From Neodothiora populina (lineage: Eukaryota), in contig NW_027191409.1 of NCBI RefSeq assembly GCF_041146345.1, positions 620,001-684,000 on the forward strand: a stretch of DNA of 64,000 bases, read 5' to 3'. This document shows, piece by piece, positions 1-64,000 of the stretch. Under the pieces are notes generated by a model. The model saw only the letters and a program-made list of their open reading frames with translations, had not been told where the DNA came from and did not search any database. Numbering within the stretch: the first letter of the stretch is position 1; each line of letters opens with the position of its first letter. The position numbers and the translations under genes are program-made.

Positions 1-256
1 GCGGAATGTCCAACAGTACCGTAGTTGCACCTCTCACACTCACTTCGAGGTACTTCGATTGGATCCGGAGATATTGAGGCGCATCAATCATTGGACATCT
101 CAATCATGAACTAGTGTGGTCTGTGTGTTGTGATATAGACTACGTGGCGATCAGCTTGATATTGGCTGTGAAAAGTTATTCGGCCTGAGTGACGATTGCG
201 CGTGGCTAGCATACTGTCTTCTTTCGAGTGGATGATCATTGAATAAGGTACTCAAC

Positions 257-1537
257 ATGCTGGCAGGGTGCTCGGTGCGTGCAAGCAGCGGGCGCATTGC
301 ACCTTCAAATCTTACTGCGATCAGACGTGTAAATGCTCGTCTATCAACACTGGCATATTCTTCACAGCCCTACAAAGCGTCTAGATCACCGGCGAGACAT
401 CTGGCCCTAGCCTCTATATCATCATCGTCGTCGTGCCGACCTCAGAGTGCATTAAAAGCAGCTTCGCTACCGCTACAATCGCCACACCGTTCCATTCGAC
501 TTGCATCTTCCCAAGGATCTGCACTTCCTTCAAAGAACGACACTGATGTGCCTGCTCCGTACACGCCGCCGACCACCGGACTCTTGTCATACTTGCCCGC
601 TCGTGCTGTTCCATATGCCGAGCTTGTGCGCCTCGACAAGCCTGTAGGCACCTACTATCTCTTTCTTCCATGCGTCTTCGGCACCCTCCTCGCTGCACCT
701 TTGGTGAATCCCATCGCATCGCCCGCTTCTGTGCTGGGCTACTCGGCGCTCTTCCTTGCGGGAGCGGGAATCATGCGCGGTGCAGGGTGCACCATCAACG
801 ATCTCTGGGACCGTGATTTCGATCCTCAGGTGTCGAGAACGCGACTGAGGCCGATCGCTAGACGAGCAGTCACTCTCCAGGCTGCCCTTGTTTTCACCGG
901 TGTGCAACTTCTTGCCGGACTGGGTATTCTGTTGCAATTCCCCATACAGTGCCTGTACTACGGCGTACCATCGTTAGTACTCGTGGCTCTGTATCCGCTG
1001 GCGAAGAGAGTGACGTACTATCCGCAGGCCGTGCTTGGCCTAGCTTATTCTTGGGGTGCGATCATGGGGTTCCCGACCATGGGGGTTGATCTGCTGTCGA
1101 ATACTGCCGCGTTGCAGGCAGCGGGATGCTTGTATGCGTCCAGCATCGCATGGACCATCATGTATGACATGATATATGCACACCAGGACATCAAAGACGA
1201 TGCCAAAGCAGGCATCAAGTCAATCGCTCTAGCCCATGAAAATGAGACCAAGTACGTGCTGAGCGGTCTCGCCGTGACCCAAACATCTCTGCTTGCAGCG
1301 GCAGGTATCGCAGCGGGTGCCGGGCCACTGTACTTTATCGGAAGCTGTGGCGGTGCAGCTTTGACCACCGGGTACATGATCTGGAAGGTGAATCTGAAGA
1401 GCGTCGAAGACTGCTGGTGGTGGTTCCGCCACAGCTGTTGGTTCACTGGAGGAGCGATCACGTTGGGTCTCGCAGCAGACTATCTGGCGAAGTACTTTGA
1501 TGAGAGTAATGACGCTGACGAGCCTGTCACTTCGTGA
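257..1537 (+). CDS. COQ2: 4-hydroxybenzoate polyprenyltransferase, mitochondrial (UbiA family)
   Basis: Intronless ORF from ATG 257. Contains RLDKP.G, GAGCTINDLWDRDFD..V.RT..RP, YPLAKRVTYYPQ and YDMIYAHQD..DD.KAGIKS motifs. The N-terminus is Arg/Ser-rich like a mitochondrial presequence. Confidence 0.96.
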   Translation: MLAGCSVRASSGRIAPSNLTAIRRVNARLSTLAYSSQPYKASRSPARHLALASISSSSSCRPQSALKAASLPLQSPHRSIRLASSQGSALPSKNDTDVPAPYTPPTTGLLSYLPARAVPYAELVRLDKPVGTYYLFLPCVFGTLLAAPLVNPIASPASVLGYSALFLAGAGIMRGAGCTINDLWDRDFDPQVSRTRLRPIARRAVTLQAALVFTGVQLLAGLGILLQFPIQCLYYGVPSLVLVALYPLAKRVTYYPQAVLGLAYSWGAIMGFPTMGVDLLSNTAALQAAGCLYASSIAWTIMYDMIYAHQDIKDDAKAGIKSIALAHENETKYVLSGLAVTQTSLLAAAGIAAGAGPLYFIGSCGGAALTTGYMIWKVNLKSVEDCWWWFRHSCWFTGGAITLGLAADYLAKYFDESNDADEPVTS

Positions 1538-2364
1538 GGGACGTTCGAATCTGGCGGCCATGTATGATTAGACACTCGTACTGTTGATAGGCAGCAAAAC
1601 CGTATTCCCTCGCCGGAAGTCCGTACATGTTCGACCTCTTCGACTCGGCGCCGAACAATAGACTTGGCGGGATAGCTGCTGACAAGTACCCATGCAGTGA
1701 ACAGGCGGGCGAAGAAGCATCGCATCCATTGTCCCTCTTCTTCCTTCTCTTTACATCCGGAACGTGCAGTGTGGCAAAATGCCTATAGACTCGGCAGACT
1801 TGGCGATTTGCGAAGAAACGGAGGAGCGCGGCTCAAAACGACGAGGACGTGATTCCCGAATGGATGGCTGGAACAAATCCTACTCTTTTATATATTCATT
1901 CATATGTTGCCGCGTAAACATCACTCGTCCTTCTTTTTCATGTTTTCATATTTTCATGGCATGATGTTCTCCTTTTGTCTCGCGCGATACCTCTTGACTC
2001 TTTGGCACTTTCTCTTGTCTGTTCCTTTCACTTTTTTGCGGATATATTCTCCCAGTGTTTCCGTCACATCAGATCCTGCGAAGCTTCTTTTCTTGTCTCT
2101 TCCTGTTCTTGTTTCTAAAACCAAATATAATTTTTCTCTGGAAACATGCCTAGAACGTGAAAACTTTGTCTCAAAAGTAGTGAAGCATGCAACAAAAGAC
2201 CAGTCGCGAAATTCTGCTTGTCCCCGTCTCCTCTCATGATGCCGTGCCCCGTAATCTTTCCCGAGTTTAGTAAAATCGCTGTCGCTCGCTTTCTTGCGAG
2301 ACGGCAAGAAGGTAGGTCTTGGCTGGTTAGAAGTAAACTTCGAGGTCATGTATCAGGATGTTCT

Positions 2365-3116
2365 TCAGTAAGGCGAGTAGCCTCTACCGCGACCACCACG
2401 GTAGCCTCCGCGGTAACTATGGATTTCGTCAGCATCTCTGCAAAGTCCTGAGAGGGCGCGAAGGTAGCACTTACCCTCCTCCACGAGGAGGATATGGAGG
2501 CGCGCCGTAGCCTCCGCGACCACCGTACATGGGTGGAGGGCCGTAGGCACCGGGTGGGCCACCGCGACCGCGGGGACCTCCACGGCCACCACGACCACCT
2601 CTGTTCATACCAGGCAGGTTGGTGCGCTTTGGGACAACCTAGTTGGGATATCGGTAAGTATGGTGTTATGCTTTGGGGATGTGCGAACGAGGCGTGACTG
2701 ACTTTGAGGTTGCGACCGCGGAAAAGACTCTCGTTCAGGACGATGGCATTGTTAACCAAGCTGGGCTCCTGGAACTCGACATAGGCGTAGCCCTTGGGGT
2801 GGCCGGTGAATTTGTCGAGCAGGATAGTGACACGATTGATGTTGCCACAACTTTGGAAGTGAGCTTGGATCTCCTCGGGCGATGCGCCATAGTCAACGTT
2901 GCCAACGAAGATGCTCCGCGCATCAATGTCTTCCTTGTTCTCGCGCAGCCCCTCCTGTTGCTGGTCCAGACTGGCCTGCATCTCACGGAGCTTTGCTGCC
3001 TCGGCTTCCATCTCTTGCACTCTTTTCTTCATGGCTGCGATTTCAGCCTCGTCCTGGTTGTCATCTTCGGGAACCTCGACAGGCTCCTCCTCACGAGGGA
3101 CACCGTTGTCGGACAT
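2365..3116 (-). CDS. PAB2: Nuclear poly(A)-binding protein 2 (PABPN1/Pab2/Sgn1 family)
   Basis: Acidic N-terminus, coiled coil ([19 protein letters not shown]), RRM (SIFVGNVDY...KGYAYVEF) and RGG tail ending [12 protein letters not shown] introns at 2639-2702 and 2417-2474 restore the frame. Confidence 0.95.
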
Positions 3117-4418
3117 GGCGAGCGTGTGTTAAGGATTGAATACGATGTGCAAGTTGATCGTCTGTATAATCGGTCAGATGCATTGCGCGATATGACGAAA
3201 CAAGTAGTATGGTGTCGAGGATGCAGGGGAAGACGCGACGGGCCAGCAATGTCCATCACGTAGAACGACGGAAACGTCTCTATATCGTGCTGCGCATGCG
3301 CTTTATATCCTGTACGTACTGTTCTGGATACAAGTGGCACGATTTGCGGATGGCGAGTGACCAAATTTGTGGGCTCAAATATGGACAGCGGAGATGAAAA
3401 TCGATGAAAGTGAGATGATTGCGCAATGGATGGGTAAATTGATAATGGATGATGGATGGCGCTTGACCAAGATGGAGTCAATGATGGAAATGGATGGCCA
3501 AGCCCTGTCCCGTATTGTACCTGTAACTGTGCCTGATTGTGTGCGCGTAGATATAATTATAAAAGTCAAGGAGAGGTAAGGTGGCCAAGGGGTAACAGTG
3601 TAACAATAGTAGAGCAACAAGAACTCCCGTGTCACACGTGCAGCTGCTGTGTGTACCTACTTCAACAATCACTGCTACAACAATGACAATAAATCATGCC
3701 TCCCATTATTCCACCTCAATCTGCCCGTCCTTGAACGTCGCCTCGGCCTTCTGCGCTTGACCATTCAAGATTCCCGCACTTGTGGGGAAAGATGAAAGAT
3801 ACTCGGTTCGCTCCAAATTTATCTCCAATCTCCACCAATGACTCGAATGCTACAGTACAAGTACCTTGCAGTCGCTATACCAAGGTAGGCTGTTGTCTTA
3901 CAGTACATCGTGCTACGCTGTAGTGATGGTGTAGCATCTCATCTTATCACTGCTGTCACTGCGCATCGCTTGTTTCTCGACCTTGATTGCGGGTCTGTAT
4001 GCTGTCATATCCCGCATGATTCTTGTTTGCCTGAAGGGTTCTCCCGCGCAGCCGATATAGTAGGCAGGTAGTGTACTTGGATCTTCAAAGGCGGTGTAAC
4101 AGATCTTGTTGCATGGGAGCGTTCTTCTTTTGTTCTCGTAGATCAACCTCGAATTTCTTCAGTGAGAGTATTCCAAAACACTGTTTGAACTCAGATCGAC
4201 ATCCATACCTGAATCAGCTCATCTATCGCCACTTGTGAAGCACTTGCAGTACTTGATTTACCCCAAGCGCCCTTGGAAGGAGCGATCGAAGCCTACCCAC
4301 TCAAACACCATACCTACCCAAATCACATCTGATACCTCTCGCCAGCAAACCAAGTCTTGAAACCTCCTCACCACCTTGTTCGTAGCCCATCAACCCGACT
4401 ACCACAACAACTCTCATC

Positions 4419-5100
4419 ATGGACCAACAACAAGAACAAGAAGAAGAACGGCAATCCCTCCTCCCCTCCTCCCCATCAACAGACTACGCGCCCCCTCCCT
4501 CGCCCATCCTGCCGCGCCTACGCAAAAAGACCAAGTCCTTCCTCGATTCCAAATGGGGCCACTACTCGATCCTACTACTGGTGAGCCTCGACGTAACGAG
4601 CATCTTCGCAGAGTTCATCGTGCAGATCTTCACGTGCGAGGGCAGGATCGAACGCGCAGAGGGGGAAACGACTCTCGAGGCGCTGAGTGTTGTCGGGTTG
4701 GTGTTTTCGTGCGTGTTTGTGCTGGAGCTGGGGCTTTCGCTTTGGACGCTTGGGTTCAGGTATGTGATTCTTTTTCTGATGCTGTCCTCTCCGAGAATAT
4801 ATATGTATATTTCGAGTACGTCTGCTTAGACTTCTTTTTTGCGACAAAAACAGTTATTTCCATTCCAAATTCCGCTGCTTCGACGCCGTTGTCATCCTGA
4901 CAAGCTTCGTCATCGACGTCTTGCTGCGCGGCGTGCTCGAGGAAGTCGCCTCGATAGTCATCGTGCTGCGCTTGTGGCGCGTCTTCAAGATCATCGAGGA
5001 GCTGGGCGTGTCGGCCCAGGATCACATGGAGGAGCTGCAGACGCGTCTCGAGGCTGCCGAGAAGGAAAACGATAGGTTGCGGCGGGAGTTGGACAAGTGA
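4419..5100 (+). CDS. Voltage-gated proton channel Hv1 (voltage-sensor-only protein)
   Basis: Two exons (intron 4760-4853). S1 Asp (LVSLDV), S2 F..E, S3 FDAVVI...IDV, S4 signature LRLWRVFKII, C-terminal coiled coil, and no pore domain. Confidence 0.88.
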
Positions 5101-5307
5101 GGAATTGATTCATGAACGGGATGTTGTGATTGTTATTGTGGATGGCAATGGAAAATCCGTTATTCGTCTCTACATACTCTACTTCGGCTGGACCGTACTA
5201 TGGCCTTGTCCATTCGCAGCTTGACAACGTCGTCTCTTGACCATGAATAGGAAGAGAGATCCATGAACACGTCATTCGGCTTACTCCTTATTGCGCGCGC
5301 ACCATCA

Positions 5308-7663
5308 TCAAAAAGTCATCCTGCCAGCAGGCCCAACCCGCGTAGTGCTCATCAGCATATTGGCAAGGCAGGCATCGTTTTCCTCTTGTATCTGGGGTTT
5401 GTGTCGGTCACTTTCGTCCTGACCAATCCCTCGTAACACCTGCATTGGTTTGCCGGCGACCACTGTGTTTGCACGCACGTCCTAGAAGGTACCGTCAGCG
5501 ATGTGTACTCTCATGCCAGCTCCTTTCTGAAACGTCACAATCTCACCTTTGTCACTACCGTGTCGGCGCCTATGACACTGCCTTTCCTGATTGTGCGAAA
5601 AGGCAAGATGGTTACATTGCCGCCGATCCAGCAGTCTTCCTCGATCGTGATGCTTCCACCATACCGCAGGCCCTGGGAGCCATTGCGCAGCTTCGGGTCT
5701 ATGGGCGCCGTCATGCCGTAGAACTTGACATTGGGTCCAATGACGGTCCGACTGCCTATGGTGATTTTGCAGGGGTCGAGCATGACGCAGCCTGCGCCAA
5801 TCACCACGTTGTCGCCGATGTTGATATTGTAGCCGTATTGGCAGCTGAATGGCGCTTCCACTATCACTCCGCTTCCGCAGGACCCGATCGGCTCGTTGGG
5901 TCCGAGCCATTTCGGCTGTAGGATGTTCAAGAAGCGCTCGAGGCGCTCTCGGGGGCCCGAGCCATTGGATGCTAGACAGCACTTGTTGTAGCGCTCTAGA
6001 CTCAACTTGCATTCATTGCGCTCGTTTAGGAGTTGCTCGTCGGTGTAATGACGGTACAGCCTTCCCATGAGCATCTTGACCTTTTCAGTGACCAACGGGC
6101 CGACGTATCGGGGTTCTTCGCTGGTTCTCTCGTTGCCGTATGATCCGGCATTTATCCTGAATTTGCTGATGCCGTTGTTACTCGCAGTTGTCGAAGCATA
6201 TGCGGAATCATGACGGGGTGAGACGCCAGACGGTGGCTCTGTCATGGACGGATTGTGCGCTGAAGCGGTGCTGGCTAAATGGGCGTGATACGCATGATGA
6301 GGCACAGAGTCGCGGTCTGCGTGGATTATCTCGGTCGGCTTGGGCCAAGGTGTGTACGGGGCTGCTAATTGTGGTTCTTGCTGAAGTTGTCGCGATCCCT
6401 CCATTGGGGACAGAGTTGTTTGTTGGCTACTTGACCTTTCTGGTTCCTGCATGACGGTTGTGCTAGAAGGATTACGCAGCGATAGTCAGCGCCACTTCCT
6501 GAGATTCTGCGCGGGATCCCCTCCCACGCAACATGAGAGATGTACTAACGATGGGTATTGATTGAGGGTGTTGAACGTAGAAATCGAAGCGACTTTGCTA
6601 GCGATCACTCGTTGTGGTTTATGCGATCGAGTAGCGAGTAGGGCCTTGGGCCCGTAACCGTCGCAAGGGAAGCCGCCTCGGATGCAATTGTTACAGATCG
6701 GTTTGGTTTCATCACATTTCTTCTTGCGACGCCGACAGGTACTATACGATACACTCTCAGTAAGATTCCTAGCCAATACTTCACAATTTTATCATCTCTC
6801 GCTGTAACCACAAAAAGAAGTGAGACTCACTGGCACCCTGTCTTTGTTCGTTGCGAAAATATCCTTTTTCGAACTGGCTTCCTTTGCTGGCCCGGCTGAT
6901 CTAGGGAAGGATTGTTTCGTGGAGTATCCTCGTCGCTGTGTTGTCGATGGTCTTCGTATCCCTCCGGATGACTACCCTCGTCATCGTCATCGCGCGAATA
7001 GTTGTCCTCATGGGCGCGGAGGTTGTGCTGCAGATTCTCGGCGAGCAGCTTGTCTGCGTCATCTGTCTGGTCTGGGCCATGAGCCCATTGAGGAGTTCTG
7101 CTCATCAAATTAGCAGGGTAGTAAAGCTTCAGTATGCATGAATTGGCATACTTGATCGAAGTTGAAGTGGCGCTGCCAGCATTGTCACCAGTGCGGGTAG
7201 GGACATGATCCGGGCCTTTGGTTGTACTCAGGGGTCGTTCTTGTTCTACCACTTCGGCTGGAGGCGATACTTGTAGACCACGCTGTTTTGGAGATCTGCT
7301 TGGACTCGATGACCTGGGTGATCGTTTTCGCTTTCCCGGATTATATCTTGGCTGATTTGAAGCCTCCCTTTCATAGGTCACAATCGCACCTTGTTCGCGC
7401 GCGTACGGTGCTTCTTCTCCCACTGCGACATGTGGTCGGATGCGGCTGTGGGAAGGATTCTCCGTTGTCTCTTTATTTGATGATATCTGGTGGATGCTGC
7501 TGTGCAGCTCGGTATGCTCTGGCCGAAAAGAGGTCACACGAGATAGTGGTGGACTAGTACGATTGACAGGAGTAAATTGAACAGCCGAGGATGTCTGCCG
7601 TCGGCCATCACTGTCGCGAAAATTGAAATCTTCAGATCGTGGCGCATGTTCTACGTCCGCCAT
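5308..7663 (-). CDS. Zn(II)2Cys6 transcription factor fused to a maltose/galactoside O-acetyltransferase-like (Mac + hexapeptide LbH) domain
   Basis: Spliced model with introns at 7098-7151, 6742-6830, 6463-6549 and about 5482-5546. It gives RTKTGCHTCRRRKKKCDETKPICNNCIRGGFPC followed in frame by EKVKMLMG..Y, VEAPFSCQYGYNINIG, IGPNV, DCWIGGNV and VVTKDV...VVAGKP. Confidence 0.88.
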
Positions 7664-10077
7664 GGTATCTCACTGTCGCAGTAAAGCTGCTGCTAGCTCC
7701 CGCGCATGGATTCGGATCTGCACCCTGGTTTGCAGCTCGTGGAATAGCGCTGTGCTGGCAAAGTACTATAGAGGCCAAAGATGCCTTATATGCTTTATGC
7801 GAAGCAGCCACTTCCCTCTCCAGTGTATCAGTGCCAGGGCCGGCTATGGAGTAGATGACTACAAGGCGGATATGTATATTGTGAACAGAGCACCAGGGAG
7901 GCAGGACTTTGTGGGGGAAGGAAGGAGGATTCGGGGGATGAAATGGAGACTGGGAGACAAAGGAAGTGGACAAGACGGAGCAGTGGGGTGAGGATGGACA
8001 GCATGAAGCGCGTTGATATGCCGGCGCAATATCAGGTGCAGAATCATCAAAGAAGCTGCGCTCTCGCACGTGTGATGGCTGTGTGTTTCTGACTTCTGAT
8101 AACGCTGCAAGGTGAAAAGGCGAGGAACTCTGACTTGCCAACCTACCCGCTATACAGGCGCCACCGGCATTATTGGATTCCTACAGATCAGCCTGCGGGC
8201 GCTTGATGTGAAATGGCACTGAGTATTGGCCCGCGATAGGCGGATTGGGATATGTTCGGCACAAACAGATGGTAGGGTAACCTTTGCTGGTACAGTGGGT
8301 TGCATATCATGGTGATGTCTTGGTCACGCACGTACCCAGCATACGGTGCGATAGGTGGCGGCGAAGCGCCGGTAAGGACCACCACCTCATGTATTTGACG
8401 CGAATGCCGCCAGGACAGCGCGCCTGGCGTCCCTGGTCTCCCTTTTGTTGCGTTTGTATGCACGTGCGACCTGATCGGGAAAGAGTTCGAGTGCATGCAT
8501 TTCGTCGAGCGACCAATGGGAAGGGCCAGACAGCTGAACCTGCAGCTGGCGGTGGAGCAAGAACAATTGATTACCCCATGATGCAACTATATATATTAGC
8601 ATCTCTAGCTCACGGGACACGTTCATCAAGACGTGACACTATACTGTACATGCATAGCCAGGAGCATTGCTACCATCGTGTCAACTGGCGTGCCGTGGAG
8701 ATGGTCGAGTACAAAAATACATGTTCGGTCTTTCATCCCTTCGGCAGAAGTGTTCGTGCGCACAAATAGCGGGATTCGACAGGTCTGTCATGGCGCGCAG
8801 TAAGCGCTCGCTGACGAGACGGTAGCCAGTGATGCTGCGATGTGCCGCCAGGTCATCTCGTTCGGTTTGCGAAGGAATGCATGATGGGGCAGGGCGACAA
8901 CTTTTCGGCATATTGTCATAGACGCGGTGGTCCGGTGCGTGAAGTGTCCCTCTGGCCTTTTAGTGCACTTGGGGGCCACCCAATGGAGTGCGAGGGCCTC
9001 GCTCGCATACTCGAACGGACTGGCATGTCTTTAGCGAGACGTGTGCTGTGCAGTCCAGGGGTCTGCCTAGCAGACGATATGCTTACAACATGACACTTCT
9101 TGTAGTGCCAGTATGCTGCAGCGAATCATCGTTGCGGTCAGCCGCCGTGACAACCACGGCTCTCCTCATGCTCGCTTGAGAAGATGCGAGCTGGAGCGAG
9201 CCAGGCGCCCTCGCTATATCAATGAAAAATTGTATGGAGTAGCCATGTGTGCTTGCACATACTCCGCAGTAGAGTGATACCGTGCCGTACCGCACATCTC
9301 TACGCTACTGCTGGCAAGCACTATCTAGTTCAGCATGCGCGTCTAATGAGCTACCATATCGGGAAAAGTGCTCGACGCATTGTGCAGTATTGTGCTTGTA
9401 CACCATGATGCTTTATAGTGCTTCATATGCAGTCCTGTGCCATGTAGTACACACACATACTACATTGTACTGCACGCCCAGGTTGGATTAATGCGAGGGA
9501 GGGAGTTCGGAGACGCATTCCGAGCACGAGCAAGAAACGCTCGCATTCATGCATCACATTCAGGCCAAGGCGATCGTCGAGATTGTCGAGTTCCTCAATC
9601 GCCTTTTTGTGATTCAACACGTGGAAGTGGACAGCCACGTCTATGGAGACGTGATCTAGATGGCAAGATAAGCTAAGAGGTGTCCAAGCTATGTTATAGG
9701 AGAGAGGGATGTTTGATGTCGGAAATTGTACCACGAATATGGTCGTGGCTTATACTTGCACGGGAGATGTGTCATATCATCGTTTTACACGGCGGGTGAT
9801 CATCGGGAGATCTGTTTGCCCGGAGAAAGACTTGCCTGGTAAAGTAATGGTATAGCCAGCCATAGTGTATCCTCTGGCCTTCACATTTCGCTGGCCCCGT
9901 CGAAACCCTGACCAGCCTGCGACTATACACAGAATAAAAGGCACCCGGAGCAGATCGAGCGTCAGAAGTGTACGCTCCGCAGTCACCGCCAAGTTCGTGT
10001 CTCAAGCCACTGAACACTTTTTTGCTGCAAAGCAACATCATCATCGCCCGATTCCCACATAGCAATTGGAAAGCACA

Positions 10078-11037
10078 ATGCCGCCATTCGCCTCGCAAGC
10101 ATCAGTAGCAGCAATGGCGCTGTTGCAGACCCCATCCTTCCTCCTGCCATCCGGCGTGCTACCGACGACATTCACGAGAACGATCAAGACACTCAACCCC
10201 AAGATCCGCCCCAGCCGATTCAACACTGGCCTCGACCTGCCCGTACTCGGGGCCTCGTCCTCGGCCGCTCTCGAGAGAAAATCATACACGCTGCCTCGAC
10301 GCACCGGCGCATTGGCTACCAAGAAGGGCATGACTGCGCTGTACGACCCGGAGACCGCCAAGCGAGTCCCTTGCACCGTCCTCCAGCTCGACAGAGTCCA
10401 GGTGGTATCACACAAGACACGCGACAAGCATGGTTACTGGGCAGTCCAAGTCGGCGCTGGAACAAAAGAGCCGCGCAATGTGACGAGGCCAGAGAGGGGT
10501 CATTTTGCTGCTAATGGTGTGGCGCTGAAACGTCACGTGCAAGAGTTCAGAGTCAAGGACGCTTCAGGCCTGCTCGAGGTCGGCTCCGTCATCAATGCCG
10601 ACTGGTTCAAGGAAGGTCAATATGTCGATGCCAGAGCAAACAGCAGAGGTATGGGTTTCACCGGTGGTATGAAGAGATGGGGCTTCAGCGGTCAGCCCGC
10701 GAGTCACGGTAACAGTTTGGCGCACAGAATCATGGGTAGTTCTGGTGCATCGCAAGGAAGTGGAAGCAGAGTCTTGCCAGGCAAGAAAATGCCTGGAAAC
10801 ATGGGTGCCACTCAGATCACCGTACAGAACCTGCGCGTTCTGAAGGTCGATGCCGCGAATGGTATCGTCGTTGTCCATGGTATGTCTGCCTTTTTCACTA
10901 ATTGTCCGCTGCGTTTGTTCTTCCCATTGGCTGACTGAGTTTTCTTTGCAGGCAGTGTGAGTGGACCGAAGGGTTGCATCGTGAAGCTCCAGGATGCGAT
11001 AAAGAGGCCAAACCAGCCTCTCCTTGCTGAGTCATAG
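10078..11037 (+). CDS. MRPL9: Mitochondrial large-subunit ribosomal protein uL3m
   Basis: KKGMT, VPCTVLQ, GMGFTGGMKRWGF, SHGNSLAHR and PGKKMPGNMG motifs. Intron 10880-10951 joins to GSVSGPKG. Confidence 0.95.
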
Positions 11038-11249
11038 AACTTCATCTTCCTGACGGCGTAGGACGATTGCTGCACAACTACATATTCTAGATTGGGCGAC
11101 ATGAAACCGTCGTGTGTATATACCCTACATGTATGATTAAGATGTCAGTTGCCGTTGGGCGCCAAGAAATGCACACTTCACGCAGAAGGGGAAGGAGCAA
11201 AACGAAAGTTGTTTTTAGTGATAATTGGTGTACTCTTGACATCGTTTCT

Positions 11250-13989
11250 CTATCCCCATGCGTCGCCCCAATCATCGTCGTCATCCGCTTCGGTGTCGAC
11301 TTTCTTAGGCTGCACTGGTTGTGCCTGTGTGCGAGCAGTAGAAAGAGGCTTTGCTTTCCTGGGTGCTATACTCTTTGCCGCCATGCTGCTGGTCGCCCCA
11401 GTTTGTGGAGATGTACGAGCGCTTGATTTGTTACTGGTGAGACCCTTTGGCAATGGCTTCTTTATTTGGGATTTCGCCTTGGCTTGCGCGTCGAGCCAGC
11501 CAGCAAAATCTGGCTCCCCTTGGTCGTCAAACGCAGTAGTACTTGTGCTCGTGGCTGCCGCATGCTTGGGCGTATCGTCAAAGTCGCCCCATACATCTGC
11601 AGCATCCTCATTGTCGTCGTTGTTATTGTCATCACCCCAGTTGCCGGCAAATTCTTCGGCTTCCACTTCTGGCTGATGAACGTTGGAGAGCTGGGACGAG
11701 ACTCTGGGAACGGTAGGCGCAGATTGCAAAGGCACTGGGGTAGGCCTGATGCGACTCGGCAAGGCGCCCTGCGCCGAGGGAGGCACGGATGACGGCCGCT
11801 CCTGTGCTGTGTTGCCAGGCTCGGCATCCTTCTTTTGTATTTCTCCACTTGCGCCTGCGACTTTGTTTGTGAAGGATGAAATGGCCCATCCTGTCCATGA
11901 GTTGTCGTTCTGTGGTGTGCCCATACGGGGTGGCGCATTTGCAGCGGCAACTCCCGGTGGTGGTGCAACACTATCAGGCATGCTCTGACCGTACTTGCGG
12001 ATTCTCTGCAGGAAAACATCTAGAGCCTTGTTGGCTTGATCACGGACGATCCTGAAACGGGTCAGTGGACACTGTCGACAATATAGATGCTCTTCTTACT
12101 TCTCTTTGTCGATCAGCGAAGGGCAAATGGCTGGTAGAAGTCTCCCAGCGCAATCTTCTTCCGTATAGAGCTCTACCGTAGCTGCTAGAGCCATAAGGGA
12201 TGCATTGCGTGCATGCACGAATGGATCTCGTAGAGATCGAGTGAAGGCGGCTGTGAGTACCTTGGTTCGCGACTACACGCATTTAGAAATCGTTTCATGG
12301 ATGGTTGCACAAGACTGGGACTTACATTGACTCCGAGGTTTCTTGCAATCTTGCCAAGACAGATTGTTGTATTCGTCCTGATCCCAGGTTGTTCATCATT
12401 GGCAGTCTTTGCTAGGCATCGTAGCAGCTCGCCATTGATAGTGCGGTCAGACAATTTCCCGATGACAACAAGCACGGCCTTTACGGTCTGCTCTCTAACG
12501 ATGGGCGCCAGATCTGTGAAACCTGTGACCTGTTGACGATGTTAGTCTCGAGCATGCAGATGCGAATGCGAGATAAGGCGATCTACCATTTGCGGGAAGA
12601 TCTTGTCATTGACGATCTTTTGGTTCAGATGATCAATCATCAAAGGTAAGTTATCCAATAGCGACACGCGCATAGCTCTATCGGGACTGTTGAAGAGTCG
12701 TACAATAACAGGCGTGATCTTAGCATCGTATTCGTCCTCCGGGAGCTTCTTGCTGATGCGCATGACTAGTGCAAACACCTTCGGGCCGCCTCCGCCAAAC
12801 TCGACCGATTTGAGAAGCTCTGGTAGGACTTTGACCTGGAAGAACTCTTCGGGGAAATCATCGGAGTCAGCAACACTATCGAGTTCTTGTAAAAGCTCTT
12901 CGCGCTCGGCCTCTGACTTGAGACCCAGGTTATCAATGCCCTCCGTGAGCTGTATCAATGGTGTGTCGAAGAACGCTCCTGATCTCTTGCCTTGTTCGAA
13001 GAAATGGCTAACGCTAAGTCTAGTCTTTGGGTTTGCGTGCGCGAGTCGCTTATAGGAGGCTTGCATGCTGTGTGGTACACCCTTGGTTTGACCGGCCTGG
13101 TCTGCGCCAGAGTAGGTGCCGTTAAAGACTTCGGATACCAGAATGGCATAAGAGTACGCATCGACCGCAGGCAGTGGGTTGCGCTTGATGACGTCCCAAC
13201 CTCCTTTTGCTACCTCAGGAGGGCTATAGCGACCGGAGTCCGGGATAACATTGCCATATGACTAGTCTGTTCAGTAAAGGACTTTGGAGAGGCTGCAGGT
13301 GGACACCAACATATATGATAGCGTCATCTTCCTTCATGGAGCTCAAGACATCTAGTCCTCCTAACTTCCATTCACCGCTCTCGGTCGTGAAAACCGATGT
13401 TGTACGGACGCTTCCATGGACAGAGCTCGCTTCCTCGTTTATGAATTGGAGTGTCCTCTAGTTGGCATTAGTCCCGGTTCACCATATGTGGACAGCAAGC
13501 ATCAATACCGCAATGTTGTGCAAGCCCCATTTGATGCTCTCTTCAGATAATGATTTTCTCTTGGTCTTCCAGCTGAGGGGAGTGATGCGCTCCGTTGCTA
13601 TGTAGATGTAGGCGTCTGTCTACCTTGTCGTTCAATAAGCGAAGGACCATACAAGCCGATTCAAGACGACTACCTCAACAGTATCCAAGACTTTAATTAT
13701 TCCAGGGTGTCTAAGCGTTCTGAATTTCCGCAAGGCGTTCTTTGCCAATGGTAGACAAGATTTGTTCGCATTCACGTCGAAGGAAAAGATGCTGCACTTC
13801 GAACCATCTTCCTGTTTTGGTGTCAGAAAATCAAAGGCACATACCGGGGGGCGACTGTAACATTACCCTTTTGGTGCCATTGTGTAAGGTCCATATTGAC
13901 TGGTCGAGGTCGACCTTGTCGCCGAAAGCGTATCCAAAACTGGGCCCTTTCGATATAGCTGATGCGACAGCTGATTTGAGGAAATCCAT
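11250..13989 (-). CDS. CEX1: SCY1-like pseudokinase with HEAT repeats (Cex1/SCYL1 family)
   Basis: Starts MDFLKSAVASAI. Contains RTLRHPGIIKVLD, GEWKLGG, VLPELLKSVEFGGGG and DEQPGIRTNTTICLGKI, with an acidic DDWGDAW C-terminus. Several GT-AG introns. Confidence 0.9.
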
Positions 13990-15313
13990 GGTAGATCACT
14001 TCATAGATGTTGTCGAGCCGTAGCTACAGTTTACTAGCTTCATACATAAGTGCAGAGGTATCTAAGGTAATGTTACCACGTAAATAGATTGGGCGCCAGG
14101 AGAGGCGGGCAGTTGACGGCAATGTCGTGACGTTTCTTATCGATAAGGTCAGCGACTCCTTCCCAACATGGCTCGTGGGGGTCGCAAGTGCCTATATTTC
14201 ATGGACCGCAATGTGGTAACTGAGGTCTGTGACGGCAGGTCCACAGATCTCACTCTTCGCATGTCACATGCGGCTTAAGTCTATATATCGGGCATATATC
14301 CTGACTGGTCCGGCGTCCTTCGTGACTCTTCGCGGACCTCGGAATTACTTTTAAGGTAAGACTACATGCTCATTCTCATCCACCGAGCCCTTTCTTTTCA
14401 GTCACAACGTTCGTCTATGATGATCTCAAGGTAAAAGGTCAGACCGTCGTTTCGTCTAACATGCACTCCGGGCAATAGCATGGTGCATAGCCTTGCGGTT
14501 ACTTCCAGACGTTCCCTGTCAGCTCTACTACTTCTTACGAAGACTTCATTTCCGAATGCTCCTCATACTATACGTAGATCAGCAGGTAGGCTCTGGAGTA
14601 CATGGAATATCATTCACTTAGTGCTTGCAATGGAATCGTGCAGTCCCTCTCTTCATGGCACGCGATCAACGGCGCCAGCGCACATGTCCATAGCACGCTT
14701 GCAGTCCCTTGTGGACTTGCTAGTGTCCATAGGAATCAGAGCCTGTTGGATTGCAAACCCTCGGCAACTGTGTTGTACTGCTTGTCCATGCATCTTGTCG
14801 AAGCGACGAAATGATGTCTATTGGAATCAAACAGATCTGAGACACTCACCCACATCACAACATTTCTCTTTCCCTTCTTACTGAACCGAGATGCTGACTT
14901 ACATCAGATGCGTCCGAAAAAAACGTCAATCAGGTCTAATGCCCCAGCAGCCCACAAGAGGGATACGATTATGGATCGCTCTAGCCTCTGTGGAACAGGA
15001 GCCGACATGGACGACAAAGGGGCGCCTATCTCTTCAATCACGTGAATTAATATGATTGGTCTGAGACACCCGACTCTGATATCTTTTCGCATTATTGGCC
15101 AGGAATATCTCTGGAATTTTCATCAGTGATGTGCACGCTACTTTGAAGTGAGAACCTTAAGTTTACTCCCTACATAATACCGGTAAATATGTTATGCGTT
15201 GATCTCTTGAGGGCTTCTGCAAACCTCCTTGATCCATGATGCAATGAAAGAGATCCCGACCCCAATAGTCCATCGAGTCGTGTAGTCGGGGTTTCGTTCG
15301 GCTGCGATCTAAC

Positions 15314-16519
15314 TCATTCATCCTCATTCTCATCAAAGTGTTCGGTTTCATCAAGGGCTACCAAGACCTCCTCAACCTCGCGTGGTGATGCAATCCCCCA
15401 TACTCCCCCGCCCTTGACAGCGCCCTTCATCCCTACTTCCTTTCCTACCAAGTTACGACCAACCTTACCGGGCCCTATCCCCACCCACCTTCTTACTTTC
15501 TCCTGTCGGTGCAGATATAGTATACTCTCATGCCATTGCACCGTTTCCGCGCACTGGCGTGCTAGGAGGTCCTCGACCTCATGTTTGCTCGCGAATGGTC
15601 GAGCTGTGACATTGCTGACGCAGGGCACGATGCCAGGGAATGTAACAATATCCTTTCCTGACTTTGAGGGCATAGAGAGTAATCTCCTCATCACCCCAGT
15701 AGCAGGCTTCATAAGGGGACTATGAAACGGGCTGTCCGCTTTTAGTCGCACAGTCCTTGGGTTATGACCATCGAATTGTGAGATGTGAGTCAGCAGAGTC
15801 TTGATGCGCTCTATGCTTCCGCTCAAGACGATCTGGTTCTTGCTGTTGACGTTGGCGATCGATACCTGCTGCACAGAAGGTAGATCATAGTCCTTGCTCG
15901 AGTCGGCTTTGGAACCTGACGAAGACACATCTAGGAACTCGTAGATGGCGTTGACCATTCCCTCTCGCTGCTCTGGCTCGCAGACTAAAGCGACCATGCC
16001 GACCTCGCCACCAAATTCAGCGCGAGCTTCCTGACTACACTGTGCCATAGACTCTGCACGACGCCGTGCAAGCCGCAGTGCATCATCTTCCTGAATGTAT
16101 TGCCCGGCCACGAGCGCAGCAAATTCTCCTAGGGAATGGCCGAGAGTGATATCGACCCTGTCTGCAGTCTCAAAGTCGAACTCCCGCTCCAAGACTCGTA
16201 GAATCATGATTGAAGTACATAATATAGCCGGCTGCGCATTTTCGGTGGCAGTCAGACTTGAGTTTGGCCCCTCGGCAATGATTCGAGTGAGAGGCATCTT
16301 AAGCGTGTCGTCTATCTGCTCCAGGATAGGCTTCACTGTCCTAGGAAACGCCTCGAGCCACTCAGTTGTCATACCGACTCTCTGTGTACCTTGTCCAGGA
16401 AAGAATAAAGCTGTTTTAGGCCGGGACCTCGTAGCTGTAGTGTAGCGACGCAATGCATTCTTCCATTGGTTAGATGCTGGCCGTAACATGATCGGTAGTT
16501 CTGCTTTGAGACAGTTCAT
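15314..16519 (-). CDS. MCT1: Mitochondrial malonyl-CoA:ACP transacylase (FabD)
   Basis: FFPGQGTQ, AQPAI, catalytic GHSLGE, ANVNS..QIVLSG and PFHSPLM motifs; intronless. Confidence 0.93.
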   Translation of the reverse strand: MNCLKAELPIMLRPASNQWKNALRRYTTATRSRPKTALFFPGQGTQRVGMTTEWLEAFPRTVKPILEQIDDTLKMPLTRIIAEGPNSSLTATENAQPAILCTSIMILRVLEREFDFETADRVDITLGHSLGEFAALVAGQYIQEDDALRLARRRAESMAQCSQEARAEFGGEVGMVALVCEPEQREGMVNAIYEFLDVSSSGSKADSSKDYDLPSVQQVSIANVNSKNQIVLSGSIERIKTLLTHISQFDGHNPRTVRLKADSPFHSPLMKPATGVMRRLLSMPSKSGKDIVTFPGIVPCVSNVTARPFASKHEVEDLLARQCAETVQWHESILYLHRQEKVRRWVGIGPGKVGRNLVGKEVGMKGAVKGGGVWGIASPREVEEVLVALDETEHFDENEDE

Positions 16520-17179
16520 TGTAGTGTTTGAAGCTTCAGACTCTTATGTCCATCCGTCCATTCGATACATATTCAAGCAGAGACCAAGCACCTCAACTTC
16601 ATTGCGTTTTCAACATGCATATCCTGCAGGTTCCATGTCCATATCGTGATGTTAGCAGATCATTGATACAATAATGAAGTGCCTCAATCCTACTACAGCT
16701 CCACATGTCGTGAGGTCGTTTCCCCACACGTGGTCGACGACATTGCCAGGAATTGCCGAGGCCACGGGCCATGGCCTTACGGCAAGTATAAGGTATTCCT
16801 ACCTTACCTGTAGAGCTGACTGCCACCGCCCTTCGAATTCTCCTTACTCTATTATGCACCTGTATCACTGTACTGCATGTACTACATCTTTAACAACAGA
16901 GCAAACTTACAGACACGGGTATCGGCATAAGTCAAAGTCGAGGTATACTTCGGTCTTATAACTTACAACGCGAAGGCCCCCGACGGCCTTGTAGCTTATC
17001 ATGGACGTCGTGGGCGGCCGGCCAGCTTCATAGCTGCAACCACGGAGCTCGCCGATAGCCTTCTGGACCTGACCTCCGCCTACACATGTGGTATAATAGC
17101 ATTAAAGTAAACGAGGAGCCCTCCTGGTATGCAATCGTATTGCTGATCGCTCTTTACAATTCTCAATTGAATCTACAAA

Positions 17180-18966
17180 ATGCTGTACCTACACGCTACC
17201 ATCATTACCGTGAGCCGAGCTCGTGAAATCATCGAGGATGGAGCTATCCTCGTACGCGGGTCAACTATAGCTGCCATTGGCAAGTCGAGTAGTCTAGTGC
17301 ACGAGTATGCAGAGGAAGAGCGTTACGACCTCGAAGGTCGCATCGTTATCCCTGGGCTCATCAACACCCACATGCACACAGCCCAGACTCTGTTGAGAGG
17401 TAAGTAACAACGAAGAGGGAAGTTGTTTCGCGATCTTATCACCAAAGACTGTTCTGTGTCTTTTCTATTCTCAAGACCTCTGGTCATCTATGTTCAGTGG
17501 CGTGAAACCATTGATTTGTGTGTTAGGTACCGCTGATGATCTGGAGCTGGTTTCCTGGCTGTGTGATCGCATCTGGGTGCTGCAGGGTAATTTCACCGCC
17601 CAAGATGGGTATGCAGCTGCCAGGTTGAGCATAGCGGAGATGCTCAAGTCAGGCACGACTTGCTTTCTTGAAAGCATGGTAAGTGATGTATGAAAAGGGC
17701 AGTCCACGAGCGTAGCTAATGTATTCAGTTTGCGGATCGCTACGGCTTCGACGGTCTCTGCAAAGCTGTCGATGAGAGCGGCATCAGAGGATGCCTTGGA
17801 AAGATCGGTAGGGTCAATTTCAAGGGATTTTGATACACGAGCATAAGCTAAGATTCCTACCAGTCATGGACATTGCAACGTACGCCAATGATCCGGCATG
17901 GGCGATGCATCCAGGATTGATCGAGAACCGCGAGATCTCCCTTCTCGGTGCTGTCAAGATGCACGAGAAGTGGAATGGCAAAGCTGACGACCGCATCCGA
18001 GTCTGGTTTGGGGCCAGGACACCAGGCGGGTGAGTAAATGTGCAACAACAGCCTTGTTCCTGGCACATCTAAGAGGGGTCGTTTAGTGTCTCTGATGCAC
18101 TCTATCGGGAAATGTCTGCTTTGTCAAAGGACAAGAACATTCCAATCACCATGCACTGTGCAGAAGTCAAGGTACATTTGTGCTCCTGTCCTTTCCACGT
18201 CCCAATTAACTCTTTTTCTCAAAGGCTGACAGGACGTTTTTTGCCTCTGTCAATCATACACCAATGTCCTACTGCTCATCAGTCGATCTCCTTGGGCCCA
18301 AAACCGTGCTCGTGCACATGACACAGCTCGACAACTCCGACATACAGACACTGGCCGAGACCGGCACGCATGTCGTGCATTGTCCCAGCAGCAATTGCAA
18401 ACTCGCCTCTGGCATCTGTAGGGTACCCGATCTACTCAAGTCCAATGTCTCCGTTTCCCTAGGCACCGACGGAGCTCCGTGCAACAACACCTGCGACATG
18501 ATGCAGGAGATGCGCCTCGCGGGCATCTTGCACAAGGTCGGTCCTCTTCCTTTCATCTCGGCGCAATAGCAACAACTAACCATTCCACCAGGTCACACAA
18601 ATGAATCCCACCGCAGTGCCCGCCGAGACAGTGCTAGAAATGGCCACGATCAACGGCGCCAAAGCGCTCGGTCTGGCGGACTCGATTGGCAGTCTCGAAG
18701 TCGGCAAAAAGGCAGACTTTGCAGTGATTGACTTCAGAGCGGTTCATCTGCAGCCGTGGCACAGCGCCGTGAGTGCTGTCGTGTACAGTGCGACGGGCAG
18801 AGACGTCGAGATGGTTGTCGTGAACGGCAAGGTCGTCGTCGAGGGCGGGAAGCTCGTCACCATGGATGAGACTGATATTTGTAAGGAGGCTGCCGGCAGA
18901 GCCAAAGATGTCGTTGCGCGTGCTGGGCTCACCGAGCAGGTCAAGGCTCGGTGGCCGACTATCTGA
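17180..18966 (+). CDS. Metal-dependent amidohydrolase, MtaD/SsnA/AtzA-type (probable nucleoside or purine deaminase)
   Basis: [42 protein letters not shown] and [11 protein letters not shown] motifs. Introns at 17400-17526, 17679-17728, 17808-17863, 18030-18086, 18172-18224 and 18537-18591. Substrate cannot be determined from sequence. Confidence 0.9.
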
Positions 18967-19332
18967 TGAGCTGCAGGGTTGTTTTAGTGTTTCCTTATGT
19001 AGAGGTGGATTGGTTGGACAAATTGAGGTTAAGAGGATATTCTAGCTGCTTTGACATACCATGTGCCCATATGCATTATTGTTCATAAATGCAATTCACA
19101 TTCAGAGATGTCCACCCAGCTGTTGAGCTCCACAGTATGTGTACAGCTTGGATGTAGCCTATAACACAGATCACGAACAGGAGACAATGAACATAAGTAG
19201 TTTCGACTTGGGATATCATTATCATTCAATTTATTTACGAATCACATAGCTGAAAGCCCCTCCTGATCCATACATCCTTTTTGTGTCGGTCAAGAGAGGC
19301 GAGCAGCTGTAAGCGACGCAAGCGCGCAACGC

Positions 19333-21018
<1,686 letters not shown>

Positions 21019-21626
21019 GTTGGTGGATTGATAGAGCAACAATTGACTAGAGATCTAAAGTGAAGGAGGGATGGGGTGTCTCGAGTGGAGGTGAAGAGGG
21101 TGGCAGTGGTTGAGGAAGCAGCACTGAAGCATCTTAAGAAAAAGCATCCACAGTGCGCGCGGACCCTTGGAGTTCCCTCCCGATACAGGAGTGAGTTGTT
21201 ATAGCGTGTGCCGTTGCAAGCATGTGTTTCCAGACCCGCTCTCGACCGCTGTAGACTGTCGCCCCCACTACCACTTTGAATTGCCTGATAGACTTATAAG
21301 CTACGGCCGATTTCGGCTCGACCCCGCCTTCTACCAAAGTCGCCCACTTCCACGGAAAGTGGCGTGGGCGGTGGAACATATGCACGATAAGAGACACGGC
21401 GCTGGACGCCGATAGGCATTGTCACTAAGTATGACCGCTGAATTCATATAAGAGTTTCATATTGCCAAGAATGCCACTGTTGGAAGTGCATACCTGGCAA
21501 ACCTTCTATGTACAGGCCTCTTCGAAAACCGTAAAGTGGTCGGGCAATACACTCGCCAGGATTGCCTTTTGGAACCTAGTGATGTTGATGGTAAAGCTTA
21601 TGACATGCATCGTTTGGTCATACAAC

Positions 21627-22879
21627 CTAGGGCGCGTCGACAGGATCCCAGTCTGGATTCGTCAGTTACGGAAGCTTATCATTGGAGGGGACGGGAGGTC
21701 CGAACATACCTGTCACAAGATATTCGTCCAGTCCATCTAGGGTCTTCATGTCACTCTCCTCGATGGTGATTCGAGAAATGTCAGCATTCTCCGCAATGCG
21801 CTCCTTCTTCGTAGACTTGGGCAGCGGAACAAAACCATGCTGGCAGTTCCATGTCACCATGAGCTGCGCAGGAGTACATTGATATTTCCGGCTCAGGTCG
21901 ACAATTACGGGATGCTTCATCCTTAAAGCCCGAGCTAGTGGGGCATATGACTCGACCATGATCCCGTTCTGCTGGCAAAAAGAGGTGATCTCGGTTCGCG
22001 TGTTGAATGGGTGTACCTAGCGCGAATCAGTGAAACGCAATCAAATAATTGAATGCTGCCATAGTTGTACTTACTTCAATCTGGTTGACTGCAGGCAAGA
22101 GGCGTGGCTTGGACTCCAAGAGCTCCTTCAGATGCTTGACGCCATAGTTGCTCACCCTATCGATAGTTAAGCAGGACACCTTCACCTTTTCAAGCAATGG
22201 TCTCCAACATACCCGCCAATCTTGACCTCTCCTGCTTCAACGGCGTCTTCTACAGCTCGCCAACTTTCGAGTCTGGCTCGTTTGCCTCCATAGGGCGAAT
22301 GCAGTAAGAAAAGATCTATGTATCCAAGACCGCATTCTCTGACGCTTTTCTTGATGCTCTTGCGCGCCGTCTCATAATCAGAGTTACTGGCAAGCTTGTA
22401 TATCGGGTGAGCTGAGTAGAAATCATATGTGCGCAGTGATCTTATACCTTGGATGTGTAGTGAATGTCCTCTCGTGAAAGCTTTGACGTGTTCTTTGGAG
22501 ACTTGAGAAAGTCGGTGATGGCGTTTCCTGTATCGCGCTCATTGTGATACATCTGCGCCGAATCAAATCCTCGATAGCCACTGTCAACGAAGATTAGCCA
22601 ATACAGCATCGCTTCGAACGTCTATGATCTAGCTTGCCTTTCGAGGGCCCATTGAACCGCCTTGTATGTTTCGTTTCCAGATGTCAGATACACGCCTAGA
22701 TGGATACCGCTACCAGGAACAATTAGTCAGTCTTCGACCGTCTTCGCCAATTACCAGTACGCACGGCATGGTCAAGCCATTGTTCAGCTGTCGGGTCTGG
22801 TCAGCAGTCTACCAATCCTACGACTTCTTCAATGACTTGCCTTGACTATAGTAGCCAGGGAATAGGTCTTTTGAGACAT
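21627..22879 (-). CDS. Aldo-keto reductase (AKR5/YJR096W-like), 8 exons
   Basis: Spliced protein contains [60 protein letters not shown] and ends TDWDPVDAP*. Introns at 22788-22840, 22710-22764, 22581-22637, 22395-22447, 22157-22212, 22017-22074 and 21653-21709. Confidence 0.92.
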
Positions 22880-23708
22880 TACGTTATATCTGCAGTAATC
22901 AGTGAGGCAGGTTACTCCTTAGATGCTGTCGAGGTAGCTTGGGTCCGCAATGGATGTGTCCTACCTGTCAAAGTCACAGTAGTGTAAAATATACAGAGCA
23001 CTCGAGCAGAATGCAAGCTGCATCTATCGCAATGATAAGTACTTCGGTACTCGGTCAGATGTGATATGGTAAAAATACGACTGTATGACGTGCCTATCTA
23101 CTCGGGACAATTTATCATTATGGACACTGGATTACCTCACATGTAGATCCTGTCTCTCTTGTGCAAAGGAACCACACCGGACCAGTCTGCTCACACTTGT
23201 GTTTGTAAATTGCTTTCTACGTGGAAGCAAACATTTCCTAGTGTCAGTGATAAGTTAAAGCAACCCCGAGACGATAACAGTCCTCTACATGCAGTGCCCG
23301 CCCAGGTTTGCCCTGCAATTGAGGTAAGTTACAGTACTGTCGGTTGAGATGGTACCAGGGTCCAAGGTTTACCAGCCATCTCATCATCGACTTCTTCCTT
23401 CGATCAATCAAGAGCTCATCTGCTCGGTTTTACTTGTATACGACACGATGCATACTCTGTCACATACATCTTGGCCTTATGGAGACTTGATTCCCCATCG
23501 CGTGCCCTGAAGCCTCCAAAGATTGGTTTGGTGCATAATTATACGCGAGAGGACTCATCGCTTAGGACAAAGAGCTTGGGGTTTGCCGTTCCTTTCGCTG
23601 CGTATGGTACATGCAGTATAGCGCCAGTCCTTGCCATTGACACTCCAAATTATGCGAGGTACCCCCTAGGCTTTATTCCGTCCGTCTGTTTGTCAGACAA
23701 TAAGCACC

Positions 23709-24512
23709 ATGTCATACGCCAACAGTGGCGCGTACCCTCAAGCGTCCAGCTCACACTTCCAGCAAGCTCCCAACCCGTCCCGAGCACCTCGCCCTTCCAT
23801 ATCCTCTGACTTCGACATTCTTGAGTGGTATCCTGCATACGAATCGTGTCAACGGTATTTTCTCGATCATGCCCAGCACGAGCCGGGAACGCAGGCTCTG
23901 TGCGCGTTGGTCAACATCCGCTTGCCATTTCAATGGACCGTAAATCCTGTGCACTCATCGGCGCCCGGTTCGCAACCTAGCAATCTATCATATTCGTCCT
24001 ATAATGCAGGCCAATGGCCGCGTCCGACTCCGTCGCCTTCAACACGTGGTCCTCCCAGCGCTACTCAGCCAACACCCGCATTTGTCTCTCTGGTACCATA
24101 TATCCGCCGTCTCGTTGTCACCGGCTTCGACAAGCCCGGTATACTCCATGGCTTCTTCGGCGATGCATATCAAGCCGGTGTTGTTGCTTTGCAGGACTGC
24201 GAACGGCGGAACTACCTCTTCGCTGCGAAACATGGTGGTTGGAGATCATGCAAAAGACAATATGACATGGATGCCGAACAGACTGTGCCATTCCTCAAGC
24301 CACTCCAGCAAGTACGGGCGGAGGAGCTTGACGCTGCAGAGGAGAGCTGGAGCTCATGGCTAGCTATGGAGGACTGGGAAATCGGGCCCCGAGATCCTCT
24401 TACCAACGAAAGGAGAGCCGAAGGTGCTGCCAGAGGTGCAGGTGGCAGGTCAGCAGCGGGGTCTGCATGGGCCTCGAATACTTTTGATTCACATCTACCT
24501 GATAGCTATTAG
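23709..24512 (+). CDS. Conserved fungal hypothetical protein
   Basis: 267-aa intronless ORF with globular-looking blocks (FDILEWYP...QRYFLDHAQH; SLVPYIRRLVVTGFD; ERRNYLFAAK.GGW). It resembles a widespread Pezizomycotina family of unknown function. Confidence 0.8.
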   Translation: MSYANSGAYPQASSSHFQQAPNPSRAPRPSISSDFDILEWYPAYESCQRYFLDHAQHEPGTQALCALVNIRLPFQWTVNPVHSSAPGSQPSNLSYSSYNAGQWPRPTPSPSTRGPPSATQPTPAFVSLVPYIRRLVVTGFDKPGILHGFFGDAYQAGVVALQDCERRNYLFAAKHGGWRSCKRQYDMDAEQTVPFLKPLQQVRAEELDAAEESWSSWLAMEDWEIGPRDPLTNERRAEGAARGAGGRSAAGSAWASNTFDSHLPDSY

Positions 24513-25003
24513 TACTTGCATTAGCATTCACGTTCAGGACTACTTTTGGAGGATTTCACTACGATTTTTCACGATACAATTGAACAAAATTTGCTTCTTC
24601 TCGCAACCACTTCCGTGAACAAACGTGGCTGATACTCCCTATTACAAGCTGTCCATCTCTCTCTGACTTGACTCTGAACATTGCTGGACATTGTATTCGA
24701 GTCCTTAAGGTAAATGTGTACCTTACTTTGATGTCTAGCGATCTTGCCAAGACCGATCCTCTACGCGTAACTTCTCTTCGTATCCGCCAAGCACGCTTAC
24801 CTACCATCAGATATCTAAGCATCTAGTCAATCACTCCCAGAGTGTTTGCATATATATATATCCGATTCCCCAAGACACCAACGTCGTCAAACATCTCGAT
24901 ACAGTCTTGCTGTCACATACTGAAGTGCCGTACCTCAGGTCGTAGTCAGACTTTTCGCGCTATGCACTGAAGCGATCGCCGTAGTCGCTATTTCACTGTC
25001 ATT

Positions 25004-28000
25004 ATGGGCGCCCCGGTGCAAATAGAAGATGCGAAGAAGCAATGGACATCCCTTATCACCGTGGCCTTTCGACGACGAATACGAGCTGATCAGCTGACTG
25101 ATGCCTTCGCGGAACTATGGCATAAAGCGCATCTTCCAGGCGCGGTCATTGTATCACTCATCCTTACTTCAGGCGCACGCCTAAGCAGTGGCGTGGATCC
25201 CCTTGTACCTGCTTACTTGGATGAGGTGTTAAAGGTTACAGGCGTCGAGATATGCGACGTATTAATAGCCTTGCTGGCTCAGACACGGTATGCCAGCAAT
25301 AATTCGGTCGACCAAAATGATCCAAGCGCGTATGACCTGCTTCTCATCGAAAGTGTGTTCGCCTTGTTGTTACGGCTCACTGTCAATGGGAAGCAGCCAA
25401 GGACTGCTCAGGAATCGCGCAGGGGAGCTCGAGCCCTTGCTGAATGGCTGACAGCATGTAACTACCATGAAACCTTGCTCCAGGTTCAGTCCGAAGGACT
25501 ACGAGCTCCAGATCTATCTGTTGTCTCGGCACTCGAAATAATTGCTACTTTTGCTATGTCATTGTTCGCCAACCAGATCGCCAGGAACGATATGTCGAAT
25601 CCGCGATTTCGAGGTGAATATCGCCACTATTGACGATCCATGTCCACTGCTAATCGACTCAGATATCAACGAGAAAATGGCATTCGCTCTGAACAATTTC
25701 GCTGCCCTTCTCTCGCAATGGAGCTCATCACAGATTCCTGCTAGATTGCAAATGATTGCGAGGACTCCTCCATTTGCAAATGGGACACCCGACTTTTCCA
25801 TGTCTGAGATTGCCACGGCTGTAGAAGATCTACCTGTCAGCATCTCCCGCACAGATATCTACATATATCTCAATGCCGCATTGTGCGCAAGACCTCTCAC
25901 TGATGATCTTACTTTCCTGAGCTATATGCATTCGAAATACCAAAGTGACACCCAGTCACTTATGATGGATCTTATTGTGTCCTCTTTTGATGCATTTGCG
26001 AACGCTCTCCACCGCAATGAACCTGTTCAAGTTCTCCTCTGCTACCGCTCATTTATCGCTAACAAGCTGCCCTTGCTGCTTACATCATTGTCTGCCTCTC
26101 TCTTTCCTGCCTCTGGTAGTCAGATATGTATCCAGACGGCTATGGGACGCATAGACGTGCATCCTTACCCACCGTTATCTTCCGAGAATGATGGGATTAA
26201 CGAGGCGCTGAGAGGCAGTCGTCAAGAATTTTTGCATGCTTGTGTTATGCATCAGCTAGGCACAGATTCTCTCTTCTCAAGCATCACAGGGGAACCGGGA
26301 TCCGCGCACAATGCCCGCTCAGTGAAGTACACGAAAGAGGGCCTTGCTGCTCAGTGTGTATCTAATGTACATCGTGTTGATCAGCTGGTTCGCGAGCTTG
26401 ATGCAATGGGCGGCAACGCTGGAGCCATATCTGGGGCATTAATCGAGGTGAGCATTATTCGTTGCCTTTGCGTCATGAATCTAACAAGTGGATCAGACAG
26501 TGCAGCATTTGTGCAACATGAAGGAGACTATGTCACTAAGGACCGTTTGCAACGCAATAACTAGGCGCTTGTCTCTGCTCGATGTCATCTTTCAGTACGC
26601 TCAGCCTTTGGATATACTACAACCCCTTTGCCGAACTCTGCATGAGTGGTCTCACGACGAAGATCAGAGTATGACTTTTCGAATCCGCATGTTCTAACAT
26701 ACCGGCTAACGCTAGATACAGGCGAGTTTCAACCACCCTACGAAGAATTTGCTTCTATTCTTCTGCTAGTATTGGCCACGATCCATCGCTATCAGCTGTC
26801 GGGTCCAGACCTAGGTTTGACAAGGGACAATTTTGTCATTCAACTACTAGCACAGATGTCCGATAGCATCCCGACCAGCAAGATGACACAGGAACAGAAT
26901 AAGCATTTGTCCAAGTGGATGCAGGGTCTATATGCAACCGATGAGCATGGCGAAACGAACGGCATAAGCGATGAGACTATGTCACATTGTCCACCTCAGG
27001 CTTTTTATCTGCTTGTGCCTACTTTACTGGAGCAAAGTATACAAGGCTGCAGGGCAGGATACCTTGCGCTCAATACATTGAAGGGCGGACTAGAATGTAA
27101 GAAGCTCTTGGTTTTGTTTCACGCCCTGGATAACTGACACACCTGCAGTCCTGCTTGAGCCTTTCCTCCTACCAGCACTGATCGGAGGGCTCAGATGGCT
27201 GACCAAACATTCATGGGAAGACCACGGTGATGCCGACGTTCTCATCGATGTTTTACATAAATTGTTGCGGCCGACGTCCATTTCTGGTGACGCGCAGGCC
27301 ATGCACCAGACAATCATTGCGATGGTAGCAGCTCCACTTGAACGGTCACTGCGTGAACTGGACCGTCGAGTGCCGAATCGCAAAGAGATCGCTTTACTGA
27401 TAGAGGCGCTCAAAGCTCATTCACACAGCCAGCGGTCCACCGGAGGCAGTATCGCCGAGATAACTCAATGGACTTCAACACCAGGTGGAGGGCTTCGACA
27501 ATCAATTAAAGATGTCATCGGAAACTTGGTACGGTGGTCAAGTCAGTCATCAATCAGTCCCGTGCCACCAAGCTACACACATCGAATGATACTCGTGGCC
27601 ATCGAGTCTCTTGGAGCCGACGAAGTCTTGGAAGTCATCATCGAGGAAGTGAAAGCACAAACACAGATCGGGTTTGGCTCCGCTGCACTTGAAGTCGCCA
27701 CCGCACTTGTTTGCGCGCCTTCGCATGATCAAGGGAACACAATGCTTCCGTTCGAAGACAATACAGCACTAACGTCACATCACCGCCGCACCCTGCGCCA
27801 GGCACTGAGACACAAGCTCGAGGCACCAAAAGAACTTTTAAGCATGCAAACCGAATACGTCGAGACTCTGATCCGGCTAGGTCGACGAGTAGATGCTCAA
27901 TCCGCCGTAGCACCAATCAACCAGATCGCCATGCCCATGGCAAATCTCGACTCCCAAGATCTCATGCAAGACATGGACATGAACGGGGCCGACATGACCG

Positions 28001-28365
28001 CCGACGGCATGAATATGCAGCAGCAGCAACAAGCACAACCCACGGAAAGCATGCACCAGGACAACGACCCATCCGCATTCGCCAACCTAGGCGGCTCTCT
28101 CGACCTCTCCAGAGCCGCGGCAGCAGGTCTAGGCGGCGTCGACATCAACGACCACCACAACGCTGTCCCTGTCGACCTCTCGGCCCATCTCTTTGACCCC
28201 GGTCAAGACCTCGACTTTGATATGACGGGCGCTGCCGGCTCGCAGAACAATAACGCGCAGAACGGCAACAACAACTCGGCTCAGAACGCCGAAGACGACA
28301 TCTTTGCCGGGTTGGACATGGGCGACATGGGCGATATGGGCGACGACGATTTCAACTTCTCGTGA
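25004..28365 (+). CDS. MED5: Mediator complex subunit Med5 (Nut1)
   Basis: DPL.P.Y, SFD..AN, FIANKLP, EFQPPYEEFASILL, CPPQAFYLLVPTL and LEFLLEPFLLPAL motifs. Introns at 25614-25662, 26448-26496, 26669-26721 and 27097-27148. Acidic Met/Asp-rich tail. Confidence 0.9.
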
Positions 28366-29323
28366 GTTGAAGAGAATTGGTTTTCGTCTGTATGAACGAC
28401 TGGTAGGTAGTCATAGACAAAAGAGTCGCGCAGCAGTGGACTTTATAATTAAAACCCGAGGAAAGAACTTCTGTAACATGTGTGGTCAATCGGGAACCGT
28501 GTATGCGTGCAGGTGTTGTCAGCAGTGCAAGTGGACTCGATACCGATCAAGGCCAATTTATGTGCAAGCGCAGAGGAAGAAGAATGATTCGATACGTCGA
28601 TTATCAAATGAAACGACCTGGTAGACCATGAATAGGACGTCTTATTGACATCATCTTCGTCGAGATGCATTGATAGCCAATTCACAACATCACACTTTCG
28701 AAGCTAGGTTTGAGGAACAAGAAGATAACATTCGCTCACGGTGCGAGTGAGACCCTGTCCTCTTCGTGTATTTATGTATCTTCGTACGCAATGGTCCTTA
28801 CTTCTCCTGGATAGTGGTTTGAGTAAAACAGCTGTATTGTATATTTACTGCTGTGTATCTTACCATACACTCTTGATGGTGCAACACGCTAATAGAGTAA
28901 CACAGAGCAGAACCTCGGTATGAGGAAGAAGGAACACCGTGAGGTGTCTTGAGTTGATTCTTGCCTGATGTTTCCTTTTTTTATGTTCATGGAAGGAAGT
29001 GAGTTGCGTGTATTTCTTTGTTTAATTCAACTTGGCTTGCTTGATTTCGCTTATTTGCTTGCATTTTGTGTTCTGCTAGTCCTGTCATCCCTGTACTTCT
29101 CTCAAGCTGTAACGAGGGGGATATATATACTTTGTGTCCACATATCACATGAGAAGACAAAATGGTGGTCAGGTGTACAATTTCCGTTCCCTTCGACTCT
29201 CGAAGATGATCCTTCTCAATATTCGCCATCAGACCGCGACAGACCTAAAGATGCTGGGTCGCTATGACGCGCCGTTCGTGAATTCATGAATCCATTCATT
29301 CCGTGTCCCTTGCCCTCATATAT

Positions 29324-31187
29324 TCACTTGTTGCGCTGCTCTGCTGGCTCCGTATTTGTTGGACCCATGAGAACCTGCTCCTGCTCCATCATCATCATGT
29401 CGTCTCTTGCGACGCTCCCATCTCCTTTCCCCACCAGAGCGTGATCTTTAGGCGAATTCAACGCGAGCGTGTTGCCCGCAGCGAGTAGTGTAGCGATGGA
29501 CGACGACGATGCGGCTTTTGAACCACTGTCGGCGTACGCGGCGTTTATGTAGCTTCTGGTCTCGTTGACGTATCTTGCTTGCTGAAGTCTGGAGTCGGCG
29601 CGAGACAAGGTTGATGGAAGAGGCAGCATGCGATTGCTTGTTATGTTGCTGCTGCTCCACGGTGCGGGCTCGAGAATATGCCCAGTACCGGTATCGGGCT
29701 GCATTTCTTCTCTTTGTAGTGGTGGGAGCTCGCTGTTTCCTCGGGGAACAAGTTGAGGTGCGGACGGTGGATAATCGTTGTCAGAGGGTTGTGGTAGACG
29801 AGTTGCTGATTGGCTGTGCGGAATGGCATAGTTGTGGTTATTGGCAGAGGGATATCCGTGACATGGCTGATCCGGTACGGTATGTGCTGGAAATCCTTTC
29901 CATACTGTCGAGCCAGTGCAACTATCTGTCCTGGGCGTTGGTATTGTCAAAGGTGTGCTGTAAGTGCCCGATGATGAAGATTCGTCCCTTGAGAGCTGCA
30001 GATCTGGTTTTGTTCCAGGATATGACTGTCTTTGCATAGTTGGAGAGTAATGACTATGCCATTGATATTGATTCGGCGATTCTTGTTTTTCACTGATAGG
30101 ACTAGACTGAGCCACCCAAGCCAATACACCGCTATCCTGAGCGCTGCTTGGGACTGTGATGGAGCTGCTGTGCTCGACTTTCGATCTTTTGTTTTCTGTG
30201 ATTGTCTCAGTAATGCAAGGCGCAATAAAGGTCACGATTGTTGAGCTTACCTGATTGTGATCCGTGTTTTGCCTTGAAGTCAGCAAGATATGCCTGATAG
30301 TCGGCGTAGTGAGTAGTCCTTTTGTACTCTTTCAAGTCTGCAGCATACTTCTCCTTCGTTGCTTGCGCCTCCCGCTCGCATGGTTCCTTCTCAGTTGGAG
30401 CGGAGTTCTGCCAGCGCTCGCCAACAATCTTAGCGATCTCACTGAACCCCAAGTCCTGACCTTTGAGCTCGTCTCTCATCTCTGCCGATTTCTGAGCTTT
30501 AAGCAATTGTAGAAGCGACCATAAATTACTTACGATTGGAGAACAGCACATAAGCAGATGGAGGTCTCTCTGGAGCATGCTCATCCGGCTGAACAAAGTT
30601 CAGAATTGTCAGCATCAGGTAGGAAAATCGACCCCAGAAAAACATGGCTCTGCTTCGGTCCGGTATGCACACCTGGGGATAACCCTTACCTTGGGATGTC
30701 TCCTATATCTCCGCTTCTGACCACCGAGGTTGCTGAGATTATTCGCGATGCGTGATCTCTGCTCCCTCGCAAGGTGATCATCTTCGAGATCGCTGCGATA
30801 TGTCTCCTCGCCCGATCCTAGTCGTGAAGGCGCGCCCAGAGTGACATTGTCCCTCGTTCGTCCTCGGGCTTCAATGATGGCCCTTTGCAGTTTCTACATT
30901 GGAATGTGAGCATGCGTGTCCGTTGACTCGGCAAACAATGGAAGAGGTGGAGGATCGTCTAGTTGCACGTTTCGCATCTACATACCCTTCTGTGGCCTAG
31001 TTTAACATGTAGGGTATCTCTGGGAACCTAGTCAGCAGACGGATGCGAAGAAAATAGTACGGTGGCTGTACAGGTCTGACTCCGTTATGTCACATAAAGT
31101 CTCCCACGAGTCAAAGCCTTCATCGATGAACACTTGGAGATACTGGGTCAGACCCAAATGCTCCAACATGATGTCTAGTCCTGTCAT
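29324..31187 (-). CDS. SAM-domain plus HMG-box protein
   Basis: Exons give LGLTQYLQVFIDEGFDSWETLCDITESDLDTLHVKLGHRRKLQRAI (SAM) and KRRYRRHPKPDEHAPERPPSAYVLFSN...FSEIAKIVGERW (HMG). Introns at 31020-31071, 30894-30985, 30589-30689, 30482-30533 and 30196-30250. Confidence 0.88.
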
Positions 31188-33408
31188 CAAGACTGGAGGA
31201 GTGGGGGACCGGGAACTGTTATTTTATGCAGCGAGGGAGTTCTAGCGACAGTTGAAATATTATCGGGTTCAATGGTCCCAATGGCGCTGCTAGTCACAGG
31301 ATGCTCGGGGGGTTTGAGAAAGCTTTCCAGGATGAGCGTGGCGAATACAATCCTTGCCCATGTGTAAGTCGTGACACGTGCATGGATAGCTGTTCGACAC
31401 ACTGTTGTCATAGGGCGAGGCAGGAGGTATTAGACACGCTTGCACAGCAAGCTTTACAGTACGACCGGCAATCAGGACTGGGGAGTCCAAGGGCGATTGG
31501 CAACATCAGGCATAGTACGTGAACACGTCTCCACTAATTCGAGTCGTTGACAACATGGGAATCTCGCTAAGATGACGTTGGAAGTAGGTCAAAGCACTGG
31601 TTAGAAGGATAGATACAATCGTGTGAGGGGTGGCCGGAGTCTACTCCGACGCCGACAAAAAGGTAGCGTATCCGCCTGAAGGGGGGCCGTACATTATCAT
31701 CTGGCGATTGGCGAGGCTTCGAGACCCAGATGCACTAGATTCGGCCCACTTCTTGTGGGAATGGCATGACGAAGAGCATGTGCATTGTACTCAGTGATAG
31801 ACAGGCCGCTGTATGTAGCAAGCGCATCTCAACGAGTGCAGATTGGAGCCGGAGGTTAACTCCGTCGGCTAAACTGGAATTTGTTCCTGACACCTGGGAG
31901 TTCACTCACCACAGGCGACCCGAGGGAACTACATGGAGACGAGTCAGAACCACAAACGTGCGTACGGTCGGGACACTCGCGCAAACAGCGTGTGGGACGA
32001 TAGGTGCAAATGTTGACTGCATCTGGTTTGGTGAGGTACCTTATCTCACTGTACTTGCGCACACGTCGCGCTGAACGGTTCACGAGAGGCTGAAGCAAGC
32101 GTCTGCAGCCAACGGGTCGAGGGGCGCACCTACGTCCGGTCCGGCCATGCACCATAGACGGGAATACCGCATACGGGAGGACTGCAGACGAGGAAGTACC
32201 TTGATTGATGGCACAGGTACATTTTGAAGCCGTGGAAGGTAGCGCAGCCTAGACCAAGTGTATGTGCACCGTGTATCATGTATCTGGTCTTCTCGATCAT
32301 GTGTTGTACTCCATACAACTTGCAAATTATACCTGAATATATACATTGAATATGTCCTGTCACTCTGTTACGACTCTACGAGACATTTTGGGGAGAAATG
32401 CACGCATGTCGCACTGCCCCACTATCCAGCGCTCGGGCGACGAACGCTTGCGATGACACATAGAGCACTTGATTATATACATTGAGACCGACGGTGATAC
32501 GATTGGAGTAAGTCGAGAAACACTCGTGGGTCAACGTACATCCACGGACGAAGGTTTGAGACTTTGCGGAATCAGACTTTGCCTTGCTAGGGGCGTGTTC
32601 TTGAGGTGCAGCTTCGTCATCTCCAAATAGAGCCACTGTCGGCCCACGAGCGGCTCATTGAGGCTGGGTTTTGCTCATTGCGTGGTCACAAGGGGGGTCG
32701 CATATGTGGAATATTGAAAGGCATCAGACTTTCGATGTCGGTAATAAGCCTCCCGTGTCGGCATTAATGTGATGCTGCATGTGTGCGTCTTGAATTAGCC
32801 AGTTTTACTATGTTCAGTAGCAGAACACGTTCATCCCTGTAGCGGTGGAGTAGACTCCTGACTTCGCTATACAATCTGGGAAGAATGGCGCATGTATCTT
32901 TTGTGACACCGAGCTTTCATCATGTTTGCTCTCGGCCATAATGCACGAGACATGCCAACGAATGCAATCTGCTCGGGACTGCATTGGACGTCACGTGTGG
33001 CGTGTAGACTTTCTCCAAGATAAGTCTCATCGCGGTTGACTGCAACAAAGTCCTTCTCTGTACAGTGTACCCCGACCAGGTCTTCAAGATCATGCAACTG
33101 TACGTTGAATTGGAAGACATGATTCAGTCGAAGCACGTACCAATGGATCGTGAACCAATGCAAGGAGCGGAATGGACCATTGCTCCAACTGTCGGAGTCT
33201 GGCGTATTATGGCGAGCTGTACAAAAGGTTGCACCTGCGGGCGGTGAGCACAGCTCTGAGCCGCAAGTCTTGGTGTCAAGGGAATGCCTCCGTGACAAGA
33301 CCAAGACCCATTTGGACTAGTAGGATTGCGACTTGCTTCACTGGGATATTGCATCGCAACATTATTGGGGTAGATATGTCGGGTCTCTTAGTCCCAACAG
33401 CGACGAAC

Positions 33409-35949
33409 TCAACGATGGTATCGCGGTAACGGATCTCCCTCGTTATCGTCGAGATCATGATCTGCATTGTCGGGAAGTCCGGCATCTGCAGCTGCAAGAT
33501 TGGGTGCAGAGGGCCCAGAATCACCGCCAGCATCCGCGTAGTCCAACGGTTGCGGAGGAGCGCTCGCGTTAAGCTGCAATTGTCTTCGTTGTAGCTCCTG
33601 CTTATCATCGCTATGTGAAAGTGGTGATGACCGACTACCGGCGTGAGCATGCTCCACTGATCTACTAGTAGAAGAATCGATGTGTGGGGAACCGTAATCG
33701 TACCGTGGAGAACGTCCTTGATTGCGCATGCTTAGGATGGGTGTGACAGGCTGTAACGACCGCGACTCCACTTGTTCGATGTCGAAGACGTCAGGTCCAA
33801 GGAGCAGGACTGGAGCAGATGGGCCTGATTCAACATCGTCAGAAACATTAGCAGCCAAGGTTGCCGGCGGCTGGCTAGGCATCAAACGCGCTTCAGCCAG
33901 GTGCAAGCGTTGTTTTTCGGAGAGATGTTCCTCGCCGTCCATGGCTGGAGGCTGATACATATGCGGAGGATCGTAATACTCGTACTGTTGATCATAACCA
34001 GTATGATAAGGATACTGGTAATGAGCATTATCGTATGAATATTCTGGATAGTGGTAGCGGTTTGGGTATTGCCAGTAGGAGTCGTCGGCCCATTCTGCGC
34101 CGGCGCCTGTGTCCTCACCGTTCCAGGTATGGGATTGTCCTTCAGGGTTTTGCTGCGGGCGAGTTGGGTCACCGTCGTGGTTTGGCGTGTCATCGGAACG
34201 CATATTTGATGTGTCAATTACATAGTCTCCTCTGGGCGGGGATACGGCCCTCGCTTTCCCTTTCTTCCGCCTGCTGTCAAGAGTGCCGACGATAACCTCG
34301 AACATAGAAGTAACGACACTCTTGTCGCGACGTATGGGAGCGGTGTCGAGGATACTGGGAGCTTGGATAACGTGAAGAGAATTGTTTCCCTCGCTATTTG
34401 CAACGAAGGTGGACTCTTGCGCGTAGGCCGAGGCACCACCGTACGCCGCGGCGGTGCTCCTCTGAGAAAGGAATTTCTCGCTTCCAGCTAGCTTGCCCTG
34501 AATATCTAGAACGACCTCAATGTAGTAACGAAAGCTGATCATGGAGCCCGGAACGGTGTTGATGGTAGGAAACGCATCCTCGGGTACAGTCACTTTGGCG
34601 TTGATCTCCGCTTTAAGGGTATGTGGGTCTACGATCAGCGGGACAATGGTCTGGGCGAGATCTTTGCGAAAGACATGACTGGATCCCGCACCCGAGAGGG
34701 ACAACCCACCCAGGCCGGTCAAAGACTTGGGATAGTAATCTTCGTATTTGCGTTTCTGGCCATCAGTCATGGGGCCTAGAGGAAGAGCCGGGTGCAAATC
34801 GGTGCGTGCAAGACGATATAGCGTGATGATGACCCCGCTCATGCTCTTGACATGCTTGGTGTGAGCGACAGATACCCTGATAGGGATGCTGTCTCCTCTC
34901 AAGCAGCCACCCTTGAGGGACTCGACGGTGGCAGTGATGGTTCTGTCGGCAGTCTGACTTATGGCGGTAGATCTGGTCGAGCCCTCGCTGGTACGTTGCA
35001 ACTGCAGCAGAGAGCCGGAAACGGATCTCCGTCCAAGGCTGCTGCTATCGAAACTCGCTTCTTCGCTCAACGAAGGCGTGCGAGAAGTGTCGGCCCCTGC
35101 CCCAGATGTCGTGGCGGCCGAGGCAGAAGCAGATGCCGCGATAGATGGCGGCGCGGGCACTGTGGGAGACGACGACGCTGCGGTGGGATTGGAGGATGAG
35201 GTGCTCTCACGGGTGCGCGCGGAGAGTGAATGGTTCGGGTGTCTAGAATGCTTGTCGGACGCCGCGTTCCTCGCAACACCCCTGGGCTTGGACTTGCGCG
35301 TCACGGGCTCGAGAGTGATGGTCCTTGATTTGGGAGGCAGGAGGTCGGCAATGTCGATGCGCTCGCAGAGGAACAAGCGCTGATCATGGGTGATGGTGGG
35401 GTTCATGGTGGTCGGGCGGGTCAGGGTGGCGGTCATCAGATAGGATATGGTGCCGCGCTCGAATTCGATGCTGCTGGGCAGATCGACGTCCTTGGGAAAG
35501 GCGACCTCGAAGTCGAAGCGATATGATCCCTCGGCGAGTCTGCCCTCGCCACACAAGACGACCTCGTCCTCGAACAGAGAGGCGAAGCCATTTCCAAAGT
35601 ATTCGCCCGACTTCTTGCCATGTGTGCTTGCGCCGCGACTGGCGGATCCGAGTGAATGGGCAGGACGGCGCACGGCATCGCTCTGGGGGCCGGGGTTCCG
35701 GTGGACCTGGACGAAGCCATGCAGGCAGACGGAGATGTGGGTGAGACGGAAAGGCTTGACGACCTTGACGACGACGGCGCCGGTGACGGATTCGCCGGGA
35801 CTGTACTGCTTGTGCGGATCATGCGCCTTGACGGTGAATTCGGAGATGCTGCGCGTCTTTTGAGAAAAGGGAGATGCGACCTTGTATAGTATGCGCCGAG
35901 AGGCAGAGGGCGTTTTGAAGATGGAAGAGCGTTCAGAGCTCGGGGTCAT
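33409..35949 (-). CDS. palF: pH-response arrestin-like regulator PalF/Rim8
   Basis: Arrestin-N fold, EYFGNGFASLFEDEVVLCGEGRL, LPSSIEFERGTISY, EDYYPKS.TGLGGLSLS, DDKQELQRR and a terminal LPRY motif. First ATG at 35949. Confidence 0.93.
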   Translation of the reverse strand: MTPSSERSSIFKTPSASRRILYKVASPFSQKTRSISEFTVKAHDPHKQYSPGESVTGAVVVKVVKPFRLTHISVCLHGFVQVHRNPGPQSDAVRRPAHSLGSASRGASTHGKKSGEYFGNGFASLFEDEVVLCGEGRLAEGSYRFDFEVAFPKDVDLPSSIEFERGTISYLMTATLTRPTTMNPTITHDQRLFLCERIDIADLLPPKSRTITLEPVTRKSKPRGVARNAASDKHSRHPNHSLSARTRESTSSSNPTAASSSPTVPAPPSIAASASASAATTSGAGADTSRTPSLSEEASFDSSSLGRRSVSGSLLQLQRTSEGSTRSTAISQTADRTITATVESLKGGCLRGDSIPIRVSVAHTKHVKSMSGVIITLYRLARTDLHPALPLGPMTDGQKRKYEDYYPKSLTGLGGLSLSGAGSSHVFRKDLAQTIVPLIVDPHTLKAEINAKVTVPEDAFPTINTVPGSMISFRYYIEVVLDIQGKLAGSEKFLSQRSTAAAYGGASAYAQESTFVANSEGNNSLHVIQAPSILDTAPIRRDKSVVTSMFEVIVGTLDSRRKKGKARAVSPPRGDYVIDTSNMRSDDTPNHDGDPTRPQQNPEGQSHTWNGEDTGAGAEWADDSYWQYPNRYHYPEYSYDNAHYQYPYHTGYDQQYEYYDPPHMYQPPAMDGEEHLSEKQRLHLAEARLMPSQPPATLAANVSDDVESGPSAPVLLLGPDVFDIEQVESRSLQPVTPILSMRNQGRSPRYDYGSPHIDSSTSRSVEHAHAGSRSSPLSHSDDKQELQRRQLQLNASAPPQPLDYADAGGDSGPSAPNLAAADAGLPDNADHDLDDNEGDPLPRYHR

Positions 35950-37970
35950 GCTCGAGGCCAAGCTTGCCGCCTTTGTGCAGCATGGATATCGACGTCGACG
36001 TCGATGCCGGATGAATGACTCGAACCGGGCAGCCAAGCGGAGGCGAGCAAATCGGATAGAAGAGACAGAAAGACAAAAGATGGAGATAAGAGAGGAAAAG
36101 AGACAGGGAAAGATGGTCAGGAGGACATCCCTTGGGTTGATCTCACGGCTGTCCTTACACGCTTCCGTCTACCTGACGCCGATCCACTTGTCCGAGCTCT
36201 TGCCTACCATGCACCTGTTTCGATCAATTGCACCGAGACGAGACACGCGCGCGCCTGAGCTGTGCAAGGATTAGTTTATCAAGTGTGTGTCGGGACAGAA
36301 GTGTCGGCAGGGACGGAATCCCAGTCCTGAGTATGTAGACGGAAAAAAATCACTTGGGATGTTGTGTATATCTGCCTCAGCAATCAGGTAGTGATCCGTA
36401 CCACAAAATAAGGTCTGTACGATACTGGAGACCTGGATCTGGAGATGCTAAGCTCTACCAGACATGCAGTACGGTATCGTGCGGAGTGAGCCGAGCGCAA
36501 GAGGGGTGAGAGGGTCTTCGAATCAAGATCAAAGCCCGTCCGCCATTATTATCGGCCGTTTCGATAATTGCGGAGGCACTCAGTGGACACCCAGTGGACC
36601 ACACGGGACGGTGAGTCTGGGGTGAGAGACGGGGCTGATGCATGGATCGGATGGATTTGCATTTACACTAATTACGGTTTTTAGCAGTCCGGTACACGTC
36701 CCGTCAGGTGTCAATGATGGACCCTTGGTACAGAGGAAAGGCATACTTTGTAGGGGACATCAGATGCATACCTTACCTACAGTACCTCGCCACTCAGGTA
36801 GAAAGGCAGGCGGAGAGGGACACTTGTGCAGTAGATGATCATCACCTCACGTCGACGCGGAGCGTCCATGGGTCATCCCTGCTACCGGTACTGTAGAGAG
36901 AAACAATCATCTCGAGGTTTCTTGATGTCAACACAGATCGTCCAACTGAATGTATCATTCTGGAAGAATCTTGTCGAACAAAAGCACGCACCCAACAATA
37001 CGAATGTAGATCACTACACTGGGCCTTACGAAGCACGCTCAGCCACGATACTGTACATGTCTACTAAATCAGAAGTCCAAGAAGCACCGTGATCTCTATA
37101 TTGTGTTGTTCGCGAAACCAAGAAACGTTGATGAAGCCTTGACCACGCGAAGCCGAAGCCGGACTGTGCGTTTCTTGTCTGCACTTTCGCCTTGGGAAAC
37201 CCTTTCAGCCCTTATACTTGTAGAGCTTCTTGTCGGGTTCAGTAATTATCCTTCTTTTCGCTTGAAACGGAAAGAGGGCTGCGACCGCGAAGTGGTACCG
37301 TTTCTAAATACGCAGCTGAGGCCAACTAACAGCCGCTCATTTGACCCGAGAAATGAGATCTGCCTGTGCAGTACAAGTAGGACCACGCGGTTCATCTGGC
37401 ATAGACTTTGTGACGGTCGCGCGCTGGGCGAGGGCGCCAGATCTTGCTGGGCATGGCTTGGAACGGTCAGGGCGCATTTGAGCAGTGGCTACCTGTGCCG
37501 CCATTCCATTGGCCCAACGGCGTTTGTTCAGCTCGTGGACAGAGTCAGAACAGCGAGAAAGGCTTCCTCACGTTTCGCAGGAGCACAGCTATACGATGGC
37601 CGACTAGCCCGATATGCTCCTATCGTCCCAGCTCGTCTAGATAGTTGCTAGCAAGCTTTTGTGGTGCTCTCTGTGCACCCTATCTATGCTCTTGTTAGTG
37701 GCATCTTCTCTCCCCCCGAGGGCGTTTCCGCAGCACCTAGCAAACATATAAAAGTCAATATTACAGCCTCAGTCAGTAGGTACCCCAAGAGGAGGAGGTC
37801 AAGAGGTACAGTAGTAGCGATACTTTGGAGTAGTACTTAAATTACCTCCCCTCCCATACCACCATTTCATCACTATTTCTCCATCGTCCTTCGTTTCCTT
37901 GTATCCTCTTCTTTTTTTTTCCCCATAGACCTTCATTCATATCTACTCAACACATCAAGCATCTGCAAGA

Positions 37971-38692
37971 ATGAAGTACTCAAACACCATCCTTGCTCTC
38001 GCGGGTCTTCTCTCGCTCGCCCAAGCCCAGAGCATCCCCGGCCTCCCCTCATGCGCAGGCAGCTGCGTGCCCGCCGACTTTGGAGGCTGCGGACAACTCG
38101 ACGTGAAGTGCATCTGTTCGAACAGCGACCTGATCGCCAACCTAGCATGCTGTGTGTCCACAGCGTGTAGCGAGGCCGACCAAGAGAGTACGTTTCCATC
38201 CCTCCTACCTCAAGCTTTGTGTATATCCAGAACCTAACCATTTTGATCTTCACAGCCACAATCCAATTCGCAGACTCCATCTGCGCAGGCCAAGGCATCG
38301 CGAACCTGCCGACAGCAGCAACCTGTGCGCCGGGCGCAAGCGGCGCCTCATCCACCGCCGCCGCCTCATCTGCCTCCTCAGCAGCATCCTCCGCTTCATC
38401 CTCCGCAGCATCATCATCATCATCATCAATCACTTCCGCAACAGGCAGCGCAGCATCGAGCGTCTCATCGCTCGTGTCCTCGGCCAGCAGCGCAGTCTCC
38501 GCCGCTTCGTCCTCTGCCGCGTCTTCGGTTGCTGCTGCGGCGACTTCTTCCGGCGCTGGATCCGTCACTTCTGCTGCTGCGTCAGCTACGCCGAGTTCGC
38601 AAACTGGTGCTGCTGCGCCTGCGATGACTGCGCGTGGGCCTGGGGTCGTGGCTGCTGTTGCTATTGTTCTTGCTGCTGGGGCGCTGCTTTAG
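37971..38692 (+). CDS. Secreted CFEM-domain protein, probably GPI-anchored
   Basis: Signal peptide MKYSNTILALAGLLSLAQA, eight-Cys CFEM pattern (LPSCAGSC...GCGQLDVKCIC...ACCV..AC...C), Ser/Ala-rich stalk and hydrophobic C-terminus. Intron 38188-38255. Confidence 0.92.
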
Positions 38693-39255
38693 GTGGGGTA
38701 TGGATGGCAGTTTCAGATCTGTGGTTCAGTACTGTACTCTGATGTTTTTTCCATATACATGTATATACACATATGTATCGGTGTTGAGCATATCAAAGGA
38801 AATGTTCGTCATCATGTGATGTTGTGAATCAATAAATGGATTCAGATAGACTTTTGTTCATATAAGAATGTTGTATTTGTCATTTCAATTCGTCTATGTA
38901 TACTGACTACTAAAGCCATGTGGATACTACAAATCTGCAGTCCACCAGGGGTGTGTGTACGTATGTTCATGCTTGCTACCGTTCCCTCGACCCCAGAAAA
39001 CCCCATAGATGATTGAATCCCCATGCTTGATTACGCCAGAATATATCTGTGGCCTCTCCTTTCCCTCATCCGCAATTATTAAACTGGTGCTTGTGTGTTG
39101 TATTAGATCACACCTATTCCCCTCCTGCCATTATCTTGTCGTCGTTAATCATATAGATGAATAATGCTGCAAATCTCTGTCGGTCGTCAATCCCTTCACC
39201 TACTTCTCCCACTTCTCCGTCTTGTGCTTTTCTTTCTGGCTGAATCGTCGCTTCT

Positions 39256-42200
39256 CTATCCGCGGACCAAAAACACAGGCACATCGCTGAGGTCGACTCC
39301 GTAGCTGTTGCTGAGCTGTACACTTCGTCTCTTGGCCGTCTGGTCGCTGCCCTGTCTGGTCCCTGCGCTGCCGCCGAAACCGTTGCCTCTCTCCCACCCG
39401 TAACCCATGCCGCCCGAGTACCTGTCGAAAGCAACATCGGCAGCATCCGGTGCGGGAGTCGTGTAGCTTCTGCGCATGCTGAGCTGCTGCGATCGGTTGT
39501 GCATGTTTTTCTCAGAAGGTGCCGGTCTGGGGGTATAGAGCGGATCGCCGGGTCGATAGGCGCGGTACTGCACAGGATTGCTGTAGGGCACGGGGCTCGA
39601 TGCCGCCGAGTGATACGACATGTACGAAGAGGTCGACTTGGAAGTCATGTACGATATTGCGCTGTCAGTCCTGTCCACGTCTTCCTGGGCGGCGATGTGG
39701 TCCGCTGGGTTTGGCGCGTGGTATCTAGCGTAGGGATCGTCGGACTTTATGTTGTCAATGTGTGCTTCCATCTCAGCGCTTGTAGGCGTGATGTATCGCG
39801 AGACCACAATCGAAGGAGAGTGTCGAGGCGTCTGTTGTGTGCTGGCTTGCTGCTGTCGAGAGGCAGGCGCTGCATTGGCCCGGCTTGGATCGTAAGCGCG
39901 ACGCTTCTCTGAAACAGGGGTTGGTACCTCGCCAGCAATGCTATGGCGCTGTAGAGGAGTGTTGGCTCCAGACTTTCCTATGTTCTGATTACGTTCGCGC
40001 CACAGCCGAGCTTGAGTTTCCCAGCCTGGCCAGCCAGGGTGCAATGCTGTTTGTGATGGAGACACAGGTACTTCTACCTCGTCCTTTTTGCTGTCTGGCA
40101 GAGCAACTTGCGCGTTCTTGGAGGGTGACTCCATACCCGGGACTTCAGGGATCGTTTCCTGCAAAGGCTTGACACCCTCACTTTCATCGAGCGCCCGGCG
40201 AGCCCGCGGGGTCAAAGACTGGGCTCGGCGTCGGGTCTTGGGTCTTTCCATCATGACAGGAGACAATCGGCCTTGAGCTTCTCCACCCTCGAACTTGATG
40301 GTTCCGACTCTGTACGGCCGTGGGCGCTCCATCGGCGTTTCTTCGTTCGAGCTGCTGGAGGCATCTCCGGTGGCGCTGGGAAGAGCGCTGGCAGATCTCA
40401 TGTGCTTTGTCTTAGAACTAGACGACTCGGGAGTTACAGGAACAGGGATATCCTTCGCGATGGCATGCTCGCTATTGCGTCTTGATCTGCTCAAGCTACG
40501 AGCACGGCGATCATTCGCTTGTTGCTCAGCCACGTCTCGGCTCTTGGACCGGGCATATTGGGCAGCAGTCTCGTCGTCCATGCTCGCAAAGGGTCGGGCA
40601 AACTTCGAGCTGATCTGGTGTGGATGCAATTGAGGACGTGAGGCATCGAATGACTGCTTGGCCTTGGATTGACGGACTGCAATGTCATACGGAGATTCAC
40701 CGAGGGATTGTGTGACAGTGCCAAAGTCAGAGATGTTGGGCATCGGCTCATCGCTGACCATTGCTGCTTCAGGGGAACGACGTCGACTCTTGCTTCTGCT
40801 GCGGCTCCTGAGTCGACTCAAGAAGCTCCTCCTCTTCTCGCCCTTTGGAGTGTCGGAATCAGTCTTTGCGGATCTGCCACGGCCTCTGTCCTCGTCATTG
40901 AGTTGCTTCAAGCCATCCGATGCCGTCGGAGAATTTCCTGCTTCTTTGCGGATTGTCTCGTCAACCGAAGTGTATGTCTGATCCAAGTGGGACATGCCCG
41001 GCTTCTGGACCAGACGGCGGGAGAAATTCACCTGGACATTGTCGGGAACGCTTGGGAGGGCTTCTTCCTTGACTTCTTCCACTGGCGCTTGCACTTCGAC
41101 CTGCTGCGGTGACTGCGTCCGTGGTCTGATTTTCTGCAACTTCTTGGGCTGCTTTTGAGATTTGCTGGATCTAATGTCCTGGGCGGACGCCGATGGAGTA
41201 ACATTCGTTGAAGGTGTCGCTGAAGGAAACACTGAAGCCGGGTTGCTGGGGAATGCACTGACGGCGGGTCGCTCATGGAGGGGAGACTTATCGAGTGACT
41301 GTGGCTGATCAGCTGTGATAGCGATCGCTCTTGGCTCGCCATCCATTGAACCCCTTGGACTCGCAACAGCAGTCTTGGAGGTGTCATCAATGTTCAGATT
41401 GTCCGTCTGTGCCTCAGCCTGCGCAAGTCCGGAGACCTCGGAGTTGTAGCCACTGTCAATCTTGGCTTGCATGGAGGATCTCCGGGGCGCTTGCAGGTAG
41501 GTACGATCGAGATCAGGACGGCTGGCGCTCGAGTCCGAGGCTCCAGAGGCCTGGCGAGATCGCATTGGGGAGTCAACACCTGTGAGCTTCTTCAATGCGT
41601 CGTTTGGCGTCCCGTTAGTCTCGTTGACGGGTGAGTTGTCTTCCACAGTGCTGAGACGGGTTTCTTGAACAGCTAGAGGTACATTCTCAGTGTACACATC
41701 CGGAGTAACCTCACACTCTGTGATATAGGCTTGTGCCATGTCAGGGGCACGCTGCTGCAATCGAGGGTTTGAAATTGTGCGAGGGGACGCGCGCGGAGAT
41801 TGATGCACATAACGTCCATGCGTTTGCTCGGATCCAGTGCTGATGGTCAAGGGTGGCGTGGACACCGTCTTGGGCAGGACGCGGCTGCCGAGAGATCTGG
41901 ATTGAGGCGAGGACCGGAACATCGAGTTGAGTTTGTGGTCAATAGCCTCCGAAACAGATTCACCTTCATTCGCCATCGCAAAGCCATCGGGAGCGGCAGG
42001 GCCGGTAGTGGGGTCGCGCATTCCTCCTGATTGCGCGGAGAAGTCCATGATTTGATTCGGCTCTGGCGAAGCGGCGCCATTCATGATGCGGAGTGAGCCG
42101 AGCTGGTATGTTCCTGTGTGGGTGATATCACAGTCAGAAGGTGTTGCAGCGCCTGGACGGGGCACCATCCTCCTGATTGGTTGATCCAGAGCATCGAACC

Positions 42201-42888
42201 CACCTTCGACGAATTGATCCCAAGTGTTCGAGTCTTGTTGGCGGCCGACTTGGGAGGCCGAGCGACGGCGTTCCTGCTGAGATGGGTGTCTGCCTGGTTT
42301 CCTCTTGAGTGCCTCGAGGGAGACACGAGTGGCAACACCGGCAGGGAGCAGAGAGCTGCGTCTGATCAAAGGCGAGATGGTCTCCACTGGCTCCTGAGCT
42401 TCCGAGATGGGGTCTGCCATCTCAGGATCGACAGATCTAGTCGGGAGCAAGGCCTTGTGCAAGGCAATAAGATCTTCGGGAGAAGCATTCTTCTTCAACT
42501 CTTGCAGGAGGGCAATGGCAGCACTGATGTCCAATTCGGAGCCATCTACGGCGACAGAGTGGCGCTTGGAGACGCTCGGGGTGCTGTGGAAAGAGCCAGA
42601 CGCTCTTGTGAGGTTAGGAACAGATGCAGCAGGGAAACCTTGAGAGTAGACATCGTCTGGAGAAAGACGCTGCAAAGGAGATTCATGTGAGTGAGCCAGT
42701 GGACTCTCATCATAGTCGACGTCGACTCCTGGACTGGAAGCCTTGCTCGATCCGAACTTGTTAGAATCACTGCATTGTCTCGCAATTCCTAGATGTGCAG
42801 AATTGGTGTTGGTTCGGGGTTTAGTAAGACGCTGAGGACCAGAGGGTACTGGACCATCATCTTCTTGCAGCGAAGGTACATTGCCCAT
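39256..42888 (-). CDS. Large low-complexity hypothetical protein with N-myristoylation motif
   Basis: 1210-aa open frame. Begins MGNVPS; has short motif-like islands (RLTKPRT, GSLRIMNGAASPEP, DRYSGGMGYGWE.G.GFGGSAGTR, YGVDLSDVP). Confidence 0.85.
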   Translation of the reverse strand: MGNVPSLQEDDGPVPSGPQRLTKPRTNTNSAHLGIARQCSDSNKFGSSKASSPGVDVDYDESPLAHSHESPLQRLSPDDVYSQGFPAASVPNLTRASGSFHSTPSVSKRHSVAVDGSELDISAAIALLQELKKNASPEDLIALHKALLPTRSVDPEMADPISEAQEPVETISPLIRRSSLLPAGVATRVSLEALKRKPGRHPSQQERRRSASQVGRQQDSNTWDQFVEGGFDALDQPIRRMVPRPGAATPSDCDITHTGTYQLGSLRIMNGAASPEPNQIMDFSAQSGGMRDPTTGPAAPDGFAMANEGESVSEAIDHKLNSMFRSSPQSRSLGSRVLPKTVSTPPLTISTGSEQTHGRYVHQSPRASPRTISNPRLQQRAPDMAQAYITECEVTPDVYTENVPLAVQETRLSTVEDNSPVNETNGTPNDALKKLTGVDSPMRSRQASGASDSSASRPDLDRTYLQAPRRSSMQAKIDSGYNSEVSGLAQAEAQTDNLNIDDTSKTAVASPRGSMDGEPRAIAITADQPQSLDKSPLHERPAVSAFPSNPASVFPSATPSTNVTPSASAQDIRSSKSQKQPKKLQKIRPRTQSPQQVEVQAPVEEVKEEALPSVPDNVQVNFSRRLVQKPGMSHLDQTYTSVDETIRKEAGNSPTASDGLKQLNDEDRGRGRSAKTDSDTPKGEKRRSFLSRLRSRSRSKSRRRSPEAAMVSDEPMPNISDFGTVTQSLGESPYDIAVRQSKAKQSFDASRPQLHPHQISSKFARPFASMDDETAAQYARSKSRDVAEQQANDRRARSLSRSRRNSEHAIAKDIPVPVTPESSSSKTKHMRSASALPSATGDASSSSNEETPMERPRPYRVGTIKFEGGEAQGRLSPVMMERPKTRRRAQSLTPRARRALDESEGVKPLQETIPEVPGMESPSKNAQVALPDSKKDEVEVPVSPSQTALHPGWPGWETQARLWRERNQNIGKSGANTPLQRHSIAGEVPTPVSEKRRAYDPSRANAAPASRQQQASTQQTPRHSPSIVVSRYITPTSAEMEAHIDNIKSDDPYARYHAPNPADHIAAQEDVDRTDSAISYMTSKSTSSYMSYHSAASSPVPYSNPVQYRAYRPGDPLYTPRPAPSEKNMHNRSQQLSMRRSYTTPAPDAADVAFDRYSGGMGYGWERGNGFGGSAGTRQGSDQTAKRRSVQLSNSYGVDLSDVPVFLVRG

Positions 42889-44601
42889 GCTGTGTCTCTT
42901 GCTATCTTTCTTATCGATGTCTATCAGTGGAAGTTAGCAGTTGAACTGGTAAGATTGATTGGGTGAGTGAAGAAGGTAAAAACCTTTACTGCTCTGGCTC
43001 CTGAAGAGGCCGGTAGGGCTTGTGAAGGCCCCGAAACGTCCACGCATTAGTGCTGCTTGTGTGATGGTCCGGCTGGCAGGCCTCGTGAGGGGAACTGTTG
43101 TATTACAGTTCTATCACAGCGTGGCGACCAACGGTCATGGGGGGTGACGAGTAGATCGGGGCAGTGTTACTCGCTTAGGCGTGATAATCAAATGGTACAA
43201 TGCTAACACATGAAAGTAGTCACAGCCACAGGGGAAAATGTGGGATGAAACCCAGGAACAATCGAAAAAACGGCGAGCCAACGGGTTTTTGAGAATAGAT
43301 GGCAAGCGAGGCGAGTATTGTCATGTCATGGGGAAAATCAAGTATGGAGAAACGGACGAGTTCTTATGCATTGGGTGATCTCGCTATCTAGTGCCTCTGG
43401 TTCGAGGTAAACAGGTTCGACTGCTACAGTATCCACCAAGTCAGAGCACGCAGGCCCCGGTTCGAGATGGCCGCAGGCTGGCGACCTGCCACCGACGGGA
43501 AGCAAGCGCTGGCGTATGCGTGTTGCTCTGGCCAACCAGCGCTCTGTCGGTGCGTTTCAGCCTCACGGAACTTGGTTTGGCTCGGATCTAAAAGACGGTG
43601 CTAGGACAGGACGGGACTTAAGTGTGGCACAGTCTGCCACGATCTCCAGTGAACCTGGCAGATAATAGGCACAGCCGGAGAACGTCAAGGCATATTAAGG
43701 CAGCTCAAGGTGCGAATCGGCGCATCTGGCAATGGAGGGCAATGGAGAGTCAGCCTTTTCTCCCCTCCTCAACGCAGGCTGGTTGTCATGCCGGTGGCCG
43801 TGTCGCTCCAGCGTGGTTCCACTCTGAAGGACGGAAAGTGGCAGTAGCATGCGCATGTCTGAGGCAGTTACACAAACAGCACAGAATGGAAAGTGAAGGC
43901 ACTTCCGGGTCGTACCACATACCGTGATAGTCAATGTCATCGAGATAGGCCGGATCACTCGCACAAGGGAACCCCCTGGTGGACAAAGAAAGTGTCGGTG
44001 AGGGGTGTTATGGGTTGCTAACTTATCTGCTACTGCCTTTGGGAGGTCCTGTGTTCAGTCGGCACACGCGTGTATCGCTGGCTTAATCTATCGTGTGTAT
44101 AAGAAAAGAAGATTAGTCGAATTTAATCGATCGGCAATACTGTGGGTGAACCGAGCGAATGACACCACAAAGGCCAAGCTGTGCTAGCTTATCTACCGTA
44201 CTGTACTGTACGTAGTGTGCGGGACGCGGAGGATTGTATGGTGTCACAAGTGCAGATTTGATGTGGCAGTGCAGACAGGTACAAGCTAGAGTACGGTGCC
44301 GTGACCAAAGAAGAGCAAGATAGGAGATTTTGCAGCAGCAAGTGGAGCAGCAGGGGTTGTTCTGTCCAAGAGTATGTTAAGGTTCTGCAGATGTCTACAA
44401 GTGGGAAAGGCACTAGCGGAGTATGGTAGGAAAAGATAGGTGGAAAGTAAAGAAGAAGAGGGAAAAAAACAAGTGGCTGTGCTGTATGGAGCCGCGCCGC
44501 ATGTCTCGGACTCGGCAAGCGGAATGATGCGAAACGCCAAAACGCGGTTGACTGGAAGGAGCAAGATAAATGCTGTGATCCTATTGGCTGAAGGCAACAA
44601 A

Positions 44602-44629
44602 ACGCGTGTTGAAATTGGAAGGTTCGCGT
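44602..44629. promoter_or_regulatory. MCB-like cell-cycle boxes upstream of MCM7
   Basis: ACGCGT at 44602-44607 and TCGCGT at 44624-44629, with another ACGCGT at 44066-44071. The first two lie about 300 nt before the ATG of a replication gene. Confidence 0.45.
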
Positions 44630-44907
44630 CAGACAATTGTATGTCGTATGTCGTGCATGTCGTGTTGTGTCGTGTTTCTCTTTCTTCCACTCCTCCCTCC
44701 CTCCCCTGCCACCACTAGCAAAGCACCCACCCTTAAACACACTCACTCGCAGCTTCTGGACTCGCCTTTCCGTCGTCTCCACTTTCTCAACAAGCTGTGC
44801 ATCTCGGCATACCCAGACCACCCCCCGTTCCTTTATCGTGACTTCCCACCCTTCGACTTCCAACCCAGGCCTGATCAGAACACACCCAAAGCGTCGCTAC
44901 CGGGATC

Positions 44908-47601
44908 ATGGCTCTCCTGACCTACAAATCCCTGATCAATTACGAGGAGCAGCAAGGTGTGTCATGCCACTCGCTCAATCCGAGACGCTATCTCTCTGAG
45001 ACTCGGTCGATGGCATGCAAGCAAGCTTACATGCAATGCAGCTGCCTTTGAGGACTTCCTGCGCTCCTTCAAGAGTTCATCGACAGAAGCCGCCGATGCG
45101 CTAGACGACCTCAAGCTCAACGAGCAGGATGACGATAACGAGTATGACTTTATGGACGAGTCAGAAGAGGAAGGTGCGCAGCAGCAGCCGGGAGAATCAG
45201 GAAGGCGCACGCGGCAGAACAGATCAAAAGCGAAATACATGAATTTGCTGCAAAATGTGGCAGATCGCAAAGTCGACGCTGTGCTGATCGACCTCGACGA
45301 TCTTGACCAGGTATTTGGTTTTGTTTCACCTCTGTCGATGACTTGGAAGCTGACATGGTCCTTTCCTGCAGTATGAGAAAGCGCTGGACGAGACACAATC
45401 CCACCTCAAGCTGGTGTCATCAATCGAGAACAATGCGCTACACTACATCGAGATCCTGTCACGGGCAGTCGACAAAGTCATGCCGGACCCCAAGAGCGAC
45501 CTGAGCTTCAAGGACGACGTGCTGGATGTCATCCTGACTCAGCGCTCCAAGGCCAATGAGGTGCAACAGCAGCTTCTGGACGAAGGCGCCGACACGAGTG
45601 CCTCGACAGCCCCAGACAACCTCTTCCCTCCCGCCCTCACGCGCCGCTACAACCTCAACTTCAAGCCCATGACCCCCTCCGGGTCCAGCGCGGAAAAGAG
45701 TGGGAAGGCATTAGCCGTGCGGCAGGTGCGTGGCGAGCATCTGGGCCACCTCATCACGGTGCGCGGAATCGCCATCAGAGTGTCGGACGTCAAGCCCGCA
45801 GTGCAGGTCAACGCATACTCGTGTAACCAGTGCGGTCAAGAGGTCTTCCAGCCCATCACCACCAAGCAATACACGCCCATGATCATGTGTCCCTCCAAGA
45901 CTTGTCAGGAGAACAACGTCAAGGGCGAGCTGATCCACTCGGTGCGAGCTTCCAAGTTCCTCGCCTTCCAGGAGATCAAGATTCAAGAGATGGCAGATCA
46001 GGTTCCCGTCGGCCATATTCCCCGTCAATTGACTGTGCACTGCCACGGATCGCTGGCGAGACAGATCAACCCGGGTGACGTCGTCGACATTGCCGGCATC
46101 TTCTTGCCCACTCCCTACACCGGCTTCAAGGCCATCAAGGCGGGTCTGTTGACCGACACCTATCTCGAGGCCCAGCATGTGCACCAGCACAAGAAGAGCT
46201 ACGACTCGATGGTCCTGGCTCCCTCGATGCTCCGGCGAATGGAAGACCTGGAGCGCTCTGGTCAGCTCTACGAATATCTCAGCAGATCCATCGCCCCCGA
46301 GATCTTTGGTCACTTGGACGTCAAGAAGGCTCTGCTTCTGCAGCTCATCGGAGGTGTGACCAAGGAGGTCGGCGACGGCATGCGCATTCGTGGCGACATC
46401 AATGTCTGTCTCATGGGTGATCCCGGTGTTGCCAAGTCTCAGTTGCTCAAGTACATCACAAAAGTCGCTCCCCGTGGAGTCTACACGACCGGTCGTGGAT
46501 CTTCGGGCGTTGGTCTCACTGCTGCAGTCATGCGCGACCCGGTGACTGACGAGATGGTGCTTGAGGGCGGCGCGCTTGTGCTGGCCGATAATGGCACCTG
46601 CTGCATCGATGAGTTTGACAAGATGGACGACAGCGACCGAACCGCGATCCACGAAGTCATGGAGCAACAGACCATTTCCATCTCCAAGGCAGGCATCACA
46701 ACGACACTGAACGCACGCACATCCATCTTGGCGGCAGCCAATCCGCTCTATGGTCGTTATAACCCTCGCATATCTCCAGTGGAGAACATCAATCTGCCCG
46801 CAGCTCTCCTCTCTCGTTTCGATGTGCTCTTCCTCATCCTAGATACCCCGAGCAGAGACGCAGACGAGGATCTCGCACGCCACGTCACCTACGTCCACAT
46901 CCACAACGCTCACCCCGAACCAGCAGGCGGCGGCCTGATCTTCTCCCCTCAGGAAGTCCGACAATGGGTCGCTCGCGCACGTACCTTCCGTCCACTCGTT
47001 CCCAAGTCAGTGACAGATTACCTCGTGGGCGCCTACGTGCGTCTGAGACAACAGCAAAAGCGCGATGAGAGCAACAAGAAACAGTTCACACACACCTCCC
47101 CGCGTACCCTCCTCGCAGCCATCCGTCTATCACAAGCGCTAGCCAGACTGCGGTTCGCAGACGAAGTCATCACCGACGATGTCGACGAGGCCCTTCGTCT
47201 ACTCGAGATCTCCAAGGCCAGTCTGTACGAGGACGACAGGACGAGGAGAGGCGACATGAGCGTCAGCTCCAGAGTGTTCAATCTCATCCGTGGCATGCGT
47301 GAGAGTGGAGCTGCAGCCACAGGAGAAGGACGGGGAGAACTCGATCTCAGGAGAGTCAGAGAGCGCGTGCTCGCCAAGGGATTCACCATTCAACAGCTCG
47401 AGAGTTGTATCGAGGAGTATGCGGATCTCGACGTAAGTCTTTCTTCTTTTTTCTTACATTTTTCCCCTCGCTATTTCAATCCAATCTCGGAACGGGACTA
47501 TACTGACGATGTGAACACAGATCTGGCAAACCGCCGCCGAAGGAACACGACTTGTCTTCATCGAGACAGACGAAGACGACGCGGACATGGACGACGAGTG
47601 A
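44908..47601 (+). CDS. MCM7: DNA replication licensing factor MCM7
   Basis: C4 zinc finger, Walker [17 protein letters not shown], arginine finger ALLSRFD, and MCM7-type RASKF..FQE and [12 protein letters not shown]. Introns at 44957-45041, 45311-45371 and 47433-47520. Confidence 0.97.
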
Positions 47602-48955
47602 ATGTCCCCGTTTTGATGTTGCTTCGTTTTGTTTCATTCTGAATACACCACCCTCCTCCATAATCTACTTGTTTTTTCGTTATTCTATTGAAGGGATAGG
47701 GGAAAAAAGGAAAGGTAACACCACATCTAGGCTACCACCAACGCCTCTCTCTCTCCTGATGTGACGGAAGGGGAGGTTTGATCATGAATACCCAATAAAT
47801 ATCATTATTTATCGCATCAAGTTACAACAACAGCATTTCATTCTTGTTAGAGCTCGCCATGTCTAGTGTATCGATCCCAAAGATTACTTTAATGAGATGA
47901 TGACCGGAAGAGACGGGGCCACGAACATCAGGATCTTGAAAAGGACCAATGTCGTTATGAATTATAATGTTGCGTTTCATTGAGTGATGTCTCGATCGCT
48001 ATAATAAGAATAAATGGGGTGCCATATCAACTCTATCCCGCTGTCCTAATCTGGTCCACAGTAAAGTAGTGAAAAGTAAAGCGAGACGAGCACGCCCGAT
48101 GCAGGATATTCTACTCCGCTCCCTTGTCCTCAAAGTCAACGCAAGTATAGTAGAAGTATGTCCAAACCCTCAGGGTACTAAAGGAAATACCGAGAGTAAG
48201 ATCTGTTGAGATATCTTAGCTAGAGAAGCACAAAGCCCGACAGCGCAACAGCGTAACAAAAGCACTACTTTTTCAAGGTAGTTATGTGATCTGCCGGGTA
48301 ACCCTGTCTGTAACACACTATTGTTCACCTCTGTATACTGTGCTGTACCTACTTTGGATGTACATGCCTACCAAGGTACAGTCATCAACCTTGTACATCT
48401 AATAGTACGTGCTCGCTCGAATATCTCCGTAGGGTCTGCCCCGATGCATGCCTTGGATAAATCACCGTATATTGTGTACTTATCTGAGTCGAAGGAGGAA
48501 GATGTTGGTCTCGATGAAGGCAACACATAGTCTACAGACACGAGAACATGATGGAAATATCTATCGCTTCGTCGCGAGGTATGCTGCTTTTGTGTAAAAA
48601 GCCGAAGATTCGAAAGGAAAAGGGGAAGTGAGAAGTGATGACATTATTATTGATTTGAATTCGTGTGTTCGTATCCGTCTTGTTCATCTTTCTGCTGCTT
48701 CCTCCTGCATGTCATACGCGACTCAGCATTTTCATCTAACACGCAAGCAATCATCTAACTAAACAGAAAAAAGCGACAGACACAGCTAAAAACGCCGGAA
48801 GTCCAGTCGTGAATCTCGCTATGATTTGTAGAACAACAACAACCCCTTTGACCCTGCGTGAAACAAACTCACCAGTCTCATTCTCCTCGTGCATGATCGT
48901 GACGAGGGAGAGACGTTGTGGTAACGGGAAAAACAAAAAGAAATGGTCGTTAAGA

Positions 48956-50205
48956 TTACACCACCTCCTTGCCCTGGTGCTCTATCCAGCGAATCTTCTC
49001 CTCCTTCATGCAGCGCTTGACGTAGGCAAAGGTACACACCGTCCACACGCCAGCCCAGATGAACGGCACCGCCCATCCAACGACATAGGCGGCGTCTCTC
49101 TGAATAGTGAAAATCAAAATAGTGATGACCACCGCTGCCGTCTCTGCACCGATGCCCCAGAACAAGGTCAATCTGTGGAGCATCTGTCTGAAATCGTGAC
49201 TGGCTTCATATCTCGCGTTCAGGCGCTCTCTGAACTCGACACCACCGGAACCGTCGACTGCCACGACATCCTCAATGATCCAGTAGATTCCAGGTCTGAT
49301 CCACGACTTGGCAGGCATGGAGGAAATTCGGAATGGCGCAGGAATGCCGAGTAGACGCATACCGTCCTGGATCAGCATCTCTGTGCCAAAGACGTAGAGC
49401 AGAGAGGTCACGGGCATGGCAAGCAATCGGATGGGGGGGTTTTCGGGGACGGTACCACTGCGCATCAATATTAGCGAAAGGGAACTCAAAAACAACATCA
49501 ACAATCAACGTACACGATGAGCTCGATCATAATGATGACCCATGCGAGGGTGAAGTTCCAGTGAAACCAATCAAGGTATGACCGTCTGCCGCCGATCACG
49601 CGGCACGTGCTGTCCTTTTTGAACAGACGCCAGAAGCGGACAAAGTATTCGAAGATACTGATGCCTCCCAACGCAGCCGTGACAATACTGAAGACCGTGT
49701 TCGGAGACAGATTTGTTCCGTACCAGAGACCAAAGTACAAGCCGAGGGGCATGGCGATGGAATCGATGAGAATAAGCGTCCAGAAATAGGCGATACTCTT
49801 CTTGCGGGAACGGAGATCATATTCGAGTGCAGGAGGACCCAAAGTATTAGCTGCATCTGTCGTTGTCCTCGCCGGTCCTGCTAAACTCGTACGAGGTGCC
49901 TGAAATGATATTCGTCCATTATCTGATGACCGCCGTCGTCCAAAGTCGAAAGTTCCTCGTCGTTCTGAGCCACCAGAGTCGACTCGTTGCGGAGGTTCCG
50001 GAACCCCACGAGCAAATTGAACCGACGGTCGAGGCAACGGAGCGGCCTCGGGCTTTCGGATATCTGAAGGCGAATCAATGCGAGCTGGGTCGCGTACAGA
50101 TGCTATATCGCCTTCCACTATTGACGCTGGTGTGGATGCAGATCTGGTGGAGTCGGTTGGTATTATGGGTGACGCCGATGACTTCTCGTCTATGACCGAC
50201 GACAT
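48956..50205 (-). CDS. Conserved fungal multi-pass membrane protein, unknown function
   Basis: ATG 50205 and intron 49458-49513. About six hydrophobic segments; motifs APFRISS, RPGIY.IIEDVVAVDGSGG and RYEAS..FR.ML. Confidence 0.82.
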
Positions 50206-51353
50206 GATGACGGTCGTTGTGGTTATCGAATTCCTGGTAGTGAGGTAAATAAAGAATGAAGCGTTGAGATTATCTGTATGCGACGCTGAAATTGTCAAAT
50301 GTCAGTCGACAGGATGTATGCGACACTGGTTTCCAATGGGCAGGGTGTGTGACGAGCAATGATATAATCAATATCAAAAGAAGCAATGTCGAGGCGGCTT
50401 ATTGTTAATTATAATGGGGACCGGGGAGGAAAATGTCGATGGACCGGAAACTACAGGAAGTGGGTTCAAGTGGAAATGAAATGGGCAAGTACGAGTGCGG
50501 ATAAGATGGACGATACTAGGTAAAATTGTACTGACCTTAAACGATAAAAAGTATCTGTGTATCTTGACTTACGTCGTTGTCTACTGTGAACCCGCTGCCA
50601 TCCAACAGTCTTTAGATGTTCTCGCCCTTTATTGACCCTTATGCTCACGAGACGCTTTGAGCACTTCCGCTCCAGCCGTGACGTTGGGCCAAATGGTGTT
50701 GACGTCACGGCCCGCCCACCTTCACGTGTCCGAATCTGGCGATCGCCAAGAGGCGCGGAATGGGAATTGTCGGGTGCATACCTATTTTGCTGCGTCTCAT
50801 CTTCGATCTATGGGATACCTTGCTTGTATGCTGATATCCAGAGCAAGGGGGCCAGGGGATGAGAGCTGTATAAGAGCTCTGTGAGGCCGTTCCGCAACAT
50901 ATCGACATTCCATCTTCCTACTTCTGCCTGTATGGAGTAAAGTCCCCACTTCAGAAGAGCCAAGGTATTCTGGGTGGACAGGTATCCACACGAAAATAGG
51001 CCTTTCACAGTACGAAGGTACCGGTACGTACTTGTGTGATACTGTGGGGTAAGGGGAGTAAGGGCATTTTAGGGTGAAAGTACGTAAAGGTAAAGATGCA
51101 CTTGATCTAGGTTTGTAGGGCGACAAATTCTCTCACATCAGAGCCAAGCAAGCGTCATGAGGCTTGAGACAAACCACCGTGACCAGTACCGAGAGTTGTT
51201 TCTCCCCAGCCATCTGCTGACTTGCCGATAGCAGACATCATCACTGGCACCATCTTCTCCAGTCTTCCACCTTTCTTCGCAGCAAGGCTGACATTGCGCA
51301 TAAGCTGACCGACTTACTGGTCTGAATATGTGATTACGGCACCTACAGAAGCA

Positions 51354-52606
51354 ATGCGCTTCACGTCATTAATCTACTTCGTCTGCAGCGCGATTCAGGT
51401 CGTGTCATCATCGCAGATCCCTCTCGTGAAACAGCATGTGCCCACGAGCAGAGCCGTCTCTCCACATCTATTTAGTGAGCTCGAAGAACTAGCTCGTGTG
51501 GTTGACATTACCTACTGTGTCGGGCTTGGCAATACCGGCATCTCTAAGCCGTTCACATGCCTTGGACGCTGCTCTGATTTTCCTGATTTCGAGCTTGTCA
51601 AAGTGAACCACTCACACGTCTGACATAAACCAAGTACAAGAAGGCTAACGAATGTTCGTAGACATGGAACACCGGCCCGCTGATGTCTGATTCTTGCGGC
51701 TATCTTGCCCTCGATCACTCTGCAGCGAACCCTCGTATTATTGTTGCTTTCAGAGGAACCTACTCCATTGCCAATGCGGTTGTAGATCTATCTACTGTAC
51801 CTCAGGAGTATGTCCCATATCCTGGAGATCCATCCTCGACCCCGGAAGGAACACCGCCATGTCACAACTGCACCGTACATGGCGGGTTTGACCAATCCTG
51901 GCGCGTAACTTCTCCCATAATCCAGCCTGAGCTCGAAACACTGTTGGCAGTCTATCCAAAGTATACCTTGCACCTCGTAGGGCATTCACTTGGTGGCGCG
52001 GTAGCTGCACTTGCAGGGCTCGACTTTCTCTCGCAAGGATGGCATCCTCTAGTGACGACCTTTGGCGAACCCAGGATCGGTAATCAAGGCTTGATGAACT
52101 ATGTCGACCATGCCTTTCAGCTGAACCAGACAATACCGACTTCGCCTGGTGATGGCTCAGCCTGGACGAGAGATTACGAGGAGAAACTCATGTTTCGACG
52201 AGTCACCCATGTGGACGATCCGGTTCCTCAACTGCCACTGACGGAGTGGGGTTTCCGCATGCACGCCGGGGAGATCTTCATCGCGAAGTCAGAACTATCT
52301 CCTGACATTCAAGATGTCCATCATTGCTTTGGTGACCAAGACCCGACTTGCATTGCAAGTCAAGATCCTAGTCTCCTTACTGGCACCGGATCTGCAGCGC
52401 GATCTGCTGGTGAAGCGACCATTCCAGCAGTTGTTAGAAAAGCGTCTTTGTGGAAGTCTATGCAAGGGGGAATTACGATTCCTGCACGGTATAAGCTCTG
52501 GCAAATGCTCTTCGCCCACAGAGATTACTTCTGGAGACTCGGTCTTTGTGTTCCACCTGGAAGCCCTTGGGGTTGGAAACAGGGAGTTGAGGAGCAACGT
52601 GAGTGA
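51354..52606 (+). CDS. Secreted class-3 lipase (alpha/beta hydrolase)
   Basis: Signal peptide, IIVAFRGTYS, VHGGF, GHSLGG nucleophile, TFGEPRIGN, RVTH.DDPVPQLP and AHRDYF. Intron 51603-51661. Confidence 0.93.
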
Positions 52607-53479
52607 AACGACTGTCGTTGGCGTGTCTTTCGGCGCAGAGGTCTCTAGCATCCCAAGTTCTGTATAATCTGTTGTTATTTTATTTGCATGATGACTTGTC
52701 TTCTGCAAACATCACAAAACGTACATTTGTTGCTTCCATCTTGTTTCGCCCTATGATACGGAAAAGCTACTAGTAGGACCATTAGTACATGTCTCTGTAT
52801 CTCGCAATATTTCAATGATCCAGAGCATACAAATGACTTAAAGGTCGAGTATGTTTCGAATAGGCACATTGTTCAGAGATGTACCAAGCAAGGTCAGGTA
52901 GTGCAGTGCTCCGTCTCCCGATGGGTCGAGCGATTCGGGAGACGGAGCACAGAGGATCAATAAGGTGAACAGGTCGGATGCCGTCATGCGGGTGGCCTCG
53001 TGTGCGTGGCCATCCTGCAGGGTGCCGTCCAAAATCCCAAGGTTGAAATCTAGGTCTACCCTGATGATCTCGAGAATGCGTAAATCCGTACAGTAATCAT
53101 ACTAAGTAGCTGCGAAAGTTGAGGAATTGCACCCTTTGTACAAGTGGAATGCGATCTTAGCACCTCGGTCACTTTTCATTTGCTGAATCTCCAGATATGG
53201 TGAATCCCGAAAAAACGTGGCTGCGATACCTTATTCATACAGGATATAACATTTAGCTCAAATGCAACACGGCGTCACTGTTACATGTTTCCGATGGTAC
53301 CTTACCTTACCTTGATGTGCACCTCATCCAAGACAAGACACATTCTACAGAACCTCTGTAGGACCACCGACTTCGCGATATCATTATATTCGCGTTCGCT
53401 ATGATAGGTGGACCCCGCGTGCGCACGGAGTCACCAGGCCTGGCCTGAATGAAAGCGGAGCGGCATACCCGTCCACTTC

Positions 53480-53524
53480 TTCCCCTATGCGCAGGATTAC
53501 TCGATACCATTCCCCTATGCGCAG
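53480..53524. repeat. Perfect 15-bp direct repeat TTCCCCTATGCGCAG x2
   Basis: Copies at 53480-53494 and 53510-53524, upstream of the ornithine aminotransferase gene. Confidence 0.9.
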
Positions 53525-53800
53525 TTGCAAGCGATTGTTCGCACCACGGCGTTGAGAAGATGCAAAATGTCGTGGTTCAACAATTATTCCCTTTTCCTTC
53601 TTCATCTCTACAGTCACAGCATATCCACGCTGCTTGCAGAACAACAACTTCTCCCACCTTGAACAGCGCTTCAGTTGTCGGTTTCTTGTTCGTCACAAAG
53701 TATATGCCCAAACATCATCTTTCTACCCCACTACCCCACCACCCTTCCCTTGTTCACCACTCTCCGCCACCCCTGTGAAGCAAAACCGTCTTAGCCCAAT

Positions 53801-55518
53801 ATGGCACCTATCGCAGTCGACAGCAACGGATCGTCCAATGGCGCATCTCTCAATGCCAAAGCCCCGACTTTCGAGCCTGTAGGAAACGTTGCCACGGATC
53901 ACTACCACGCCGCTTCTTCCGCTGCTGCTATCTCCACCGAGGCGGCTTACGCTGCTCACAACTACCACCCATTGCCTGTTGTCTTTTCGAGAGCGCAGGG
54001 ATGCGATGTGTGGGATCCTGAAGGTGAGCTACAAGTGTCTGGCGCACATTCTCTGTTTGTACCAATCACAGATTCGAGATGCGCCGCAATAAATCTATTG
54101 ATCATCAAGTCTAACTGACCCTCCCAGGCAAGCACTACCTCGATTTCCTTTCTGCCTACAGTGCAGTGAACCAGGGCCATTGTCACCCAGAGCTTGTCAA
54201 GGCCCTCTGTGATCAGGCATCTAGACTGACTCTCAGCTCGCGCGCCTTCTACAACGACGTGTTCCCGCGTTTCTCCGAGGTCGTCACCAAGATGCTGGGA
54301 TTCGACATGGTGCTGCCCATGAACACCGGCGCAGAGGCTGTCGAGACTGCAGTCAAGATTGCAAGGAAATGGGGCTACAAGGTCAAGGGCATTCCTGAGA
54401 ACAAGGCTCTCGTCTTTGCCGTACAAGAGAACTTCCACGGCAGAACGGTATGCGCCCTTTCATTTCTCTTTTATAAAGTTTTCGTGTTGTTCACCGCTGA
54501 TGTGTTACAGTTCGCCGCCATCACCATGTCGACGGATCCCGAGTCCCGAGAGAACTACGGTCCTTACCTCCCTGGTGTTGGCTCAAGCATTCCCTCCACT
54601 GGTGAGCCACTTCGCTACAACAACGCTGCAGACTTAGAGAAAGCTCTCGAGGCCCACGGAAAGGAGACTGCTGCTTTCCTCGTCGAACCCATCCAGGGTG
54701 AGGCTGGTATCGTCGTCCCCGACGAGAAATATCTCCAGGAGGTTCGCGCGCTTTGCGACAAGCACAATGTGCTGTTGATTTGCGACGAGATCCAGACAGG
54801 TATTGCACGCACAGGAAAGATGCTGTGCCACGAGTGGAGCGGTATCAAGCCTGACTTGGTCCTTCTCGGAAAGGCCATCAGTGGAGGCATGTACCCCGTC
54901 AGTGCTGTCTTGGGCAGCAGGGATGTCATGCTCACTATCGAGCCTGGCACTCACGGCAGTACTTACGGCGGCAACCCTCTCGGCTCTGCCGTTGCCATCA
55001 GAGCACTCGAGATCGTGCAGGAAGAGAACCTCGTCCAGCGCGCTCAGGTTCTCGGTGAGCTGTTCAGAAAAGGTCTCGGTGAGATCCAGGCCAGAAACTC
55101 CATGATCGAGCTTATCCGCGGCAAAGGCCTGCTGAATGCCATCATCATCGACGAGAGCAAGACCAACGGACACAGTGCATGGGATCTTTGCATGCTGATG
55201 AAGGAGAAGGGCCTTCTGGTAAGACCACCCTGTTACATCTCACATGTCAAGATATTGCACGCATCGTCAAACTTGGCAGTGCGAAGCAAATACTCAAGAA
55301 GACCAACCGCTAACATGTTTCACAACGAACAGGCCAAACCCACGCATCAGAACATCATCCGTCTTGCACCCCCACTTGTCATTTCGGAAGAACAGATTGC
55401 GACAGCGTTAAGAATCATCGGCGAGGCAATTGATGAATTGCCTAACCTCAAGGGAAAGAAGGAAGAAGAGATTCTCCCGGCCGGCGAGAAGAACATCCAC
55501 ATTGGCGTTGACAACTGA
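53801..55518 (+). CDS. CAR2: Ornithine aminotransferase
   Basis: [53 protein letters not shown] lysine in LGKAISGG and [10 protein letters not shown]. Introns at 54024-54127, 54448-54510 and 55219-55332. Confidence 0.97.
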
Positions 55519-56469
55519 TCAGGTGCTTCTTTCTTGTACAAATACCATGCATATCTAAGCGATACACTCTGCTAAAGGACGACGCCTCTTTGCTGTCTAA
55601 GGTAGGGTAATATTGGCCCAATGGACAATAACGCGGGAACGCAGCAGTGGCTGTGGCACGCATAGCTATCTAGCGTTGCCCAGCCCATGTCACTGCGAAC
55701 TATAAGTGTCGATAGCACGTCGGCAAACGTGAGGTCCTCGAACACGGCCAAGAATTGCACGCCTCAGCTGTTTCTCTACCAGTAAATACCTCTCAGCTGT
55801 GGGGTTTTTCTTCGCATTCATACATAGCAAGCAAAACAAATTGTTCCAGTTCCTGTCCAGTTCCTGTGCCATGGTGTATCAGTGCGCCCGTTGATATCCG
55901 GGTTGGTTTCGCGGGAAGTGACACGTTGTCTCTGGTATCAGCAGAGCGTTCCACATCTGGTCTTCTATCGAGCTTCTTCTGGCGCGTCTAGACATCCGTT
56001 GAGAATGATAAGCGTTGTCGCTCCTCAGCTCACATAAGTTTTCACTAGGCTAGCGTCCGCGGAAGTCACTCCTCACCACTTGGCAGCGAAGCAGTGCAAA
56101 CAACCTGAGATATACTTCTACCCCAGATCTCTTCCATTAACGCTAAGATTATGCTCTTGCAGAAGTTTAACTAAAAAGTGGACGGACCGGGGGTACGTGC
56201 GTATTGGTCGCTTTCCGTCTCGATCCCATCTATTCACAGACGGTCTCGTTCTCAAGTTCATGCCTCGCGGTATTGTACGGAAGGTGCGCAGCACAAGCAA
56301 AGGTATTGATGCTGGGAGATATCATATAGATGTGGATCCGCGTAATCCGTCGCATCAGCATCAACAGCACAGGGATGAATTCAAACAAGACTTGGATATA
56401 TTGCAATGAGGGGGAGGATTGGTTTCAGAAGATTGAGCAATCCCTTTTTGGCGGCGCCTGATGATGGTC

Positions 56470-56472
<3 letters not shown>

Positions 56473-56514
<42 letters not shown>
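56473..56514. repeat. (AG)21 microsatellite
   Basis: Perfect dinucleotide run in intergenic DNA. Confidence 0.95.
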
Positions 56515-56518
<4 letters not shown>

Positions 56519-57650
56519 CAGTGACAGAATAGCGGAAAGCACAGAGTCATGGAGGCGAATTAAGAGAGGGGAAACAGATGATCGAATCTGTGGACCGACA
56601 AACTTCCGTGTTTTAGGTTTTGCATGCAACGCATCGAACCACAGACACGTGCCAGCAAAGACGACAACGATCTGAAACCCGCGCGGCACACTTGTCAAGT
56701 GTCACTCACAAGCGAGAAATATAAAGAGCACTACTGTAAGCCCGGTAAAAAGAGCGCGCCCGTTGCGGTACACGTACAAGACGAGTACGCAGCTGGGTGG
56801 GTGGGGGGTGCGGGCTAGAGTCTCGTCTTTTCGCTGAATTATAGTGGAGATGGAAAGTTGGACGTGGTTGTTTTTAGGTAGATCAGGGGTACGCGAATAA
56901 TCGGGGAAAGAGAAAGAGGCGCTGGGCCACGCCAGTCCAGGCCGTGCCTTAGCCCGTGCCTTAGTGGCTCTTTTAACACACATGTGCTCATATGGCGAGA
57001 GCAAGCTGCGCTGCGTCGTGGTGGGTTCGGTGATACGCCTCTTTTACATTACGAGTCACTACTGTATGTCGTAGTCGTAACATTCTCTGATGTGGATTTA
57101 CCAGTGTACGGCTAGGGTGCTAACTGTGTTTCGCGTGCCAGGTTCTTTACTGGCAGATAGAACAAACCCAAAGTGTAAATCGCCCGTCAGTCCCAAGGTT
57201 TTTCCCATATTGCCTAGATTTCGCCTTTCCCAGTATCTTTCTTAGCCTGTGTCACCTGTTTGGGCGCAGCAAGAGTGCAGCTTCCCTCTTGCGTTCTCGT
57301 AATAAGTTTGCGAGATTCCCACCCCCCAGGTGTTCACATGCATCTCCTTCTTTCTCCAATCCTTTTGTGAGAACGTCGTCCACCCCCAAGCCATTCCCAA
57401 TCATCTTTGTCTTTGAAGATAAGAAAAAGAGAGACTATCGGTCCTGCTTTTTTTTTTGAATCTCGGGTAGCGAGTCAAACGAGCGATTCTGCCCTTTCGA
57501 CATCCACTTTTAAGCTCGTCAGCATCGACGATCGAATTCCGTCAACCTTTGTGGCATTATACATCTGACCTCGACACATCGTCGTTGTCACTTCAAGACT
57601 TTTCTCTTCTCGATATCTTCTTCCCGTACAACACATCGCACACCGTCGAC

Positions 57651-58241
57651 ATGTCATCCAACCAACATCCGAGTGAGAAGGTCACCTTCGGTGCCGTCGT
57701 CAACTCTGACAATGCCAACCGTGAACAACACGACAAGGCCTTGACGCCTTCGTCACAATCACCATTCTATGCTCATCCTGCCGCACAACCTTCTCTTCAA
57801 TCATTACCGGACGAGAAGGAGGTCCTCGTCAACGTATACGACACAGACCTCGAGGCCGGCTGCCAACGTACTCCAGAGCTCACACCTCAGCCATCACACG
57901 CTGCTCTCGACCTTCCCACAGCTCGTCCAGTCGCTTCGTATGCCAGCACTGCCGGCACGGGCTTCAGGAAGAACCCGGAGTGTACCGTGTGGCCCACCAA
58001 GGAAACCCTTCGTGACAAGGCCAGACAGCAAAAGGTCAAGGAGAACGAGAAGAAGTGGGGAGGTTCTCTGAGGATCAAGTGGGACGGCATGACCAAGAAG
58101 CAACGCATGATCGTCAGGGGCCTCGTCTTCTTGTTGATCGTCGCGTTGGCTGTTGGCCTCGGTGTCGGTATCTCGAAGGCCGTCCACGGAGGCGTCTATG
58201 CCGGCAAAGGAGTCTCTCACTCCATCCCAGACACCCCATAA
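57651..58241 (+). CDS. Hypothetical protein with a single C-terminal transmembrane helix
   Basis: 196-aa ORF from ATG 57651 with ECTVWP, a basic patch and LVFLLIVALAVGLGVGISKAV; coding-like codon usage. Confidence 0.8.
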   Translation: MSSNQHPSEKVTFGAVVNSDNANREQHDKALTPSSQSPFYAHPAAQPSLQSLPDEKEVLVNVYDTDLEAGCQRTPELTPQPSHAALDLPTARPVASYASTAGTGFRKNPECTVWPTKETLRDKARQQKVKENEKKWGGSLRIKWDGMTKKQRMIVRGLVFLLIVALAVGLGVGISKAVHGGVYAGKGVSHSIPDTP

Positions 58242-58660
58242 AGCGAATGCTGAGACCGAGCCTCGCATTGAAGCTGCGGCTATCGGTTATTCTCACGATT
58301 ATTCCTGTCAATATTTCCTTATCTTGGGTTGGACAACACTTGTTGCATGGAGCGGGGCGTTGCTGGGGGTTGGGCAAAAGACCATCTCGTACGGGCGTTA
58401 CATATATATCCTTTTGTTGGCCGGAATCAGGGCCTCTCGGCGTTCTGTATTTCCTTTCTTTTCTTCCTCGTTTCTCCTCTTGTTTACCTTTATACAATAG
58501 TAGGACTTCAGAAACGACAGAACCCGCTGGCCAGTTGAGCTATGCAAACCTCAATCCTGTTGACTTTCCTTGTGAATATGCACCGCGCTTGAAAGGCTGT
58601 TGTCGAACGGTCTATGGTCTTATGTACTGCACTCCACTGGGTATGTTTGGTCGGGTTCGT

Positions 58661-59464
58661 TCAGGACGGCTTCACTGCCTCGTCCATTGCCCGTCCATTG
58701 ACTCTGTCATAGACCCACTTCAGACTGAGCGTGCTAACGGTCATGACAGCCGCGCTTCCAGCAAAGAGACCAAGACGGCCAGGAGGATCCAAGACGTCGA
58801 AGATGGGATACGGATACCAGCCATTGTGTTTGAAACAAGTCTCGACCCAGAACCAATAAGCGACGGCAATGACACCGCTCAGGCCAAACGCCGGCAATGC
58901 GCCCACGGCGTACGGCGGCGAGAAGAAGAGCAGGTCCAGAACCAACACAATGGCCGGCACCGCATGGAACGCAAGATCAACATGCAGCGGCAGCACGATC
59001 GCCCAGTCCGGCATGACGAGCTTCGGATCCAGAGTCCAGAGGCCCCAGTACAAGATGGAGATCAAGACCTCGAGAGGCGCAGAGGCGACAGACAGGACAT
59101 TCTTGAGGGTGAAGAGCCGTCGGCTCAGCGTCAGGTCCGCGAGAAGTCCGACGAGGAAAGTCAGCGTGCTGAGGGACAGACCGATGATTGTGAGGTGTTG
59201 CCAGTGAGAGCCGAAGGCCTCGGATACCGGGTTCGGGTTGCTGATTAGCCAGTTGAAGGAGTATGCGAAACTAGACAGGCCGGCGACCTTGAGAAAGCAA
59301 AGTCAGTCAATCGGAGCCGAGGATCCACAAAGTGTGTGCGCTTTTCGTTTTGTTTTCGGTCTCTGTAATCATACATGGAGGAAGGCGGATAAGCCTTTTG
59401 ACGGTGAATGCAGACGCTGCTGAGGATGTCGCTCGGCGAGCCGGTTTAGTGTATCTGAAGTCAT
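58661..59464 (-). CDS. FAR-17a/AIG1/ADTRP-family integral membrane hydrolase
   Basis: RHPQQRLHSPS start and intron 59288-59374. Motifs FGSHWQHLTIIGL (catalytic Thr), DLAFHAVP (catalytic His) and NGWYPYPIF. Confidence 0.88.
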
Positions 59465-59582
59465 GGGTGTGGAGAGAAACAAGGAAAACGGACAGACAAG
59501 GATACGAAGAGAAAGACACAGAGGTAATCCTCGAGTCTTTCGAGTTGCGGTTCGATTAGAAATAGCGGCATACTTTTTACAA

Positions 59583-59600
59583 CATCATCATCATCATCAT
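59583..59600. repeat. (CAT)6 microsatellite
   Basis: Perfect trinucleotide run upstream of the AIG1-like gene. Confidence 0.8.
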
Positions 59601-60309
59601 CAATCGATCTCTGTTCTCGGATCCTCGGATGCTTATATCCGAACACGTGGGGGAGAGTGTTGGCCCCCGCGAGTTCCTGCTTTCTTTGCCGCAGTTCCGT
59701 TCATAAAGGTACCCACCTTGACACAACTGTATCCGTAACGAGGTGTCAGCCATGTCTACCCTTTACCAGTGGGCTCGAACAACAGAAAAGAGCAGCGCCA
59801 GGTCGGGCGGTGTATGTGTAGGGATACATCTTGCACGGCAAAGGTAAGGTAGTATAGTATGGTACAGTACCTCAGGTACCAGTGACTGCATGGGCAAGGC
59901 TGCGTGCAAGAAGATGGAGAAAAAGCCGCCGTTAGCCACAGAAAAAAGCTTAGATAAGGTGTCTGTCGTATGCGCATCCTATCCTTTCGTTATCACTAAT
60001 ATCGTGGAAAAGTAGAACGCACAATGGATGTTGTTTTTGACGAGCCATCCACACCTGTTCCTAAGCATATGGAATACACGGCATCGCTGACTGCCTACTC
60101 GCTGGAGACCGCTGATTGAATCATTTGCGCTAGAGAAGTTTCAAGCAGAACACTTTGTTATATACTCTAGTATTGTTGCAATTCGAGCCGAGCTGCTAAA
60201 ACCTAAGAAAGAATTATAAGAAATGTGAACGGACCGAAATAAACCTACACATCTGAATCCATCGTGGAGATTCTTGCATGGAAGAGCTGGACTTGCCGAA
60301 GTCGTAGTC

Positions 60310-62933
60310 ATGCCTAGACATAAAGATACAAATGCGCCGGAACCGAAGAGGCGATCCAGGACCGGGTGTTGGCAGTGCAAGGCGAGGAAAGTCAAGTGCG
60401 GCGAAGAGAAGCCACAGTGCACAAACTGCGTCAAGCAGGGAGAACAGAAGTGCGACTATGGACTACGTCTGCAATGGGGAGGTCGGTCGAAGAAGGACCA
60501 AGATGCGTTCGCGGCCAAATCTCAGGTAGATTTCGCTGTGAATTGGACGCCTTCGCCTTCTGCGCCATCCACACCCATGGCCACTGCATCTTCCCAATCC
60601 TCGAGGCTTTCGCGTCAACTCCCGCCAATTGGGTCCGGAGAGGTGACATTCAGTGTCCAGTCTCCACGATCCAACACTCCAGGATCGTCGTCACATGGCC
60701 AGAAGCTTACGCTCGACCCTCAGCTGAAAGGGAAGGAGCAAGCAGTAATACAGACATCGCCCGGCAAGACTGTGTCAGAGCAAAATGTGAGAACTTGGCA
60801 GGCACAGAATGAACATCTCGATTCAAACAGACAAGGTCACGTTGCAGACCCTTTGCGTGCTCCTGCTTCTCACCCTCACCAACCTAGCACATACTACCGA
60901 ACGCAATCTAGTGAGACTTATGCTCCGCCACCCGCGAGCCTGCACTCTGCGCCGTCACCGATACCTCCCACCGAAGACAACGCGTCGGAGCAACACCGGG
61001 CTAAGCGAAGCAAGACATCTCACACAGATACCGGAAACGCACTACCACCTCTGTTCATAAAGCCAGACCTGCCTGTCGCCTCGAGTAATATTGGGTCGCC
61101 GTTAGATCAAGCTACCCCTAGTTCGGCTGTCTTTTCTTCCTTCTCCCCCAGCAGCCATGTGTTTACCCCGGCCAGCCCAGACTCTTCCATCATGTCAGAA
61201 GAAAGCGATGCTCGCTCTCATCCCAGATTGATGTACAGCAACACACGGGCATCGCCGGCTGTAAGGCGACTGCCTGTAAGTTCGCTTTTATCGGGGTCTC
61301 CAGACGACGCTTCTAGCCCTGTCGCACACAATTCGAGACCTGGAAGTCGACCTCGAATAGATCATGAAGGCTCGACCATGTACGGATATGACTACGGCCG
61401 ACCAGACTTGGACATTGCGAAGAACGACGACGCCACGGGCATCATGCCATATGACTCCGGCTATGGCGGTAGTACAGCAAACTCACCTGAGGGGTATTCT
61501 GCCGCGACCTCTGCGTATCAACAGGCATCACAACGGACTACAGCATTTGAGAGCGGTGGGTACTATGAAAAACCTGTGCCAATCAGGATATCAAAGGAGC
61601 TCGAGCCTTTACCTTCGTATCTTACCGAAAGTCCTATGAATTTGCTGTACTTTCATCATTTCTTGAACCATACCGCTCGCGTTCTCACTCCTCATGACTG
61701 TCCGGACAACCCACTGAGAACGATACTTCCCAAGAGTACGACTTGTCCTTGCGCTTTAGCCAATGCTCGACTGACAGTTTCCCAGTGGCCATTAATCATC
61801 CAGATCTCCTGAACCTGCTACTAGCGTATTCAGCATCACACAGGGCGAGACTTCTTGCCCACGCCGAACCGAGAGATCGAATAGCATATTGGGTCCGGGA
61901 CGTTTTCTCAAACCTGCGCCATGCACTCGCATCCCAGGTGGTAGCTTCTGACGCCACATTAGCGACGGCCATTATGTTAGCATCTCGCGAGATCATTACA
62001 CCCAATACCTTCGAAGTAGACATTCCCTGGCAGAACCATCTGGGCATCGCTCGGCAGATGATCATCATCCGAGGGGGGCTCCAGGATATGGGTAACAATG
62101 GAAGCGTTTTCCTGAATTTCCTCGCGCGATGGTTCGCGTACTTGGACGTTATTGGGTCTCTCAGTGGGCACACCAATGACATACCATTGTCCGAAGCATA
62201 TCCCTCAATTTCCCAGGGTGCAGTCACTCATAGCGAAGAGACTGACAGTCACGGGTTTGCGATCGATTGCTTCTTCGGATTCTCCAATTGCTGCATATCA
62301 CTCCTCGCTCGCGTGGCCAAATTGGCGCACGAGAGCGACAAAGAACGCATCAACGCGGACCGACAGATCAATCCAGACTGGCGGCCGTCCGAAACAGCGA
62401 GGGTCCAAGCGCAGGCTCTGGTTGAAGAGTTGCGTGCAAGCGGAGAGCATGTCTACGCAGGATGCAGACACAGCCCGGGGGTGGAGCTCCCCACCAAAGA
62501 GCCACTCGACAAACAGGAAATAGTCAGCGTCAACGAGGCGTTCCACCTTGCCGGTATGATACATGTCTATCGAAGAGTGTTGGGAAGATCGGGCAGGGAA
62601 GAGGAAGTGCAAACATGCGTGCGCCAGATCATCAAGCTGTTGAGCAAGATACGGAGAGGTGGAAGCGCGGAGAGCTGTTTGTTGTTTCCCATGTTCACCG
62701 CCGGCTGCGACGCGATCGAGCAGGAGCAGCGCGCTGTGGTTCTTGAACGATTGAAGCTGGTGGAGGGGTTGGGCATGACACACGTGAGTTCCTTTTTCCT
62801 TTCGTTTCAGACAATCACGGCACATTGAGCTAAAGTCAATTGACAGGTAACAAATGCAAGGCTTCTGATGCAGAAGAGCTGGGAAAGTGGAAAGCCGTGG
62901 GAATTGCTCGTGTCTGGAGAGTTCTTCGGCTGA
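60310..62933 (+). CDS. Zn(II)2Cys6 transcription factor with Fungal_trans_2 domain (Acr-2-like)
   Basis: RRSRTGCWQCKARKVKCGEEKPQCTNC...C, then MNLLYFHHFLNHTAR, RWFAYLDVIGSLSG, LLFPMFTAGC, ending GEFFG*. Introns at 61736-61785 and 62784-62846. Confidence 0.9.
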
Positions 62934-63720
62934 GGTGTTTCAGTGCTGTACATACCTAGTGTTGATACTGTACATATACTGTGGTAAGGTTGTGCACACC
63001 TGGTGCAAGCGACCTACCTTTTCGCCATCTACGGTAGAGCCAGACTAGATGTGTGGAGAGATGACATAAAAGTGTCACAATCTGCTTGCTTTCGGGAGAT
63101 GGTGTTTTTTTGCATCTTTTGATCTTAGTTTGGTGCATGATTCATGAGAACGCGAATCGAATGGTCAGTCAATCTGTCAATGGTTGGGGAGATAAGGCCA
63201 GTCCAAGCGGCGGGGCCGGGATGATAATCGAAAGAGGTAAAGCAAAGTAAAAAGCGTGGGATAAGTCGAGTCTACGGCAGTCTAGTGCCAGTGCCTGTAG
63301 AAGCTGTCTCTCTTTTTCTTGTCTATCTACCCGAATGATGGATTCCCCCAAGCTCCACTCCAATTGATTATTCAGGGTAATTAACGTAACGTTTGCGCCC
63401 GCGCCATCTACATACTGCACCTTGGCCAACCAGACCAATCCACCAAGTCGATTATTATCGCTTTGCTTGTAAAGTCTGTCTTGGCCGCTGCTGTTGCTGA
63501 TGCTCGTATCAGATTGTCGTAATCTTCTTTACTTTACTTTCCTCTGACTAGGCTTTCACCATATCCATACAAGACCTTTGAAAGTCGCATAAAAGCTCAG
63601 CAGTCTAGTCTGGACATAACAGAGCAGGGATAAGACACCGGCCTTACAAGTAGAGCTCTCCACAGACACATATATATCTCTATCCTCTCTGGACTCGAAC
63701 ACACCCACCCCTCAACCATC

Positions 63721-64000
63721 ATGCCTAAATCCGCTTCGCCATTCGCGACCTTCCTCATCATAGGACGTAAGCATCACCTAGCTCATACAAACATTTTGAT
63801 AACAGAAAGAAAGACTGACACTCCCCTCCAACAGCGGTATGCTTCTTCCTCGGCCTGCTCTTCGCATCCTTCCCCTACGACTACAACGTGCTATGGACGA
63901 CGCCCTCTCTAGCGGCCGACGCAGCGCCCGGCTCGGACCCGCGCGAGCCCTACTACACGCTGCTCGAAACCCACCTCAAGTTCCTGCACTCGTCGCCGCC
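63721..64000 (+). CDS. SHR3: ER membrane chaperone for amino-acid permeases Shr3 (5' part, truncated by window end)
   Basis: FATFLIIG, intron 63767-63834, then PVCFFLGLLFASFPYDYNVLW...LETHLKFLHSSP. Confidence 0.85.

Follow-up and report, generated by a model that had tools for sequence, protein, structure and literature searches.

The window analysed here is a 64,000-nucleotide stretch of the Neodothiora populina genome (NCBI RefSeq assembly GCF_041146345.1, contig NW_027191409.1, positions 620,001 to 684,000), and the gene considered occupies positions 5308-7663 on its minus strand, with the ATG at 7661-7663 and the stop codon at 5308-5310. Five exons (7663-7152, 7097-6831, 6741-6550, 6462-5547, and 5481-5308) give a coding sequence of 2061 nucleotides and a protein of 686 residues, and the spliced translation agrees letter for letter with an NCBI hypothetical protein from this species (AAFC00_003552; P0001). 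The four introns, of 54, 89, 87, and 65 nucleotides, all have GT..AG borders and a CTRAC-like branch site. Intron 1 (7098-7151; GTATGC..CTAAT..CAG) is in frame and free of stop codons, and the frame stays open if it is retained. No sequencing run recorded as RNA was listed; one run at the locus, probably of DNA, gave two contigs, covering 6840-7002 and 7022-7370 and so not reaching intron 3, the second of which reads straight through intron 1. Intron 2 (6742-6830) falls after Cys259, within the codon for His260 (CA/T). Intron 3 (6463-6549; GTTAGT..GCTGAC..TAG) is in frame and holds one internal TGA, and splicing is therefore required to join the zinc cluster to the Mac/LbH domain that follows; intron 4 (5482-5546) has the form GTGAGA..GCTGAC..TAG. 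The in-frame fusion across 6463-6549 proposed in the first-pass annotation of this DNA is correct at the level of the gene model, the splice sites being canonical and the translation that of the NCBI protein.

Exon 1 (7152-7663) encodes an N-terminal region that is predicted to be disordered and carries an FTPVN motif (family consensus SRFTAVNG) and an invariant KRKR at residues 111-114, and exon 2 (6831-7097) a further disordered stretch, both acidic and basic, with the first zinc-cluster cysteine at its end. The Zn2Cys6 binuclear cluster (residues 257-290, 6651-6841 across intron 2; Pfam Zn_clus E 4.3e-9; pLDDT about 81-86) has as its cysteines C259, C262, C269, C276, C279, and C286, the intron separating the first from the second; its remainder and the start of the linker are in exon 3 (6550-6741). 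Exon 4 (5547-6462) supplies a disordered linker, whose counterpart in relatives is assigned to Pfam Mac_assoc, as well as the Mac cap and the greater part of the LbH domain. Exon 5 (5308-5481) completes the LbH region with its last strand (VVAGKP) and encodes a C-terminal helix before the stop codon. The Mac and LbH regions form a domain resembling Maa and GAT (residues 447-655, 5404-6095 across intron 4), with matches to 3srt in a phmmer search of PDB chains (E 2.9e-27) and to 3srt_B in Foldseek (E 2e-17; TM 0.92 by target, rmsd 1.7), the predicted structure having a pLDDT mostly above 90. Pfam reports Zn_clus (E 4e-9), Mac (E 4e-5 to 8e-5), and Hexapep (E 2e-13 to 3e-12) in the same protein, so that a complete zinc cluster and a Mac/LbH domain do lie on one polypeptide, as had been suggested. 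The scaffold LbH families DCTN5 and LbH_EIF2B gave weak Pfam matches under their cut-offs and were set aside.

Gal4-type Zn2Cys6 factors recognize paired CGG triplets. The cluster itself is common to these factors and the N. populina protein, but in the latter it is central rather than N-terminal, no coiled coil or helix is predicted after it (the structure model has none between residues 290 and 450, where the pLDDT is below 50), and Pfam gives no match to Fungal_trans (PF04082) in the 686 residues at E values up to 0.001.

The gene is the local orthologue of FF-7 of Neurospora crassa (NCU04001), Bcin04g03490 of Botrytis cinerea, and FGSG_10069 of Fusarium graminearum, with which it shares a disordered N terminus, a central Zn2Cys6 cluster, a linker, and the Mac and LbH regions. 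Among the matches listed there are at least 120 long homologues across the Pezizomycotina; one of them (P0028) heads the cluster containing XP_024548305.1, which is Bcin04g03490, and the Botrytis paper gives FF-7/NCU04001 and FGSG_10069 as orthologues of that gene. The centrally placed zinc cluster has the flank KRxFSxRTKTGCxTCRRRKKKCDE, its motif is nearly identical to that of FF-7 and Bcin04g03490, and residues K248-Y289 are largely invariant in an alignment of 39 sequences including Bcin04g03490; the LbH domains belong to the same clade. Full-length identity to the other 38 aligned proteins is 32-41%. Within this family the N. populina protein is a divergent Dothideales member that differs in the residues discussed below (alanine at the catalytic histidine column, and His462) and in several departures from the consensus (Gln532 for Asp, Glu480 for Trp, and Phe612, Arg616, Asp624 for Gly).

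The statement that such proteins had received no functional characterization did not hold. The family represented by FF-7, Bcin04g03490, and FGSG_10069 has been studied through knockouts, natural loss-of-function alleles, and ChIP-seq. In Botrytis, strains with a knockout or a natural loss-of-function allele of Bcin04g03490 no longer sporulate, form sclerotia, respond to light, or infect, and the missense changes among these alleles include C330Y in the zinc cluster and Y633D and G722R in the LbH domain; in our alignment Y633 and G722 map to fold residues that are conserved in fused proteins and enzymes alike. In N. crassa, published reports describe 2756 FF7 sites in ChIP-seq with an AAGCGC motif, a single hexamer and not paired CGG triplets, a weak co-immunoprecipitation of FF7 with the GATA factor SUB1, and an effect of carbon source on ff-7 expression (PMC8495738). 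Autoregulation through the FF7 motif was considered for N. populina and rejected: the window contains 43 copies of AAGCGC versus 34.7 expected, a count reached in 9 of 100 shuffles, and the four copies upstream of the gene (8006-8807) do not stand out from chance given the number of possible windows. The published work on FF-7 and the Botrytis gene considered here terms the domain a putative O-acetyltransferase and speculates that it acetylates targets. In the main texts of openly searchable papers, nothing was found to say that catalytic residues are missing from the domain, and the words “histidine,” “catalytic,” and “active site” have no occurrences in the Botrytis paper. The gene family was thus already known, and the point not found in those texts is that the domain, judged from its residues, appears to be disabled in most members.

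At the position of the catalytic histidine (Maa His113 and LacA His115), the N. populina protein has Ala576 (codon GCG, 5706-5708), as the first reading of the DNA had proposed. HMMER alignments to PDB chains place “ygmtapid” opposite “ytayhpid” (3srt) and “ytathpld” (2ic7), and MAFFT puts Ala576, E. coli Maa His113, and LacA His115 in one column. By alignment, the loss extends beyond the histidine: Gly546 (codon 5796-5798) is at the position of LacA Asn85, Val544 at that of the acceptor-side aromatic residue (Tyr83/Phe), and Arg590 at that of Maa Glu125. It should be noted that, in GAT, conversion falls by 90% with the H115A substitution and by over 20% with N85A (PMC12775004). On the CoA side, the same alignment indicates that Trp602 (codon 5628-5630, in DCWIGG; LacA Trp139), Lys629, and Arg646 are kept, with Gln643 at the position of LacA Arg180; the retention of this tryptophan and of the VVAG.P motif (here VVAGKP) was correctly recognized at the outset. 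A second histidine that might serve the active site is absent from residues 463-655, and the only histidine within residues 441-655 is the lineage-specific His462 (codon 6048-6050), which aligns with LacA Asp17, a position that one report includes among residues picked as lying within 4 Å of ligands (PMC12775004). The presence of His462 in N. populina and its Dothideomycetes relatives is a counterpoint to the presumed inactivity of the domain.

The fused architecture (a zinc-cluster pattern together with a Mac/LbH domain) is present in 240 collected proteins from all Pezizomycotina classes, and the fusion is conserved. The residue census used 221 zinc-cluster fused proteins, the early-branching Orbiliomycetes and Pezizomycetes being set apart. 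Outside the latter, the histidine column, which the first-pass annotation had wanted tabulated against Maa and LacA, contains histidine in only 5 of 221 proteins; it is occupied by histidine in 46/46 His-bearing enzymes (including E. coli Maa and LacA) versus 0/134 long homologues. The replacements differ by class (Leu, Ala, Tyr, Met, Val, or Cys; the Sordariales relatives of FF-7 likewise lack the histidine and have Cys), and in 35 of 178 fused proteins the residue directly after the lost histidine is itself a histidine. Asparagine is found in the LacA Asn85 column in 1/221 and glutamate in the Maa Glu125 column in 3/221. Of the 221 proteins, 158 have the CoA-side tryptophan and about 20 a non-aromatic residue instead. 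A basic residue (Lys or Arg) is found in the LacA Lys166 column of 153/221 and in the Arg183 column of 136 of the 147 rows that are ungapped there. His462 is limited to part of the Dothideomycetes, with proline at that position in most of the family. Numerous residues are conserved in the fused family only, and there are LbH residues invariant among the 39 aligned homologues.

The early-branching orthologues are different. Histidine is kept in 8 of 9 from Orbiliomycetes and 5 of 7 from Pezizomycetes, and those of Orbiliomycetes additionally share Asn, Phe, Glu, and Trp with the stand-alone fungal enzymes at the corresponding positions; as judged from these residues, the fused proteins of the two classes look like competent enzymes. 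In the final IQ-TREE phylogeny, which includes these orthologues and replaces an earlier tree without them, the crown clade has support of 100/98 and the fused clade (56 rows) of 90/74, the latter being sister to the fungal stand-alone enzymes; the N. populina protein lies within the crown clade, beside Delphinella and other Dothideomycetes. Because the early-branching orthologues retain the histidine, the fusion preceded the loss of the catalytic residues, which the tree places, as a single event, on the branch leading to the remaining classes, the crown Pezizomycotina. The description of the domain as apparently dead therefore stands for N. populina and for nearly all crown Pezizomycotina, where the canonical catalytic set is missing, but not for the family as a whole, since most early-branching orthologues keep the histidine.

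Trimerization of the LbH domain, also suggested from the DNA alone, was examined by structure prediction without a supplied alignment. Three copies of residues 445-686 gave an ipSAE of 0.93 in all three runs, compared with 0.00 for the best control; in the calibration of the tool, the mark was reached by 21 of 30 self-pairs and 0 of 23 single chains. The trimer model has a pLDDT of 83-84, at least 48% of contacts are shared between runs, and Ala576 contacts Trp602 and residue 564 of the neighboring chain. A homotrimer is thus predicted, but the support is from a model, and the score probably reflects resemblance to solved Maa/GAT LbH trimers, perhaps through memory of them.

These results are best accounted for, with a probability that we put at about 60%, if the N. 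populina protein is an FF-7 orthologue whose Mac and LbH regions constitute a pseudoenzyme that mainly trimerizes the protein and whose clefts probably hold a ligand or a partner. Weighing against this reading are His462, the neighboring histidine in 35 of 178 fused proteins, the non-aromatic replacements of the CoA-side tryptophan, Gln643, and the several departures of the N. populina protein from the family consensus; moreover, some LbH N-acetyltransferases function without a protein base. A single central Zn2Cys6 cluster in a mostly disordered protein would bind DNA, and the C-terminal domain would derive from a fungal maltose/galactoside O-acetyltransferase. In the lineage leading to N. 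populina this domain would have lost the general-base histidine, the intermediate-stabilizing asparagine, and the acceptor-side aromatic residue and glutamate; with the catalytic and acceptor-side residues gone, canonical O-acetyl transfer should be impossible, and the domain would be maintained as a pseudoenzyme under strong constraint. Its likeliest role would be trimerization: there is no coiled coil after the zinc cluster, and an LbH trimer would therefore provide the oligomeric state and avidity for clustered sites. The three inter-subunit clefts would probably still bind CoA, acetyl-CoA, or a partner peptide. Binding of CoA or acetyl-CoA is plausible because Trp602, Lys629, and Arg646 are kept, whereas a sugar sensor of the ancestral type, one of the roles first proposed, is unlikely because the acceptor-side residues have been replaced.

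A stronger form of ligand binding, in which the LbH domain is a working sensor of acetyl-CoA or CoA that links carbon status to DNA binding or to the recruitment of partners, is the idea put forward in the first-pass annotation; it is possible, if on balance unlikely. The CoA-side residues are far better kept across the family (Trp in 158 of 221) than the catalytic histidine and asparagine, all three of those named above are retained in N. populina, and the reported response of ff-7 expression to carbon source points in the same direction; however, the retained residues double as residues of the fold and of the trimer interface, the tryptophan is missing from part of the family, and the residue aligned with LacA Arg180 is Gln in N. 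populina. A historical extension of this proposal, which we regard as rather speculative, is that an active DNA-tethered acetyltransferase, the state still found in Orbiliomycetes, became a trimeric pseudoenzyme on the crown stem, its three vacated clefts coming to read acetyl-CoA or CoA. If so, central carbon status would be wired directly into the SUB-1 and white-collar network for light and development, and the published idea that FF-7 and Bcin04g03490 work through acetylation would be wrong for most fungi.

Continued acyltransferase activity, by a non-canonical route or toward an acceptor of another kind such as a chromatin protein, was speculated on in the Botrytis and Neurospora papers and is improbable. 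In its favor, fold, Mac cap, and cofactor-side residues are all intact, the lineage-specific His462 aligns with LacA Asp17, and the full enzyme set of the Orbiliomycetes orthologues makes it probable that the fused protein began as an enzyme. On the other hand, the equivalents of the histidine, Asn85, and Glu125 have been lost together, the class-to-class variation at the histidine column is unexpected for a conserved catalytic site, the effect of H115A in GAT argues against activity without this residue, and His462 is replaced by proline in most of the family. Finally, although reading into intron 3 in frame meets one stop, with an ATG following at about 6451, two separate genes, a short zinc-cluster protein ending at the TGA in 6463-6549 and an LbH protein starting at the next Met, are highly improbable in view of the 240 fused proteins, the canonical splice sites, the RNA-seq-curated Botrytis gene model, the tagged full-length FF7 used in ChIP, and the single phenotype shared by Botrytis loss-of-function alleles in either domain.

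The pseudoenzyme reading matters because FF-7/Bcin04g03490 has major effects on sporulation, on sclerotia and sexual development, and on light response and virulence. By the residue census, hardly any member beyond the Orbiliomycetes and Pezizomycetes could act by acetylation, and attention shifts to oligomerization and to the binding of ligands or partners. E. coli Maa, LacA/GAT, and solved relatives (3srt, 2ic7, 1ocx, and 1kru) share with the N. populina domain the Mac cap and LbH fold, the CoA-side tryptophan, the C-terminal VVAG.P strand, and the trimer (predicted for N. populina), but in the latter the catalytic histidine, Asn85, the Tyr83/Phe82 aromatic residue, and Maa Glu125 are replaced, and the domain belongs to a protein that also has a DNA-binding domain and about 440 residues of disorder, to which it is fused. 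Gal3p, the galactokinase-like sensor of the yeast GAL switch, is likewise a non-catalytic enzyme homologue that acts as a ligand-binding module in transcriptional control; it is a separate protein that acts on Gal80, is not fused to a DNA-binding domain, and has proven ligand sensing, whereas the module of N. populina has a different fold and is fused to the DNA-binding domain, and any ligand sensing by it is hypothetical. A further contrast is within the family, where the Orbiliomycetes and Pezizomycetes orthologues (such as Orbilia oligospora P0396 and Tuber melanosporum P0406) have the same fusion and the zinc motif RKRIFSNRTKTGCxTCRRRKKKCDE.. but, unlike N. populina, mostly retain the histidine and, in Orbiliomycetes, the four accompanying residues. 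Enzyme-like fused forms, forms with the histidine only, and dead forms make up a natural series for study.

The minus-strand gene at 5308-7663 was modeled from the raw sequence and a motif search as five exons (7663-7152, 7097-6831, 6741-6550, 6462-5547, and 5481-5308), separated by introns of 54, 89, 87, and 65 nt that each have GT..AG borders and a CTRAC-type branch site. The coding sequence of 2061 nt specifies 686 residues and its translation is 100% identical to P0001, the NCBI model of the protein ("hypothetical protein AAFC00_003552 [Neodothiora populina]"), in which Zn_clus, Mac, and Hexapep are the only Pfam domains. As the first-pass annotation had proposed, fusion of the zinc cluster to the LbH domain requires splicing, because the 87-nt in-frame intron 6463-6549 contains a TGA; the zinc cluster itself is divided by intron 2, just past its first Cys. 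Intron 1 (7098-7151, 54 nt) is in frame and stop-free, and if retained it would lengthen the disordered N-terminus by 18 residues and leave the protein unbroken. Amid this disordered region, exon 1 encodes a motif conserved across the family, SRFTAVNG (FTPVN here; residues 28-34 of P0001), and an invariant KRKR (residues 111-114), which is perhaps a nuclear localization signal.

The gene is a member of the FF-7 family. When the LbH exon was used to look for longer homologues, 128 proteins matched at E values up to 0.001; among the 120 matches listed, the long homologues span Dothideo-, Leotio-, Sordario-, Lecanoro-, and Eurotiomycetes and most combine PF00172, Mac, and Hexapep. XP_024548305.1, which is BCIN_04g03490 of Botrytis cinerea B05.10, lies inside the cluster headed by the homologue P0028. 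The earlier statement that no functional characterization was known for such fusions is incorrect, because orthologues have been studied in Botrytis and Neurospora crassa, and also in Fusarium graminearum (PMC8079791, PMC4378982). Bcin04g03490 is reported to be a major-effect locus: sporulation, sclerotia, responses to light, and infection are all lost when it is deleted and in seven natural alleles, among which are nonsense changes, the zinc-cluster substitution C330Y, and two substitutions in the LbH domain, Y633D and G722R (PMC8079791). The same paper, from which the orthology of FF-7 is taken, identifies FF-7 of N. crassa (NCU04001) and FGSG_10069 of F. graminearum as orthologues, both with developmental knockout phenotypes. 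FF7 is described as interacting weakly with the GATA factor SUB1 and as having 2756 ChIP-seq sites with the motif AAGCGC/AACCGC (PMC4378982), and rhythmic expression, self-targeting, and an effect on clock period have been reported for it (PMC6260400 and PMC8495738). In our alignment, Y633D maps to the Tyr of CDYGYN and G722R to the Gly of VIGAGS, fold residues that are conserved in both the fused proteins and the enzymes. The LbH domain is therefore required, but it does not follow from these alleles that it catalyzes a reaction; the terms "histidine," "catalytic," and "active site" are absent from the main text of the Botrytis paper (PMC8079791).

The best matches of the protein among PDB sequences (HMMER) are maltose O-acetyltransferases (3srt, E 2.9e-27), in which "ytayhpid" and "ytathpld" pair with "ygmtapid" of the window protein, and a single MAFFT column unites Ala576 (codon 5706-5708) with His113 of Escherichia coli Maa and His115 of LacA, so that the substitution noticed from the sequence alone was read correctly. 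The motifs DCWIGG and VVAGKP are both retained. The Mac and LbH regions were aligned for 134 long homologues (P0001-P0134, with 14 near-identical members of the Botrytis cluster counted in), 120 short homologues from a second search, and E. coli Maa and LacA; 46 His-bearing rows, consisting of 44 short proteins, Maa, and LacA, served as the enzyme set. The His115 column of LacA contains His in 46/46 enzymes and 0/134 long homologues (Leu 74, Tyr 20, Ala 20, Met 14, Val 5, Thr 1). Asn85 of LacA, present in 39/46 enzymes, is likewise found in none of the 134 (Gly 105, Ser 24, Gln 3, Asp 2; Gly546 here), and the Tyr83 column, aromatic in 46/46 enzymes, is mostly aliphatic in the long homologues, with Leu 45, Ala 41, Ile 16, Val 16, and Ser 4 among its residues (Val544 here). 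At the Glu125 column of Maa, Glu occurs in 43/46 enzymes, the commonest residues of the long homologues are Asn, Ala, Gln, Ser, and Tyr, and the window protein has Arg590. Trp139 of LacA, invariant in the enzymes (46/46), is Trp in 118, Phe in 11, and Tyr in 5 of the 134, and is Trp602 here.

In the galactoside acetyltransferase GAT, conversion is reported to be lowered by point mutations (H115A, 90%; T113A, 85%; N85A, >20%), and Trp139, Ser142, and Pro148 are near acetyl-CoA (PMC12775004). From the residues present we infer that this domain of the window protein would be unable to perform canonical O-acetyl transfer, and the loss of catalytic and acceptor-side residues argues well for a pseudoenzyme in this gene and in most of the family. 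The fused family has numerous conserved positions, chiefly in the Mac cap, that are not conserved in the enzymes; thus the domain is under a constraint of its own and is not decaying. The window protein is a divergent member, in which a conserved Asp is replaced by Gln532, a Trp by Glu480, and Gly by Phe612, Arg616, and Asp624.

In 35/178 fused proteins, a His directly follows the lost catalytic position. A five-residue deletion in P0313, a fused protein of 659 residues from Aureobasidium pullulans, removes the whole His loop (KFYG-----GPDTRRY) and would represent a further step in the decay of the old site; A. pullulans and N. populina both belong to the Dothideales. His462 in the Mac cap (codon 6048-6050) is aligned with Asp17 of LacA, where most of the family has Pro; it is lineage-specific, being common to the window protein, Delphinella, a Dothideomycetes sp., Elsinoe/Sphaceloma, and close fragments, and the Asp17 position is among the ligand-proximal residues in PMC12775004.

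The order of fusion and loss was examined by searching a profile of 39 full-length family members against 1.84 billion representatives, in which four zinc-cluster-bearing matches had the His, one of them from Orbilia brochopaga; a word-indexed search with this protein supplied the named orthologues of Orbiliomycetes and Pezizomycetes. The His is present in 8/9 fused proteins of Orbiliomycetes, and 7/9 share the complete set of motifs and residues (F-x-N-F, T-H-P, Glu, and Trp) with the stand-alone fungal enzymes P0191, P0203, and P0205; the exceptions are P0399, gapped at the N-F stretch, and P0401 of Arthrobotrys musiformis, which has Arg and Asp instead. Five of the seven named Pezizomycetes members (Rhizina, Geopyxis, Pyronema, Tuber, and Choiromyces) keep the His, with Asn85 replaced by Glu, whereas Ascobolus has Tyr and Terfezia Arg; the homologues P0294, P0403, and P0393 resemble the Pezizomycetes form. 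Overall, 21/240 proteins combining the zinc-cluster pattern and the domain have the His, and among the 221 outside the early-branching set the number is five, four from Fonsecaea (P0317, P0388-P0390) and one from Chrysothrix (P0312). The two examined, P0317 and P0312, have no equivalents of Asn85 and Trp139, and in these five proteins the His has probably re-appeared by chance and was not retained. In the same 221 proteins, Asn occurs once at the Asn85 column and Glu three times at the Glu125 column, and the Trp139 column has Trp in 158, Phe in 30, and Tyr in 11; Sordariales relatives of FF-7 have Cys at the His column.

In an IQ-TREE analysis (LG+G4) of 72 domain rows, with 4 rows shorter than 150 residues skipped and the 39 profile members as the only crown rows (classes other than Orbiliomycetes and Pezizomycetes), fungal and bacterial rows were split with support of 100/99 and the stand-alone fungal enzymes formed a single clade (99/92). 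All fused rows also formed a single clade, at 90/74 a moderate support for one fusion, within which the crown (100/98), Orbiliomycetes (100/100), and Pezizomycetes (96/95) were recovered. Fusion thus preceded loss. These distributions fit a single fusion close to the base of Pezizomycotina, after which the catalytic set was lost once, on the stem leading to the remaining classes, together with separate losses in three early-branching species. Such a transition from enzyme to pseudoenzyme after fusion was not found in the main texts of the literature searched, and it speaks against the mechanism of acetylation that has been suggested, as speculation, for FF-7 and Bcin04g03490.

AlphaFold2, supplied with the alignment of 39 members, gave pLDDT values mostly >90 at residues 450-650 and about 81-86 in the zinc cluster; 371 residues, including all of 292-433, were <50, and no helix followed the zinc cluster in the model. 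The top Foldseek matches were Maa/GAT structures (3srt_B, E 2e-17, TM 0.92 by target, rmsd 1.7), followed by 4isx, 2p2o, 1ocx, and 1kru. Co-folding of three copies of residues 445-686 gave an ipSAE of 0.93 in all of three runs (best control 0.00), with partner pLDDT of 83-84 and contact agreement between runs of at least 48%. In calibration, the mark was reached by 21/30 self-pairs and 0/23 single chains, and the 39-member alignment was not an input. The trimer suggested by the first-pass annotation is predicted, but it should be noted that the result may reflect the model's memory of similar complexes, since the trimeric structures of Maa and GAT have been solved. In the model, Ala576 contacts Trp602 and residue 564 of the neighboring chain, so the former active site would lie between subunits, the location of the active site in Maa/GAT enzymes.

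A sensor of sugars of the ancestral type, part of the original proposal, is unlikely because the acceptor pocket has been remodeled. Cofactor-side columns are better preserved than catalytic ones in the 221 fused proteins outside the early-branching set (Lys/Arg at the Lys166 column in 153/221; Arg/Lys at the Arg183 column in 136/147 ungapped rows), and CoA or acetyl-CoA may still be bound in the groove between subunits; sensing of either by the LbH domain is hypothetical, because the cofactor-side residues have roles in the fold and the interface as well. We propose that the LbH domain would trimerize a protein whose one zinc cluster is not accompanied by a coiled coil, and that the trimer would bind DNA trivalently, as would suit a motif of one hexamer.

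Upstream of the gene, a stretch of about 800 bp (8006-8807) contains four copies of AAGCGC, the motif from FF7 ChIP in N. crassa; over the whole window the motif shows no excess above chance (43 observed, 34.7 expected). Neighboring genes are of housekeeping type and do not form a biosynthetic cluster, which fits a global rather than a cluster-specific regulator. By reading-frame matches, they encode a UbiA prenyltransferase (236-1537, plus strand, E 9.5e-48), an RRM protein (RRM_1; 2346-3128, minus strand, E 2.3e-15), and a ribosomal L3-like protein (Ribosomal_L3; 10063-10938, plus strand, E 3.5e-14). A small plus-strand gene at about 4386-5100, convergent with the FF-7 homologue, has a weak Ion_trans match (E 3.9e-5; 23.4 bits, cut-off 25) and an S4-like segment, LRLWRVFKII, and its putative product resembles a voltage-sensor-only, Hv1-like channel.
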